From: Chitinophagaceae bacterium
GTDB taxonomy: Bacteria; Bacteroidota; Bacteroidia; Chitinophagales; Chitinophagaceae
Direction of reading: 5' to 3'
NCBI GenBank assembly: GCA_947454155.1
Contig: CANGIT010000013.1
Coordinates: forward strand, 27,495 to 91,494
Length of the DNA: 64,000 nucleotides
Part shown: one piece after another, positions 1 through 64,000 of the stretch
Layout of the letters: every line of letters begins with the position of its first letter
Position numbering within the stretch: position 1 is the stretch's first letter
Notes under the pieces: model-generated
Databases searched by the model: none
Told to the model about the DNA's origin: nothing
The model's input: the letters and a program-made list of their open reading frames with translations, nothing else
Translations under genes and position numbers: made by a program

Positions 1-2095
1 CGTCGAAGTTTTTCATCGTGGGGATGTACTCAAACGTGATTTTTTTCAAACGAATATTTGGGTCTTTAGCCAATAATGCCAGCGATTGATTTTGGTTGTA
101 TTCCTGCAATTTTTGCCAGTTGTGCTGCACCATCAACACGGGCTTTGTAAACGTAGAAATGAAATTGGAGCCTTCATACGGATTTTCCCAAGCACCGGTT
201 CTGCGGTCTGTGATCTCAATCAATACAACACCAGATGTGTTACGACCGATCCAATCCGACATGTTGCCGATAAAACGTATGGCCACATCTTGTCCGTAAT
301 TATCTTTTAAGCCGGCATCAATCATATCTGTCTGCGGCTCGGTGGGCAATACCGCATTGGGCAACACAAGTGGAAATGTTGCATTCATTCGGATGGCACT
401 GATGAATCTTGTTTGTAAGGGATTTCTCTTTGTAAAAAAGGAAAGATAATCCACCGCATCAGGGGCCGGTGCCCGATTACCGTATTCACTGTTTTCAGCA
501 CGCATCATAAAACGCATCGGCTGTGTACCAATCAGCATTTTTCTTCCATCTCTGGTAATCACCGGAGCAAAAATGGCCATGGGTATGGCCGCGGTTTTTT
601 CAGCCTCTGCATAATCACCCAGATTTCCACAGAACAAACCTCCCAGGTTTTCGTTGAGTCTTTTTTCAAATGCATAGGCTCTGTCTTTTTTATAACGGTA
701 ATTTCCCGAATTGAAATATAGCGATGGCGCTATCAGATCCCTCGCTACCAAAGAGCTGAAAATGGGATTGAGCAAATCTTTGGAAACGTTTTCTGTGTAA
801 GCATGATTGCGAATATTTATGCTGTCGCCATTGGACCTTTTTTGATATAGTGCCCTGAAGTACATACCGCCTATCATGCCGCCGGAAATGCCCGATAGGA
901 GGGCCGTTTTCTTCATTAGCAAACCATTCGACAATGAATCGAGTTGTTGCAACACATTCATGGTAAAAGTTGCGCTTCTGTTTCCACCACCACTCATGCA
1001 TAAAATATACATCAAGGGTTTTTCTTCTTGCTGATGCAACTTCCAGGCATCTAACAACAGCTCCATGTTTTTTTTGTCAGAAGCCACACTGTCTTTGTTC
1101 AATAAAGCCAGAATCGCATCCTCATCATATTTCTCTTTAGGTATTTTGTTTGAGTAATCAAGGCCGAAAACAGAAGTACCGGTTTGAATCAGCTGAGTAT
1201 CGTTAAAATAACTGATAGTGAAAATGAGCACAACAAACCCTACAATGCTCCAGTTTTTTAAGAGGAATGAAAAGACACCGGACATGGCTATCAGAAAGGA
1301 TAAAAAGATGATCATCGCCGCTCCGGCCGGAAGTTCAAAAAATGGAATATCAAGCAACATGCCGATGCTGATCAGAAAACCGAAGGCAATAACCATGGCA
1401 ATAACAGCCATGAAATTATGTCGACCCAATACACGATTGACAAATGATTTTTCGTAGTGAGAAACATCTCTGGGTGTTCTTATTTTGAACGGCGTGCTGA
1501 GATAGTTTTTTACTTTCATCAGCCGACTCTGAAAAAGCGGATTGGATAAATTTTCATGAGGACGTTTCTCGTTGGACATCGCCTGAAATCGAGAAGTTTT
1601 TCCAATTCGAAAAAAATAAACAAATGAAATATACACCTGCAAGGCAAGGCCTGCAACAAAACCCAATATGATCAGAAGTGAATGAAGAAATGAACTGTAC
1701 TGATGATACATGTTATAGTTGAAAGACAATACCATGAACAAGAGAATATAAAAAACAGGAAATACAAAATTATTGATGCAGTATTTTAAAAACGGGTGAC
1801 GGGTAGCCACGAGAAAATTAAAATGTCGATGGTGTAAAATAAACGTTGTGATATTCCAGCTCATGGTAAAAACACCAAATGCAACTCCCATAATTGCTCC
1901 TGATACAAATCCGATGTGCCCCAGATACTCCGGCATTAAAAACATGGTTGGCACACCAAATTTTGAAAGCAAGGTGCCGCTCATAAAGCCAATCAATAAA
2001 AGCCATGGTATCAGCAACAATTGATTGACCTTGAAATGAAGGAAAAAAAGTTGTGCGGGAAAAGAATAGTAAATATTACCCAATAATCTTTTCAT
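1..2095 (-). CDS. Membrane-anchored patatin-like phospholipase (3' end runs off the window)
   Basis: Not in the ORF track (no stop in window). Manual translation from ATG 2095 (MKRLLGNIYYSFPAQ...) gives a hydrophobic N-terminal half, then the patatin motifs SGGGNRS (~975-995), SGISGG (~880-895) and DAG (311-319), all checked to be in the same frame. Confidence 0.85.
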   Translation of the reverse strand, partial: MKRLLGNIYYSFPAQLFFLHFKVNQLLLIPWLLLIGFMSGTLLSKFGVPTMFLMPEYLGHIGFVSGAIMGVAFGVFTMSWNITTFILHHRHFNFLVATRHPFLKYCINNFVFPVFYILLFMVLSFNYNMYHQYSSFLHSLLIILGFVAGLALQVYISFVYFFRIGKTSRFQAMSNEKRPHENLSNPLFQSRLMKVKNYLSTPFKIRTPRDVSHYEKSFVNRVLGRHNFMAVIAMVIAFGFLISIGMLLDIPFFELPAGAAMIIFLSFLIAMSGVFSFLLKNWSIVGFVVLIFTISYFNDTQLIQTGTSVFGLDYSNKIPKEKYDEDAILALLNKDSVASDKKNMELLLDAWKLHQQEEKPLMYILCMSGGGNRSATFTMNVLQQLDSLSNGLLMKKTALLSGISGGMIGGMYFRALYQKRSNGDSINIRNHAYTENVSKDLLNPIFSSLVARDLIAPSLYFNSGNYRYKKDRAYAFEKRLNENLGGLFCGNLGDYAEAEKTAAIPMAIFAPVITRDGRKMLIGTQPMRFMMRAENSEYGNRAPAPDAVDYLSFFTKRNPLQTRFISAIRMNATFPLVLPNAVLPTEPQTDMIDAGLKDNYGQDVAIRFIGNMSDWIGRNTSGVVLIEITDRRTGAWENPYEGSNFISTFTKPVLMVQHNWQKLQEYNQNQSLALLAKDPNIRLKKITFEYIPTMKNFD

Positions 2096-2364
2096 GTATG
2101 TTTTGTTGTTGTGCTTCTTCTTTCAAGTGCATGCTGTATATGCACATTCTTCTTCAGCTTTTTAATAAAGCTATTTTCAACTTCCTTTTCTGCAAGCTGA
2201 TTCCAGCTTTTGTTGAATGCGTTAAAGAAAATTGAATTCGTTGCCGAAACTATTGTTTCTTTTTTTTCTTAACAAACAATTGGAAAACTATTGTGGTAAA
2301 TGAAGATAAATTCAATTGTCGCCAAGCCTTGTGTTGTTTCACTCTACATCAAAACCCTACACAT

Positions 2365-3828
2365 ATGAAGATCAAACACGTCGCCGCCACAGTTGCGCTT
2401 ACTGTTCTAACGCTCATCACCTGTAAGTTCTGGAATCGTTCAGAAAACAAGCCAACTGTTTCTATTATTCAGCCGCCAATTCCCACTGCAGATGTGCCCT
2501 TTTCGGCTTACGCTGTAGATGCCGACAAAGGCGAAATCCTTCATTTTTCATCTGGCTCTTCCATCATTTTCCCGTCCGGTGCTTTTGTTGATGAATCCGG
2601 AAAACCAGTTCACGGTAAAGTAGATGTCGTCTATCGTGAATTTTCAAGCCCCATCGATTTTTTTCTTTCCGGTATTCCGATGCAATATGATTCGGCTGGA
2701 ACCACATACAATTTCGAGTCGGCCGGCATGTGTGATGTCAGAGCCTTTAAAGACAAAAAACCTGTGTTTGTAAATCCTGCCGTGAAGCCCGTTGTTAACC
2801 TGGTTAGTCACGATGCGGCAGAGGATTACAGTTTATACTATCTAGATACCGCTAATAAAAAATGGGTAAATCTGGGTAAAAGCAAAGTCCTTCAAGTACA
2901 GACACCGGCAATAACAGAAGATTTTTCAACCATCGAACCTATTGTAATGCCCATAAAACCCGTCATGCCAGAAAAGATCAATGGCGACATGCCTGTCATT
3001 CGGCTGAATGTTGACACTTCTTCATTTGCTGAACTGAGGGCTTTTGACAAGTTGCAGTTTCAGCTCGACAAAAATGAAAATCGTTTTGATCCCAAGGACG
3101 CAACTGAAGAATGGGCCGATTTCAAACTGAATAAACGAAACGGCAATGGTCTCTATGAAATTGGATTCAGCAATAAAACCAGATCGGTAAACTACCTGGC
3201 GAAACCTGTTTTGGATGAAAAAGATTATAAAAAGGGGCTCGAAATTTTTAATGCTGAAATGAGGAAATATGAGAAAAAATTGATCAGCCTCAAAGAAGAA
3301 AGGGAGAGTAAAATAATAACGCTACAAAGAATCGATTCCCTGAATAATATCGCCATTGATAAAGAAAACGAACAAATGGAGAAAAGAAACAAAGTAGTCA
3401 TGGCCGAAAACTATAGGATTACCAAAGAGAACATAAAAGATATGAATTCCTTGATGAGGTCATTTGAGATTACCGGTTTCGGCGTTTGGAATTGCGACAG
3501 ACCCCGACCTGTTTATTTTAAAGGGCAATTTCAAGTTGTTGCCCATTTTTTGGATGAGAACAAAATAAATCTGGCGCTGAGCAAGAAAAACGTCTTTTAC
3601 AAATCTGTCAATGGATTGACACCTTTTGAGGGAGAAAAGATTGCTCTGGCTCAGTTTGATGAGAACATGATCATCGGTACGAGTTCTGATACTTTTTACT
3701 ATGCAAGCTATGAGAATGTAAAAGCCATGAAATTGTCTCCCAATGTAAAAGAATGTAGGATTGTGATGAAACGTGTAGAAAACAAAAACAATAACTATTC
3801 CTATATCACAAAACTTTTTGGAAACTAG
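2365..3828 (+). CDS. Hypothetical exported protein with a coiled-coil middle region
   Basis: 511-aa ORF; more likely start ATG 2365 (MKIKHVAATVALTVLTLITC, signal/lipoprotein-like); followed by a terminator. Confidence 0.75.
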   Translation: MKIKHVAATVALTVLTLITCKFWNRSENKPTVSIIQPPIPTADVPFSAYAVDADKGEILHFSSGSSIIFPSGAFVDESGKPVHGKVDVVYREFSSPIDFFLSGIPMQYDSAGTTYNFESAGMCDVRAFKDKKPVFVNPAVKPVVNLVSHDAAEDYSLYYLDTANKKWVNLGKSKVLQVQTPAITEDFSTIEPIVMPIKPVMPEKINGDMPVIRLNVDTSSFAELRAFDKLQFQLDKNENRFDPKDATEEWADFKLNKRNGNGLYEIGFSNKTRSVNYLAKPVLDEKDYKKGLEIFNAEMRKYEKKLISLKEERESKIITLQRIDSLNNIAIDKENEQMEKRNKVVMAENYRITKENIKDMNSLMRSFEITGFGVWNCDRPRPVYFKGQFQVVAHFLDENKINLALSKKNVFYKSVNGLTPFEGEKIALAQFDENMIIGTSSDTFYYASYENVKAMKLSPNVKECRIVMKRVENKNNNYSYITKLFGN

Positions 3829-3855
3829 TTCGTTCCTCCGTGCCTTTCTCTATGG

Positions 3856-3881
3856 CCCCGTTCTTCAGAACGGGGTTTTTT
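3856..3881 (+). terminator. Intrinsic terminator
   Basis: CCCCGTTC-ttca-GAACGGGG followed by T6. Confidence 0.85.
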
Positions 3882-3995
3882 AATATTTCGTGCTGATGAT
3901 TTTAATTTAGCTTCGTTCATCAGCAGGCATCTTTTATATTCATTCTATACCAATAATATTTTTAACTACCGTAAAGGCATAATAGCTAAATCTGC

Positions 3996-4685
3996 ATGAT
4001 TAAATATTTTTTGTCTCTGTTTATTGTTTCTGTTGTTTTAGTTTCTTCCTTATGCGGCTGTGGCAGTAAGAAAACACATTCCTACGAAACCACCGCAAAG
4101 ACCTTTCCAAGCAAACCTAAAATTGGTCTTCATCATCTGGAAAAACTATGGGTGATTGGCGATTTTGATGGCGATGGCCAATCCGACACCCTTTTTCAAC
4201 ATTCTGTTTCACATATCACAAAAAAAGAAATCGACAGCGCGGCCGATCCTTTTCAAAATGATTGGGATACAGTGATTGACTGGTTTTACCAACAACAGGC
4301 GGAAGTTTATTTATCCCTTAAAAACAACGACAACTTGCATTTGGGAGCGGCTCAAGGACTTTATTGCCTAATCAATATTGGCGACAACAATGGCGACGGA
4401 AAAGATGAAGTTGCCTTGGTGACAGATCGGTTGGATTACAGCAATGTGAACAGTTGTGAGATTTTTTCTTTGTGTAAAAGCAAATGGACCTCTTTGTTTC
4501 GTTTTGGCATACACGAAGACGCTTTCAATTTTACAACGGACAAAGCACCTGTTTTTAATTGTATTAAAGAGTATCTGGAAATAAAGAATGGAAAATGGTA
4601 TTATAAAGACTATTCTCAAAATGAATATGATAGTAAAGAAGAAGTGGGAAAAATGAAACGATTAAAAATTGATGCCTGTGATTAA
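3996..4685 (+). CDS. Hypothetical lipoprotein with FG-GAP-like GDxDGDG motifs
   Basis: Signal peptide with LCGC lipobox-like end; GDFDGDGQSD and GDNNGDGKDE motifs. Confidence 0.7.
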   Translation: MIKYFLSLFIVSVVLVSSLCGCGSKKTHSYETTAKTFPSKPKIGLHHLEKLWVIGDFDGDGQSDTLFQHSVSHITKKEIDSAADPFQNDWDTVIDWFYQQQAEVYLSLKNNDNLHLGAAQGLYCLINIGDNNGDGKDEVALVTDRLDYSNVNSCEIFSLCKSKWTSLFRFGIHEDAFNFTTDKAPVFNCIKEYLEIKNGKWYYKDYSQNEYDSKEEVGKMKRLKIDACD

Positions 4686-5085
4686 GATCCACTTCCTGCG
4701 CTTTTTTAATTTTTCGTTCGCTACACAGTTTTGATGATTGTTGTTTGGGGCGTGATGTGAAGAGTTGTAAAGCCTAACAACATGAACTTTAAAATTTAAT
4801 GATAAAAGGCCTTCGTTGATTCGAGGGACTTTTGATTTGAAATCGTTTTATTTCATAGCCGACCATTTATATTGTGGTCTGATAATTTTCGGCATGTTTC
4901 CTCATCACAATCCGGTTAATACACATACCAATAGATGTATTATTCTCTTTTCCGATTGTTATTTTTCAGCTATTGTATTCTTTCTGTCTTTCTCACTTAA
5001 TTACATTTATTTTTACACAACCTCTATTTGTTGTTTTTTTCTTTGAAATGGACAACATGCATTCATCATTAAATTATCCTTACAG

Positions 5086-5916
5086 ATGAACAACAATATA
5101 CACGCCTGTCTTTGGTTTGATAACAATGGTGCAGAGGCCGCATCTTTCTATTGTTCGGTGTTTCCGAATTCAACAATCATGTCGCAAAATCCGGTCATCA
5201 CCGCTTTCAACTTAAATGGTTTGCCGATGAAAGCTTTAAATGGCGGCCCACAGTTTCAAAAGAATCCATCTGTATCCATAACGGTAAATTGCAATGAAAT
5301 GTCTAAAACGCATGAAATCTGGAATGCTTTAACAGAAGGAGGTTCGGTGATGATGCCCATCGGCAATTATGCTTGGAGTGAATGTTACGGATGGACAAAC
5401 GATCGTTATGGCATGAGCTGGCAAATCAACTATGTACCAAACGCTTCTTCAGCGATTTCATTGATGCCGTCATTGCTCTTTACCAATGATTATTATGGCA
5501 AAGCGGAAGAGGCCGTTCGATTTTATACTTCTCTTTTTGCTGATTCGACCATTGATGTTATGACGGCTTATCCCAAAGATCATCCCTTTGAGGGTCATTT
5601 AATGTATAGTTCTTTCAAACTTGATGGCAGGAGTTTTGTAGCGATGGATGGTCCTGGTGAGCATAAGTTTCAATTCAACGAAGGAATTTCATTTGTTGTG
5701 GAATGTGAAGATCAGGAAGAAATAGATAGATATTGGTATGCACTTACCATGGAAGGAAAGGAAAACAAATGCGGATGGTTGCAAGACAAGTTTGGGGTGA
5801 GCTGGCAAGTGCTGCCCAAAAACCTGGGCCAATTGCTTTTTCAAAGTGATGACTCCAAAAAAGCTATGCAAGCTTTGATGCGGATGAATAAAATCATCAT
5901 CAGTGATCTGCAATAA
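5086..5916 (+). CDS. Two-domain VOC / PhnB-like (3-demethylubiquinone-9 3-methyltransferase family) protein
   Basis: Duplicated domain with CLWFDNNGAEAASFY, ALNGGPQF, DRYGMSWQ and CGWLQDKFGVSWQV motifs. Confidence 0.85.
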   Translation: MNNNIHACLWFDNNGAEAASFYCSVFPNSTIMSQNPVITAFNLNGLPMKALNGGPQFQKNPSVSITVNCNEMSKTHEIWNALTEGGSVMMPIGNYAWSECYGWTNDRYGMSWQINYVPNASSAISLMPSLLFTNDYYGKAEEAVRFYTSLFADSTIDVMTAYPKDHPFEGHLMYSSFKLDGRSFVAMDGPGEHKFQFNEGISFVVECEDQEEIDRYWYALTMEGKENKCGWLQDKFGVSWQVLPKNLGQLLFQSDDSKKAMQALMRMNKIIISDLQ

Positions 5917-6012
5917 TGCAGCTTCCACTTTAGATTTTTCCTTTTTTGGTGGAGGTTTTGTTTCTTTATGTAAAAGGATGTTATTTTATGCTTCACCCAA
6001 TTTCTTTTATAA

Positions 6013-6297
6013 ATGAATGCAGTCAAAACATTTCGAATTATTGCCCTGGCAGAAGGTATTTCTTTTCTCATACTTTTAGGCATTGCGATGCCGCTGAAAT
6101 ATTTTTTTCATTGGCCCGATGCGGTTAGGTTTTTTGGAATGGCACATGGCGGACTTTTTGTTGGCTTTGTGATCATGGCCTTTAATGTGATGAGTGTTCA
6201 AAACAAAAACTATGGCTGGTTTTTTATGGCCTTGTTGCTTTCTGTTCTTCCTTTCGGTACGTTTTACCTGGATAAAAAAATGAAAGAAGAAGGTTGA
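6013..6297 (+). CDS. DUF3817 small membrane protein
   Basis: FRIIALAEGISFLILLGIAMPLKY...GMAHG...PFGTF pattern. Confidence 0.8.
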   Translation: MNAVKTFRIIALAEGISFLILLGIAMPLKYFFHWPDAVRFFGMAHGGLFVGFVIMAFNVMSVQNKNYGWFFMALLLSVLPFGTFYLDKKMKEEG

Positions 6298-6459
6298 TGG
6301 TCTGAAGACAATAATCAACCGCTCTTGCATTTGAAGTGTGGAATGAATGAATTATTATTCAACTGCTATCAAAACTCTGGGAAATAGAAAAAAACGATAG
6401 AAGCAGGTTAAAAAACGTTGAGATTTTGAGTTTCCATGTTGAATTTGCATTGAGATTAA

Positions 6460-6485
6460 TTTAGCACGATTTAAATCGTGCTAAA
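6460..6485. repeat. REP-like perfect palindrome, copy 1
   Basis: TTTAGCACGATTTAAATCGTGCTAAA, 26-bp perfect palindrome; core GCACGATTTAAATCGTGC. Confidence 0.9.
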
Positions 6486-6650
6486 ACGAATTTTCCTCTT
6501 TCTCTCTCATTTGCTTTTTTGAAAATATCATTTTTCTATTTTTTATACCCCGGATGCTTGTCTAAAAAACTGAAAGAAAACGGGAATAATACAGTTCGAC
6601 ATAAGGACTAATTTGAAAAAGAAATGTGATTTTTGAAAGTGAATTTTTTA

Positions 6651-6674
6651 ATAGCACGATTTAAATCGTGCTAT
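6651..6674. repeat. REP-like perfect palindrome, copy 2
   Basis: ATAGCACGATTTAAATCGTGCTAT, 24-bp perfect palindrome, 190 bp from copy 1. Confidence 0.9.
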
Positions 6675-6821
6675 CAAAGCCTTTGCTATTTTTTAACCTC
6701 ATTGTTTTTTATTTTACTTTTCTGAATTCCCGAGCTTTTATTTTGAGTTTTGGTTTTCTAGTATGATGTTTAATTACTTTTTATATCTTCGGTTCTATTA
6801 CAATACTTTAAACAATTAGTT

Positions 6822-7412
6822 ATGCATTCCAATTTTTTTGACTCCAGCAGCTACTTTATCGATGAAAAAGTAAACTTTCTGAAATTTGAGAATTGCTATA
6901 ATATTTACAATGATAGCGGCATCCATATTGGCGCCATCAAGCAAAAGCTGACCTTTGGACAAAAAATTCTTAGAATGTTGCTTAATAAAAGCATGTTGCC
7001 TTTCTTGCTCGAAATCAAAAACACTCACGATCAGGTGGAGGCTTCCATATCCAGGGGCTGGACTTTTTTCATGTCTAAAATCGTTATCAAAGATCCTAAT
7101 GGTTTTCCTATCGGCACCATTCAGCAAAAATTTAAGCTGTTTACGCCCACTTTTAAAATTTATGACAACAGCGGAATGTTGGTGGCAGAAATAACGGGTG
7201 ATTGGAAGGCCTGGAATTTTGTAATCAAAGATCCTGCTCAAAGAGGTATTGGCATGATTACCAAAAAATGGGCTGGTGCCTTAAAAGAAATTTTTACTAC
7301 TGCGGATAAATACAATGTAATGTTGGATGGTAATATCAACAACAGGGAGCATAAGATTGCCATTCTTTCTGCTGCCATTACCATTGATATGGTGTTGAAA
7401 GAAAGCAAATAA
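6822..7412 (+). CDS. LURP-one / phospholipid scramblase-like protein
   Basis: Repeated beta-strand units (IGAIKQK, IGTIQQKFKLFTPTFKI, GDWKAWNF, FTTADKY) and C-terminal AILSAAITID helix. Confidence 0.75.
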   Translation: MHSNFFDSSSYFIDEKVNFLKFENCYNIYNDSGIHIGAIKQKLTFGQKILRMLLNKSMLPFLLEIKNTHDQVEASISRGWTFFMSKIVIKDPNGFPIGTIQQKFKLFTPTFKIYDNSGMLVAEITGDWKAWNFVIKDPAQRGIGMITKKWAGALKEIFTTADKYNVMLDGNINNREHKIAILSAAITIDMVLKESK

Positions 7413-7473
7413 TAGCTGTTGATCAACTATTGGCCTTTGAGGTGAGCAGATGAGTAAAATCCTATTTCCTCAT

Positions 7474-8754
7474 TCAATTGCAGCGTTCGCTTACCACATT
7501 TCCATCAATTATCACCACACACACGTTTGAGGTGTATTCGAATGGATCGCCGTTGTAAAGAACCAGATCTGCATCTTTGCCTTTTTCAATACTGCCAACC
7601 CTGCTATCGACTCCAAGTAATTTTGCAGGATTGATGGTGATGGTTTTGATGGCATCTTCAAATGTCAACCCATTTGCCATCGCTACAGCCGCCTCCATTA
7701 AAATAATTCTGGTCTTTGGTACATAGCCCTCATATCCACTTTCAATGGAAACAGGAATGCCTGCTGCCGTCAATGTGGCTGCTGTTGCCCTGCTCATGTT
7801 AATCATATCGCCGTCGTTTCTGGCCATGGTGGCATGCAGCACAATTTCGGCTTTGGCCGTTTTTATTTCATTGATCAACCGGTACGACTCTGCCGCTCCA
7901 TCTAATACCAATTTAAAATTGAATTCTTTGGAAAGCCTGATCGCATTCATGATATCCACAGCCGGATTGGCGGTGATTAACGCTTTAATCTCTCCTTTTA
8001 ATAATTTGGACAACGCATCCATTTTCATATCATAAGCCGGACGCTTGCTCGTATCCTTGTCGTTGGATTTTTTAAGATAGTCCTGCGCCTTCATCAACTC
8101 TGCTCTGATCATCGACAACTGTTTGGCTTTGGTGCCGGGTGAGGAAAAGTTGCCGGATACTGATGGACCAATCGTCATCGCCAACATCGAAAAAGGAACC
8201 ACAGTCACTTCGTCTACTGTTCCGGGTTTGGTTTTGGCTATCAGGGTTTGACCGCTAACCAATGCTCCGATACCATGTCCGGTATGAATGGTGGTGACGC
8301 CATATTCACGTACAGTTTTCACCAAAGGCTCGTCAGGATTGTAGGCGTCGATAGCCCTCAATTCTGGCTGAATTGGTGATGATTTTTCAAGCTGATCTTG
8401 GTCTACAGGAATATTCAACACGCCCGACATGCCCACCAATGTGCGCGCATCTACAAGTCCGGGTGTTACCACTTTAGCATTGTATAACTTATAGCCATCT
8501 GGAATCTTAACCTGATCGGCCGATCCGACTGCTTCTATTTTTCCGTCCTTCACCAACACCACACCATTTCGTATCATCGTTGAAGTTACAGTAATCACCG
8601 AATCGGCCTTAATGGCTATCTGGGCTGTCACTGCCAAGGGGAACAAAAAGGCGGTAAAAACTATTGTCTTTTTTAGTTGAAAAATGAGTTTTTTATTCTT
8701 CACGAGATTTATGCGTTTTTTAATTATTTGATTTTGCTGTTGACAATTTTTCAA
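7474..8754 (-). CDS. Amidohydrolase-family protein with degenerate metal site
   Basis: Fold motifs VTPGLVD, AIKTITINPAKLLG, GSIEKGKDADLV, but DART in place of DxHxH. True start probably slightly downstream of 8754. Confidence 0.85.
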   Translation of the reverse strand: MKNCQQQNQIIKKRINLVKNKKLIFQLKKTIVFTAFLFPLAVTAQIAIKADSVITVTSTMIRNGVVLVKDGKIEAVGSADQVKIPDGYKLYNAKVVTPGLVDARTLVGMSGVLNIPVDQDQLEKSSPIQPELRAIDAYNPDEPLVKTVREYGVTTIHTGHGIGALVSGQTLIAKTKPGTVDEVTVVPFSMLAMTIGPSVSGNFSSPGTKAKQLSMIRAELMKAQDYLKKSNDKDTSKRPAYDMKMDALSKLLKGEIKALITANPAVDIMNAIRLSKEFNFKLVLDGAAESYRLINEIKTAKAEIVLHATMARNDGDMINMSRATAATLTAAGIPVSIESGYEGYVPKTRIILMEAAVAMANGLTFEDAIKTITINPAKLLGVDSRVGSIEKGKDADLVLYNGDPFEYTSNVCVVIIDGNVVSERCN

Positions 8755-8769
8755 TTGTTTATTTACACG

Positions 8770-10077
8770 CTATTGTCTGTCTTCTTCTTCATCACCATGC
8801 TGATGATATTCTCCGCGATCGTAATTATATACGCCATATCCACCGGTGAGAAAGGCCTTGTCGGCCTGATTGGAAATGTCATATCTTTTGATGCCTTCTA
8901 CCCATGTTTGTTCCACCTTGGTGTACACACTGAAGGGATCTCCGGAAAGAATGATGAAATCGGCATCTTTTCCTTTTTCCAGCGAGCCGATTCTGGTAGA
9001 GAGATCAATGAGTTTGGCTCCGGTGATGGTCAATCCTTCCAGTGCTTTTTGTCGGCTCATGCCTTCTCTCACCGAAAGTGCGGCGGTTCTTAAAAACAAA
9101 CGGGAGTCTGTAATGCCGTCATCTGTGTGAAACACCACAGGCACTCCAGCTTTTTCCAATACGGCACCTGTTTCCAAAGTGAGATTTACAGCTTCCATTT
9201 TTCCCCCTGGCGCCTCAATATTGATGATGGAACAAGCAACACCTGCCTTGGCGATTTCATCGGCTACTTTCCATCCTTCAGAGAGATGATGCAGTACAAT
9301 CCTGAATCCGAATTCTTTGGAGAGACGGATGGCCGTTAAGATGTCGTTTGATTTGTGGGTGTGAAAATGAACCACCCTTTTTCCATTCAAAACCTCTACC
9401 AATGGCTCCATACGCAAATCGCGTTCGGGCATTTTGGTGCTGTCTTTTCCGGCTTTTTCAATTTTCTTTTTGTACTCCTGCGCCTTCAAAAATAATTCTC
9501 TGACCAATGACGCACTCTTGGCTCTTGTTCCAGGGAAACCATTTCCATTTCGGATGGAGTTGGTGCCATTGGCCATTTTCAGTCCGCCATATACACCTTT
9601 TTCGTTGGTAATCAACAAGTCTTCAATGATTCTGCCCTCTCTCATCTTTAGATAAACCGTCTGTCCGCTCATCAAATGACCCGATCCCGGCATCACATTG
9701 ATAGTAGTAATTCCACCAGCCAGCGCTTTTTTAAATCCGTCGCTGGTGGGGTTGATGGCATCCAGTACCCTGGCTTCAGGGTTAATCGGATTGGATCCGT
9801 CTCCTCCCTCAGGACCTCCCAGATGGGAATGTGTATCAATAAGACCGGGCATGATTGTTTTTCCCGTCACATCTCTTAATTCTGCATCAGCCGGAATGGT
9901 CGTTTTTTCATCACCCACCACAAGAATTTTTCCGTATTGTACTATCATCACTCCTTTTGGAATGGGCATTCCATTGACCGGCAAAATTGTGGCTCCTGTA
10001 AAAACCAATGGCTTTTCCTGTGACCAGATTTTTGTGGTGGCCAACATCATCAAAACAAACAGCATTTTTCTTTTCAT
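8770..10077 (-). CDS. Amidohydrolase-family protein (imidazolonepropionase-like), secreted
   Basis: Signal peptide; MPGLIDTHSH, HFHTH, HHLSEG, FHTDDG, GSLEKGKDADF. Confidence 0.9.
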   Translation of the reverse strand: MKRKMLFVLMMLATTKIWSQEKPLVFTGATILPVNGMPIPKGVMIVQYGKILVVGDEKTTIPADAELRDVTGKTIMPGLIDTHSHLGGPEGGDGSNPINPEARVLDAINPTSDGFKKALAGGITTINVMPGSGHLMSGQTVYLKMREGRIIEDLLITNEKGVYGGLKMANGTNSIRNGNGFPGTRAKSASLVRELFLKAQEYKKKIEKAGKDSTKMPERDLRMEPLVEVLNGKRVVHFHTHKSNDILTAIRLSKEFGFRIVLHHLSEGWKVADEIAKAGVACSIINIEAPGGKMEAVNLTLETGAVLEKAGVPVVFHTDDGITDSRLFLRTAALSVREGMSRQKALEGLTITGAKLIDLSTRIGSLEKGKDADFIILSGDPFSVYTKVEQTWVEGIKRYDISNQADKAFLTGGYGVYNYDRGEYHQHGDEEEDRQ

Positions 10078-10332
10078 ACACTTATTTATAGAGGTCTAAA
10101 GTTATTTAATACAAATCAGATTTATCAATTCAATGAACGGCTAATTCTACGCTATTGAGCTGGTTGGCTCTTGAAAAAGAACATAACTTCTCTTGAGCCA
10201 TTATTTAGAGTATTGATAAGAAAATACGGAAAGGGCTGTACAATAAAGATGAAAAGAGTTCGTTTTAGTGGATGCGCAGCATGAATGGCTACGCTTTAAT
10301 CCAAGCTTTAATTATTTAAAACCCCCTTTTCT

Positions 10333-10491
10333 ATGAAAACGCAAACCGCTCATTATCAAACACATTCCTTAACAGGAGCTCTTACACAATGGATCCAAAA
10401 GATTTTTCAAAGTCCGGACTATTATCCCATTAAATATTATAAAAAAGGAAGTCGCTTCAGGAGACATCGTGATTTTACGATGATAAAATAA
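10333..10491 (+). CDS. Candidate small protein, 52 aa (MKTQTAHYQTHSLTGALTQWIQKIFQSPDYYPIKYYKKGSRFRRHRDFTMIK)
   Basis: Manual translation; below the ORF-track cutoff; lies in an otherwise empty 700-bp gap. Confidence 0.45.
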   Translation: MKTQTAHYQTHSLTGALTQWIQKIFQSPDYYPIKYYKKGSRFRRHRDFTMIK

Positions 10492-10597
10492 CGATACCTG
10501 CGGTGAATTTACTGATGACAAAATACAGCAAAAGCACTCTTGACTGGAGTTTTGAGCTACAGTAGCTTTGTATCAGCAAAACAAAAAATCCAATTTT

Positions 10598-10729
10598 ATG
10601 AAAAAGAATCAAACCCCTACCTTCTCAATGAACCAGATGGCAAAAATGGTAAAAACAGCTTTAAACAATTTGTTCTTTATCAATAACCAAAGGGAATTTG
10701 AAAGACTCAAGAATTTTATTGCTTCATAG
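10598..10729 (+). CDS. Candidate small protein, 43 aa (MKKNQTPTFSMNQMAKMVKTALNNLFFINNQREFERLKNFIAS)
   Basis: Manual translation; A-rich leader before ATG; followed by a + strand terminator. Confidence 0.55.
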   Translation: MKKNQTPTFSMNQMAKMVKTALNNLFFINNQREFERLKNFIAS

Positions 10730-10757
10730 TAGTAATAAAAATGAAACCACAAGATCG

Positions 10758-10785
10758 ATCCCCGGCTTACCCCCGGGGATTTTTT
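10758..10785 (+). terminator. Intrinsic terminator
   Basis: ATCCCCGG-cttaccc-CCGGGGAT then TTTTT on the + strand. Confidence 0.8.
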
Positions 10786-10786
10786 A

Positions 10787-13700
10787 TTAGCTGAAGAGGT
10801 ATTCCACGTCCGCCTTGCTGAGTGTTTTCACAAATCCGGCTTCATCCGAAATCAACTCTTTGGCCAATGTTCTTTTCTTTTCCTGGAGTTGCAAAATCTT
10901 ATCTTCTATGGTATCGATGCAAATCATCCGATAGGCAAAGATGTTTTTTGTTTGACCGATACGGTGTGTTCTGTCAATGGCCTGTTGTTCAACAGCGGGG
11001 TTCCACCAGGGATCTACAATGTAAACATAGTCGGCGGCCGTAAGATTCAAACCCACACCGCCCGCTTTCAGTGAAATCAGAAACACGCGGCAGTCATCAT
11101 TATTTTGAAAATTTTGAATTGCTTTTTCTCTGTCGGTGGCGGAAGTGCTACCATCGAAATATTCGAAAGGAATCTGTTGTTCTTTCAATTTGTCTTTGAT
11201 CAGCCCCAACATACCCAGGAATTGCGAGAACACCAGCGCTTTATGCTGGCCTATGTTTTCTGCGATTTCTCTGGCCAGCTCATCGAGCTTGATGGAATGG
11301 TTGGGGTATTTCTCTTCTTCATTCAAAATAGCCGGACTGTCACAAATTTGACGGAGTTTCATCAGTCCTTGCAAAATGGTGAGCTGCGATTTGTCGATAC
11401 CCTGCTGGTCGATAGCGCCAAGAATCTTATCTCTGTATACATTCCGGTATGCATCGTAAATGACCCTTTGTTCTTCTTCCATTTCACAAAAAAGGATGGT
11501 TTCCGTCTTTTGTGGAAGGTCTTTGGCCACTTGTTCTTTTGTACGACGCAGGATGAAAGGCAAAAGCAGTTTGCGCAAATGCTCTTTCTGTTCGGGCTCG
11601 CCAAACTTGTCTATCGGTGTGGCAAATTCATTCCGGAAAAACTCCATTGAACCCAATAGGCCGGGATTCAGAAAATTCATCTGTGCAAACACGTCAAACG
11701 TATTGTTCTGCAACGGAGTACCGCTCATGCATAAACGATTTTTTGCCGTGAGCAATGTTGCAGCTTTGGTTACTTTGGAAGACGGGTTTTTGATGGCCTG
11801 ACTTTCATCCAACACCACATAGTCGAAAAGGATTTTCAAAAACAGACTGATATCGCTGCGCAGGGTACCGTAAGTGGTAATGATGATGTTGTTTTTTTCC
11901 AGCTCTTCCTGGTTTCTTGTACGGATGTTTCCGTGATGTATATGATAGGTAAGGTCTGGCGTGAATTTCCTGACCTCGTTTTGCCAGTTATAAATCAGTG
12001 TTGTAGGACAAATCACAATGGCCTTCAGTTGCCCATTCGTTTGTTTGTAATGTTGCAGCATGGTGAGGGCCTGTACGGTTTTACCCAAACCCATGTCATC
12101 GGCCAGAATTCCACCCCATCCCACATCATTGAGATAGTTCAACCATTGGAAACCGGCAACCTGATAGGGTCGCAGGATTTCATTCAATTCACTGGAAACA
12201 GGAATTTCCGCTATGTTTTTAAACGCCCTTAATTTTTCAAACTTCTCGTCGAGGTTAAAACTGATTTCCTTCTCGTCTCTGTTTTCATACAACTCATCTA
12301 TCACACTCATGTGATAGCGCGAAAGTCGCAGTTTGTCGCTTTTCCCTTCACCCACCTTGAAAAGCAACGAATAACGCTTCAGCCATTCGTCGGGCAAGAT
12401 GCCGAGCGTGCCATCGCCCAACTGAACAAATGATTGTTTTACGGCCAGCGCGCGCTTAATATCGGCAATGCCTACACGCTGATCACCGAATTCGATTTCC
12501 ACTTTGGCATCAAACCAATCGAGTCCGCTGCTGACGTGAATATGTGTATTGGGACGAGCGGTGTTGAATTTGAAATTGCGCAATGCCTCAAAACCAAAAA
12601 CAGGAATTTTCTTTTCGCGCATGGCATCTACAAAAAGAAAAAACCAGTTGTTCTTCAGCACTTCAGACCCTTTGAGGGCAAGGCTTTGGGTATCATCCTG
12701 ACGAATGAACATCGAATGTAATAACTCCAACTGCTGAATAAAATCTTCTTCCGCATCTTTGTTGCGGTGGATGATGAGTAGGCTGTCGCCATCGGGCAAG
12801 GTTACTGTTTTTTGACCGGAAGGCTTGGTGTCAAAACCCTGATATCCGAATATGGGTTGAAAAAGTAAATAATCCCCTTTTTCAATCAGCTGTATTTTGG
12901 TTTCGGGCTGAATGCCTTTTATTTCCTTGATCAGGCTCTTGTCGAACTCCACCTGATATTCGCGGGTAAGAGGTAAAATCAACTCATGCAAGGTTTTATT
13001 CCAGTCTTCACGACCGAGTTTCACATTGCCTTGGCGAAGAAATTTTTCGGCCTGAATCACATCTTCGGTTTTCTCCCAACAATATAAACTGCCTTCATGC
13101 AAAAAAACCAGATGACTGTTGCATTCATTTTTTTCAAAGGGTAACAGCTGGTTACCTACCTTGATCATACAAATCAGTTCTAAATGGTCTTTAGCCGCCA
13201 CCACTTTAAAAACCGGCTTGATCAACTGATCGGAAAGTTCAATTTCATTTAAGTTTCCTGTAACGAATTTCTTTTTCTCATTTAATAAAAAGATGAAATA
13301 ATTACGTTGTTGCTCTTCAAAAATCTTCTTGATTTTAGGATGCAGATACTCTGCTATCAATGCTTTTGTTTCTTCGGGTAGTTCGTCTGATTCACTGTGA
13401 ACGATATTGTCCCAAAACCCGCTGAAGGGGGAGTTACGGCTCAAATATTTGTTGAGTTCTGCATCTTGTAATTTACGTACCTGCTGAAAAAGCAACTTGT
13501 CTTCTTCATCAAAAATTTCGGTATCTACGTATTTGGTAAGATCAATCGCTTCTGCTTTGCTGATGTACTTTTTATTTTCTTCATCGGCCTCACCTTGAAT
13601 GGCATCCATCTTAAAGCCCGGGTAAGATGGATTGTTGAAGTTGAAAACGACACCCAGTCTTTTGACAGGTCGAATATCCGGTTGTTCTTCTTTTACTTCG

Positions 13701-14548
13701 ACGGGCTGCCTTACAAGGGGCGTTGCCGGCATCTTATTGGGTACGATTGTGGATGGGGCCACTCTTTTGATCGTTGGATCGAGTACTTTCAAAAAAGGCT
13801 TTCCCTCTTTATAGGTGAATTCGAATTTGCCTTCGATATCATCATTAAGACTATAGCCGTAAATCTGTAAGAGTTTGTTTTTCTCCTTATCCCAATTGCG
13901 AATGCTTTCGAAATAATTAGGACCATATGCATTAAGCAGTTGCAAAAACAGCAGTGCCTTGTGTTCGCAAAGCGGATGGTCTGTTTCAGAGCAAGTGCAG
14001 GAGGTGTCAAAATTCCGTTCTTCGTTTTTGGCAATCACCAGCGGATAGGTTACGGCATTGATTTGAAGCTCTGCCTCCACACGTTCATCTTCTGCTTTCA
14101 AGATGATGGCCTTGTGTGTACGAAGAATTTTTTCGGCGTGATCATATATGGACGGAGAACAAAGCATCTTGATCATTTTAAGATCGATGTTCTTCATCTT
14201 GGCGATGGTATGATACTGATTAAATTGTATGGCACTGTTGCCCAAGAGATTTTTATCGGCCAGGTCCTGAAGCCTGAAAAGTGCGGCAGATTCATGACGA
14301 CAGATATCGCCCATGTTGTAGGGGCAGCTGCATCGCATCGTCATCAGTTTCTCGTCGGTATATTTTTGAATATATACTTTATAGAAAGTATTGTAAGTGT
14401 CATCTTTCACCCGAAACACAATGGTAGACATCAACTCATCGTGTTCTATCTTTTCAACAAATCCTGAATGATGAATTTTTTTACCTCTTCTGATCACCTC
14501 TTCGGTACCGTTGTTGTAAATATATTTTATGATATGCGATAGCGCCAA
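10787..14548 (-). CDS. SNF2-family helicase/ATPase with two SWIM zinc fingers
   Basis: CSCPY...CRH and CTC...CEH SWIM motifs; GILADDMGLGKT, LDESQ, QAIDRTHRIGQ. Confidence 0.92.
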   Translation of the reverse strand: MALSHIIKYIYNNGTEEVIRRGKKIHHSGFVEKIEHDELMSTIVFRVKDDTYNTFYKVYIQKYTDEKLMTMRCSCPYNMGDICRHESAALFRLQDLADKNLLGNSAIQFNQYHTIAKMKNIDLKMIKMLCSPSIYDHAEKILRTHKAIILKAEDERVEAELQINAVTYPLVIAKNEERNFDTSCTCSETDHPLCEHKALLFLQLLNAYGPNYFESIRNWDKEKNKLLQIYGYSLNDDIEGKFEFTYKEGKPFLKVLDPTIKRVAPSTIVPNKMPATPLVRQPVEVKEEQPDIRPVKRLGVVFNFNNPSYPGFKMDAIQGEADEENKKYISKAEAIDLTKYVDTEIFDEEDKLLFQQVRKLQDAELNKYLSRNSPFSGFWDNIVHSESDELPEETKALIAEYLHPKIKKIFEEQQRNYFIFLLNEKKKFVTGNLNEIELSDQLIKPVFKVVAAKDHLELICMIKVGNQLLPFEKNECNSHLVFLHEGSLYCWEKTEDVIQAEKFLRQGNVKLGREDWNKTLHELILPLTREYQVEFDKSLIKEIKGIQPETKIQLIEKGDYLLFQPIFGYQGFDTKPSGQKTVTLPDGDSLLIIHRNKDAEEDFIQQLELLHSMFIRQDDTQSLALKGSEVLKNNWFFLFVDAMREKKIPVFGFEALRNFKFNTARPNTHIHVSSGLDWFDAKVEIEFGDQRVGIADIKRALAVKQSFVQLGDGTLGILPDEWLKRYSLLFKVGEGKSDKLRLSRYHMSVIDELYENRDEKEISFNLDEKFEKLRAFKNIAEIPVSSELNEILRPYQVAGFQWLNYLNDVGWGGILADDMGLGKTVQALTMLQHYKQTNGQLKAIVICPTTLIYNWQNEVRKFTPDLTYHIHHGNIRTRNQEELEKNNIIITTYGTLRSDISLFLKILFDYVVLDESQAIKNPSSKVTKAATLLTAKNRLCMSGTPLQNNTFDVFAQMNFLNPGLLGSMEFFRNEFATPIDKFGEPEQKEHLRKLLLPFILRRTKEQVAKDLPQKTETILFCEMEEEQRVIYDAYRNVYRDKILGAIDQQGIDKSQLTILQGLMKLRQICDSPAILNEEEKYPNHSIKLDELAREIAENIGQHKALVFSQFLGMLGLIKDKLKEQQIPFEYFDGSTSATDREKAIQNFQNNDDCRVFLISLKAGGVGLNLTAADYVYIVDPWWNPAVEQQAIDRTHRIGQTKNIFAYRMICIDTIEDKILQLQEKKRTLAKELISDEAGFVKTLSKADVEYLFS

Positions 14549-14690
14549 TGAATAACTTTTTGGGATATTTTAAATTAATTTTCCTTCTTGCACCAGTTCG
14601 GATTGTACTGAAAAGGGCAATTTGCAAAAGTAAAGGAAAATAGCTGAGGATTGGAGATGATTGGAATAGATTGTGGAGAATTATCGCGTG

Positions 14691-15425
14691 TTACTTCTTG
14701 ATAAGTTTTCCTTGTTTGTACATCGGCAAAATGTTGGCTGTATTGGGGGTCATGCAATGTCTGATGTCTTTTTCCAGTCCAAAAGAAGTTAGCCTGAGGT
14801 AATGCGTGGCTTTCTTGTTTTTCATGTATTCATACAAATCCGACTGGGCTTCTTCGTATAATCCTTCGGCAAGCTTTGAAGCGTCACAATTGATGTCGAA
14901 ATGGTGGCCAATGCGGTGGATGACAGCCCCGGCAAAAACAGTGTCTTCAAAATTCACACGATCCTTCCAGGCCGCACAAGCCAGCAATACATTCTTTTTC
15001 TGACTGAGCAAATGGTCGCATACCGCATCCAGATTGGCAAAAGCCCCTGTGATGATTTCCTGCGCTCCATTGTTTAAAGCCATATGTAAAAGTTTGGTGC
15101 CGTTGGTAGTAGTGAGCACCAGGGTTTTTCCTGCAATAAATGAAGATGGATATTCAAAGGGTGAGTTGCCATGTTCCAGTCCTTCGGCCACTTTTCCATC
15201 CCGTTCTCCAGCTGTAATAGCCGATATCTGTTTTCCGATTCTTATACACTCTCTTACACTGTCTACGGGTATGATTTCCTTGGCACCATTGTGCAATGCG
15301 GTGGCAATGGTAGACGTGGCTCTCAATACGTCTATGATCACCACAACACTGTTGGTTACATCATACAAATTGAGTAATGCCGGTGAAAGAGCGGTAAACA
15401 GTACGGGTTTTTTTGTAGCAGACAT
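14691..15425 (-). CDS. comB: 2-phosphosulfolactate phosphatase family protein
   Basis: VVIIDVLRATSTI, GNSPFE, LVLTTTNGT, EDTVFAG. Confidence 0.88.
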   Translation of the reverse strand: MSATKKPVLFTALSPALLNLYDVTNSVVVIIDVLRATSTIATALHNGAKEIIPVDSVRECIRIGKQISAITAGERDGKVAEGLEHGNSPFEYPSSFIAGKTLVLTTTNGTKLLHMALNNGAQEIITGAFANLDAVCDHLLSQKKNVLLACAAWKDRVNFEDTVFAGAVIHRIGHHFDINCDASKLAEGLYEEAQSDLYEYMKNKKATHYLRLTSFGLEKDIRHCMTPNTANILPMYKQGKLIKK

Positions 15426-15448
15426 TTGAAAAACAGGAATTATTGGGA

Positions 15449-16534
15449 TTATTCAAAAGGGATTTTTACAATTTTAGCTTTCAGCGATTTGTCGCGCACC
15501 GTGATGTAAATCTCTGCACCTTGTGAAGCGTGCTTCACATCAACATATCCCATACCGATTGCCTTGCCCAAAATGGGCGATTGTGTTCCGGACGTCACTT
15601 TTCCGATAATGACGCCTTCGTTATTGCAAATTTCATAATCATGGCGAGCGATGCCTTTATCCGTCATTTCAAAACCAATGAGCTTTTTTTCTACACCTTC
15701 TGTTTTTTGTTTTTCAAAAATTGGTCTGGAAGAAAACTCTTTGGTGAATTTGGTGATCCAGCCGAGTCCGGCTTCTATGGGAGACGTGCTATCGTCGATA
15801 TCATTTCCGTATAAACAAAACCCCATTTCCAGCCTCAGGGTATCACGGGCACCCAAACCAATCGGCTTCAGACCTTTGGGTGAACCTTCAGCAAAAATAG
15901 CCTCCCAGATTTTATCGGCATTATCATTGATGTCTTCAAAATAAATCTCAACACCACCAGCTCCGGTATAGCCGGTGGCACTGATCAATACATTTTCTAT
16001 TCCGGCGAAAGTTCCTTTTACAAACGTGTAGTATTTCAGGTTCAGCAGATCCATGTCGGTAAGCGGCTGCAGAATTTGTGTGGCATTGGGTCCTTGAACA
16101 GCAAGCAAACCCGTTTTGGCGGAAATGTTATGCATTTCAACCTGATCGGTATTTCTTTCCGTAAACCAATTCCAGTCTTTATCAATATTTCCAGCATTCA
16201 CCACCAGCATATACGAGTTATTTTCCTCCAAGCAATACACCAATAAATCATCAACTATACCGCCCTTTTCATTGGGAATGCAGCTATACTGTATTTTTCC
16301 TTTTGTCAATTTGGCCGCATCGTTGGAAGTGAGACGCTGAATCAACGCAAGCGCATGTGGACCTTTGAGAATAAACTCACCCATGTGGCTCACATCAAAA
16401 ACACCGGCATTTTTTCTCACGGCAAGATGTTCGTCGTTAATGCCTGTATAGGAAATGGGCATGTTGTAGCCTGCGAATTCGGCCATCTTTGCACCCAGGG
16501 CAATGTGTTTTCCGGTGAAGGGGGTATTCTTCAT
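15449..16534 (-). CDS. gcvT: Glycine cleavage system aminomethyltransferase T
   Basis: [30 protein letters not shown]. Confidence 0.96.
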
Positions 16535-16625
16535 GCTGAAAATTTAGTCGGCAAAGTTAATTGAAAATCGGAGAACAGCTAGTTACAAAAAGAAGAAAGC
16601 CGGAATTTTCATCCGGCCCTCTTTT

Positions 16626-18578
16626 TCATTTTTGGTTTTGAGTAGCTGATTTCTTTTGAATCTCTTCCTCTATTTTTTGTTTCATCCTGATCAAAGAATC
16701 CAGCTCTTTATCCTTTTTTGATGGCTCCTTGTTTTCGTTTGTTTTATTTTTAATTCCACGTGCATATGTCAAACCTCCAGTAGTCATTTCTAAATCCTCA
16801 TCAGGAAGTTCATCATACATCACACCATCTACTTCCCAAATACTACTGATATGTTTCGATGAATGATATTTTTCAAGTCGAACCCGTTTGCCTTCCGGAA
16901 CACTTATCAAAACTGCAATCTGTTGATTTCTGAACTTAGTTTTGGGGGTGATATAAAAACCTTCTTCCAGACTGATGACACTGTCTTTTTGGGAGATGTT
17001 GTATTTGATCAGCGAGACGGTGGTGTCTGCCGCATTTCTTGTGCTTCCATGTGCTGAATATACAAAGCGAACATGGAAGGCGCTGTCGGTCGAGCGAAGG
17101 ATTTTGACTTTCACATTATTGATAAATATCGAATCCTTGAACATATCTACAGGTATTCCGAAAAACACTACACCTTCGTTTTCATCATCATCGCTATATG
17201 GACCCGGATTTATGTGAACAATCAGTTTATCATTTACCGGCTGAACAATCTGAATTTCTTTTTCATTTTTATCCCTGTGACTCATTGTTGAAAACTCTTT
17301 TCCTAACGTTGATATGAGTCCGAACAAACAAATCCAGCCCAACACCCAAAGGACAATGAATGAACCCGTCAGCCATTTGTTTTTGGATTTTATACCGGCT
17401 ACTTTTTTAATCAGCAAAACAATACTGGCAACAATGAAAAGCACAACAAAGAACAACAAGGTGCCAATCGCAAACATATTTTGCCAGAAGCCATTAAGTA
17501 AATAATCTTTTAAGGGAAACACGGTAATGGTTCCAAACAACAAACCCAAAAGTGCGACCAATAACCCCAAACCAATGGTGACTAATGTTGTATACACCAT
17601 AAGTTTGACAAAAAATATAATCACCTTTACCATTCCTCTTATCACTCTGGCAACAAAAGCTCCAAGCTCTGCAAAGAAACCATTTGATTTTTTTGTGGTT
17701 TCTTGTTTGATTTCTTCGCCTACTTTTTTCATGCGTTCGCCAACGCCTCTCATTTCTTCGTTGATCGTGTTCTTAATGGTATTCATATCAATTTTCTCGC
17801 CTTTCATCTGTAGTTTTTCAGATGTTGTAACCGCTTCCGGCAATATGATCCAACAAATGATGTAAGCGATAATGGCTCCCGGTAAGAAGCTGTTTTCGAT
17901 GTGGTCCCAGTGTCCCATTCGGCCAATCACGGTACCAATAAGTGGCAAGAGAAAAAGCACCCTTGGAATCCACACATCAATGCCAAAAAATTCACTCACT
18001 CCTGCACAAACACCGCCAATCAACTTATGCTCAACATCGCGATAGAGTTTTTTTCTTACCGCACCAATCTGTCCTTTTGAGGAATGCGGAACTACAATCC
18101 ACAAAACGATATATGGGATAAGTCCGAATCCGAATGAAAAGAACATCACTACAAAGAATAGACGAACAATGGTAACATCAACATTGAAATAATCGGCAAG
18201 TCCGGCGCACACCCCTCCGATGATTTTTTGTTGTTCGTTTCGTGATAATTTTTTCCCGCCGCCTGTTGTTTTTTCTCCGGTTGATTTTTTTTCCTGATCC
18301 GATGCCTCTTCTTCTCTGAGGTCAAATTCCTCCGGACGACCCATGCTTGTGATTACCGCATTCACATCAATATCGGTTATACAAACCGCACCGGCTTTCA
18401 GCCTCTCCTCAAACAACTCTCCGATTCTGCTTTCTATGTCATTGATGATTTCTTCTTTTCCGATTTCTGCGGAAAAATATCGATGCAGACTTTCTATATA
18501 ATCCTTCAGCAATTCATAAGCCGTCTGCTCAATCGGAACAATACGACCATGGTAATTAATGTTTATAACCTGTTTCAT
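16626..18578 (-). CDS. PspC domain-containing membrane protein (two PspC repeats)
   Basis: Two IGGVCAG repeats, multiple TM helices, C-terminal exported domain. Confidence 0.88.
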   Translation of the reverse strand: MKQVININYHGRIVPIEQTAYELLKDYIESLHRYFSAEIGKEEIINDIESRIGELFEERLKAGAVCITDIDVNAVITSMGRPEEFDLREEEASDQEKKSTGEKTTGGGKKLSRNEQQKIIGGVCAGLADYFNVDVTIVRLFFVVMFFSFGFGLIPYIVLWIVVPHSSKGQIGAVRKKLYRDVEHKLIGGVCAGVSEFFGIDVWIPRVLFLLPLIGTVIGRMGHWDHIENSFLPGAIIAYIICWIILPEAVTTSEKLQMKGEKIDMNTIKNTINEEMRGVGERMKKVGEEIKQETTKKSNGFFAELGAFVARVIRGMVKVIIFFVKLMVYTTLVTIGLGLLVALLGLLFGTITVFPLKDYLLNGFWQNMFAIGTLLFFVVLFIVASIVLLIKKVAGIKSKNKWLTGSFIVLWVLGWICLFGLISTLGKEFSTMSHRDKNEKEIQIVQPVNDKLIVHINPGPYSDDDENEGVVFFGIPVDMFKDSIFINNVKVKILRSTDSAFHVRFVYSAHGSTRNAADTTVSLIKYNISQKDSVISLEEGFYITPKTKFRNQQIAVLISVPEGKRVRLEKYHSSKHISSIWEVDGVMYDELPDEDLEMTTGGLTYARGIKNKTNENKEPSKKDKELDSLIRMKQKIEEEIQKKSATQNQK

Positions 18579-18617
18579 AATTGATACTTTTATTTATGTT
18601 GATAACCCGGTTGCTTT

Positions 18618-18947
18618 TTATGGTTGTTGTGTGATGGCGTTGACAGAATGTGCAATCTCCTTCCAGGTGGTTTCCAGCTCCTTGTAAAAAGCCGCGCCCG
18701 ATTCAGTCAAACTGAAATACTTTCTTGGCGGACCGCTGCTGCTTTCCACCCAACGGTAATTTAGCAACCCTGCATTTTTCAAACGGGTCAACAAGGGATA
18801 AAGCGTCCCTTCAAAAATATTCATGCCGGCCGCTTTCATTTTTTCAATGATATCCGAAGGATAAACCTCCCCTTGCATGATGATCGAAAGGATGCAGAAT
18901 TCGAGGATTCCTTTTCGCATCTGGCTGGCCGTGTTGTCTATATTCAT
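18618..18947 (-). CDS. PadR-family transcriptional regulator
   Basis: QMRKGILEFCIL, EGTLYPLLTRL, GPPRKYFSLT. Confidence 0.93.
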   Translation of the reverse strand: MNIDNTASQMRKGILEFCILSIIMQGEVYPSDIIEKMKAAGMNIFEGTLYPLLTRLKNAGLLNYRWVESSSGPPRKYFSLTESGAAFYKELETTWKEIAHSVNAITQQP

Positions 18948-18966
18948 CTATTTCTTTTTTACCATA

Positions 18967-19007
18967 CAAAGCTAATAACAAACAAGGTACTATGCAATAC
19001 ATAATAC
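18967..19007 (-). promoter_or_regulatory. padR promoter (-7 TAGCTTTG) with overlapping inverted-repeat operator
   Basis: Minus strand TAGCTTTG at 18967-18974; GTACTATG-N5-CATAATAC imperfect inverted repeat at 18987-19007. Confidence 0.55.
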
Positions 19008-19154
19008 TATATATTTTTACATTTTTTATTTAAGCATTTTTATGTTGTTGATTTTCATTGTTTTTTAATTTTCTTTGTGACATTCATCATTAACCTTTAC
19101 TTTCAAGTTGATAGAATTGTACCGATGGGTATTTATTTTTTTAAATCATTGAAG

Positions 19155-20297
19155 ATGAAGCGCATTTTTTTAATCTTGACAGTTATTGGATGTTTCTCCA
19201 CCTCTTGTGGAAGTAAGAAAGGGTATTTAGACAGAAATGATGCCGACAAATCATTGCAGGAAGCAGTAAAAAAGCTGAATAAAAATGGGGATGACCAGGA
19301 TGCCAAAGACGCCATTCCGGTTTTATATAAAAACATTAAGACCAAACACCTGGACAACATCAACGCATACGGTTATACACAACAACTCAATAAATGGGAC
19401 AAGATCATTGATGATTATGAGTATTTACAGGCGACTTATGATGCCATCATCAACTCACCCGCCGCATTTCGGCTGGTAACTCCGGAAAGCTACAGTACTC
19501 AACTGGTGTTGGTCAAAGATTCTGCGGCCGAAGCGTATTATGCCTTGGGAAATAATTACATCGATAAAACAGGGCGCGATAATGCAAAGCAAGCCTATCT
19601 GAATTTCAAAAAAGCCACCAAATATGTAGCGGGCTATAAAGATGCCAATGACAAAATGCAACAGGCCTATCAAAATGCCATGGTCAACGTGGTGATCAAT
19701 CCTGTTCAGGAAAACACTTATTTTTCGCAGCCGGGATGGAGTGGGTTCGGGCGTAATTACAGCAATGAATATTTTCAGCAAAACTTACTTCGCGACCTTT
19801 CTTATAGCAATCGCTATGCGGCCAAGTTTTTCAATCAAAGAGAAGCAAGGGCGCTGGATGTAAAAGCAGATTGGATTGTAGATTTCAGGCTTCGGAACCT
19901 CGATGTACCACCACCCGTAAATAGTTACAGTCAGCGTAGCGTTAGTAAGCAAATTCAAATAGGAACCGATACTGCAGGTCGTCCTGTTTATAAAACAGTG
20001 AATGCCAATATCAATACCACCAGAGAAAATTTTACGGCAAGAGCAGATATGGAAATGTCGGTAACGGAGTGGAGTAGCCGTAAAAGCATTGCTTTTCAAA
20101 CTTATACCGAGTATTACAAATGGCAACAGGAAACTGCTACATTTTCAGGCGACCAGCGTGCGCTTTCAACAAACGATTGGAACATCATCAATAATACAAA
20201 CAACAATATTCCCAATAAAGAGCAGATTCTCACCGAACTGTACCGTAAGATTTATCCGCGTGTGCTGGTCGGCATCAGAAATGCGGTGGACTGGTAA
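19155..20297 (+). CDS. Hypothetical lipoprotein with TPR-like helices
   Basis: Likely start ATG 19155, MKRIFLILTVIGCFSTSC lipobox; helical AYYALG/AYLNFKKA repeats. Confidence 0.75.
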   Translation: MKRIFLILTVIGCFSTSCGSKKGYLDRNDADKSLQEAVKKLNKNGDDQDAKDAIPVLYKNIKTKHLDNINAYGYTQQLNKWDKIIDDYEYLQATYDAIINSPAAFRLVTPESYSTQLVLVKDSAAEAYYALGNNYIDKTGRDNAKQAYLNFKKATKYVAGYKDANDKMQQAYQNAMVNVVINPVQENTYFSQPGWSGFGRNYSNEYFQQNLLRDLSYSNRYAAKFFNQREARALDVKADWIVDFRLRNLDVPPPVNSYSQRSVSKQIQIGTDTAGRPVYKTVNANINTTRENFTARADMEMSVTEWSSRKSIAFQTYTEYYKWQQETATFSGDQRALSTNDWNIINNTNNNIPNKEQILTELYRKIYPRVLVGIRNAVDW

Positions 20298-20302
20298 TCT
20301 CA

Positions 20303-21439
20303 TCAGCATTCCTTCTTCAGCCACATCACATTTCTGTCTTTCAGGTATTGTAATACAAATTCGAAACAGGCAACATCGGATCCCACCAGCTCGGGCGGAA
20401 ACACACCCTTCTTGCCAAAGAGTCCTTGTAAAATGAGTTCAACCGCAGCCGTACAGGTATAGCCTGTGGTTCGCGACATGGAAGATATTCTGGAAACGGG
20501 ATCATAGCGGTCTATCATTGAATAACTGACTGTTTTTCCATTACCCTTTACCGTTACTTTCATGATCGTCAATTCGGGTTCTTCTTCTCCAAGCTTCCAC
20601 TCGTTTAGCAATAGCGAAGTAGAAAAATCGATTGGACGAATCGGCATACCATTTACTTCTACCAGAGTTTCGCCGAACAAACCGATTTTTTTCATGGTTT
20701 CAATCAGTTCGATATGACCAGGATAACGCAAGGTTTTTTCTTTGAGATTGGGAATATGACGCATGGTATCCACCAGCGAACGCAACCCATCGGTATTGAA
20801 GGCTTCCAATATACCCACCTCTGCATCTATATCTCCAAAATCCATCATTTCCCTTTCGCTGAGTGCAGGCCTGGTTACCATCTTGCCGTCTTCTACAAGT
20901 CTTGCAGGACGCGTATATTCTTCAATAACATCGATGGGGGAAAACGGTGCTTTGTATTCGAAGGGTTGTTTTCTTATTTGCGGCAACCCTCCTACATAAC
21001 ATTCAAAGCTGTCGATATTCATCAGCTCATTGTACCGGCCGATGATGAAATTGCTCATACCCGGAGCAACGCCGCAATCGGTAATTACGGTAACTCCTTT
21101 TTCTACTGCCAGATGATGCAAAGACAAGGCGTCTTCGGGAAAGAAAGAAATATCTACAATGGATTTGCCACATGCTATCACCGCTTTCAAGGTTTCAAAT
21201 CCCATAAAGCCGGGAACGGCGGTAACCACCAGATCAAAAGGTGAAAGCCATTCGTTGAATGATTTTGTATCCGACAAATCGGCTTGGATAGTTTGTATGC
21301 TGCTGTTTCTTTTGTTGAGTATGGAAAGGTTGGACGTTGAAATGTCGAAAGATGTCACTTCGTGACGGTCTGCCAGATCAAGGGCGATGGCGCGGCCAAC
21401 CATGCCGGCTCCTAAAATTGCAATTCTTTTGTTTTGCAT
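20303..21439 (-). CDS. Saccharopine dehydrogenase family (lysine 6-dehydrogenase-like)
   Basis: IAILGAGMVG Rossmann motif, DCGVAPGMSN, FNTDGLRSL, EKTLRYPGH; likely start ATG 21439. Confidence 0.85.
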   Translation of the reverse strand: MQNKRIAILGAGMVGRAIALDLADRHEVTSFDISTSNLSILNKRNSSIQTIQADLSDTKSFNEWLSPFDLVVTAVPGFMGFETLKAVIACGKSIVDISFFPEDALSLHHLAVEKGVTVITDCGVAPGMSNFIIGRYNELMNIDSFECYVGGLPQIRKQPFEYKAPFSPIDVIEEYTRPARLVEDGKMVTRPALSEREMMDFGDIDAEVGILEAFNTDGLRSLVDTMRHIPNLKEKTLRYPGHIELIETMKKIGLFGETLVEVNGMPIRPIDFSTSLLLNEWKLGEEEPELTIMKVTVKGNGKTVSYSMIDRYDPVSRISSMSRTTGYTCTAAVELILQGLFGKKGVFPPELVGSDVACFEFVLQYLKDRNVMWLKKEC

Positions 21440-21508
21440 GATGATGTTTCGTTGTAGGAACAAATATACTCGTTGAAAGGAAAAGGCGGTGATTTGCTTT
21501 GTTGCTTT

Positions 21509-23632
21509 TTAACTCAGCAACTGATAGGCAATAAAACTGAAAAGATAGGCAAGTCCTGTCATGACCACCAGTTGAATGATTGGCCATTTCCAACCACGGG
21601 TTTCTCTTTTCACCACAGCCAATGTACTCATGCATTGCATGGCTAAAACATAAAATATCAACAATGACAATCCTGTGGCCAGTGTGTATACTTTTTCTCC
21701 TTTATCATTAACCGCTTGCGCCATTTTTTCGCGCAGTGTACTATTGCTGTTATCATCCTCATCGCCTACACTATACAATGTGGCCATTGTACCTACAAAC
21801 ACTTCTCTGGCGGCGAAAGAGGTAACCAGGGCGATCCCGATTTTCCAATCATAGCCCAATGGATGAATTACGGGGGCTATCTGCTTTCCAATGATTCCAG
21901 CATAAGAGTGTTGCAACACTGCATTTTTTTCTTCTCTGACCAACTGTTGGCGATTCTCTCCAGATGCACTTTTTATTTTATTGGCGTAAGACGCTTTTAC
22001 CCTTTCCATTTGATGGCCTGGCCCAAAGCTACTTAGTCCCCACAACAGCAAACTGATGATCATGATGATTTTACCCGCGTCGAAAACAAAAATTCTGGCC
22101 TTTTCATACATGGTGTAAAACATGTTTTTCCAGCGGGGACTTCTGTATACGGGAAGCTCCAAAATGAAAAAGCTTTTTTCCTTGGTATGAATAAAAAACT
22201 TGAGCACCCAGGCCAGCCATACCGCCATTACAGTACCAAAAAGATAAAGCGACATCATCACCAATCCTTGCAGACTGACGAATCCAAAAAATATTTTTGA
22301 AGGAATAATCAGCGAAACTAGGATGTTGTACACCGGCAACCTTGCACTGCAACTCATGAAAGGCGTGATTAATATGGTGAGTAACCGCTCTTTTTTGTTT
22401 TCGATGTTTCTTGCACTCATGATAGCGGGCACCGCACAAGCATAACCGCTGATCATGGGCATAACGCTTTTTCCGTTCAGACCTGCTTTTCGCATAAGCT
22501 TATCCGTTAAAAAGCTGATTCTGGCCATATAGCCGCTATCCTCGAGTAAGGTGATAAACCCAAACAGAATCATGATCTGTGGAACAAAAACCAGTATTCC
22601 GCTCAAGCCGGCCAGCACACCATTGATGAACAAATCGGAAATGTGCCCCGAGGGTAATGTTAGCGCAAACCAATGGCTCATCTTGCCAAACCCCCATTCG
22701 ATAAAATCCATCGGATATTGCGCAATCCAGAACACGCTTTGAAACAGGAAAAAAAGCACCATTAGCAAAATCAAATAACCCCAGGTACGATGAAGTAAAA
22801 TGTTGTCTATTTTTTCTGTTCTTTTTGATCTTTTTTGCGGGTCCGATTCCATCACATTTTCTTCCATGATCTGCTTGATGCGTGCGTAACGCTGCATGAT
22901 CTCTTCGGCCTGTGTTTTGGTGGGATTGAATTTATTGCGGATTTCTATCTGATCAATTTCCTTTGAAATCGCCGGTGAGATGTCAAATATTTTGTGATTG
23001 ATAAGATAATGGATGGCTTTATAATTGCTTAACTCGGGGAGAATGACTTTTACCTCTTCAATGGCGCGAGGTGCCAACATTGTATTGTAAATAAAATCGG
23101 AATGTGGCTTTTCGGGCTGTGCCGCAATTTTTTGAACCAGCGTCTTTTTCAACAGGTCTATTCCTTTTTTCTTTCTTGGATTGACAACCACCACAGGCAC
23201 ACCCAATTCTTCTTCCAATCCGGCAAGATTGACTTTTATTCCCTTTTCTTTGGCGAGATCCATCATGGTCAACGCTACCACTACCGGAATTTTTAAATCA
23301 ATGATTTGACTGCAAAACAACAGATTCCTTCTCAGTGTGCTGGCATCCGCTACCAGCAAAATCAGATCTGGATACACCTCTTTGTCTTGCTGAAGTAAAA
23401 CCTTGTAAGCAACCCACTCATCTGCTCGTTTGGGATATAGGCTATAGGCGCCCGGCAAATCAATCAAATTGACAGAAGTGTTTTCGGAAAGCTTGCAAAC
23501 ACCCGATTTCTTATCTACCGTCACGCCAGGAAAGTTTCCCACTTTCTGATGCAAGCCCGTCAGCTCGTTAAACAAGGATGTCTTGCCGCTGTTCGGATTG
23601 CCCACCAACGCTATGTTCAGCAATGATTTCAA
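21509..23632 (-). CDS. feoB: Ferrous iron transporter B
   Basis: GNPNSGKT, GNFPGVTVD, DLPG, PFMSCSARLP; likely start TTG 23632, just downstream of a TATTTTTG promoter element. Confidence 0.95.
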   Translation of the reverse strand: MKSLLNIALVGNPNSGKTSLFNELTGLHQKVGNFPGVTVDKKSGVCKLSENTSVNLIDLPGAYSLYPKRADEWVAYKVLLQQDKEVYPDLILLVADASTLRRNLLFCSQIIDLKIPVVVALTMMDLAKEKGIKVNLAGLEEELGVPVVVVNPRKKKGIDLLKKTLVQKIAAQPEKPHSDFIYNTMLAPRAIEEVKVILPELSNYKAIHYLINHKIFDISPAISKEIDQIEIRNKFNPTKTQAEEIMQRYARIKQIMEENVMESDPQKRSKRTEKIDNILLHRTWGYLILLMVLFFLFQSVFWIAQYPMDFIEWGFGKMSHWFALTLPSGHISDLFINGVLAGLSGILVFVPQIMILFGFITLLEDSGYMARISFLTDKLMRKAGLNGKSVMPMISGYACAVPAIMSARNIENKKERLLTILITPFMSCSARLPVYNILVSLIIPSKIFFGFVSLQGLVMMSLYLFGTVMAVWLAWVLKFFIHTKEKSFFILELPVYRSPRWKNMFYTMYEKARIFVFDAGKIIMIISLLLWGLSSFGPGHQMERVKASYANKIKSASGENRQQLVREEKNAVLQHSYAGIIGKQIAPVIHPLGYDWKIGIALVTSFAAREVFVGTMATLYSVGDEDDNSNSTLREKMAQAVNDKGEKVYTLATGLSLLIFYVLAMQCMSTLAVVKRETRGWKWPIIQLVVMTGLAYLFSFIAYQLLS

Positions 23633-23732
23633 ATTGATTTTTCTCTTTGCAAAAATAATGTTTATGAATTTGAACCTATTACGAAATGAAGAAAGATAGA
23701 TTGGGCTAACTTTGTTTTCAAACAATCTCTTT

Positions 23733-25361
23733 ATGAAATACTTCTTCTTTGTTCCTGCATTGTTGTTTGCCTTCTCCATAAAAGCTCAATCCGATAAGCA
23801 GCTGTTGAAAGACCTTCGTAAAAGCGTTTATTATCTGGCCGATGATAAACTGGAGGGAAGAAGAACCGGAACAGCAGGCGAAAAAAAAGCATATGAGTTT
23901 CTGGAGAAAAAATACAGCGCCAATGGACTTGAGCCCTTATTCAATGGCTCCTTCATACAGACATTTGAAATAAACGAAGGTGTAAAGTTGGGGGATGATA
24001 ATAAGATTGCCTTAGGTAACAACCGGTACGATAAAAGCGAGGACGTATTTGCCTTGCCATATTCTAAAAACGGCGGCTTCAGTATTTTATCCATGGAAAA
24101 TGGCTTGACAGAGAATATATTTTTATACGATTTGTCAGTACTAATGGCCGAAAACAGCAACAATCCGCATTTTGACCTGGAAGAAGAAGCCTATCAAAAA
24201 ATAAAAACAATCAGTGAAAACAAAAAGCATGAACTGATTTTAGTGTATAACTCAAAAAACGACAGTACTGCTGATATCAAATTTGATTCTCGGAACAAAA
24301 GAGCAACGCTGAGTACTATCGTGCTTTTCTCTACAAACAATTTCAAGCAAAATCTTCAGCGTCAAATCAGTGCCGAAAACCCCTTTTATGGAACAATCTC
24401 CATTGTACCCAACATAAGATGGGGTCACAATGTTTCGGGATGGATCAACAACCATGCTGCGCAAACCATTGTGCTTGGTGCACATTACGACCATCTTGGT
24501 TATGGCGAAGACCACAATTCGCTTTATTCGGGAACTACGCCCATGATTCATAATGGAGCAGATGATAATGCCAGCGGTACCGGAGGACTTCTGGCGCTGC
24601 AAAAACTTCTTAGCACCAATAACGAAAAAAAATTCAACTACTGTTTTGTTTCTTTCTCCGGAGAAGAGCTCGGTTTATATGGATCAAAATATTTTACCGA
24701 ACACTCTCCTGTTGATCGGAATTCGGTGAACTACATGGTGAACATGGATATGATTGGCCGTCTCAATGACAGCACACATGGCCTTACTATTGGAGGATTT
24801 GGCACATCACCCGAATGGGCAAAACTCATCAACATCAATGATGCTTATTTTAAAATTAAGGTTGACAGCGCCGGTAGCGGACCCAGTGACCATACTTCTT
24901 TTTACAAGAAAGATATTCCTGTTTTGTTTTTCTTTACCGGCACACACAGCGATTATCACAAGCCATCGGACGATGCCGATAAAATCAATTTTGAAGGAGA
25001 ATTGAAAATCGTGAGGTACATCCAATCCATTATTTCACAGACCTCTTCCCTGGAAAAGCTTGCTTTCACCAAAACAAAAGAAGCGGCCAACTCTGGTAAA
25101 AGCACATTTAAAGTAAGCATGGGCATCATGCCGGATTACACTTATAGTGGAAACGGCGTTCATGTGGATGGCGTAAGTGAAAACAAGCCGGCCCAAAAAG
25201 CCGGAGTGAAAACCGGAGATGTTATTTATCAACTGGGGGATTTCATCGTTAGCGATGTACAGAGTTATATGCAGGCATTGAATAAAATGATAAAGGGAGT
25301 GCCGGTGAAAGTGAAAATTAAAAGAGGCAATGAAGAAATTGAGCTAACCGTTACTTTTTAA
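23733..25361 (+). CDS. M28-family peptidase with C-terminal PDZ domain
   Basis: GAHYDH, NGADDNASG, GEELGLYGS, NMDMIG, SDH, HSDYH; GIMPD PDZ; signal peptide from ATG 23733. Confidence 0.9.
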   Translation: MKYFFFVPALLFAFSIKAQSDKQLLKDLRKSVYYLADDKLEGRRTGTAGEKKAYEFLEKKYSANGLEPLFNGSFIQTFEINEGVKLGDDNKIALGNNRYDKSEDVFALPYSKNGGFSILSMENGLTENIFLYDLSVLMAENSNNPHFDLEEEAYQKIKTISENKKHELILVYNSKNDSTADIKFDSRNKRATLSTIVLFSTNNFKQNLQRQISAENPFYGTISIVPNIRWGHNVSGWINNHAAQTIVLGAHYDHLGYGEDHNSLYSGTTPMIHNGADDNASGTGGLLALQKLLSTNNEKKFNYCFVSFSGEELGLYGSKYFTEHSPVDRNSVNYMVNMDMIGRLNDSTHGLTIGGFGTSPEWAKLININDAYFKIKVDSAGSGPSDHTSFYKKDIPVLFFFTGTHSDYHKPSDDADKINFEGELKIVRYIQSIISQTSSLEKLAFTKTKEAANSGKSTFKVSMGIMPDYTYSGNGVHVDGVSENKPAQKAGVKTGDVIYQLGDFIVSDVQSYMQALNKMIKGVPVKVKIKRGNEEIELTVTF

Positions 25362-25394
25362 TCCTTATTTTTAAACAACAGATTTTCAAACCTC

Positions 25395-25829
25395 TTGAAA
25401 TTAAAAATAGATAACGATCTGCTGGCGGAAGAGTTCTTCGAGAACACACATTTGCTGGGCATTGTTGCACCATTAAAAAACTATCAGTTCACCTGGCACA
25501 TCAACCAGCATATCGGTTATTCTTTTCGGGTAAACAATGAAATGGAAATTGAGTTGATGGTAAAGATGAGAAAGTATTTTTTTTCCATTTATGAATACAG
25601 GGTGCCCAACTCTTCCATATTCCACTATCTCTATCACAATCAGCACATGGGCGAATACTTATTGCCTGAGTTCAAGCATCTCGATTTTTTGTGGTTGATC
25701 CGTGGCGAAGATCTTGATATGAATGAGATTGCCATGCTGCAACAGGCCATCAAAAAAATTCCCCATGTTCAGTTTGTCAACGAGGTTACTCCCGACAAAA
25801 TAAAAAACAAGCTGCGATTGATATTTTAA
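25395..25829 (+). CDS. IPExxxVDY-family protein
   Basis: LLPEFKHLDF variant motif; Bacteroidota family pattern. Confidence 0.7.
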   Translation: MKLKIDNDLLAEEFFENTHLLGIVAPLKNYQFTWHINQHIGYSFRVNNEMEIELMVKMRKYFFSIYEYRVPNSSIFHYLYHNQHMGEYLLPEFKHLDFLWLIRGEDLDMNEIAMLQQAIKKIPHVQFVNEVTPDKIKNKLRLIF

Positions 25830-25833
25830 AATA

Positions 25834-26889
25834 TCAGTTGAGTACTAAGATTGTCTTTTCTCCTTTTGATTTAAACGCCCCAATAGGTTCAATAAACTCT
25901 GCCAACCCGTTTGCTATGAATACATCCTGAACTTCTTTCAAGCAATCTGGATTAACACTGATAAGCAATCCACCATTGGTTTGCGGATCAGGCAGCAAAT
26001 TGAAGGCTTCCATCACATTAACTCCTTTTTCAAAACCAGTTTTTGTACTGTAGCTGTTCCAGTTTCTGTAGGTGGCATCGGGTACCACACGCTTAGCCAA
26101 ATATTCTTTTGCTCCGTCTATCACAGGAATCTTAGCATAAAATAAATCTGCTGACAGGTTGGAGCCCTCAGCTATTTCAATACAATGGCCAAGCAGGCCA
26201 AATCCGGTTACATCCGTCATTGCTGTAACGCCCTTAATTGATCCAAGGGTTTGACCAATCTTATTAAGTTTCGACATACTGTCAATCATAATCTTCTGAT
26301 GATCACTTTCCATCACTTCTCTTTTTTGTGCTGTTGACAATATGCCGACACCAATCGGTTTGGTTAACAGGAGCAGATCGCCAGCATTTGCGGTATTGTT
26401 TTTCTTAATGGCATCTGTAGCTATTACTCCGGATACCGACAATCCAAATATCGGTTCAGCAGAATCGATGCTATGGCCTCCGGCCAGGGGTATTCCGGCT
26501 TCTGCACAAATTGCACGAGCGCCGCTTAACACTTGCTGTGCCAACCCGGGGCTTAGTTTTTCAATGGGCCATCCCAGTATAGCAATGGCCATCAATGGTT
26601 TTCCGCCCATGGCATAAACATCGCTGATAGCATTTGCTGCTGCGATTCTTCCAAAATCATAGGGATCGTCAACAATAGGCATGAAGAAATCTGCTGTTGA
26701 AATTAATGCCGTTCCATTTTCCAGATCGTACACGGCGGCATCATCATTACTTTCTAATCCGATCAATAAATTTTTTATGCCCGTCGTATTCTTTTCTCCT
26801 TTCAATATCTCCTCGAGTACATTGGGGGCTATTTTGCACCCGCAACCTGCACCCTTCGAATATTGAGTCAATCTGATTTTATCTTCCAT
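25834..26889 (-). CDS. selD: Selenide, water dikinase (Cys-type)
   Basis: GAGCGCK (TGC codons), DDAAVY, TADFFMP, AANAISDVYAMGG, DVTGFGLLGH, DPQTNGGLL. Confidence 0.96.
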   Translation of the reverse strand: MEDKIRLTQYSKGAGCGCKIAPNVLEEILKGEKNTTGIKNLLIGLESNDDAAVYDLENGTALISTADFFMPIVDDPYDFGRIAAANAISDVYAMGGKPLMAIAILGWPIEKLSPGLAQQVLSGARAICAEAGIPLAGGHSIDSAEPIFGLSVSGVIATDAIKKNNTANAGDLLLLTKPIGVGILSTAQKREVMESDHQKIMIDSMSKLNKIGQTLGSIKGVTAMTDVTGFGLLGHCIEIAEGSNLSADLFYAKIPVIDGAKEYLAKRVVPDATYRNWNSYSTKTGFEKGVNVMEAFNLLPDPQTNGGLLISVNPDCLKEVQDVFIANGLAEFIEPIGAFKSKGEKTILVLN

Positions 26890-27935
26890 TATTGATTTGA
26901 TATGGTCTGTAATATTGTTATTGCATTTTTTTGAACATCAGTTGTTGATGATGTTATTTTTTTCAGCAACAGTTCAAGATTTTCTCTTTTATGCATGGAT
27001 TTGTCGTACTCACGATCATAATATCTCAAAAGCAATTCAAAGGCGGCCTTGATGTTATTGGCAGCCAAAAATGCGATGGTCATTTTTGTTTCGTTAGGTC
27101 CGAATCTTTTCTGAATACGCAACACGGCTTCTGTCAGTTTTTCTACAGGAAATACACCATATTGTTTGGTGATGAGCTCCAATCGTTCATCAAAGGGAAT
27201 GTCTATAAACAATATTTTATTTTTTCTGATGGTTGCCCACAATTGATGGGGTATATTCAGAACGCCAATGCGCTGACTTTCATCTTCCAGCCAAAATGAG
27301 TTTTTGTTTTTGTAGTAGAGCTCAAGCGCAAGTTTGTTTTCAAACATCTCCTGAGTAGGTTGTTGAGGCTGGCCCAAACCGCCAAAAGCCGATCCTTTAT
27401 GATGAGCCAATCCTTCAAGATCTATGATGGATTGACCTTTTGATTGCAGCTGAGTAAGAATTTCCGTTTTTGCGCTGCCGGTAAATCCACCCAATACATT
27501 TATTTCATAAGGCTTCGAAAATTGTTCCAACACCCAACTTCTATAGGCTTTATAACCGCCAACAAGAATAAACACGTCAAAACCATACAAATCAAGCAAC
27601 CAAGCCACTCCGGCACTTCTCATTCCACCTCGCCAACAATGTACAATAACCGATGAATTTTGTTTTTTTAATTGTTTGAGGATGAGCTCCACCTGTTCAA
27701 TGATAGGCTTCATCTTAGGTCCAAAAAAATCTAGACCTTGTTTTACAGCAAACGTTTTTCCCTTTTGCTTATAAAGTGTTCCTACTTCTGCTCTTTCTTG
27801 ATCCGAGAATAAGGGAAGAGAATGAGAGCCGGGAATATGGGCGTGAAGAAATTCGGCTGGGCTTCTTACATCAAATACCGGAGTGGTTTTCAACAGTTGG
27901 ATAAGATCCTGGGTTACGATTTTTTTAATGGCCAT
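26889..27935 (-). CDS. mnmH: tRNA 2-selenouridine synthase (SelU/YbbB)
   Basis: Rhodanese DVRSPAEF, HCWRGGMRS, GFTGSAKT, DLEGLAHHKGSAFG; 1-bp stop/start overlap with selD. Confidence 0.95.
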   Translation of the reverse strand: MAIKKIVTQDLIQLLKTTPVFDVRSPAEFLHAHIPGSHSLPLFSDQERAEVGTLYKQKGKTFAVKQGLDFFGPKMKPIIEQVELILKQLKKQNSSVIVHCWRGGMRSAGVAWLLDLYGFDVFILVGGYKAYRSWVLEQFSKPYEINVLGGFTGSAKTEILTQLQSKGQSIIDLEGLAHHKGSAFGGLGQPQQPTQEMFENKLALELYYKNKNSFWLEDESQRIGVLNIPHQLWATIRKNKILFIDIPFDERLELITKQYGVFPVEKLTEAVLRIQKRFGPNETKMTIAFLAANNIKAAFELLLRYYDREYDKSMHKRENLELLLKKITSSTTDVQKNAITILQTISNQ

Positions 27936-27969
27936 TGAAAGTTGAGTGTTCTTTCATAAAAATAGCTTT

Positions 27970-28422
27970 TTAATGGTTATCGAAATCGAAAATATTATTG
28001 AACAAATGCATGGCGGTGTATTCTTCCGTTTCTTCCTCCAAGGTTATTTTTTCGTGAACAAATTTTTGGTGCTGAATATATTTAAACACGTTTGAAACAA
28101 TGGACTCTGATACCGAATAGGCTGTATAACCGGTTTGCCAGGAGAATTTTTCATCCGTCAGATTATTATAGTTGATGAAATGGGAGGTAGATCCCTTGAT
28201 GTGTTTTACGGTTTCGGCTACAGAAACTTGAGCATTCATTAAAAAGAGACAGTGCACATGATCGCTCGAACCATTGACGATGTTGAGTGTACAGCCAATT
28301 TCATACAGTTGTTTTCGGATGTAAGCATATAGTCTTCTTTCGAGTTTTGTGGTGATAAGTTGTTTTCTGTCTTTCGTAGAGAAAATTACGTGTATCCAAA
28401 TTTTGGAAAGGGTTGCAGCCAT
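27970..28422 (-). mobile_element. tnpA: IS200/IS605-family (Y1 HUH) transposase TnpA, possibly RAYT-like; no tnpB seen
   Basis: WIHVIFSTKDR, HUH motif DHVH, WQTGY, catalytic Tyr helix KYIQHQ. Confidence 0.88.
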
Positions 28423-28466
28423 AAAAAATTGTTTAGGGTAAAAAATATTTTTTGTGTTTGTTTGTA

Positions 28467-28488
28467 TAGCACGATTTAAATCGTGCTA
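28467..28488. repeat. REP-like perfect palindrome, copy 3
   Basis: TAGCACGATTTAAATCGTGCTA, 45 bp upstream of the tnpA start. Confidence 0.9.
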
Positions 28489-28626
28489 CGGCAATAATGT
28501 TTGTGGCTGCAATTTCAATGGGGGGGATAAGATATCCAAGTTGAAAACACTGTTATCAAGGGATTATTTTCTGATCAATGCGTGATTAAAAAAACGCCTG
28601 TTTTAATTTAATTTTCGGTTTCATGG

Positions 28627-28652
28627 CTTTGCACGATTTAAATCGTGCAAAG
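28627..28652. repeat. REP-like perfect palindrome, copy 4
   Basis: CTTTGCACGATTTAAATCGTGCAAAG, 26-bp palindrome; core 162 bp from copy 3. Confidence 0.9.
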
Positions 28653-28781
28653 TGAATTTCTTCTTTATTTTTCTTGCAAATTCACTCTCCCTCAACAAAA
28701 ACGCCGCGTATTTTTCTTTTCTCTTTGTGTATTTTTCTTTTCCTGATTAAATCTCTACCTCTTGTTATTAATTTATGCAAT

Positions 28782-28807
28782 AAAAAACCCGTACAAAATT
28801 GTACGGG
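28782..28807 (-). terminator. Intrinsic terminator downstream of rho
   Basis: CCCGTACA-aaat-TGTACGGG preceded by A6 on + (U-tract on the minus strand). Confidence 0.8.
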
Positions 28808-28844
28808 CCTTAATTTGATATGTATCGAAACTTGCGTGAAGTTC

Positions 28845-30476
28845 TTAACCATTCATTGATGTCAAAAACTCGGCATTGTCTTTTGTTCCCTTCATGTTTT
28901 TCAAAAGCATGTTGATGGCTTCTTCCGGATTCATGTCTGCTATGTGCTTGCGCAATATCCACATGCGCTGGAAGGTATCTTTATCCAACAACAAATCGTC
29001 TCTTCTGGTAGAAGAGGAAACAATATCTATGGCAGGATAAATTCTTCTGTTGGAGAGTTTTCTTTCCAATTGCAATTCCATATTGCCGGTACCCTTGAAC
29101 TCTTCAAATATCACCTCGTCCATCTTGCTTCCCGTATCCACAAGGGCTGTGGCGATGATGGTAAGCGAGCCTCCGTCTTCAATTTTTCTGGCTGCACCAA
29201 AAAATTGTTTGGGCTTTTGCATGGCATTAGCTTCCACACCACCCGACAATACTTTTCCGCTTGATGGGGCAACAGTATTGTGGGCACGTGCCAATCTGGT
29301 AATCGAATCCAGCAAAATGACAACATCATGTCCGCACTCTACCAGCCTTTTGGCTTTTTGCAAAGCAATGGTGGAAACTTTTACATGCTTCTCTGCTGGC
29401 TCGTCAAAAGTTGAGGCAATCACTTCGGCCTTCACACTCCTTTCCATATCTGTAACCTCTTCCGGTCTTTCATCTACCAACACAATCATCAAATAACACT
29501 CCGGATGGTTTTCTGCAATCGCATTGGCCAGCTCTTTAAGCAACATGGTCTTACCTGTTTTAGGCTGCGCTACAATTAATCCACGCTGACCTTTACCAAT
29601 CGGCGTAAACAAATCCATGATTCTTGTGCTGAAGTTGTCTGCCTTGGTGGTGAGGTTCAGTTTTTCAAATGGAAATAATGGGGTAAGATAATCGAAAGGA
29701 ACACGGTCTCTGACTTCTTCCGGACTTTTACCGTTGATGGTTTCCACCTTCAATAAGGCAAAATACTTTTCTCCGTCTTTTGGGGGTCTTACAGATCCGT
29801 TTACAGTGTCTCCGGTTTTTAAACCAAATAATTTTATTTGAGAAGGCGATACATAAATATCATCCGGGCTGGACAAATAGTTGTAATCGCTACTTCGTAA
29901 AAAACCATATCCATCGGGCATCATTTCCAATACACCTTCTCCGGGCACAACACCGTCAAATTCTATGTTGAAGGCTGGCGGACCGTTTCTGTTATATTGT
30001 GGTTGACGAATTTCCTTGTTTATTGTTGGATTGGGTTGTTCAAGTTCTACTTCCGGCTGTTGAATATCTTCTTGTTGCAACATCTGAGCTATAGCTGCCG
30101 GAACAGTTGTCTCCTCGTCGGAAATAGGCTGAATTTCCTCATCCATTGGAGCCGCTTCTGTGCGCTGTTTTCTGGCCATCACCTTTTTAGGCTTGGGTGT
30201 CGCAGACACTTCACTTTTCTCTTCTTCTTCTTCTTTTTTCTCAGGAAAAAGTGTTTCGCCGGATTTTTCTGTTTCTGACGCCTTGGGAATTCTTTTTCTT
30301 TTTGGTTTCTCTCCCTCAGGTGTGGTTTTATCTTTTGCCATGGCCTGTTGTTTTTCCAGAATCTTTTGAATAAGATCTTCTCTGGATATTTTTTTTGTGT
30401 TGGTGATTTTCAGCTGATCTGCAATATCAAGTAGCTCTGGAATGAGCAACTCATTCAGCTGTGATTGTTCATACAT
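28845..30476 (-). CDS. rho: Transcription termination factor Rho with N-terminal disordered insertion
   Basis: [40 protein letters not shown]. Confidence 0.97.
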
Positions 30477-30792
30477 AAAATATCAGGAATGCGTTTTCAA
30501 TGAATAATTACGCTCTAATTTGAATTAGATATATGTTGCGGTTGAAAATTGGTGATGATGGAACCGATGTTGTCGTTGAACCGACATTGTCGAAGTGAAT
30601 CTTATTTTCGATTCCATTGCAATATTAAGCAGAATTTGTTTAACAAAACAATTTTTTTCATCTGCACTACTATGGTTGAATGTGCCTTCAATCAAAATCC
30701 GGCCTTCCTCTTTTTTTGTTTGCCTACCGTTTTTTCCAATAAAAAAGCAAGAGATGGTTTCTCTTGCTTTTTTATTGTTGCCGGCAGTACAA

Positions 30793-33090
<2,298 letters not shown>

Positions 33091-33158
33091 TCATCCTCGT
33101 GGAGGACTTTTGCCAATTTGTAGTCGTGGCGACCTATTATTCTTTTTTGTTCAGCCGC

Positions 33159-33190
33159 CAAAGGTATCTGAGTGTGTTTGATAAATCAAA
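33159..33190 (-). promoter_or_regulatory. katG housekeeping-sigma promoter, in the probable OxyR control region
   Basis: Minus strand TTTG-N20-TACCTTTG, an exact match to the Bacteroidota -33/-7 consensus; divergent oxyR starts 34 bp away. Confidence 0.75.
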
Positions 33191-33223
33191 TTGATTATTT
33201 TTATAAAATTATAAAGGAAATCT

Positions 33224-44993: not shown

Positions 44994-46250
44994 TTGTTTT
45001 TCAAAAATCATCAATCTTTTCTTAAAGACATTTTATTTTATACATTGTCTGCTTTTGGTGGTCCCCAAGGTCATTTAGGAATGATTTATAAAAAGTTCGT
45101 ACAAGAAAAAAAGTATTTATCAGAGGAAGAATTAATTGACTTGAATACTTTTTGTCAGCTTTTACCGGGTCCATCAAGCACTCAATTATTAACATTAATC
45201 GCTTATAAAAGAGGTGGAATTTTATTATCAATAATTTCTTTATTGATTTGGATCATTCCTGCTTCTTTTCTTATGGGTGCTTTTTCTTTCTTAATCATGA
45301 CAGCAGATTACGGCACTTATTTTTTACATCTTTTTAGATTCATTCAACCTATGGCCATCGGGTTTTTATTGTTTGCCGTATTCCGCACTTATCAATTTGC
45401 TGTAACAAATACGATAACAAAAGTAATTATGTTTTCTTCCACATTGATTACTTTTTTATTATTTAAACTACCGTGGATTTTCCCAATATTGTTAATTATA
45501 GGTGGTATCATTACCAATTTCAGTGATAAAAGAATTAAGATCATAAAACGTTCAGAAAAGAAATTTACACCCAAATGGATTTTGATTTTTATTTTCTTTT
45601 CTACTTTTTTGAGTTTGGGTATTTTAAGTGAAACAGCACGTAAACAAAATTGGGAAAACAGAAAGCTTTATAATTTATCAGAAAATTTTTTTCGTTTTGG
45701 CACCATTGTTTTTGGTGGAGGTGATGTTTTGTTGCCATTGATGTTGGATCAATATGTAGCGAGACCTACCAATAAAAATCTTCAAATTAGAAATCCTAAT
45801 ATCATCAAGATACCCCAAGATAAATTATTAACCGGTTTTGGTATTGTCAGAATATTACCGGGTCCTGTTTTTTCAATTTCAACTTATGTAGGTGGTTTGG
45901 CTGTAAATGATAGCGGAAATAAAATACATATATCAGGAATGTTTTTATGTACTTTATTTATTTTTTTACCGGGTTTGTTATTAGTGTTTTTTTTCTTTCC
46001 AGTTTGGGAATATTTAAAAAACTACGTTTTCTTTTTACGCGCGATGGAAGGTATTCAAGCAGTATCTACAGGTTTGATGGCAGCAGGTTTATTTTATATT
46101 TTACGAAATTATTTTTCTGTCGAAAGAAATGATTTTGATTTTCTAATTACAATTATGATCATTCCGCTAACGTTTTTATTGATGTCCAAAACTAAAACTC
46201 CTGCACCAATTATTGTACTTCTAATGCTGTTATTGGGTTTTTTATTTTAA
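44994..46250 (+). CDS. chrA: Chromate efflux transporter
   Basis: AFGGPQGH, CQLLPGPSSTQ, second repeat FGGG...LPGP. Confidence 0.88.
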   Translation: MFFKNHQSFLKDILFYTLSAFGGPQGHLGMIYKKFVQEKKYLSEEELIDLNTFCQLLPGPSSTQLLTLIAYKRGGILLSIISLLIWIIPASFLMGAFSFLIMTADYGTYFLHLFRFIQPMAIGFLLFAVFRTYQFAVTNTITKVIMFSSTLITFLLFKLPWIFPILLIIGGIITNFSDKRIKIIKRSEKKFTPKWILIFIFFSTFLSLGILSETARKQNWENRKLYNLSENFFRFGTIVFGGGDVLLPLMLDQYVARPTNKNLQIRNPNIIKIPQDKLLTGFGIVRILPGPVFSISTYVGGLAVNDSGNKIHISGMFLCTLFIFLPGLLLVFFFFPVWEYLKNYVFFLRAMEGIQAVSTGLMAAGLFYILRNYFSVERNDFDFLITIMIIPLTFLLMSKTKTPAPIIVLLMLLLGFLF

Positions 46251-46253
46251 TTT

Positions 46254-46823
46254 TTACTTGTAATAGTTTTGAAATTGTATCTCATCCCAAACACTGTCTG
46301 GAACAAAATATCTTATAGACTTATTCTCGGCTATCATCGATCTTATCAAAGTTGAAGAAATCAATAGTTGGGGTGCTTCAAGTATTTTATAATTACAATT
46401 CTTCTTTTCCAGAATTTCATATCCGCTTCTTTCATAAACCCAAAAAAAATAATTCTCTATCAAGAGTTTTGCACTTTTCCATTTTTCAATATTTGAAAAA
46501 CCATCGCTACCTAATAAAATAGAAAACGTATAATCGGGATATTTTTCATTCAAATAAAATAATGTTTCTATAGTGTATGAGGGTTTTGGTAAATTGAATT
46601 CTATGTTACTCGCTTTTAATCTGGTTTCACCTTCAAGTGCAATTTTCAATAAATTCAATCTGTGATTTGCATTTAGTAATTGTTTTTCATTTTTAAAAGG
46701 ATTTTGTGGAGATACCACAAACCATAATTCATCTATATTTTCTGATTGTAAAAGAAAATTAGCTATTATTAAATGACCATTATGTACTGGATTAAATGAT
46801 CCAAAATATAAAGCAACATTCAT
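46254..46823 (-). CDS. nadD: Nicotinate-nucleotide adenylyltransferase
   Basis: GSFNPVHNGH, SPQNPFK, PSYTIETL, ISSTLIR. Confidence 0.95.
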   Translation of the reverse strand: MNVALYFGSFNPVHNGHLIIANFLLQSENIDELWFVVSPQNPFKNEKQLLNANHRLNLLKIALEGETRLKASNIEFNLPKPSYTIETLFYLNEKYPDYTFSILLGSDGFSNIEKWKSAKLLIENYFFWVYERSGYEILEKKNCNYKILEAPQLLISSTLIRSMIAENKSIRYFVPDSVWDEIQFQNYYK

Positions 46824-46833
46824 TTTTGTATAA

Positions 46834-47061
46834 TTAAACTAGTTCAACTATTATATTTTCTGCTTCGTCTATTCTTAAACTAAGATGATATCCTGCAATT
46901 TGTATGGCAATTGGGTCTTTAAAAGGTGCAATATTTTCTACTATTACTATTTCACCTGGAATAATACCCATTTCCATTAATTTGATGTATAGCTCTTCAT
47001 TTTCAAAAGATCTGATCAATGCTTTGTCTCCCGTTCCCAATTCCGATAATTTCTTAATCAT
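46834..47061 (-). CDS. feoA: Ferrous iron transport protein A
   Basis: KLMEMGIIPG, APFKDPI, LSLRIDEA. Confidence 0.92.
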   Translation of the reverse strand: MIKKLSELGTGDKALIRSFENEELYIKLMEMGIIPGEIVIVENIAPFKDPIAIQIAGYHLSLRIDEAENIIVELV

Positions 47062-47162
47062 CTATCAATTTCATTAAACCATAAAGATATGTTCTTTGAT
47101 AATCTTCTTAAATTCGTCTTTTGAAAATTAAGTTTCTAATTTTATCTTTAAATGTATTATAT

Positions 47163-47585
47163 ATGAAAATAAAATTTAATTTCAATATAAACACAACTTT
47201 AAGAGACAGAATTAAATTAAAGAACTTTCTTTGTCTTCTTGCTAAATCTGAAAAAACGCAATTTGAGAGTCTTAATTTTATTTTTTGTTCTAATGATTTT
47301 TTATTAGAGATAAATAAATCATTTTTAAACCATGATTATTATACCGACATTATAACTTTCGATTTATCGGATAGTAAAACCAAAGTAAAAACTGGTGAAA
47401 TTTATATAAGTTCAGAAATGGTATTGAGCAATTCAAAAGACTTTGAAACAACTTATAAAGAAGAACTCCATCGCGTAATATTCCATGGTGTACTTCATTT
47501 ATGTGGGTATAAAGATAAATCAGAAAAAGAGCGCGTTACAATGAGAAAAAAAGAAGATCACTATCTTAATCTCTATTTCAATTAA
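47163..47585 (+). CDS. ybeY: rRNA maturation endoribonuclease
   Basis: HDYYTDIITF, GEIYIS, HGVLHLCGYKD; likely start ATG 47163. Confidence 0.93.
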   Translation: MKIKFNFNINTTLRDRIKLKNFLCLLAKSEKTQFESLNFIFCSNDFLLEINKSFLNHDYYTDIITFDLSDSKTKVKTGEIYISSEMVLSNSKDFETTYKEELHRVIFHGVLHLCGYKDKSEKERVTMRKKEDHYLNLYFN

Positions 47586-47588
47586 AAA

Positions 47589-47604
47589 AGTTCCACGTGG
47601 AACA
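47589..47604. other. parS: parS site 1
   Basis: AGTTCCACGTGGAACA; 14-bp palindromic core of the canonical parS type. Confidence 0.85.
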
Positions 47605-47628
47605 AAATTTAATGATTGGGTTTTTGGA

Positions 47629-47644
47629 TGTTCCACGTGGAACA
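47629..47644. other. parS: parS site 2
   Basis: TGTTCCACGTGGAACA, perfect 16-bp parS-type palindrome. Confidence 0.9.
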
Positions 47645-47674
47645 AATAAAAGGGGAATAATTTAAATAAGGTTT

Positions 47675-49543
47675 ATGTTTATAAAATATGACGTTATTGT
47701 AGTAGGTGCCGGCCATGCGGGTTGTGAAGCGGCTGCATCGGCTGCAAATATGGGTAGCAAAGTTTTGCTTATTACAATGAATATGCAAACTATTGCACAA
47801 ATGAGTTGCAATCCGGCTATGGGAGGTATTGCAAAAGGTCAAATTGTTAAGGAAATCGATGCTTTAGGTGGATATAGCGGAATTGTTACCAACAGAAGTA
47901 TGATTCAGTTTAGGATGCTGAACAAGTCGAAAGGTCCAGCAATGTGGAGTCCAAGAGCACAAAGTGATCGTATGCTTTTTGCGCAAACTTGGAGAGAGAT
48001 TCTTGAAAGTACACCCAACCTTGATTTTTATCAAGATACAGTAAATGAGTTGGTTGTTTCATCATCAGGAAAGATTGAGGGTGTTAAAACAGGTTTAGGG
48101 CATACTGTTTATGCAAAATCAGTTGTTTTAACTAATGGAACATTTTTAAATGGAGTTATTCATATTGGTGAAAAAAACTTTGGAGGTGGCAGAGTAGCAG
48201 AAAAAGCAGCAACAGGTATAACAGAACAACTGGTTTCCTTGGGTTTTGAGAGCGATCGTTTAAAAACAGGCACACCGCCAAGAATTGATGGAAGATCGTT
48301 AGATTATTCCAAAATGGAGGAACAGAAGGGTGATGAAGATATTGTTGGTTTCAGTTATTTAGAAAAGCCAAAATTAAAAGCCGAAAATCAAAGAAGCTGC
48401 TGGATTACTTATACAAATAATGAAGTACACGATTTATTAAGATCGGGGTTTGAATCTAGTCCAATGTTTCAGGGAAGAATACAGGGAACAGGACCAAGAT
48501 ACTGTCCAAGTATTGAAGATAAAATAAATCGTTTTGCTGAAAGAGACAGACACCAGCTTTTTGTAGAGCCAGAAGGATGGAATACAGTGGAGATTTACGT
48601 TAATGGATTTTCAACCTCTTTATCTGAAGATATTCAATATCAAGCACTTAGACTTGTGCCGGGTTTTGAAAAATGTAAAATGTTCAGACCCGGCTATGCA
48701 ATCGAGTATGATTATTTTCCCCCAACGCAATTGCAATTTAGTTTGGAAACTAAATTAATAAAAGGACTGTTTTTTGCCGGTCAAATAAATGGCACAACAG
48801 GATATGAAGAGGCTGCATGCCAGGGTCTTATGGCTGGCATCAATGCACATTTAAGTGCTTATCAAAAAGATCCTCTGATATTAAAAAGGAGCGAAGCTTA
48901 TATCGGCGTTTTGATTGATGATCTAATTAATAAAGGAACAGATGAGCCTTATCGCATGTTTACCAGCAGGGCGGAATTCCGTACATTATTAAGACAAGAT
49001 AATGCTGATTTAAGATTAACTGAAATCAGCCACTCATTAGGACTGGCATCAGATGAAAGATTAAACTTGTTGCAAAAGAAAATAGCAGCAGTAGAGGAAG
49101 TAAATAATTATCTTTCCAAGGTTAATGTAGAACCCGAAGAGATCAATGATTTTTTGAAAAGCGTTTACTCATCACCGTTATTAAACAAACAAAAAGCATC
49201 ACAAGTACTACTTAGGCCAGGCGTGGGTTTGAAACAAATGAGCCAGCAAATTAAATCACTCGAATCATTAAAGGAATATGAAGACGAAATATTGGAACAA
49301 GCAGAGATACAGACCAAATACGATACTTATATCGAAAAAGAAAAACAGCTGGTAGAAAAAATGAGTCAGTTGGAAAACCTGGTTATACCCGATAGTTTTA
49401 ATTTTGATAATCTTGTATCTTTAAGCACCGAGGCCAAACAAAAGTTTAAAAGAATCAAACCGAGAACGCTTGGACAGGCATCCAGAATTTCGGGCGTAAA
49501 CCCAAGTGATATTCAAATTCTGATGTTGTTTATGGGTAGATAA
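47675..49543 (+). CDS. mnmG: tRNA uridine-5-carboxymethylaminomethyl synthesis enzyme (GidA)
   Basis: GAGHAGCEAA, MSCNPAMGG, GPRYCPSIEDK, GQINGTTGYEEAA. Confidence 0.98.
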   Translation: MFIKYDVIVVGAGHAGCEAAASAANMGSKVLLITMNMQTIAQMSCNPAMGGIAKGQIVKEIDALGGYSGIVTNRSMIQFRMLNKSKGPAMWSPRAQSDRMLFAQTWREILESTPNLDFYQDTVNELVVSSSGKIEGVKTGLGHTVYAKSVVLTNGTFLNGVIHIGEKNFGGGRVAEKAATGITEQLVSLGFESDRLKTGTPPRIDGRSLDYSKMEEQKGDEDIVGFSYLEKPKLKAENQRSCWITYTNNEVHDLLRSGFESSPMFQGRIQGTGPRYCPSIEDKINRFAERDRHQLFVEPEGWNTVEIYVNGFSTSLSEDIQYQALRLVPGFEKCKMFRPGYAIEYDYFPPTQLQFSLETKLIKGLFFAGQINGTTGYEEAACQGLMAGINAHLSAYQKDPLILKRSEAYIGVLIDDLINKGTDEPYRMFTSRAEFRTLLRQDNADLRLTEISHSLGLASDERLNLLQKKIAAVEEVNNYLSKVNVEPEEINDFLKSVYSSPLLNKQKASQVLLRPGVGLKQMSQQIKSLESLKEYEDEILEQAEIQTKYDTYIEKEKQLVEKMSQLENLVIPDSFNFDNLVSLSTEAKQKFKRIKPRTLGQASRISGVNPSDIQILMLFMGR

Positions 49544-49555
49544 TAATCAAGAGAA

Positions 49556-50044
49556 ATGGAAGAAAAGATAAAATCAGGCATAGAAAAGCAGCTTAAAGCT
49601 TACAACATTGATATTGCTTTTTTAGATACAGAAAGGCCTTGGGGTGGATTTTTTGTCATTGAACAAAAAAGTACGACAACGTTTATTGAAAAATACTTTC
49701 AGGATGTTGAAGTCAATAATTTGGGCAACGGAATACTCAGTCCTAAAATATTGATTGTGGCTCCCGGTAAAAAACTTAGCTGGCAATATCATTTGCGCAG
49801 AGAAGAAATTTGGAAATTGATACAGGGCGAAGCCGGTATTGTAAGAAGCGAAACAAACAATCAACAAGCTGTTGAACAAATGAAAATGGGCGAAACCATT
49901 TATCTGAAAAAGAATGAACGCCATAGGTTAGTTGGGATGAATGACTGGGGAATTATTGCGGAAATTTGGAAACATACCGATCCTGAAAATCCCAGCGATG
50001 AAAATGATATCATAAGGTTGCAAGACGATTTTGGTAGAGATTGA
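49556..50044 (+). CDS. Cupin, mannose-6-phosphate isomerase type II C-terminal-like
   Basis: ERPWGGF, LSWQYHLRREEIW, HRL, DIIRLQDDFGR. Confidence 0.8.
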   Translation: MEEKIKSGIEKQLKAYNIDIAFLDTERPWGGFFVIEQKSTTTFIEKYFQDVEVNNLGNGILSPKILIVAPGKKLSWQYHLRREEIWKLIQGEAGIVRSETNNQQAVEQMKMGETIYLKKNERHRLVGMNDWGIIAEIWKHTDPENPSDENDIIRLQDDFGRD

Positions 50045-50088
50045 AAAAAGCGCAAACCATCAAGTCTGCGCTTTGAATAACAAACAGA

Positions 50089-50436
50089 TCAGGCATTCAC
50101 TTTACCACTACCCAAAAAAAGCATTTCATTCACTTGTACTTCAGTAACGAACCGTTTGTTTCCTTCTTTGTCTGTATAGTCTTTAGTGATTAATTTACCT
50201 TCAACAGCCACTTCACTTCCTTTACTCAGATACTTTTCTGCCAAGTCTGCAACTTTTCCCCAGGCAATCAAATTATGCCATTGTGTTTCCTTAACTTTTT
50301 CGCCCTTGAGATTGGTGTATACCTCATCAGTGGCCAATGAAAATTTTACCAGCTTCTTACCGGTTTCTGTTTTTTTTACATCAGGTGATTTTCCTAAGTT
50401 ACCAATCAACTGAACTTTGTTTCTCAATGAATACAT
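50089..50436 (-). CDS. ssb: Single-stranded DNA-binding protein, short paralogue
   Basis: NKVQLIGNLGKSP, TQWHN, KGSEVAVEGKL; no acidic DDLPF tail. Confidence 0.92.
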   Translation of the reverse strand: MYSLRNKVQLIGNLGKSPDVKKTETGKKLVKFSLATDEVYTNLKGEKVKETQWHNLIAWGKVADLAEKYLSKGSEVAVEGKLITKDYTDKEGNKRFVTEVQVNEMLFLGSGKVNA

Positions 50437-50611
50437 AATTGTGTTTTTAAAAATTGAAAAAATATTTCAGTCTTCCGTGCGCACGGTTAACAGCACAAAT
50501 TTGAAACATTGATATTCCTTATAAATCAAATAATTATTTATTGTTGAAAATAACCGGTTATACACGTTAAAACAACAATTGGTTTTAAGTTGTCTCAATT
50601 ATTTTTGAATC

Positions 50612-50998
50612 ATGATAGTTTCACTCGAACAGGAAAAAAAATGCTGCACCTGTAATAAAATAATCAGGGGAAGAAGCGACAAAAAGTTTTGCAATGAATA
50701 TTGCCGAAATGTTTACAATAATAAAGCTAAATCAGCAGATTCGCCAACAACAAAACATATCAATAAAATACTCAACAAAAACAGAGTAGTTTTAAAATTA
50801 AACATATCAAAACAACAGGCTGTAAGAAAAATTAAAAAAGAAACATTGAGAGAACAAGGATTTGTTTTTAAATATCATACACACTTGTTCAATAGAAATA
50901 ACGGCAATCCATATTTTTTTATTTATGATTTTGGATACCTTTCTTTGTGTCAAGAGTGGTGTTTGGTTTTTGAAGCAGACCAGTTGTTAGATAAATAA
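50612..50998 (+). CDS. Hypothetical Cys-rich (zinc-ribbon-like) protein
   Basis: CxxC...GRSDKKFCxxxCR motif, then GFVFKYHTH...YDFGY. Confidence 0.75.
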   Translation: MIVSLEQEKKCCTCNKIIRGRSDKKFCNEYCRNVYNNKAKSADSPTTKHINKILNKNRVVLKLNISKQQAVRKIKKETLREQGFVFKYHTHLFNRNNGNPYFFIYDFGYLSLCQEWCLVFEADQLLDK

Positions 50999-51010
50999 AA
51001 ACTTTTAGCA

Positions 51011-52447
51011 TTAAGACATTCTGCTATCAACAGAGTTATATAATTTACCAACAACAAAACCTCTACATTTTTCGCTTTTGCAAGAACAGTTGAAGGGTTC
51101 CATATTTTCATCAAGAAAATCTGTATAATCTAGCGTTAGTTCCTCACCTTTTTTTATTTTTCTTTTTGTGACAACATCAAGTCCAATATAAAATGTGTTT
51201 GCCTCACAACAATGATTTTGCGGAGCCCATTCGGCGGGATTTTCATCCCAGAGTAAAAAAACATTTTTGCTTAAGGGATAGGCATATCGTCTGAAGTTTT
51301 GAAGTTCAGATTCATTCCAGTTTTTTTCAATGAATGGAAGAGTGGCAACTCTTTGTGAGCGCTCTTCTCCCTTAAAAACAATTTCGTTTTCCAATAAATC
51401 TTTGGCAGCATAAATGCCATATCCGGCAATAGCATCACCACGCATCTCATATTTTTTTTGTTTATCCTGATGACGCTGCCATCCTTCTTCAATGATTTTC
51501 TTTAAAAAATAATCCTGACCTGTGCCATCAATCTTTAAAATATAATCTGCAGATCCTTCATAGCCGTTTTGATAAAAAACAGAACAGGTAAAATTGATTT
51601 CTAAAAAATATAAAACACCGGAAGAATTCAATCTGAAATCTAGCCTTGCGTATCCAACGCCTCCAAATCCGTTGAAAATGGCAGTTGCAGACTCTTGTAA
51701 ACGAACGCAAAGCTCTTTATCTTCAACACTAACATTGGCATTGGTGTGAAGCTCCGAAGTTTTCAGTGCATAAGTTTTAAATTTCTTTCCCTTTGGAAAC
51801 AAATATTCAACGGGTTTGAAAACGGTTACCGAATCTTTTGTTCCGGCATTTCGTACAAGCATCACCGTGAACTCTCTGCCGTCAATATATTCTTCCACCA
51901 ACAAGGGGCCATATTCATCAATGATTTCCCCCACTCTGTTCTTCAATGCAATTTCATCACGAACCAACGCACTATCATCAATTCCCAGACTATCTCCAGC
52001 TTTGGATGGTTTCACAAAAAGTGGAAATTCAAATTTTTCTAAAACAATGGCAACGTCTTCTGTTCTTTCAACCAGGAAAAATTTTGGCGTTTTTACCTCT
52101 TGGGTATAGGCCACATATTTCATCAGCTGTTTGGTGGGATCATATAAAAGCTGATTAGGTCCTGTGTAGGGAAGGTTTAACAAATCGAGGTAATAAATAA
52201 CATCAATCGACGGAACCCCCCAGTCCAGATATCCTTCACAGAGATTGATGAAAATATCATAGTTCTTTTTACTCAGTTCCCGGAGCTGTTTGTAAACAGT
52301 CAGTTTGTTTAAAAAAACATGGTCAAAATGGGCATCAGGCAATAAGTGCGAAAGGTTTCTGGGTGGGTCGTAATGCTGGTAGTCAACCTGGCTGGTAGAA
52401 TAATCAGGCATGAGTACACAGATACGGCAAGAGTTTATATTTTCCAT
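51011..52447 (-). CDS. Ddl-like ATP-grasp ligase fused to a C-terminal SET domain with post-SET Cys cluster
   Basis: ATP-grasp: YTGP, FVKPSKAGDSLGI, EEYIDGREFTV, YARLDFR, LEIN. SET: GYGIYA, NHCC, GEELTLDY, CSCKSEKC. Confidence 0.85.
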   Translation of the reverse strand: MENINSCRICVLMPDYSTSQVDYQHYDPPRNLSHLLPDAHFDHVFLNKLTVYKQLRELSKKNYDIFINLCEGYLDWGVPSIDVIYYLDLLNLPYTGPNQLLYDPTKQLMKYVAYTQEVKTPKFFLVERTEDVAIVLEKFEFPLFVKPSKAGDSLGIDDSALVRDEIALKNRVGEIIDEYGPLLVEEYIDGREFTVMLVRNAGTKDSVTVFKPVEYLFPKGKKFKTYALKTSELHTNANVSVEDKELCVRLQESATAIFNGFGGVGYARLDFRLNSSGVLYFLEINFTCSVFYQNGYEGSADYILKIDGTGQDYFLKKIIEEGWQRHQDKQKKYEMRGDAIAGYGIYAAKDLLENEIVFKGEERSQRVATLPFIEKNWNESELQNFRRYAYPLSKNVFLLWDENPAEWAPQNHCCEANTFYIGLDVVTKRKIKKGEELTLDYTDFLDENMEPFNCSCKSEKCRGFVVGKLYNSVDSRMS

Positions 52448-53625
52448 TAGGCATTACCGTTATTAAGATGAGGAAGCGTTTTCATCTTTTCTTTTACTAC
52501 AAGATGAATGTGATTTTCGAAAGCGTTGTTCAAAATATCTTCCACCAGTTGATGAAAAGGAATGTGGGCAAATCGCAGAATTGCACCAATGGAAGTATAA
52601 TTCTCATCTTCACTGATGCCACATTGCGCATTGATTTCAATCATAAATAACTTTCCCGTCATTGCATCCATTCTTATATCTGCTCTTGCATAACCAACAC
52701 CTCCTGTGGCAATGAAAGCAGATTGAGAAATATTTTTGAGATCGGAAATAATGTTTTCGTTGGGAAGGCGATAGTCATAAAAATTACCATCTTCCGGCAT
52801 TGCGCTTTCGTTTTCATAGATTTCCCACAACCGGTCAAAAGAAAGAAACTTTTCCTTTTCGGGAAGTGAAGGATGAAAAACTCTTTCTACCGGACAATAA
52901 ATCCGAATCTCATCAGGCTTAAGATGGTGGCCACAAATAAGTACTGTGAACTCCGGACCCTGAATAAATTGTTCAGCAATAAGTCCATCTGCCATCAGGT
53001 TCCATCCTCTGTATCCGTTTGTCAATTCGTCCAATAAAGCGCTCAAGTCTGTTGTATTGTCGATTACATTTTTTGTACTTACCCCCATGCTACCTCCAGA
53101 TACAGCTGGTTTCACAATCAACGGACCTCCCGTTTGCTGCAACAGCCTTTCCGCGTCTTCAATATCTTTCAATACACACCATTCGGCATTTGCAACACCA
53201 TGCCTATCAAATGCTTTTTTCATCGGAATTTTAGAAGTAGTGATCTCATAAAAATGCCGATTGGCGCCTGTATATATCAACTCTTTTTCCTCCAGATAAT
53301 CTATAACAGATACGCCGGGAGTGCCATTGATTTCATCACCATCACAAAGATTAAAAACAACAGGAAGAACAACTCCTTCGTTTTTCTCAAATGTAATTTC
53401 ATCGATAATGTTTCGAAAATCTGTCAATGTTACCGGCTGCCATTTCCAGTTCAGTTTAAGTGTATTGAAAACCCTGGTATATTCTTCGATGCTTTGTGTA
53501 AAATCGTAGTAGTAATCTATGTTTTCATCTGCTGATGTCAATAGCGGCGAAAGCACCCAAACTTTCAATGGTTTTTCTGCTTGAAATGTCGCCCAATTGC
53601 TTATATGTACCAAGGAGTGGGTCAT
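52447..53625 (-). CDS. Ddl-like ATP-grasp ligase, non-canonical
   Basis: VFNLCDG, YTGA, IVKPAVSGGSMGV, EQFIQGPEFTV, YARADIR, IEINAQCG; lacks the canonical Ddl GGxSxE and HG..GEDG motifs. Confidence 0.85.
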   Translation of the reverse strand: MTHSLVHISNWATFQAEKPLKVWVLSPLLTSADENIDYYYDFTQSIEEYTRVFNTLKLNWKWQPVTLTDFRNIIDEITFEKNEGVVLPVVFNLCDGDEINGTPGVSVIDYLEEKELIYTGANRHFYEITTSKIPMKKAFDRHGVANAEWCVLKDIEDAERLLQQTGGPLIVKPAVSGGSMGVSTKNVIDNTTDLSALLDELTNGYRGWNLMADGLIAEQFIQGPEFTVLICGHHLKPDEIRIYCPVERVFHPSLPEKEKFLSFDRLWEIYENESAMPEDGNFYDYRLPNENIISDLKNISQSAFIATGGVGYARADIRMDAMTGKLFMIEINAQCGISEDENYTSIGAILRFAHIPFHQLVEDILNNAFENHIHLVVKEKMKTLPHLNNGNA

Positions 53626-53799
53626 CTTATGGAATCAGATTTCGAAACGAAAAAGGATAAAGAACAGAAATTGGAAACTGAAAAAATTCACAAAACGCTT
53701 ATTGATGGAAAAAAAAATTGTTCAATGAAAGGTAATCATGAAATAAAAAAGAATAAAAATATTTTTACTGAAATTATCCACTAACGCGCATAGAATAAC

Positions 53800-54306
53800 T
53801 TACTGTCTGCAAAGCGAGTATATTATTGCTTCGTGTTGAGGAAACTGTCTGCAGAGTTCTTTAGCATTTGCCAACTCAAAATCATTAAAGTCAAAACCGG
53901 GAGCAACGGTGCACCCCACAAAAGAATAACTTGAATTTAATCCTGGTCTTGAGGCAAACCAGCAACTTGCCGGAACTACATATTGAAAAACCTCACCGTT
54001 ATCAACATTGCTGCCCAAGCCAACTACTTCCAACTTACCATTTTCGTGTAAGACAAAAATATCTAGCTTGTCTCCGCTGTAGAAATGCCAGCACTCATCA
54101 CTTTTTATTCTGTGAAAAGCCGAAAAGTTTCCTTGCTCCAATAAAAAATAAATGGCTGTTGAAAGATGGCGGTCGCCATTGAACCTATTCGGCAAACCAT
54201 GCAATTGAATTTGCTCCTTGCTTCTGTAAGTTTCTTTGTACCAGCCTCCTTCGGGATGTGGAAGCAGCGCGTATTTGTCAATAAATTGCTTGGCTGATGA
54301 AGTCAT
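53800..54306 (-). CDS. DUF985 (cupin_5) protein
   Basis: PHPEGGWYKETY, STAIYFLL, FHRIKSDECWHFY, GCTVAPGFDF. Confidence 0.9.
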   Translation of the reverse strand: MTSSAKQFIDKYALLPHPEGGWYKETYRSKEQIQLHGLPNRFNGDRHLSTAIYFLLEQGNFSAFHRIKSDECWHFYSGDKLDIFVLHENGKLEVVGLGSNVDNGEVFQYVVPASCWFASRPGLNSSYSFVGCTVAPGFDFNDFELANAKELCRQFPQHEAIIYSLCRQ

Positions 54307-54312
54307 TGGTGA

Positions 54313-54945
54313 TTATAGGTTGTCATATACATAAAGAGGGTCAATCGCCGAACCCGGCTCCATTTCACATACTGGCTTGATGATGCCATCATTTAATCCA
54401 TATACCCAACCATGTAATTGCGGACCATTCTGATGTTTCCAGGCCTTTTGAATAATAGAAGTTTTGGCCAGATTCATCACCTGTTCTTTCACGTTCAGTT
54501 CAACCAGTTTGTTGGTTTTATTTTCTTCGGTGATTTCATTTTCAATTTCATCTTTGTGAATACGATAAATGTCTTTGATGTTTCGCAGCCATTTGTTGAT
54601 GATACCCAAAGAATGATTGCCCATGGCGGCCCGTATGCCACCGCACCCATAGTGTCCGCAAACAATGATGTGTTTTACTTTAAGCACATCCACAGCATAT
54701 TCAAGAACACTGAGTAAGTTGATGTCTGTATGAACAACCATGTTGGCGATATTGCGGTGTACAAAAATTTCGCCTGGTTGAGTGCCTGTTATCTTGTCTG
54801 CGGGTACACGACTGTCGCTGCAGCCAATCCATAAAAACTCTGGTGTTTGAATTTCAGAAAGCCTTGAAAAAAATTCAGGATCTATTTGAATCTGAGCTTC
54901 TGCCCAGGATTTGTTTTCGCGCAGCAGTTTTTCGTATGAGGTCAT
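54313..54945 (-). CDS. can: Beta-class carbonic anhydrase
   Basis: IGCSDSRVP, HRNIAN, CGHYGCGG. Confidence 0.95.
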   Translation of the reverse strand: MTSYEKLLRENKSWAEAQIQIDPEFFSRLSEIQTPEFLWIGCSDSRVPADKITGTQPGEIFVHRNIANMVVHTDINLLSVLEYAVDVLKVKHIIVCGHYGCGGIRAAMGNHSLGIINKWLRNIKDIYRIHKDEIENEITEENKTNKLVELNVKEQVMNLAKTSIIQKAWKHQNGPQLHGWVYGLNDGIIKPVCEMEPGSAIDPLYVYDNL

Positions 54946-54993
54946 TATAATTATTGTTTTTGTTGAAAAAAGGCGCTACTTCAATTTTCTGTA

Positions 54994-55749
54994 TTAAATA
55001 TTCATACCACCGCAAACACTGATGGTTTGTCCGGTAATATAACAACCCATATCTGAAGCCAAAAACAGACAAGTGTTGGCGATATCTTCGGCACTGGCAA
55101 ATTTCCCCAAAGGAATCATGGCTTTGTATTTATCCGCACTATCACCTTCTTTCAGATAACTGGTCATGTCGGTTTCTACAAAACCTGGCGCAACTGCATT
55201 ACAGCGAATGTTTCGGCTGCCTAATTCTTTTGCAACGCTTTTGGTGAAGCCAATCACACCGGCTTTGCTGGCCGCATAACTTCCTTGTCCGGCGTTTCCC
55301 ATTTCGCCAATCACACTGCTCATGTTGATGATGCTTCCTTGGCGTGCCTTCATCATAGGTTTGATCACCTGCTTAGTCATATTGAAAACACTGTTCAGGT
55401 TCACTTGCATCACTTCGTTCCATTGTTCGAAACTCATGCGCAATAAAAGATTGTCTTTTGAGATACCCGCATTGTTGACAAGAATATCCACTTGTCCAAA
55501 ATCGGTCAAAACTTCATTGGTAAAACTTTCACAGGCTGCATAGTCGGCGGCATTGCTTTGATAGGCTTTTGCTTTTACGCCCATCGCTTCCAGCTTTTCT
55601 ACCAAACTAGCGGCTTTGGCTTGGCTGCTGTCGCTTACATAAGAGAAGGCGATGTGTGCACCTTGTTCGGCAAATTTGATAGCTACAGCTTCTCCGATAC
55701 CTCTGGCGGCTCCGGTGATGATGGCAACTTTTCCTGCTAATAGTTTCAT
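54994..55749 (-). CDS. fabG: 3-oxoacyl-ACP reductase
   Basis: ITGAARGIG, NNAGISKDNLL, YAASK, NAVAPGF. Confidence 0.9.
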   Translation of the reverse strand: MKLLAGKVAIITGAARGIGEAVAIKFAEQGAHIAFSYVSDSSQAKAASLVEKLEAMGVKAKAYQSNAADYAACESFTNEVLTDFGQVDILVNNAGISKDNLLLRMSFEQWNEVMQVNLNSVFNMTKQVIKPMMKARQGSIINMSSVIGEMGNAGQGSYAASKAGVIGFTKSVAKELGSRNIRCNAVAPGFVETDMTSYLKEGDSADKYKAMIPLGKFASAEDIANTCLFLASDMGCYITGQTISVCGGMNI

Positions 55750-55903
55750 GTGATGTCGTTTTTAATTTTGGTTGTCAGAAAGTTTCATTGTTATCGCTGT
55801 TTGTTTACGACGGAAAAAAATCAATAGAAAACAAATGAACGATCAAACATATTGAAGCAAAAGTAAGCTTGAAGCAGGAGATAAAAAAGAAATGAAAAGA
55901 ATA

Positions 55904-57415
55904 TCATCTGTTGTGGATGGCCAGCACTTCATGGATTATATTTCTTTCGTTGCTGAGTCGTGGTATTTTGTGTTGACCACCGATGCGGCCTTTACTTTGC
56001 AGCCATTTATTGAATGTTCCTTTTTGCAAGGCAAGAATTTTTGGCGGCCCTAATGCGATATCCTTGTGTCTTTTGGCTTCATAATCGCTATTGATGGTTT
56101 TTAATGCGTGGTCGAGACGGTCTCTAAAAAAGACCAGGTCTTTCGGTTCTTTTTCAAATTCAATCAGCCATTCGTGTGCTCCATTGTTTTCGTCGGAGAA
56201 ATAGATGGGAGCCGCTGTATAATCGGTAACGATGGCTCCGCTTTCTTTGGCGGCAAGGCTGATGGCCTTGTCGGTATTATCTACAATCACTTCTTCGCCA
56301 AACGCATTGATATAATGTTTTAACCTTCCGGTTACTTTGATTCGATAAGGATTGATGGAGGTGAACTTTATCGTGTCTCCCACAAGGTATCGCCAAAGTC
56401 CACCTGTTGTGCTGATGACAAGCGCATAATTTTTTCCTAATTGCACCTTGTCTAAACCTATTGTTGATGGGTGGGGTTTTCCATATTCTTCTACCGGTAA
56501 AAACTCGTAGAAGATGCCGTGTTCTGTAAAAAGTTTCATACCGTCATCTTCTGGCTTGTCTTGTCCGGCAAAAAAACCTTCACTGGCGTTGTAAATTTCG
56601 AGATAGCTGATCGGGCCTCCGATTATTTTTTCAAATTGCTCTCGGTAAGGGACAAACGAAACGCCTCCGTTGATGTAGAGTTCAAGGTTGGGCCAAACCT
56701 CTTTGATTGTTTTTTTCTTTTTGATTTCCAATATTCGCTTCAGCAGTAAAAGCGTCCATGTGGGAACGCCGGCAAGAGAAGTAACATTTTCTTCTGAGGT
56801 GGTTTGCGCCAGTTTTTCCAGCTTTTCGCCCCAGTCGTCCAGCAGAGCAACAGAGAGTTCTGGCGTTCGAAGCCATTGACCCCAAAATGGTGTGTTTTGC
56901 ATCAATACGGCACTTAAATCACCGTATTGAATTTCATCGTTCAGCTGATTGACCTGATGAGAGCCGCCTATAACGAGTCCCTTTCCGGTGAGCAGGTCGC
57001 TGGATGGAAAATTATTGTAGTAGCTGGTCAATACGTCTTTGCTGGCTTTGAAATGATTTTCCTGTAAGCTTTCTTCACTAACCGGAATGAATTTGCTTTT
57101 CTTTCCGCTGGTGCCACTGCTTTTCGCAAACCATTTCACCGGCGTGTTCCACAACACATTGTCTTCCCCCTCCATCATTCTCTCGATATAAGGCAGAAGG
57201 TCTTCATATTCATGGATGGGAACTTTTAGTTTGAACTCTTTGACAGAAAAAAGAGAGGAGAAATTGTATTTTTTTCCAAAATCTGTGTACTGTGCCGCAG
57301 ACACCAGGTCCTGCAATACTTCACGCTGACTGGCCACGGGATGGTTGGTCCAGTTTTTAATGCGCCATACACGCATGCGAGCCAGTTTTGATATCGCAGG
57401 AGAAAGCAGTTTCAT
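55904..57415 (-). CDS. GH3 auxin-responsive-promoter family acyl-adenylate enzyme
   Basis: AKSSGTSG, YNASEGFF, WRYLVGDTI. Confidence 0.88.
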   Translation of the reverse strand: MKLLSPAISKLARMRVWRIKNWTNHPVASQREVLQDLVSAAQYTDFGKKYNFSSLFSVKEFKLKVPIHEYEDLLPYIERMMEGEDNVLWNTPVKWFAKSSGTSGKKSKFIPVSEESLQENHFKASKDVLTSYYNNFPSSDLLTGKGLVIGGSHQVNQLNDEIQYGDLSAVLMQNTPFWGQWLRTPELSVALLDDWGEKLEKLAQTTSEENVTSLAGVPTWTLLLLKRILEIKKKKTIKEVWPNLELYINGGVSFVPYREQFEKIIGGPISYLEIYNASEGFFAGQDKPEDDGMKLFTEHGIFYEFLPVEEYGKPHPSTIGLDKVQLGKNYALVISTTGGLWRYLVGDTIKFTSINPYRIKVTGRLKHYINAFGEEVIVDNTDKAISLAAKESGAIVTDYTAAPIYFSDENNGAHEWLIEFEKEPKDLVFFRDRLDHALKTINSDYEAKRHKDIALGPPKILALQKGTFNKWLQSKGRIGGQHKIPRLSNERNIIHEVLAIHNR

Positions 57416-57540
57416 CTAGTTTCGGTTGGAAACAACAGGTTAAAGCTATTCTTGTGAGCTTTTAAACGTATGATTGTTTCACACAACGAAAGATAAAAAA
57501 TAAAAATCTTATTTAAACACTGATATGAATTAGTGGAAAA

Positions 57541-58308
57541 CTAATTCTGTTGAGAAGCCTGTTCGTGCAGATAATCTTTTCTTTTCAGTTCGAAATTTCT
57601 GCCCAGATATAGACGTCTAACCTGTTCATCATCGGCCAGTTCCTGAGCGGTGCCATGTTTAAAGATCTTGCCATCTATCAATAAATAAGCCCTGTCGCAA
57701 ATGGAAAGCGTTTCATTTACATTATGATCGGTAATCAGGATGCCGATGTTTTTATATTTTAGTTTGGCGATGATTTCCTGAATGTCTTCCACGGCTATAG
57801 GATCCACGCCGGCAAAGGGCTCGTCGAGTAGAATGAATTTGGGATCTACGGCAAGGGCTCTGGCTATTTCGGTTCTGCGTCGTTCGCCTCCGCTTAAGGT
57901 GTCGCCATTGTTTTTTCTTACATGTTGAAGCCGGAACTCATTCAGTAAAGATTCCAGCTTATCTTTCTGTTCCGCTTTGGACAATTTTGTCATTTCCAAA
58001 ACCGCAGTGATATTGTCTTCCACGCTCAGTTTTCTGAATACACTCGCTTCCTGAGGTAAATAGCCGATGCCCAGCTGGGCTCTTTTGTACATGGGTAATT
58101 GGGTGATATTGATATCACTCAGGAAAACTTCACCACTGTCGGATTTTACCAAACCCACCACTTGGTAAAAAGAGGTCGTTTTTCCTGCACCGTTAGGTCC
58201 AAGCAGACCTACAATCTCGCCCTGGCTCACCTCAAAAGAAACATCATTGACCACCTTGCGACTGCCGTATGTTTTGATGAGATTTTTTGTGTGGATGGTA
58301 AGTGCCAT
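57541..58308 (-). CDS. lptB: LPS export ABC transporter ATPase
   Basis: [46 protein letters not shown]. Confidence 0.95.
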
Positions 58309-58506
58309 GCGTTTTTTTACAAAAATAAACGTTGTTATCCACTAAAATCAAATAGTTGAAATAGTTGCAAAAATAAATGTGCGTAATAATGAACATTCTT
58401 TGATATTTTTTTCAATAGGTTTTATCTTTACTAACCATTCATCTACTTCATAAGATATTTTTTAAGATAAAATGATTCTTGAGGTGTTTGATTAAAACAG
58501 AAAAAA

Positions 58507-59460
58507 ATGAAAGTTACCGAACACATCCAACAAGCTTCTGATACGTTGATCTCTTTTGAAATATTACCTCCGTTGAAAGGAAAAGGAATCCAGTCGTTAT
58601 ACGACCATCTGGACCCCTTGATGGAATTCAAGCCTTCATTTATCAACGTCACGTATCATCGCAGCGAACATTCTTTTAAAAAAAGGGCGGATGGCAGTTT
58701 TGAAAAAGTGGTGGTAAGAAAAAGGCCAGGAACGGAATCGATTTGTGCGGCCATCATGAATAAATACAATGTAGATACGGTTCCGCACCTTATTTGTGGA
58801 GGTTTCAGTGTAAGTGAAACTGAAGACGCATTAATCAATCTTAATTATTTAGGGATAGACAATGTACTCGTACTAAGAGGCGATGCGGCCAAAAACGAAA
58901 CAGCTTTTGAGGCCGAGCCGGGTGGACATAAGTATGCGTTGGATTTATTGAAACAGGTTACCAATCTTAATTCGGGTATTTATTTGGAAGAAGATCTTAA
59001 AAATACAACCAAGACCAAGTTTTGTATTGGTGTGGCCGGATATCCCGAAAAGCATTTTGAAGCCCCCAACATGGAGAGCGATTTGAAACACCTGAAAGCC
59101 AAAGTGGATGCCGGTGCAGATTATATCATTACTCAAATGTTCTTTGATAATGCAAAATATTTTGCTTTTGTAAATGCCTGTCGGGAAATTGGAATTACCG
59201 TGCCCATCATACCGGGACTCAAACCTATTTATACCAAAAAGCAATTAACCATACTGCCTAAGACTTTCCACATTGATTTGCCAACGCCTTTGACAGAAGC
59301 GGTAAATGCCTGCAAGTCGGATCTTGATGTTGAAAAAATTGGTGCCGAATGGTTATTGGAACAGTCAAAAGAGCTTAAAAAGGCCGGAGTTCCTGTGTTG
59401 CATTTTTATACTTTGGGTCGTCCGTTGCTGGTGGCCGGAGTTGTAAAGCAATTGTGCTGA
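58507..59460 (+). CDS. metF: 5,10-methylenetetrahydrofolate reductase
   Basis: SFEILPP, VPHLICGG, LRGD, AGYPEKH, ITQMFFD, HFYTL. Confidence 0.94.
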   Translation: MKVTEHIQQASDTLISFEILPPLKGKGIQSLYDHLDPLMEFKPSFINVTYHRSEHSFKKRADGSFEKVVVRKRPGTESICAAIMNKYNVDTVPHLICGGFSVSETEDALINLNYLGIDNVLVLRGDAAKNETAFEAEPGGHKYALDLLKQVTNLNSGIYLEEDLKNTTKTKFCIGVAGYPEKHFEAPNMESDLKHLKAKVDAGADYIITQMFFDNAKYFAFVNACREIGITVPIIPGLKPIYTKKQLTILPKTFHIDLPTPLTEAVNACKSDLDVEKIGAEWLLEQSKELKKAGVPVLHFYTLGRPLLVAGVVKQLC

Positions 59461-59614
59461 TAAGCCAAATCTTTGAAAACCTTATCATTTTTTGTAATTA
59501 AAGTTTTTTCAGAAGAGTACCCGAAAGCAAATAATAGATATCTTTCGGCAGTATCTTTTATTGTTTATCATATTATCAGAAAGGGCGAAGATTGGCTTAA
59601 AAAAAATCGCATGT

Positions 59615-60805
59615 ATGAAACCATCACAGAAACTTGCTTTTATCGTCAAATCATTCATTCTTTTTCTGTTTCCCCTTACACTATTTGCCCAACCCAGGCG
59701 AGGTCCCGACGTAACAGGCGCCTGGACCGGCTATGTAAAGACCAGAGATAAAAAAATTACCTATGAGGCGGTGATTACCAGAAACGGTGAAGAACTGACC
59801 GGTTACTCCAAGATCATTTTTGAAAACAAAGGAGAAGAAACCTACGCTATCAAATCTTTATCAATCAGCATTCAGGACGACAAATACATTCTTGAAGAAG
59901 ACAGTTTGTTGTTTGATAATTTTAAAGACGAAGCGCCTAGAAAAATAAAACAAGTCAACACGCTGGATTTGCAGATTGGCACCAAGAAAATGCTTTTTTC
60001 CGGCACCTTTAAAACAAAGGCAACAATGGGGCTCAAGGCGGCAACGGGCGAAGTGAGTTTACAAAAATCCATTGTGCCCGATTCATCTTTGTTGTTTGTA
60101 GAACTAGGTTCAATGGGCATCAAAGAGAATCTCTCGTTTGTAAAAGAAGCCAAAGAAGCCGAAAGGGTAGCAAAAATAGAACAGCAAAAAAAAGACTCAT
60201 TGGCTGCCATTGCGGCAATGGTAAAAGCAGAAGTGCCACCTCCGCCACCTGCTCCTAAGCCTGCACCCCCGGTAATCAAACCGGTCCCTGTGGTAGCAAA
60301 AGTATCTACGCCGGTAGCAACGCCGTCTCCGGCACCATCACCAACCGCTCCTCCCAAACCGGCGGCGGCAAAACCCACACCACCTCCAGTGGTTGTCAGA
60401 ACACAAAAACCCATGCCCATTGCGGGTGTTGAAGTGGCTTCCAACATCAACAAAAGAGAGCTAGAAATGATTCAGACGGTAACCTATCATACAGATAGTT
60501 TGATTTTCACGCTATATGATAATGGAGAGGTGGATGGAGATACTGTTAGTGTTGTGGTGAATGGCAGGGTTTTCATGGGCAAAAAAGGTTTGAGTACGCA
60601 ACCCGTAACGGAAACTCTTTATATCACTCCGGATTTGGGCGACTCGCTGCAGGTGGTGATGTATGCCGAATCGTTAGGAACCATACCCCCCAATACGGGC
60701 TTGCTTATTGTACAGGATGGAAGAGACCGACATGAAATCAGGTTTTCGGGAGATTTGAAAAAAAATGCCGCCATTACTTTCCATAAGCGAAAACAGGAAG
60801 AATAG
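59615..60805 (+). CDS. Hypothetical exported two-domain protein with Pro/Ala-rich linker
   Basis: Likely start ATG 59615; signal peptide; Pro-rich segment at about 60230-60420; C-terminal YDNGEVDGD...LGTIPPNT domain. Confidence 0.75.
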   Translation: MKPSQKLAFIVKSFILFLFPLTLFAQPRRGPDVTGAWTGYVKTRDKKITYEAVITRNGEELTGYSKIIFENKGEETYAIKSLSISIQDDKYILEEDSLLFDNFKDEAPRKIKQVNTLDLQIGTKKMLFSGTFKTKATMGLKAATGEVSLQKSIVPDSSLLFVELGSMGIKENLSFVKEAKEAERVAKIEQQKKDSLAAIAAMVKAEVPPPPPAPKPAPPVIKPVPVVAKVSTPVATPSPAPSPTAPPKPAAAKPTPPPVVVRTQKPMPIAGVEVASNINKRELEMIQTVTYHTDSLIFTLYDNGEVDGDTVSVVVNGRVFMGKKGLSTQPVTETLYITPDLGDSLQVVMYAESLGTIPPNTGLLIVQDGRDRHEIRFSGDLKKNAAITFHKRKQEE

Positions 60806-60911
60806 CCGAGAGCCATTGATAGGTGTTCCCTGAAAAAAATATTTCAACGCTTGACAATAAAAAAAACCATTGCTACGTTATTTATGCAATCCTGTATAAA
60901 AACCGTACAAA

Positions 60912-61241
60912 ATGGCAAAACTTACAATCCAACAAGAAGTGTTATTGGTTAATGGCACTCAATTTGCAAACCGTCAATACGTAGAAAAGTCAAGATCTGA
61001 AACCAAAGACAACTATCTCCATCAACACGAAAAGCTTAAAGAAGCCTGCTGGAATGGCTTGTTGAAAGACATTATTCCCGAATTGTTTTTTGTTTTTGGG
61101 CCCGATTCCAAATTATATCTCTGGCAAATGAGAGAGTGTGAAAACATGCTCACGCTGGAAATGTCGGAAAAACCCACCGAGCTAGATTTTTATGCCTCCA
61201 TCGACCCGTATTGTTTCATGGAGATTCAAGAGTACAATTAA
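60912..61241 (+). CDS. Hypothetical protein, 109 aa
   Basis: ATG-started ORF with A-rich leader, followed by a terminator. Confidence 0.7.
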   Translation: MAKLTIQQEVLLVNGTQFANRQYVEKSRSETKDNYLHQHEKLKEACWNGLLKDIIPELFFVFGPDSKLYLWQMRECENMLTLEMSEKPTELDFYASIDPYCFMEIQEYN

Positions 61242-61264
61242 TTTATTTCTTCTCATATGCGTAT

Positions 61265-61293
61265 AAAAAACCCCGGATTCTTCCGGGGTTTTT
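61265..61293. terminator. Bidirectional intrinsic terminator
   Basis: A6-CCCCGG-attctt-CCGGGG-T5. Confidence 0.85.
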
Positions 61294-61812
61294 GTTTATG
61301 GCTTCGTTGAAAGTTGTCGTTAGTATCGGACATAGGAATTGGAAGCCGGGTTCTTTTCAAGGGATAGGTTGGATTGGAAAATTGAGTTGATCATGGGATA
61401 ACGGAATTAAGGGGTTGGATTTTTAATAGAATCAGGACAATTGGGTTTTAATAAGGATTGGATAGTTGGTTTTCTTAGGATTTGAATCGATTGGTTTTTT
61501 AAATGATATTGGATTTCTTAGCGGCCTATCTGATGTAAAAATAATACCCCGCACATCGCAATACAAATATTGAGTTCTTCTTGTTTTCAAATTCGGTCTT
61601 TTCACTTTGATTCATTAAGTAGAGCTACGTACTGTTTATGATTTGCCCAAACAAATCGCATGATTCCTATCAAAAATCAACATCTATTTGCGTAACGACA
61701 CGAATATGAATTGGTATTGCAAATCGAGCATAAACAATGATTATAAATTTACTTTAGTGATGATTTATGTCATTTGACAACTATCAACGGCTCTATATTT
61801 TGCCAATATATT

Positions 61813-62496
61813 ATGAACGATGATTTTTTGATGCACAGGCATCCGTTAATTAAGGGGGAGCTTTTGGATGCTTATTTAGCTAATGGCTGGTATCGTTATG
61901 GTGCTCATATTTTTACCATCAAAACTTTTTCCGAGGCAGGCAGGGAATATGACGTTCACTGGCTGCGATATAATGTAGATAAGATAGATCTAAAAAGCGA
62001 GCATCAGAAAATAATTACAGCCAACTCTTCTTTTCATATCGTTATCAAACCTTTTGTTTTAAATCAGGAAATTGAAGATCTCCACGATTTGTATTATGAC
62101 AGTATTGATTTCATGACCACCCGAACCATAAGAGATTTGCTCGAAGATGATGAGCGTTCTGTTTTTGACACTTACATGATAGAAATCAGAGACAACGGCT
62201 TGCTGATTGCTGCCGGAATTTTTGATGCCGGAGCGGAAAGCATTGCAGGCATTAAAAACATTTTTCACCCGGCTTATCGAAAATATGCCCTGGGAAAAAT
62301 GCTCATGCTCTTAAAATACAGGTTTTGTAAAAGAACAGGTTTAAAATGGTATTACCCCGGTTATATAGCCCCGGGGTTTAAAAAATTCGACTACAAATTA
62401 TTTCTCGACAAAAGAGCCACCGAAGTATTTGACACTGAAAACAAAAACTGGATAAGATTTTCTGCATTTAAGCAACAAAATGGCATCACTCTTTAA
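61813..62496 (+). CDS. Arginyl-tRNA--protein transferase (ATE/Bpt)-like aminoacyl transferase
   Basis: LDAYLANGWYR, LIAAGIFD, YALGK, WYYPGY, KFDYK; likely start ATG 61813. Confidence 0.75.
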   Translation: MNDDFLMHRHPLIKGELLDAYLANGWYRYGAHIFTIKTFSEAGREYDVHWLRYNVDKIDLKSEHQKIITANSSFHIVIKPFVLNQEIEDLHDLYYDSIDFMTTRTIRDLLEDDERSVFDTYMIEIRDNGLLIAAGIFDAGAESIAGIKNIFHPAYRKYALGKMLMLLKYRFCKRTGLKWYYPGYIAPGFKKFDYKLFLDKRATEVFDTENKNWIRFSAFKQQNGITL

Positions 62497-64000
62497 CAAA
62501 AGAGCCTTCTATTACAGTGCCATCATTACCCCTGAATTTGATATAGTAAATACCAGAATTCCAGGCAGAAATATTGAAATACAGCCCATTCTTACCTTTT
62601 TCCAACATTACTTTCCTTTTGTTCATTATTACTCCGTTTTCACCTAACACTACCAAATCTCCTGCAACACGAGCGTTGACATTACATTCAATTTTAACCA
62701 TATCACGAGCCGGAGAAGGGTTTGTTGAAATTTTTATTATGGCACCATAGTTTAAAAACAACACATCAGTCAGATGATATTGCCCGTCTCTGTCCCATTG
62801 TTTCAGGCGATAAAAATTATCAGATTCAGGATTCTCATCAATAAAAGAATAAAATTGACTATGACCACAGTTGCCATTGGGGGCCGAACTTTGGACGGTG
62901 CCGATGCTTTCAAAAGCCTTGCCGTTCGCGCTTCTTTCAATAGTATACTTATCACAATTGATTTCACAAGAAGAGGTCCATTGCAATAATGAGGTGTTGT
63001 TTTTTCTTTTTTCTGCCTTCCAGCCCGAAAGCACAACGGGCAAAACGCCACCGATAGGAATGTTTTGCGCATAAGACCGGTATTCAACTCCACGGTTTTC
63101 GTACCAAACAGCCACCGACTGACCATTAGCTGCTTTCGTAAATGCGAAACGACCTTTTTCTGCGCCAGTGAAGAGGTGGTTGAACTCAATTCGATACGGT
63201 TGCTTGTCCAATAAAAATCACCGTTACTGTTAAGCCTTGTGGCATAAATTTTATAGTTGACATCGTAACTCATCAAAAATGGTGCATCATTTACCAGCGA
63301 AAGCTCTCCGGTTTGTGTATCGTAATTGCTGCTTATGGGGTAAACTTCTTTTCCCTGAGGGTTAAGTAAAACGGTGCCACTGGTGGTGTCAAATTTTTGA
63401 ACATAGACACCATAAGCGGTTTGGGCAGGGTTGCTGTAGGTGGTAACCGACCAAATATAGGGAGAACTGTTGTCGTGTGCTATATTGGTGGTTTGTTGCT
63501 GAGGGTCGGCCCCGGTGGAATAAGAAGAAACCGGACTTCCATTAATCCCCCAAGGCAATGCGCCTGTTTCAGTGATTTTTTGTACATAGGCAAAGAACCT
63601 GCTACCGGAGGCAACATAATAACCAAAGTAAACTGTGTTACCATCGCCTAAAATGGAATAATATCTGGCGCCCGAAGAGGTGAGATTGGAAATTTGAACC
63701 GGTGCGGTCCAAATAGGAGCGCCCCCCGATGTGTAGCGTTGTGCATACAAGGTTGTTGAGATACCGAAGCTTCTTTTTTGAAAAACCAAGGTAAAATCTC
63801 CGTTTGCATTTGCAACTACCTGGGCTCTTGTCGTGTTGCTGGTTCCTACGGTCACTGCTGTAGGCGAGCTCCAGGCAAGTGTTCCAGAGCTGCTGATTTT
63901 TTGTATATAAGTAGTGGATGGGCTATTGTTGTTCCACGCCACCACCACTTCGTTTGTTTTTGTAATGGCCGGATAAGGCGCCAACCCTTCACCCAACACC
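62486..64000 (-). pseudogene. T9SS type A sorting domain protein split by a frameshift (5' end outside the window)
   Basis: The 62803-63999 frame carries the repeat body. The 62486-63211 frame carries its continuation (EKGRFAF...LPV..., FYRLKQ, NPSP...GIYYIK C-terminal domain). Frame switch near 63150-63180. Confidence 0.75.

What the first reader, a model, noticed from the sequence alone, without database searches (positions are those of the whole stretch)
27970..28652. Lone HUH transposase with its own palindrome doublet: candidate Bacteroidota REP/RAYT-like system
Seen: a 150-aa Y1 transposase with intact DHVH and KYIQHQ and no tnpB. Two GCACGATTTAAATCGTGC palindromes lie on its 5' side (28467, 28627), none on its 3' side, and identical cores occur in trans at 6.46-6.67 kb. 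Known: IS200/IS605 TnpA recognises subterminal hairpins at both element ends, whereas domesticated RAYTs stay single-copy and mobilise REP doublets. Inference: a domesticated transposase with a perfect-palindrome REP family. The classic GTAG 5' foot is absent (TTAG/ATAG/TTTG instead), which may mean a distinct class.
Basis: partly seen in the sequence, partly recalled or inferred. Interest (0 to 1): 0.7.

Follow-up and report, generated by a model that had tools for sequence, protein, structure and literature searches.

The report
Tamed hairpin-cutting transposase with its palindromes
A small IS200-like "transposase" gene has sat in one chromosomal slot long enough to diverge like its housekeeping neighbours, and it has kept a DNA hairpin beside it that has been copied a few times in this genome; this is a low-copy relative of the REP/RAYT systems, in a protein subclass reported to have no such repeats.

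Summary
A 150-aa HUH/Y1 gene (27970-28422, minus) has two perfect palindromes on its 5' side and none on its 3' side. The same 18-bp core occurs twice at 6.46-6.67 kb.

The 18-mer has only 4 exact copies in the 2.92-Mb genome. It belongs to about 22 hairpins that share an ATTTAAAT apex and have covarying stems.

The protein is not a class-2 RAYT and not a classical IS200. By motifs and tree it is TnpAY1 subclass 1.2 of Quentin et al. 2018, which was described as low-copy, not IS-like and without REPs.

New here:
- Orthologues (70-72% aa) occupy the same rho-tnpA-selU-selD slot, while at least 17 genus relatives have rho next to selU with no tnpA.
- dN/dS is 0.05-0.08.
- Every orthologue keeps one CCACGATT-TAC-AATCGTGG hairpin 5' of the gene.
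- This lineage's derived perfect form is shared by all four copies, two of them 22 kb away.
- Related TnpAs in other orders carry the same hairpin type.

Best reading (0.6): an immobile, selected Y1 ssDNA endonuclease whose cognate hairpin is occasionally copied, i.e. REPtron-like but low-copy and without GTAG. Binding and cleavage are untested.

The scan has noted hairpin-bracketed subclass-1.2 genes before on other genomes (e1-2795273, e1-938355, e1-1447413, e1-3767877). Interest is moderate.

The parts
27970..28422 (-). tnpA: 150-aa HUH/Y1 single-strand DNA endonuclease of TnpAY1 subclass 1.2. Key residues: D54-H55-V56-H57, W95-Q96, Y115, Q119, H123.
   Evidence: ORF. Pfam Y1_Tnp 4.5e-25. 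NCBIfam IS200 64.7 bits. Invariant residues in a 43-sequence alignment. AF2 model pLDDT 84, with best PDB matches ISDra2/IS608 TnpA at E 1e-9 and RAYT 4er8 at 4e-6. dN/dS 0.05-0.08 against orthologues.
28627..28652 (.). Distal 26-bp perfect palindrome CTTTGCACGATTTAAATCGTGCAAAG. This is the ancestral cognate hairpin, orthologous to the single hairpin of the relatives. AGTGAA follows it on the + strand.
   Evidence: It aligns with the CCACGATT-TAC-AATCGTGG hairpin of L059/L061/L062. ssDNA fold -12.9 kcal/mol, z -6.2. Flank motif.
28467..28488 (.). Proximal 22-bp perfect palindrome TAGCACGATTTAAATCGTGCTA, 45 bp 5' of the tnpA ATG. It is a lineage-specific extra copy.
   Evidence: It lies in the ~135-nt segment that is absent from the orthologous spacers. 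ssDNA fold -9 kcal/mol, z -4.5.
28489..28626 (.). Unique 138-bp spacer between the two palindromes. It has no homology to the interiors of the other doublets or to anything else in the genome.
   Evidence: The own spacer is 422 bp long, against 279-324 bp in the orthologues.
6460..6485 (.). Remote copy 1 of the same derived palindrome (TTTAGCACGATTTAAATCGTGCTAAA, 26 bp), in the gap between a DUF3817 gene and a scramblase-like gene.
   Evidence: ssDNA fold z -5.5.
6651..6674 (.). Remote copy 2 (ATAGCACGATTTAAATCGTGCTAT, 24 bp), 190 bp from copy 1.
   Evidence: ssDNA fold z -5.3.
27936..27956 (-). Weak small hairpin TGAAAG-N9-CTTTCA that abuts the selU start codon. Orthologues have TTGAAGT...ACTTCAA at the same place. 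It may be a regulatory or 3'-end hairpin; this is uncertain.
   Evidence: z only -2.7.
28788..28807 (-). Intrinsic terminator of rho (CCCGTACAAAATTGTACGGG followed by a T run on the minus strand). Because of it, the palindromes are not needed to end rho transcription.
   Evidence: Conserved as AGCCCGCTC...GAGCGGGCT in the orthologues.
28845..30476 (-). rho, the upstream neighbour (context).
   Evidence: Rho domains in the orthologous loci. 85-86% identity to the orthologues.
25834..27935 (-). selU (26889-27935) and selD (25834-26889), the downstream neighbours on the same strand. There are 34 bp between the tnpA stop and the selU start (context).

Best explanation
This is an immobile, host-retained IS200-related Y1 (HUH) single-strand DNA endonuclease of TnpAY1 subclass 1.2, together with its cognate DNA hairpin.

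History inferred from the comparisons: an ancestor of this small lineage acquired the gene once, in the rho-selU spacer. Since then the gene has been inherited vertically under strong purifying selection, together with one hairpin (stem ...CCACGATT / AATCGTGG...) about 70-85 nt 5' of the start codon. In this genome the hairpin loop lost one base, which made the palindrome perfect. One stem pair also flipped. That derived form was then copied: once 162 bp away at the tnpA locus, and twice at a site 22 kb away.

Proposed mechanism (inferred from the solved ISDra2/IS608/RAYT enzymes, not tested here): a TnpA dimer binds the hairpin when the palindrome is extruded in single-stranded DNA, for example on the lagging-strand template. 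It cuts beside the hairpin using the H55/H57-bound metal and Y115, which forms a 5'-phosphotyrosine link. It then rejoins the strand at another site. The result would be rare copying of hairpin modules, as in REP/RAYT 'REPtrons', but at very low copy number and without the GTAG foot.

The hairpins themselves may also serve the host as terminators or mRNA-end structures.
For: Protein:
- Pfam Y1_Tnp and an intact HUH/Y.
- The fold matches hairpin-bound ISDra2/IS608 TnpA.

Single copy and immobile:
- The only other Y1 genes in the genome are 45% and 38% identical paralogues plus a weak class-2 hit.
- No TnpB was found.
- There is no room for a 3' end: 34 bp separate the tnpA stop from selU.

Vertical inheritance:
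- Four metagenomic contigs carry 70-72% orthologues in the same rho-tnpA-selU-selD order.
- TnpA identity (70-72%) is about the same as selD (70-74%) and higher than selU (62-67%).
- At least 17 other genus members have rho directly beside selU.
- dN/dS is 0.05-0.08 with saturated dS.

Cognate hairpin:
- Every orthologue has one 12-bp-stem hairpin with the same inner stem. The outer stem covaries (AACC/GGTT, ATCC/GGAT, TTTG/CAAA).
- Members of the same TnpA clade in Flavobacteriales, a Neomarinimicrobiota MAG, Hanamia and others are flanked by CCCACGATT..AATCGTGGG, CCCACGGTTTAAACCGTGGG or AGCCCACCATTTAAATGGTGGGCT. Other TnpA clades carry other hairpins.
- A hairpin with a stem of at least 8 bp lies within 250 bp 5' of the gene in 21 of 34 loci, against a background of 0.53 per kb. 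P is about 4e-8 after collapsing related loci.

Copying in trans:
- All four GCACG copies share the lineage-specific derived state (loop TAC to TA, and an outer C-G pair flipped to G-C). Two of them are 22 kb from tnpA.

Structure selection:
- Across about 22 ATTTAAAT-apex hairpins, both arms change together (CACG, CACC, CGTG, CGCC) and stem length is bimodal (0-4 versus 7-12 extra pairs).
Against: - No binding, cleavage or mobility was shown.
- Copy number is tiny for a REP family: 4 exact copies and about 22 related. About 10 of the related ones (the AGCCCACC subfamily) sit roughly 35 bp after stop codons or between convergent genes, so they could simply be terminators.
- That subfamily, and the C19/C8 copies, may belong to the C4 paralogue rather than to this gene.
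- In relatives, most copies stay right next to tnpA: G004 2 of 2, Hanamia 4 of 4, G029 2 of 3. That pattern also fits plain element ends.
- The doublet interiors share no sequence, so no defined mobile unit could be delimited.
- No empty site could be found for the 6.46-6.67 kb doublet.
- Sharing of the derived state by 4 copies could also arise by gene conversion.
Confidence: 0.6

Rival explanations
1. One-ended, stranded IS200-type insertion. The gene is what remains of an IS that lost its right end when it landed in front of selU. The 5' palindrome would be the old left-end hairpin, which now acts mainly as a transcriptional insulator or terminator, or as an autoregulatory site, as in the IS200 left end. 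The other palindromes in the genome would be relics or unrelated. TnpA would have no present DNA-processing role on dispersed hairpins.
For: - By sequence and fold the protein is nearer to IS200/IS605 TnpAs than to RAYT.
- In relatives the typical unit is hairpin-tnpA-hairpin of about 550 bp, with few or no extra copies.
- The distal palindrome scores as terminator-like.
- According to PMC8266576, IS200 and IS1541-type elements have perfect palindromic ends.
Against: - A dead-end IS should decay. Instead the ORF and catalytic residues persist with dN/dS 0.05-0.08 across a divergence as deep as that of selD.
- In the tree, subclass-1.1 IS transposases with TnpB form a separate long-branched clade.
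- The derived hairpin form occurs at a second locus 22 kb away.
- rho has its own terminator, so an insulator is not obviously needed.
Confidence: 0.2
2. The palindromes are host regulatory structures, such as bidirectional intrinsic terminators, mRNA 3'-end stabilisers or a dimeric protein's operator. They spread or are maintained independently of TnpA, and their presence next to tnpA is incidental.
For: - The AGCCCACC subfamily lies about 35 bp after stop codons, mostly between convergent genes, with A/T runs on both sides.
- The doublets on C19, C12 and C8 also sit between convergent genes.
- All copies are intergenic.
Against: - The hairpin is kept 5' of tnpA in all orthologues, and the same hairpin type follows this TnpA clade across orders, while other clades have other hairpins.
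- Strictly symmetric arm changes argue for base-pairing rather than a protein operator.
- Most doublet members lack a T tract, and the tnpA-proximal copies lie upstream of a gene rather than downstream.
- There is no Rfam match.
Confidence: 0.12
3. A still-active autonomous IS200/IS605-family insertion sequence.
For: NCBIfam places it above the IS200 equivalog cut-off.
Against: - It is single copy and has no second end. The same slot is occupied in diverged relatives, and divergence is similar to that of the neighbours.
- No near-identical copies exist in 5.8 billion proteins; the best non-self hit is 72%.
Confidence: 0.03

Closest known systems
TnpAY1 subclass 1.2 (Quentin, Siguier, Chandler, Fichant 2018, PMC6006769)
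   Same: - About 148 aa.
- DH[IV]H, WQ and Y---Q--(H)H motifs, plus a short conserved C-terminal tail.
- Bacteroidota/Cyanobacteria distribution.
- Low copy number with divergent paralogues in one genome.
- No IS behaviour.
   Different: [quoted passage not shown] Its REP finder required GTAG/GTGG 0-2 nt from the hairpin.

Here the gene and its homologues are flanked by long hairpins, and low-copy dispersed copies exist. The orthologue group also has a slightly derived Y motif (YIQ[HD]QK[FY]VH: one His, not two), and the relatives have NH[VI]H.
REPtron / RAYT-REP(IN) systems (E. coli RayT, PDB 4ER8; group 2 and 3 RAYTs; PMC3333891, PMC8266576, PMC5581495)
   Same: - A single-copy, vertically inherited, housekeeping-like Y1 gene.
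- A cognate palindrome next to the gene and also elsewhere in the genome.
- Enzyme clade and hairpin type vary together.
- Perfect palindromes also occur in group-3 REPs.
   Different: - The protein is class 1 (Y---Q), not class 2 (Y---NP).
- There is no GTAG/GTGG foot.
- There are 4-22 copies instead of hundreds.
- Both local copies lie on the 5' side, rather than bracketing the gene as REP/iREP.
- Doublets are 160-190 bp apart with unique interiors, unlike REPINs or BIMEs.
IS200 / IS1541 (IS200/IS605 family, subclass 1.1)
   Same: - Closest solved folds and HMM.
- A tnpA-only unit of about 150 aa.
- A perfect palindromic hairpin 5' of tnpA, as in the IS200 left end.
   Different: - It is not multi-copy.
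- It has no right end.
- It is syntenic across diverged relatives.
- In the tree, TnpB-associated IS transposases form a separate clade.
Earlier notes of this scan on other genomes (e1-2795273, e1-938355, e1-1447413, e1-3767877)
   Same: Single-copy subclass-1.2 genes bracketed by hairpin modules in Bacteroidota, with the same remark that the defining paper reported no repeats.
   Different: Those are other genomes with other hairpin modules. They are AI notes that I did not re-test. This locus adds orthologous synteny, empty sites, dN/dS and a derived-state argument for copying in trans.

Membership tests
HUH / Y1 transposase superfamily (Pfam PF01797) | HUH metal-binding motif and a single catalytic Tyr on the C-terminal helix; ferredoxin-like fold | tested here: met
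   Pfam E 4.5e-25. H55, H57 and Y115 are invariant in 43 homologues. The AF2 model (pLDDT 84) matches ISDra2/IS608 TnpA at E 1e-9, TM 0.64-0.75.
TnpAY1 subclass 1.2 (PMC6006769) | Y motif Y---Q--HH, WQ motif, DH[IV]H, length about 148 aa, specific C-terminal tail | tested here: met
   DHVH, WQ, YIQHQKFVH (Y---Q---H, with the second His only), 150 aa. The homologues show YIKNQKxHH. I judged this by motifs and by the tree, not with the authors' own HMMs.
TnpAY1 subclass 1.2 (PMC6006769) | Low intragenomic copy number with divergent paralogues; no IS behaviour | tested here: met
   Paralogues are 45% and 38% identical. The orthologues are syntenic.
RAYT / TnpA-REP (class 2) | Class-2 Y motif Y---NP and class-2 core | tested here: not met
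   The Y motif is YIQHQ. E. coli RayT sits on a very long separate branch, is not found by phmmer against the PDB, and is a weaker fold match than the IS TnpAs.
RAYT / TnpA-REP (REPtron) | Single copy, vertically inherited, housekeeping-like behaviour | tested here: met
RAYT / TnpA-REP (REPtron) | Gene bracketed by cognate REPs in inverted orientation | tested here: not met
   Both palindromes are 5' of the gene and none is 3'. Several homologues in other genomes are bracketed (L004, L006, L008, L064, L067).
RAYT / TnpA-REP (REPtron) | Cognate palindromes dispersed genome-wide at high copy number | tested here: not met
   4 exact copies at two loci, and about 22 related hairpins. Relatives have 2-8.
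RAYT / TnpA-REP (REPtron) | Conserved GTAG/GTGG tetranucleotide at the 5' foot | tested here: not met
   None is present. The flanking bases extend the stem. AG[TC][GT]AA follows 7 of 12 related hairpins.
RAYT / TnpA-REP (REPtron) | Enzyme cleaves and joins its cognate single-stranded REP | not testable with these tools
   This needs purified protein and hairpin oligonucleotides.
IS200/IS605 insertion sequence (subclass 1.1) | Two subterminal hairpin ends around tnpA (with or without tnpB), multiple near-identical copies, patchy distribution | tested here: not met
   There is no 3' end and no tnpB. There are no near-identical copies. The position is fixed in relatives. It falls in a separate tree clade from TnpB-linked TnpAs.

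The most novel reading that the evidence does not exclude
Subclass-1.2 TnpAs would be a second, independent domestication of IS200-type transposases, parallel to the class-2 RAYTs. Each paralogue would maintain its own small family of hairpins that the host uses as terminators or regulatory ends.

This one genome would then run three or four such enzyme-hairpin pairs side by side:
- the C13 gene with GCACG/ATTTAAAT hairpins;
- the C4 Tyr-to-Phe paralogue with CCACC hairpins;
- the C1 gene with about 65 GTAG-footed hairpins;
- a class-2 RAYT on C20.

That would make it a natural system for asking how specificity between enzyme and hairpin evolves.
Probability: 0.3. Interest if true: 0.65.

Novelty: new variant of a known kind. 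Interest (0 to 1): 0.45.

Why it matters
REP/RAYT systems are the textbook case of a domesticated bacterial transposase, but they are known almost only from class-2 enzymes in Proteobacteria with GTAG-footed, high-copy repeats.

This locus is a clean, datable example from a different branch, the IS200-related subclass 1.2 of Bacteroidota. The evidence consists of one ancient insertion, empty sites in relatives, strong purifying selection, a co-inherited hairpin, and a few recent copies. It suggests that the paper defining the subclass missed its partner hairpins because its search required GTAG.

Low copy number also makes it a tractable system for seeing individual copying events.

The limits are clear. 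No biochemistry was done. The same general pattern has already been noted by this scan on other genomes. The protein subclass itself is published.

Tried and rejected
- MITE/PATE idea for the doublets: the interiors of the five doublets or triplets share no sequence with each other or with anything else in the genome. The repeat unit is therefore the hairpin with a few flanking bases, not a composite element.
- Degraded hairpin-tnpA-hairpin units: doublet spacing (160-190 bp) is far shorter than intact units (about 550 bp), and no tnpA remnants were seen.
- Empty-site test for the 6.46-6.67 kb doublet: the closest homologues of the neighbouring scramblase-like gene (78% and 74%) are not syntenic, so there was no result.
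- Counting hairpins in orthologue-bearing genomes: the orthologues exist only as metagenomic contigs, and GTDB representative genomes hold nothing closer than 52%.
- Rfam: only sub-threshold chance matches.
- Sigma-70-type promoter scan: not above shuffles, and not suited to Bacteroidota promoters.
- Dimeric transcription-factor operator: rejected because both arms always change together.
- The 'C4 pseudogene' impression was wrong. The stops lie beyond the natural end of a 133-aa ORF of the same length as its closest homologue, but the ORF carries Phe at the catalytic Tyr position.

Full report
**What is there.** The minus-strand ORF 27970-28422 encodes a 150-aa protein. It matches Pfam Y1_Tnp (E 4.5e-25) and passes NCBIfam's IS200 model (64.7 bits against a cut-off of 55). 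It lies between rho (28845-30476) and selU-selD (25834-27935), all on the same strand, and only 34 bp separate its stop codon from the selU start. The 18-mer GCACGATTTAAATCGTGC occurs four times in the window, at 6464, 6654, 28469 and 28631, with none expected by chance. Each copy extends into a longer perfect palindrome: 6460-6485, 6651-6674, 28467-28488 and 28627-28652. As single-stranded DNA they fold at -9 to -13 kcal/mol, with z-scores of -4.5 to -6.2.

**Copy numbers in the whole genome.** The genome is 2.92 Mb in 32 contigs and 100% complete.
- These four are the only exact copies. Two compensatory variants (GCACCATTTAAATGGTGC) form a third doublet on contig C19.
- Of the 129 ATTTAAAT sites in the genome, 22 are the apex of a palindrome with 7-12 further perfect pairs, whereas all the others have 0-4.
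- The stems fall into subfamilies CACG (4 copies), CACC (12), CGTG (4) and CGCC (2). Both arms always change together, which indicates selection for, or generation by, base-pairing.
- A looser hairpin class is otherwise at shuffle level.
- All copies are intergenic.
- The AGCCCACC...GGTGGGCT subfamily sits about 35 bp after stop codons, mostly between convergent genes, and looks terminator-like.
- The others tend to occur as doublets 160-190 bp apart (C13 twice, C19, C12), as a triplet (C8), or 2.8 kb apart around three genes.
- The doublet interiors are unique sequence.
- Seven of the 12 non-AGCCCACC copies are followed on one strand by AG[TC][GT]AA. None of the 10 AGCCCACC copies is.

**What the protein is.** The alignment with 42 homologues (44-71% identity) shows invariant H55, H57, W95, Q96, Y115, Q119 and H123. 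The motifs DHVH, WQ and YIQHQKFVH, the length, and the short acidic/aromatic tail match TnpAY1 subclass 1.2 of Quentin et al. 2018 (DH[IV]H, WQ, YIKNQKEHH, median 148 aa). That subclass is reported from Cyanobacteria and Bacteroidetes, with a low copy number and 36% mean identity between copies. The paper states that it 'does not share IS properties', and its table gives 'REP: no'.

In a maximum-likelihood tree, four TnpAs from bona fide IS200/IS605 elements, three of them next to TnpB, form a separate clade on a long branch (support 100/88). E. coli RayT is far outside. The long branches make the deep topology unsafe, but the separation from both reference groups is clear.

phmmer against the PDB finds ISDra2 TnpA (5e-6), IS608 TnpA and Sulfolobus TnpAs, but not RayT. 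An AF2 model (pLDDT 84) matches ISDra2/IS608 TnpA-DNA complexes at E 1e-9 and RayT 4er8 at 4e-6.

The genome has no TnpB domain. It has three other Y1 genes:
- a 45%-identical 133-aa paralogue on C4, with Phe at the catalytic Tyr position;
- a 38%-identical canonical subclass-1.2 gene on C1;
- a class-2 RAYT-type ORF on C20.

**History of the locus.** The best non-self hits among 5.8 billion proteins are 70-72% identical. All that could be placed lie on contigs with the order rho-tnpA-selU-selD (L059-L062). On those contigs rho is 86% identical to ours, selD 70-74%, selU 62-67% and TnpA 70-72%, so TnpA has diverged in step with its neighbours. In at least 17 other species of the same GTDB genus, rho lies directly beside selU with a 100-190 bp gap and no tnpA. 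The gene therefore entered this slot once and has been inherited vertically since. Nei-Gojobori estimates give pN 0.07-0.18 against saturated pS 0.66-0.86, so dN/dS is about 0.05-0.08 where it can be computed. This is not a decaying insertion.

**The hairpin travels with the gene.** Each orthologous spacer contains one hairpin with a 12-bp stem and a 3-nt loop, ATA[AT]CCACGATT-TAC-AATCGTGG[AT]TAT, 68-85 bp 5' of the start codon. The spacer alignment places it opposite our distal palindrome (28627-28652). Our proximal palindrome, together with roughly 135 nt, has no counterpart. Relative to the orthologues, our copies have lost the loop C, which makes the palindrome perfect, and have one outer pair flipped (C-G to G-C). 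All four copies share both changes, including the two that are 22 kb away. The four copies therefore descend from one lineage-specific template, either by copying or, less likely, by gene conversion.

More distant members of the same TnpA clade (40-52% identity) are flanked by the same hairpin type:
- Hanamia: AGCCCACGGTTTAAACCGTGGGCT;
- a Flavobacteriales MAG: AGCCCACCATT[TA/TC/GA]AATGGTGGGCT on both sides, identical to this genome's commonest subfamily;
- a Neomarinimicrobiota MAG: CCCACGATTGAAATCGTGGG;
- an uncultured bacterium: CCCACGATTTCAATCGTGGG.

Other clades in the tree carry other hairpins, such as CCTGGCC-TGAA-GGCCAGG or short G/C hairpins.

Overall, 21 of 34 loci have a perfect hairpin with a stem of at least 8 bp within 250 bp 5' of the gene, and 13 have one within 200 bp 3'. 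The background is 0.53 per kb. After collapsing related loci the count is 16 of 28, P about 4e-8.

Copy numbers in relatives are low: 2 (both flanking the gene), 7, 3, 4 (all local) and 8.

**Interpretation.** The data fit a REPtron-like pair: a selected, immobile Y1 endonuclease and a cognate hairpin that is occasionally copied.
- Shown here: family, fold and catalytic residues; single copy; synteny; purifying selection; conservation and covariation of the hairpin; clade-specific hairpin types; and a shared derived state at a remote locus.
- Inferred from the solved ISDra2, IS608 and RayT complexes and from PMC8266576: binding of the extruded single-stranded hairpin by a dimer, cleavage beside it via Y115 and the HUH-bound metal, and strand transfer as the copying mechanism.

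I put this at 0.6. The main rival (0.2) is a stranded one-ended IS200-type unit whose hairpin now serves only as an insulator or autoregulatory site. It explains the local hairpin. It does not explain the long purifying selection or the remote copies. A purely host-regulatory origin of the palindromes (0.12) fits the terminator-like AGCCCACC subfamily, but it does not fit the linkage between TnpA clade and hairpin type. An active IS is essentially excluded.

**Comparison with what is known.** The system works like a REPtron but fails membership on four counts: the class-2 Y---NP motif, the GTAG foot, bracketing REP/iREP, and high copy number. It fails IS200/IS605 membership because it lacks a second end, multiple copies and a patchy distribution. 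It meets the published definition of subclass 1.2. What goes beyond that paper is the partner hairpin. The authors' REP finder required GTAG or GTGG within 0-2 nt of the stem, so it would have missed both these palindromes and the C1-type repeats. Perfect-palindrome REPs as such are already known for group-3 RAYTs. I found no later paper on subclass-1.2 hairpins in the searchable library, but that library is incomplete.

This scan has already recorded hairpin-bracketed subclass-1.2 genes on other genomes (e1-2795273, e1-938355, e1-1447413, e1-3767877). I did not re-test those notes, and they are not independent evidence.

**Verdict.** This is a real feature that was correctly seen. It is wrong on family (not a RAYT), on abundance (not many copies) and on the 'feet'. 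I rate it a new variant of a known kind, with interest 0.45.

One tool (look-up of sequencing runs) was closed, so no read-level test for excision was possible.

Noticed in passing
G000 contig C1:200022-200760 (outside the window), and about 23 other sites genome-wide: A canonical subclass-1.2 paralogue (YILHQEEHH, 38% identical) has, directly 5' of it, 4 direct and 2 inverted copies of a module TG.TAGAAT.ATGT-CACCCC-TTC-GGGGT. About 65 copies occur genome-wide, in about 16 arrays of 2-6 copies with a 40-57 bp period, plus singletons. It resembles REP/BIME, with a GTAG-type motif 9-10 nt from the hairpin. It is unclear whether the C1 gene or the class-2 gene on C20 drives it.
   Followed up: partly
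G000 contig C20, about 9500-10010 minus strand (outside the window): A 169-aa class-2 RAYT-type ORF (NHIH, YIHYNP; Pfam Y1_Tnp 26.3 bits) lies next to a tRNA gene and a 3 x 52-bp tandem repeat. This genome therefore holds four different Y1 genes.
   Followed up: partly
G000 contig C4:136463-136864 plus strand (outside the window): A 133-aa Y1 paralogue (45% identical) has an open frame but Phe at the catalytic Tyr position (YDF, against YDY in its closest homologue). It is probably a binding-only or dead enzyme. A degenerate CCACCGTTTAAACCATTTAAATGGTGG lies about 120 bp 5' of it.
   Followed up: partly
G000 contig C13:108799 and 111600 (outside the window): Two CGCC-type ATTTAAAT hairpins with the same GCTT...AAGTTA flanks bracket 2.8 kb holding three genes (an unknown 392-aa gene, a VWA-domain 209-aa gene, and a DUF6717 148-aa gene). 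This may be a hairpin-bounded cassette.
   Followed up: partly
window 27936-27956 (minus strand): A small hairpin abuts the selU start codon. Orthologues have a different but equally placed stem (TTGAAGT/ACTTCAA), which hints at a conserved structure over the selU ribosome-binding region.
   Followed up: partly
G000 contig C8:20673-20890 and C12:27465-27499: Three degenerate CACCATTTAAATGGTGG hairpins sit in tandem units of about 105 bp between convergent genes, and a related unit fragment lies on C12.
   Followed up: no
G000 contig C4:90887/91050 and C4:96426-96606: There are other unrelated palindrome doublets: GGTCGCAAATTGCGACC 163 bp apart, and nested pairs CCCTTCGAATTATCGAAGGG / TTGGTGTTAACACCAA. 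I did not examine them.
   Followed up: no
L064 (Flavobacteriales MAG contig CANHPZ010000006.1), around its tnpA: This tnpA is flanked on each side by the same two-hairpin module (hairpins 93 nt apart, with 18-nt identical flanks including ATGAAGTGAAG). That makes a direct repeat of a doublet around the gene, and the hairpin is identical to this genome's AGCCCACC subfamily.
   Followed up: partly

What the first reader, a model, noticed from the sequence alone, without database searches (positions are those of the whole stretch)
51011..53625. Paired non-canonical ATP-grasp ligases with a fused SET methyltransferase: candidate novel peptide-modification system
Seen: two Ddl-fold genes overlapping by 1 bp (stop/start at 52447). 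Both lack the Ddl GGxSxE and HG..GEDG motifs and have NLC(D/E)G plus EINAQCG or EINFTCS instead. The second ends in a SET domain (about 51011-51455: GYGIYA, NHCC, ELTLDY, post-SET CxC...C). A DUF985 cupin and a carbonic anhydrase lie upstream on the same strand. Known: ATP-grasp enzymes form amide bonds, and SET domains are SAM-dependent N-methyltransferases. Inference: a ligate-then-methylate pathway making an N-methylated small peptide, or tagging a protein or cell-wall stem; product unknown.
Basis: partly seen in the sequence, partly recalled or inferred. Interest (0 to 1): 0.75.

Follow-up and report, generated by a model that had tools for sequence, protein, structure and literature searches.

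The report
Twin Ddl-like ligases with SET methyltransferase
Two overlapping genes encode amide-bond-forming enzymes, one fused to a methyltransferase; they are the stripped-down core of a widespread bacterial gene cassette that nobody has characterised and that probably makes a small methylated amino-acid-derived compound.

Summary
Minus-strand ORFs 52447-53625 (G1, 392 aa) and 51011-52447 (G2, 478 aa) overlap by one base (TAATG). Both are Ddl-fold ATP-grasp proteins, and G2 ends in a complete SET/post-SET domain. Neither is the housekeeping D-Ala-D-Ala ligase, which lies on another contig and passes NCBI's Ddl cut-off.

The pair is not rare. More than 3,600 G2 and 4,200 G1 homologue clusters exist, and at least 580 species genomes encode a relative. 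G1 sits directly upstream of G2 in 78 of 78 related Chitinophagaceae loci with room, and five cluster families fuse G1-G2-SET into one chain.

The usual cassette also carries a small BurB-like SET gene (64/78) and an ATPase-less ABC membrane protein (55/77). This window has neither within 64 kb. The DUF985 cupin and carbonic anhydrase are unrelated neighbours (7 and 5 of 80 loci). In a distant branch the ATP-grasp-SET fusion usually stands alone, so the fusion is the family core.

I found no riboswitch, no conserved precursor peptide and no defence-system match.

Most likely function (about 0.55): ATP-dependent amide ligation plus SAM methylation of a small metabolite. The product is unknown. 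This scan has met the same cassette in at least a dozen other genomes.

The parts
52447..53625 (-). G1: 392-aa Ddl-fold ATP-grasp ligase paralogue (NLCDG, EINAQCG). It has no SET domain.
   Evidence: ORF. PF07478 at 3e-11. The best NCBIfam Ddl model scores 72.8 bits against a 243 cut-off. AF2 model: pLDDT 86.5, pTM 0.88. The top fold match is P. aeruginosa DdlB 8evz_A, E 9e-20, TM 0.81. The ATP/Mg residues K172, S179, E218, E225, R314, D316, E330 and N332 are conserved.
51458..52447 (-). G2, ATP-grasp part (residues 1 to about 330): Ddl-fold ligase, 27% identical to G1 (NLCEG, EINFTCS).
   Evidence: PF07478 at 4.8e-19. BLASTP of G1 against G2: 27% identity, E 3e-28. AF2 model: pLDDT 87.5, pTM 0.84. 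The top fold matches are all Ddl structures, for example 7u9k_B at E 1.5e-19. K146, S153, E185/E186, E192, R268, D270, E283 and N285 are conserved.
51011..51457 (-). G2, SET plus post-SET methyltransferase domain (residues about 331-478, stop codon included).
   Evidence: PF00856 at 30.6 bits against a 22.4 cut-off. phmmer against PDB: KMT2D SET at 5e-6 and BurB at 2e-3. G342, G344, N411, H412, C414, Y441, C454, C456 and C461 are invariant or nearly so among 119 homologues.
52445..52449 (-). TAATG stop/start overlap that joins G1 and G2. This suggests translational coupling within one transcript.
   Evidence: Sequence. Related loci have gaps from -4 to about +30 bp between the two genes.
53626..53799 (-). 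AT-rich 174-bp spacer upstream of G1, a probable promoter region. In the nearest relatives the stand-alone SET gene sits at this position.
   Evidence: Sequence. No Rfam match in 50-58 kb at E<=1. tblastn with the stand-alone SET protein finds nothing here. In L021, L022 and L025 the SET gene lies between DUF985 and G1.

Best explanation
G1 and G2 form a self-contained cytoplasmic enzyme pair.

Each ATP-grasp domain would work like D-Ala-D-Ala ligase. It phosphorylates a carboxylate with ATP and lets an amine attack the acyl-phosphate, but on substrates other than D-alanine. The SET domain fused to G2 would transfer a methyl group from SAM to the substrate or product of that ligation.

The product is a small, methylated, amide-linked compound built from common amino acids, of dipeptide or tripeptide size.

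In most relatives a second, BurB-like SET enzyme adds another methylation, and an ATPase-less ABC-type membrane protein probably handles export. This genome keeps only the invariant two-gene core.

What is shown:
- the folds
- intact catalytic motifs
- strict gene pairing
- natural fusions
- the absence of a precursor peptide or any dedicated precursor-supply gene

What is inferred:
- a small-molecule substrate
- the order of the steps
- the atom that is methylated
- the identity of the product
For: - Both proteins have the Ddl fold, with high-confidence models.
- All ATP/Mg and transition-state residues are kept, while the D-Ala-binding motifs are replaced by family-specific invariant motifs.
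- The omega-loop lid region of G2 is flexible in the model (pLDDT below 50 at residues 230-233). That fits the closing pocket of Ddl-type enzymes that act on small substrates.
- The SET motifs and the four-Cys zinc site are intact.
- A SET enzyme that acts on a free amino acid has precedent. BurB (PMC12542666) is the best PDB match of the cassette's stand-alone SET (E 1e-8).
- G1 lies directly upstream of G2 in 78 of 78 loci.
- G1-G2-SET single-chain fusions occur in five 90% clusters and on contigs from several samples.
- Other architectures exist: ATPgrasp-SET-SET, ATPgrasp-SET-ATPgrasp and a four-SET protein.
- The only recurrent neighbours are the extra SET gene and the PF13748 membrane protein. 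With no linked precursor-supply gene, the substrates should be common metabolites.
- No conserved small ORF flanks the cassette; the best cluster occurs in 6 of 80 loci.
- The genes are patchy within the genus (13 of 24 genomes), as expected for an accessory metabolite.
Against: - There is no biochemical data for any family member in the literature I searched.
- By sequence, the SET domain of G2 is closer to histone-lysine methyltransferases (KMT2D, 5e-6) than to BurB (2e-3). NCBI names the family protein-lysine N-methyltransferase.
- This copy lacks the second SET and the membrane protein, so its product may differ from that of the full cassette, or it may need genes elsewhere.
Confidence: 0.55

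Rival explanations
1. Protein or peptide tagging. One or both ATP-grasp enzymes add an amino acid to a protein C-terminus or side chain, as RimK and tubulin tyrosine ligase do. The SET domain methylates a lysine of the same target.
For: - The SET domain is of the post-SET, KMT-like type (KMT2D at 5e-6), and NCBI names it a protein-lysine methyltransferase.
- Eukaryotic TTLL12 also combines a SET-like domain with an ATP-grasp (TTL) domain (PMC3520985).
Against: - Both ligases are closest to Ddl, which acts on small molecules, and not to RimK or TTL. All top fold matches are Ddl structures.
- No conserved candidate target or precursor gene lies beside the cassette.
- The partner SET found in relatives resembles BurB, which methylates free methionine.
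- TTLL12 has the opposite domain order and a different ATP-grasp family.
Confidence: 0.15
2. Cell-envelope chemistry. The pair makes a variant peptidoglycan stem dipeptide or an aminolipid head group, which is then methylated.
For: - The fold is that of D-Ala-D-Ala ligase.
- A membrane protein (PF13748) accompanies the cassette in 55 of 77 relatives.
Against: - No mur, acyltransferase or other envelope gene is linked.
- The genes are missing from 11 of 24 genomes of the same genus.
- The D-Ala-binding motifs are absent, and Ddl model scores are far below the cut-offs.
- A canonical ddl is present elsewhere.
- This genome has no membrane partner within the window.
Confidence: 0.08
3. A decaying remnant. 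Having lost the stand-alone SET and the membrane protein, the pair in this genome no longer makes a product.
For: - Only 2 of 76 related loci share the 'neither partner' state.
- The window's branch in the G1+G2 tree is long: 0.52 against a median of 0.12.
Against: - Both ORFs are intact and keep every family-invariant catalytic residue.
- Measured against mnmG, the excess divergence is only about 0.035, roughly one standard deviation.
- The partners have been lost or gained at least 10 and 16 times on the tree, so they are dispensable or can sit elsewhere.
- In the distant branch the fusion usually works without any partner.
Confidence: 0.07

Closest known systems
D-alanine--D-alanine ligase (Ddl/VanA family, PF07478)
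   Same: Same three-domain ATP-grasp fold (TM about 0.75-0.81 to DdlB and other Ddl structures). Same ATP-binding Lys and Glu, the same Arg...Asp, and the same Mg-binding Glu-x-Asn. A flexible lid loop is present.
   Different: - GGxSxE and HGxxGEDG are absent. They are replaced by an invariant D-x-F-x-N-L-C-(D/E)-G motif.
- The omega-loop Tyr is replaced by Thr or Trp in G2 and by Leu-Trp in G1.
- The C-terminal D-Ala2 site is replaced.
- NCBIfam Ddl models score 73-79 bits against cut-offs of 243 or more.
- The real Ddl is encoded elsewhere in the genome and scores 354 bits.
BurB, the SET-domain L-methionine S-methyltransferase of Burkholderia thailandensis (PDB 9l4t/9l4v; PMC12542666)
   Same: A bacterial SET/post-SET enzyme that methylates a free amino acid, not a protein. 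It is the best solved relative of the stand-alone SET gene in the full cassette (E 1e-8) and a weak match to the G2 SET domain (E 2e-3).
   Different: BurB is a 180-aa stand-alone enzyme in a DMSP/malleicyprol context, with no ligase. The BurB-like gene itself is missing from this window. The G2 SET domain is closer in sequence to KMT2-type SET domains.
ATP-grasp L-amino-acid ligases of NRPS-independent peptide pathways (for example the thiohistidine-dipeptide ligase AshB, PMC13674229)
   Same: Small cassettes in which an ATP-grasp enzyme joins two amino-acid-type substrates, sometimes alongside a methyltransferase domain and a transporter.
   Different: These belong to different ATP-grasp subfamilies, and none has a SET domain. 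No link to this family was found in that paper.
TTLL12 (eukaryotic SET-like plus tubulin-tyrosine-ligase-like protein; PMC3520985)
   Same: It is the only described protein I found that combines a SET-type domain and an ATP-grasp domain in one chain.
   Different: The domain order is opposite (SET then TTL). The ATP-grasp is TTL-type, not Ddl-type. The paper's abstract reports that it catalyses neither histone methylation nor tubulin tyrosination. It shares only the domain types with this family.

Membership tests
D-Ala-D-Ala ligase (EC 6.3.2.4) | Ddl-type ATP-grasp fold and a PF07478 match | tested here: met
   PF07478 at 69.1 bits (G2) and 43.7 bits (G1), cut-off 24. Foldseek top hits are all Ddl structures.
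D-Ala-D-Ala ligase (EC 6.3.2.4) | Score above the curated NCBIfam Ddl cut-offs | tested here: not met
   Best scores are 79 bits (G2) and 72.8 bits (G1), against cut-offs of 243-246. The genome's own Ddl scores 354 bits against 310.
D-Ala-D-Ala ligase (EC 6.3.2.4) | D-Ala binding motifs (GGxSxE Glu, HGxxGEDG, omega-loop Lys-Tyr, C-terminal Ser-Leu) | tested here: not met
   Alignment with the genome's own Ddl. The motifs are absent or replaced. Only the loop Lys (G2 K229) or Arg (G1 R265) is kept.
D-Ala-D-Ala ligase (EC 6.3.2.4) | ATP/Mg catalytic residues (Lys, Glu-Glu, Arg..Asp, Glu-x-Asn) | tested here: met
   Invariant in alignments A3, A6 and A7.
SET-domain methyltransferase | PF00856 match above the gathering score | tested here: met
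   30.6 bits against 22.4, residues 342-441. KMT2D SET matches at E 5e-6 over residues 333-468.
SET-domain methyltransferase | GxG, NH(S/C)xC and ELxxDY motifs, plus the post-SET CxCx4C zinc site | tested here: met
   The motifs AGYGIYA, NHCC, ELTLDY and CSCKSEKC are present. G342, G344, N411, H412, C414, Y441, C454, C456 and C461 are invariant or nearly so in 119 homologues.
SET-domain methyltransferase | SAM binding and methyl transfer; a protein-lysine substrate | not testable with these tools
   This needs an enzyme assay. The NCBI name 'protein-lysine N-methyltransferase' comes from domain homology only.
BurB/MSMT-type small-molecule SET methyltransferase | Closest sequence relationship to BurB; a stand-alone enzyme of about 180 aa | tested here: inconclusive
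   The G2 SET domain matches BurB at E 2e-3, weaker than its KMT2 matches. The cassette's stand-alone SET from relatives matches BurB best (1e-8), but it is absent from this window.
Graspetide / RiPP ATP-grasp maturase system | A conserved precursor-peptide gene next to the ligase | tested here: not met
   The best cluster of small ORFs (20-75 aa) within 900 bp of the cassette occurs in only 6 of 80 loci.
Known anti-phage defence systems (PADLOC) | A match to any PADLOC protein model | tested here: not met
   No family matches either protein at E<=0.01.
Full SET + ATP-grasp + ATP-grasp-SET (+ ABC-TMD) cassette, as seen in relatives | Stand-alone SET gene upstream of G1 and a PF13748 membrane gene downstream of G2 | tested here: not met
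   Neither is found in the 64-kb window by tblastn. Relatives carry them in 64 of 78 and 55 of 77 loci.

The most novel reading that the evidence does not exclude
The ATP-grasp-SET fusion defines a large, unstudied, NRPS-independent route to a new class of methylated compounds. These could be quaternary-ammonium or sulfonium dipeptide- or tripeptide-like metabolites made in soil and freshwater bacteria. On this reading ligation and methylation are physically coupled on one polypeptide, and the Chitinophagaceae clade extends the product with a second, obligatorily paired ligase.
Probability: 0.4. Interest if true: 0.65.

Novelty: new variant of a known kind. Interest (0 to 1): 0.5.

Why it matters
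Thousands of bacterial genomes carry this module, including common freshwater, soil and activated-sludge Chitinophagaceae, yet its product is unknown.

Identifying the product would give a function to a large 'Ddl family / SET domain protein' annotation class. It would extend the short list of SET enzymes that act on small molecules. It might also reveal a new osmolyte, signal or exported metabolite.

This window offers the minimal two-gene form. That is the simplest construct for heterologous expression, and it shows which parts of the cassette are dispensable.

Tried and rejected
- **Riboswitch or leader RNA upstream.** Rfam at E<=1 over 50-58 kb found nothing.
- **Sigma-70 promoter and terminator scan.** The counts equal those of shuffled sequence, so it is uninformative.
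- **RiPP precursor.** No conserved small ORF was found.
- **Defence system.** No PADLOC match.
- **Plasmid carriage.** Plasmids hold only distant ATP-grasp genes without SET.
- **DUF985, carbonic anhydrase, FabG and GH3 as pathway partners.** Rejected, because they are found in only 5-7 of 80 related loci.
- **The 128-aa Cys-rich gene downstream as a partner.** Rejected, because it travels with ssb and not with the cassette.
- **Heterodimer modelling through the natural triple fusion P0041.** MAFFT placed the G1 homologues on the G2 half in two attempts, so no usable alignment could be made.
- **Iyer et al. 2009 on amidoligases.** Not held in the library.
- **Model coordinates.** They were not available in the Python box, so I could not analyse the pockets or the distance between active sites.
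Full report
**1. Observation**

The window holds two minus-strand ORFs.
- G1 is 52447-53625, 392 aa.
- G2 is 51011-52447, 478 aa.
- They are joined by TAATG, so one base is shared between the G1 stop and the G2 start.

Pfam places both in the D-Ala-D-Ala-ligase C-terminal family. It finds a SET domain at G2 residues 342-441, above the gathering score.

The genome's own Ddl shows the canonical GGYSGES and HGTPGEDG motifs that G1 and G2 lack.

**2. Neither gene is the housekeeping ligase**

- A scan of the whole assembly with PF07478 found a 179-bit match on contig 8.
- That 325-aa product scores 354 bits on NCBI's Ddl equivalog model, above the 310 cut-off.
- G1 and G2 reach only 73-79 bits on Ddl models whose cut-offs are 243 or more.

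**3. Fold and catalytic residues**

- The AlphaFold2 models are confident. G2 has pLDDT 87.5 and pTM 0.84. G1 has pLDDT 86.5 and pTM 0.88.
- Their best PDB matches are all Ddl structures, with TM-scores of 0.74-0.81 normalised to the target.
- I aligned both proteins with the genome's own Ddl and with 119-120 homologues each. Both keep the ATP-binding Lys, the Ser of the glycine-rich loop, the Glu-Glu and Glu of the adenine/ribose site, the Arg...Asp pair and the Mg-binding Glu-x-Asn.
- The D-alanine sites are replaced. An invariant NLC(D/E)G motif stands where HGxxGEDG would be. The omega-loop Lys-Tyr becomes Lys-Thr or Lys-Trp in G2 and Arg-Leu-Trp in G1. The C-terminal Ser-Leu region is different.
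- G1 and G2 are 27% identical paralogues.
- The SET domain has GxG, NHxC and ELxxDY. It also has a CxCx4C post-SET cluster which, with C414, makes the usual four-Cys zinc site. These positions are invariant or nearly so.

Both ligases and the methyltransferase therefore look catalytically competent. This is an inference from sequence.

**4. How common, and how tightly paired**

- The word-index protein search found 3,666 homologue clusters for G2 and 4,236 for G1. The nearest are 60-69% identical. Where named, they come from Ferruginibacter, Sediminibacterium, Chitinophagaceae and Saprospiraceae. NCBI calls them 'SET domain-containing protein-lysine N-methyltransferase' and 'D-alanine--D-alanine ligase family protein'.
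- The exhaustive representative search gave 208 clusters at 50% identity with E<=1e-30.
- At least 580 stretches in species-representative genomes encode a relative.
- I analysed the 80 best loci, all from Chitinophagaceae-type genomes. G1 lies directly upstream of G2 in 78 of 78 loci that have room.
- Five 90%-identity clusters fuse G1, G2 and SET into one chain of 831-844 aa, in the same order as the genes here. They occur on contigs from several independent samples.
- Within the window's own genus only 13 of 24 genomes carry the fusion. Only 1 of 16 other families of the order gave a match, and that match lacks SET. The module is accessory.

**5. What normally belongs to it, and what this copy lacks**

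In the 80 loci, only two other genes recur next to the pair.
- A stand-alone SET protein of about 165 aa lies immediately upstream of G1 in 64 of 78 loci. Its best solved relative is BurB (E 1e-8).
- A protein of about 310 aa lies immediately downstream of G2 in 55 of 77 loci. It matches PF13748 (ABC_membrane_3) and has no ATPase domain.

Of 76 loci with room on both sides:

| Partners present | Loci |
|---|---|
| Both | 44 |
| Stand-alone SET only | 20 |
| Membrane protein only | 10 |
| Neither | 2 |

The window belongs to the rare 'neither' class. tblastn finds neither gene anywhere in its 64 kb.

On a tree of concatenated G1+G2, the presence of the SET partner changes at least 10 times and that of the membrane partner at least 16 times. 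Both are therefore repeatedly lost, gained or relocated, while the pair is constant.

The window's branch is long (0.52 against a median of 0.12). Measured against mnmG divergence in the same loci, however, its excess divergence is only about 0.035, roughly one standard deviation. Every invariant residue is kept. I see no sign of decay.

They reflect local synteny of the nearest clade (L021, L022, L023, L025, L038), not function. In three of those relatives the stand-alone SET gene sits exactly where this window has a 174-bp spacer.

**6. The wider family**

I scanned metagenome contigs with a profile of distant 'NLCDG'-type members, which are 30-36% identical to G2. The scan returned 80 loci.
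- Sixty ORFs are ATP-grasp-SET and eight are ATP-grasp-SET-SET.
- Of 25 loci with at least 1.5 kb on each side, only 1 has a second ATP-grasp gene nearby, 10 have an extra SET (fused or adjacent), and 2 have a full ABC exporter within two genes.
- Other representatives are ATP-grasp-SET-ATP-grasp and a four-SET protein.

The core of the family is thus one ligase fused to one SET domain. The obligatory second ligase, G1, is a feature of the Chitinophagaceae-type clade.

**7. What it is not**

- No Rfam family matches in 50-58 kb.
- No conserved small ORF that could be a RiPP precursor flanks the cassette.
- There is no PADLOC match.
- Plasmids hold only distant ATP-grasp genes without SET.

**8. 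Mechanism**

The best-supported reading is a self-contained small-molecule pathway. Two Ddl-like acyl-phosphate ligations and one SAM-dependent methylation act on common amino-acid-type metabolites. Relatives add a second methylation and an export step.

Support for this reading:
- Both ligases have a Ddl-type lidded fold.
- BurB shows that a SET enzyme can act on free methionine (PMC12542666).
- The domains fuse in several orders.
- No target gene, precursor gene or precursor-supply gene is linked.
- A membrane or ABC partner recurs.
- The module is patchily distributed.

The main weaknesses are that no member has been assayed, and that the G2 SET domain is closer in sequence to histone-lysine methyltransferases than to BurB. 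The main rival, protein tagging combined with lysine methylation, therefore stays open at about 0.15. Cell-envelope chemistry and a dead remnant are less likely.

**9. Literature and earlier notes**

- Full-text searches for ATP-grasp together with SET domain returned only TTLL12 (a SET-like plus TTL protein of eukaryotes, PMC3520985) and unrelated papers. I found no characterisation of this family.
- This scan's earlier notes describe the same cassette in at least a dozen other genomes, with the same conclusion of 'uncharacterised, probably a small methylated metabolite'.
- My own results agree with those notes and add four points: the 78/78 pairing count, the quantified partner frequencies, the finding that this window holds the minimal two-gene form, and the finding that the distant branch lacks G1.

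**10. Verdict**

This is a real, intact and conserved enzyme pair. It is a reduced member of a widespread but unstudied ligase-plus-SET module. It is a new variant of known enzyme kinds, not a new kind of system. Interest is moderate, mainly as a clean starting point for finding the product.

Noticed in passing
window 50612-50998 (+): A 128-aa protein with an N-terminal Cys-rich (CxxC...CxxxC) segment and no Pfam match. It lies convergent with G2 at a 12-bp distance. In 44 of 80 related loci it sits divergently beside ssb, and it follows ssb even where ssb is not next to the cassette. It therefore looks like an ssb-linked gene of unknown function.
   Followed up: partly
window 55904-57415 (-): A 503-aa protein with all three GH3 domains (plant auxin-amido-synthetase-like acyl-acid amido synthetase). 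It lies upstream of fabG, carbonic anhydrase and DUF985 on the same strand. It is present in only 6 of 80 related loci.
   Followed up: no
L023 (CALPIT020000003.1); L032, L034, L061: Several metagenome-assembled genomes with Chitinophagaceae-type synteny and 63-68% identical cassette genes are labelled 'Streptomyces griseus' or 'Chitinophaga pinensis' in their record titles. These are probably wrong organism labels.
   Followed up: no
L057 and L095 (long-read assemblies): G1 is split into two ORFs (95+295 aa in L057, 202+143 aa in L095), and in L057 the membrane gene is split as well. This could be long-read frameshift errors or real pseudogenes.
   Followed up: no
L021-L100, tree: Lineages that lack the stand-alone SET gene tend to have long terminal branches in the G1+G2 tree: the window 0.52, L080 0.71, L023 0.42, L033 0.37, L087 0.35 and L077 0.35, against a median of 0.12. 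This may mean the core adapts after losing its partner. I did not test it with independent contrasts.
   Followed up: partly
L101 5954-8395: In one triple-fusion locus the cassette is followed by homogentisate 1,2-dioxygenase and a 4-hydroxyphenylpyruvate-dioxygenase-like gene (tyrosine catabolism). This was seen in one lineage only.
   Followed up: no
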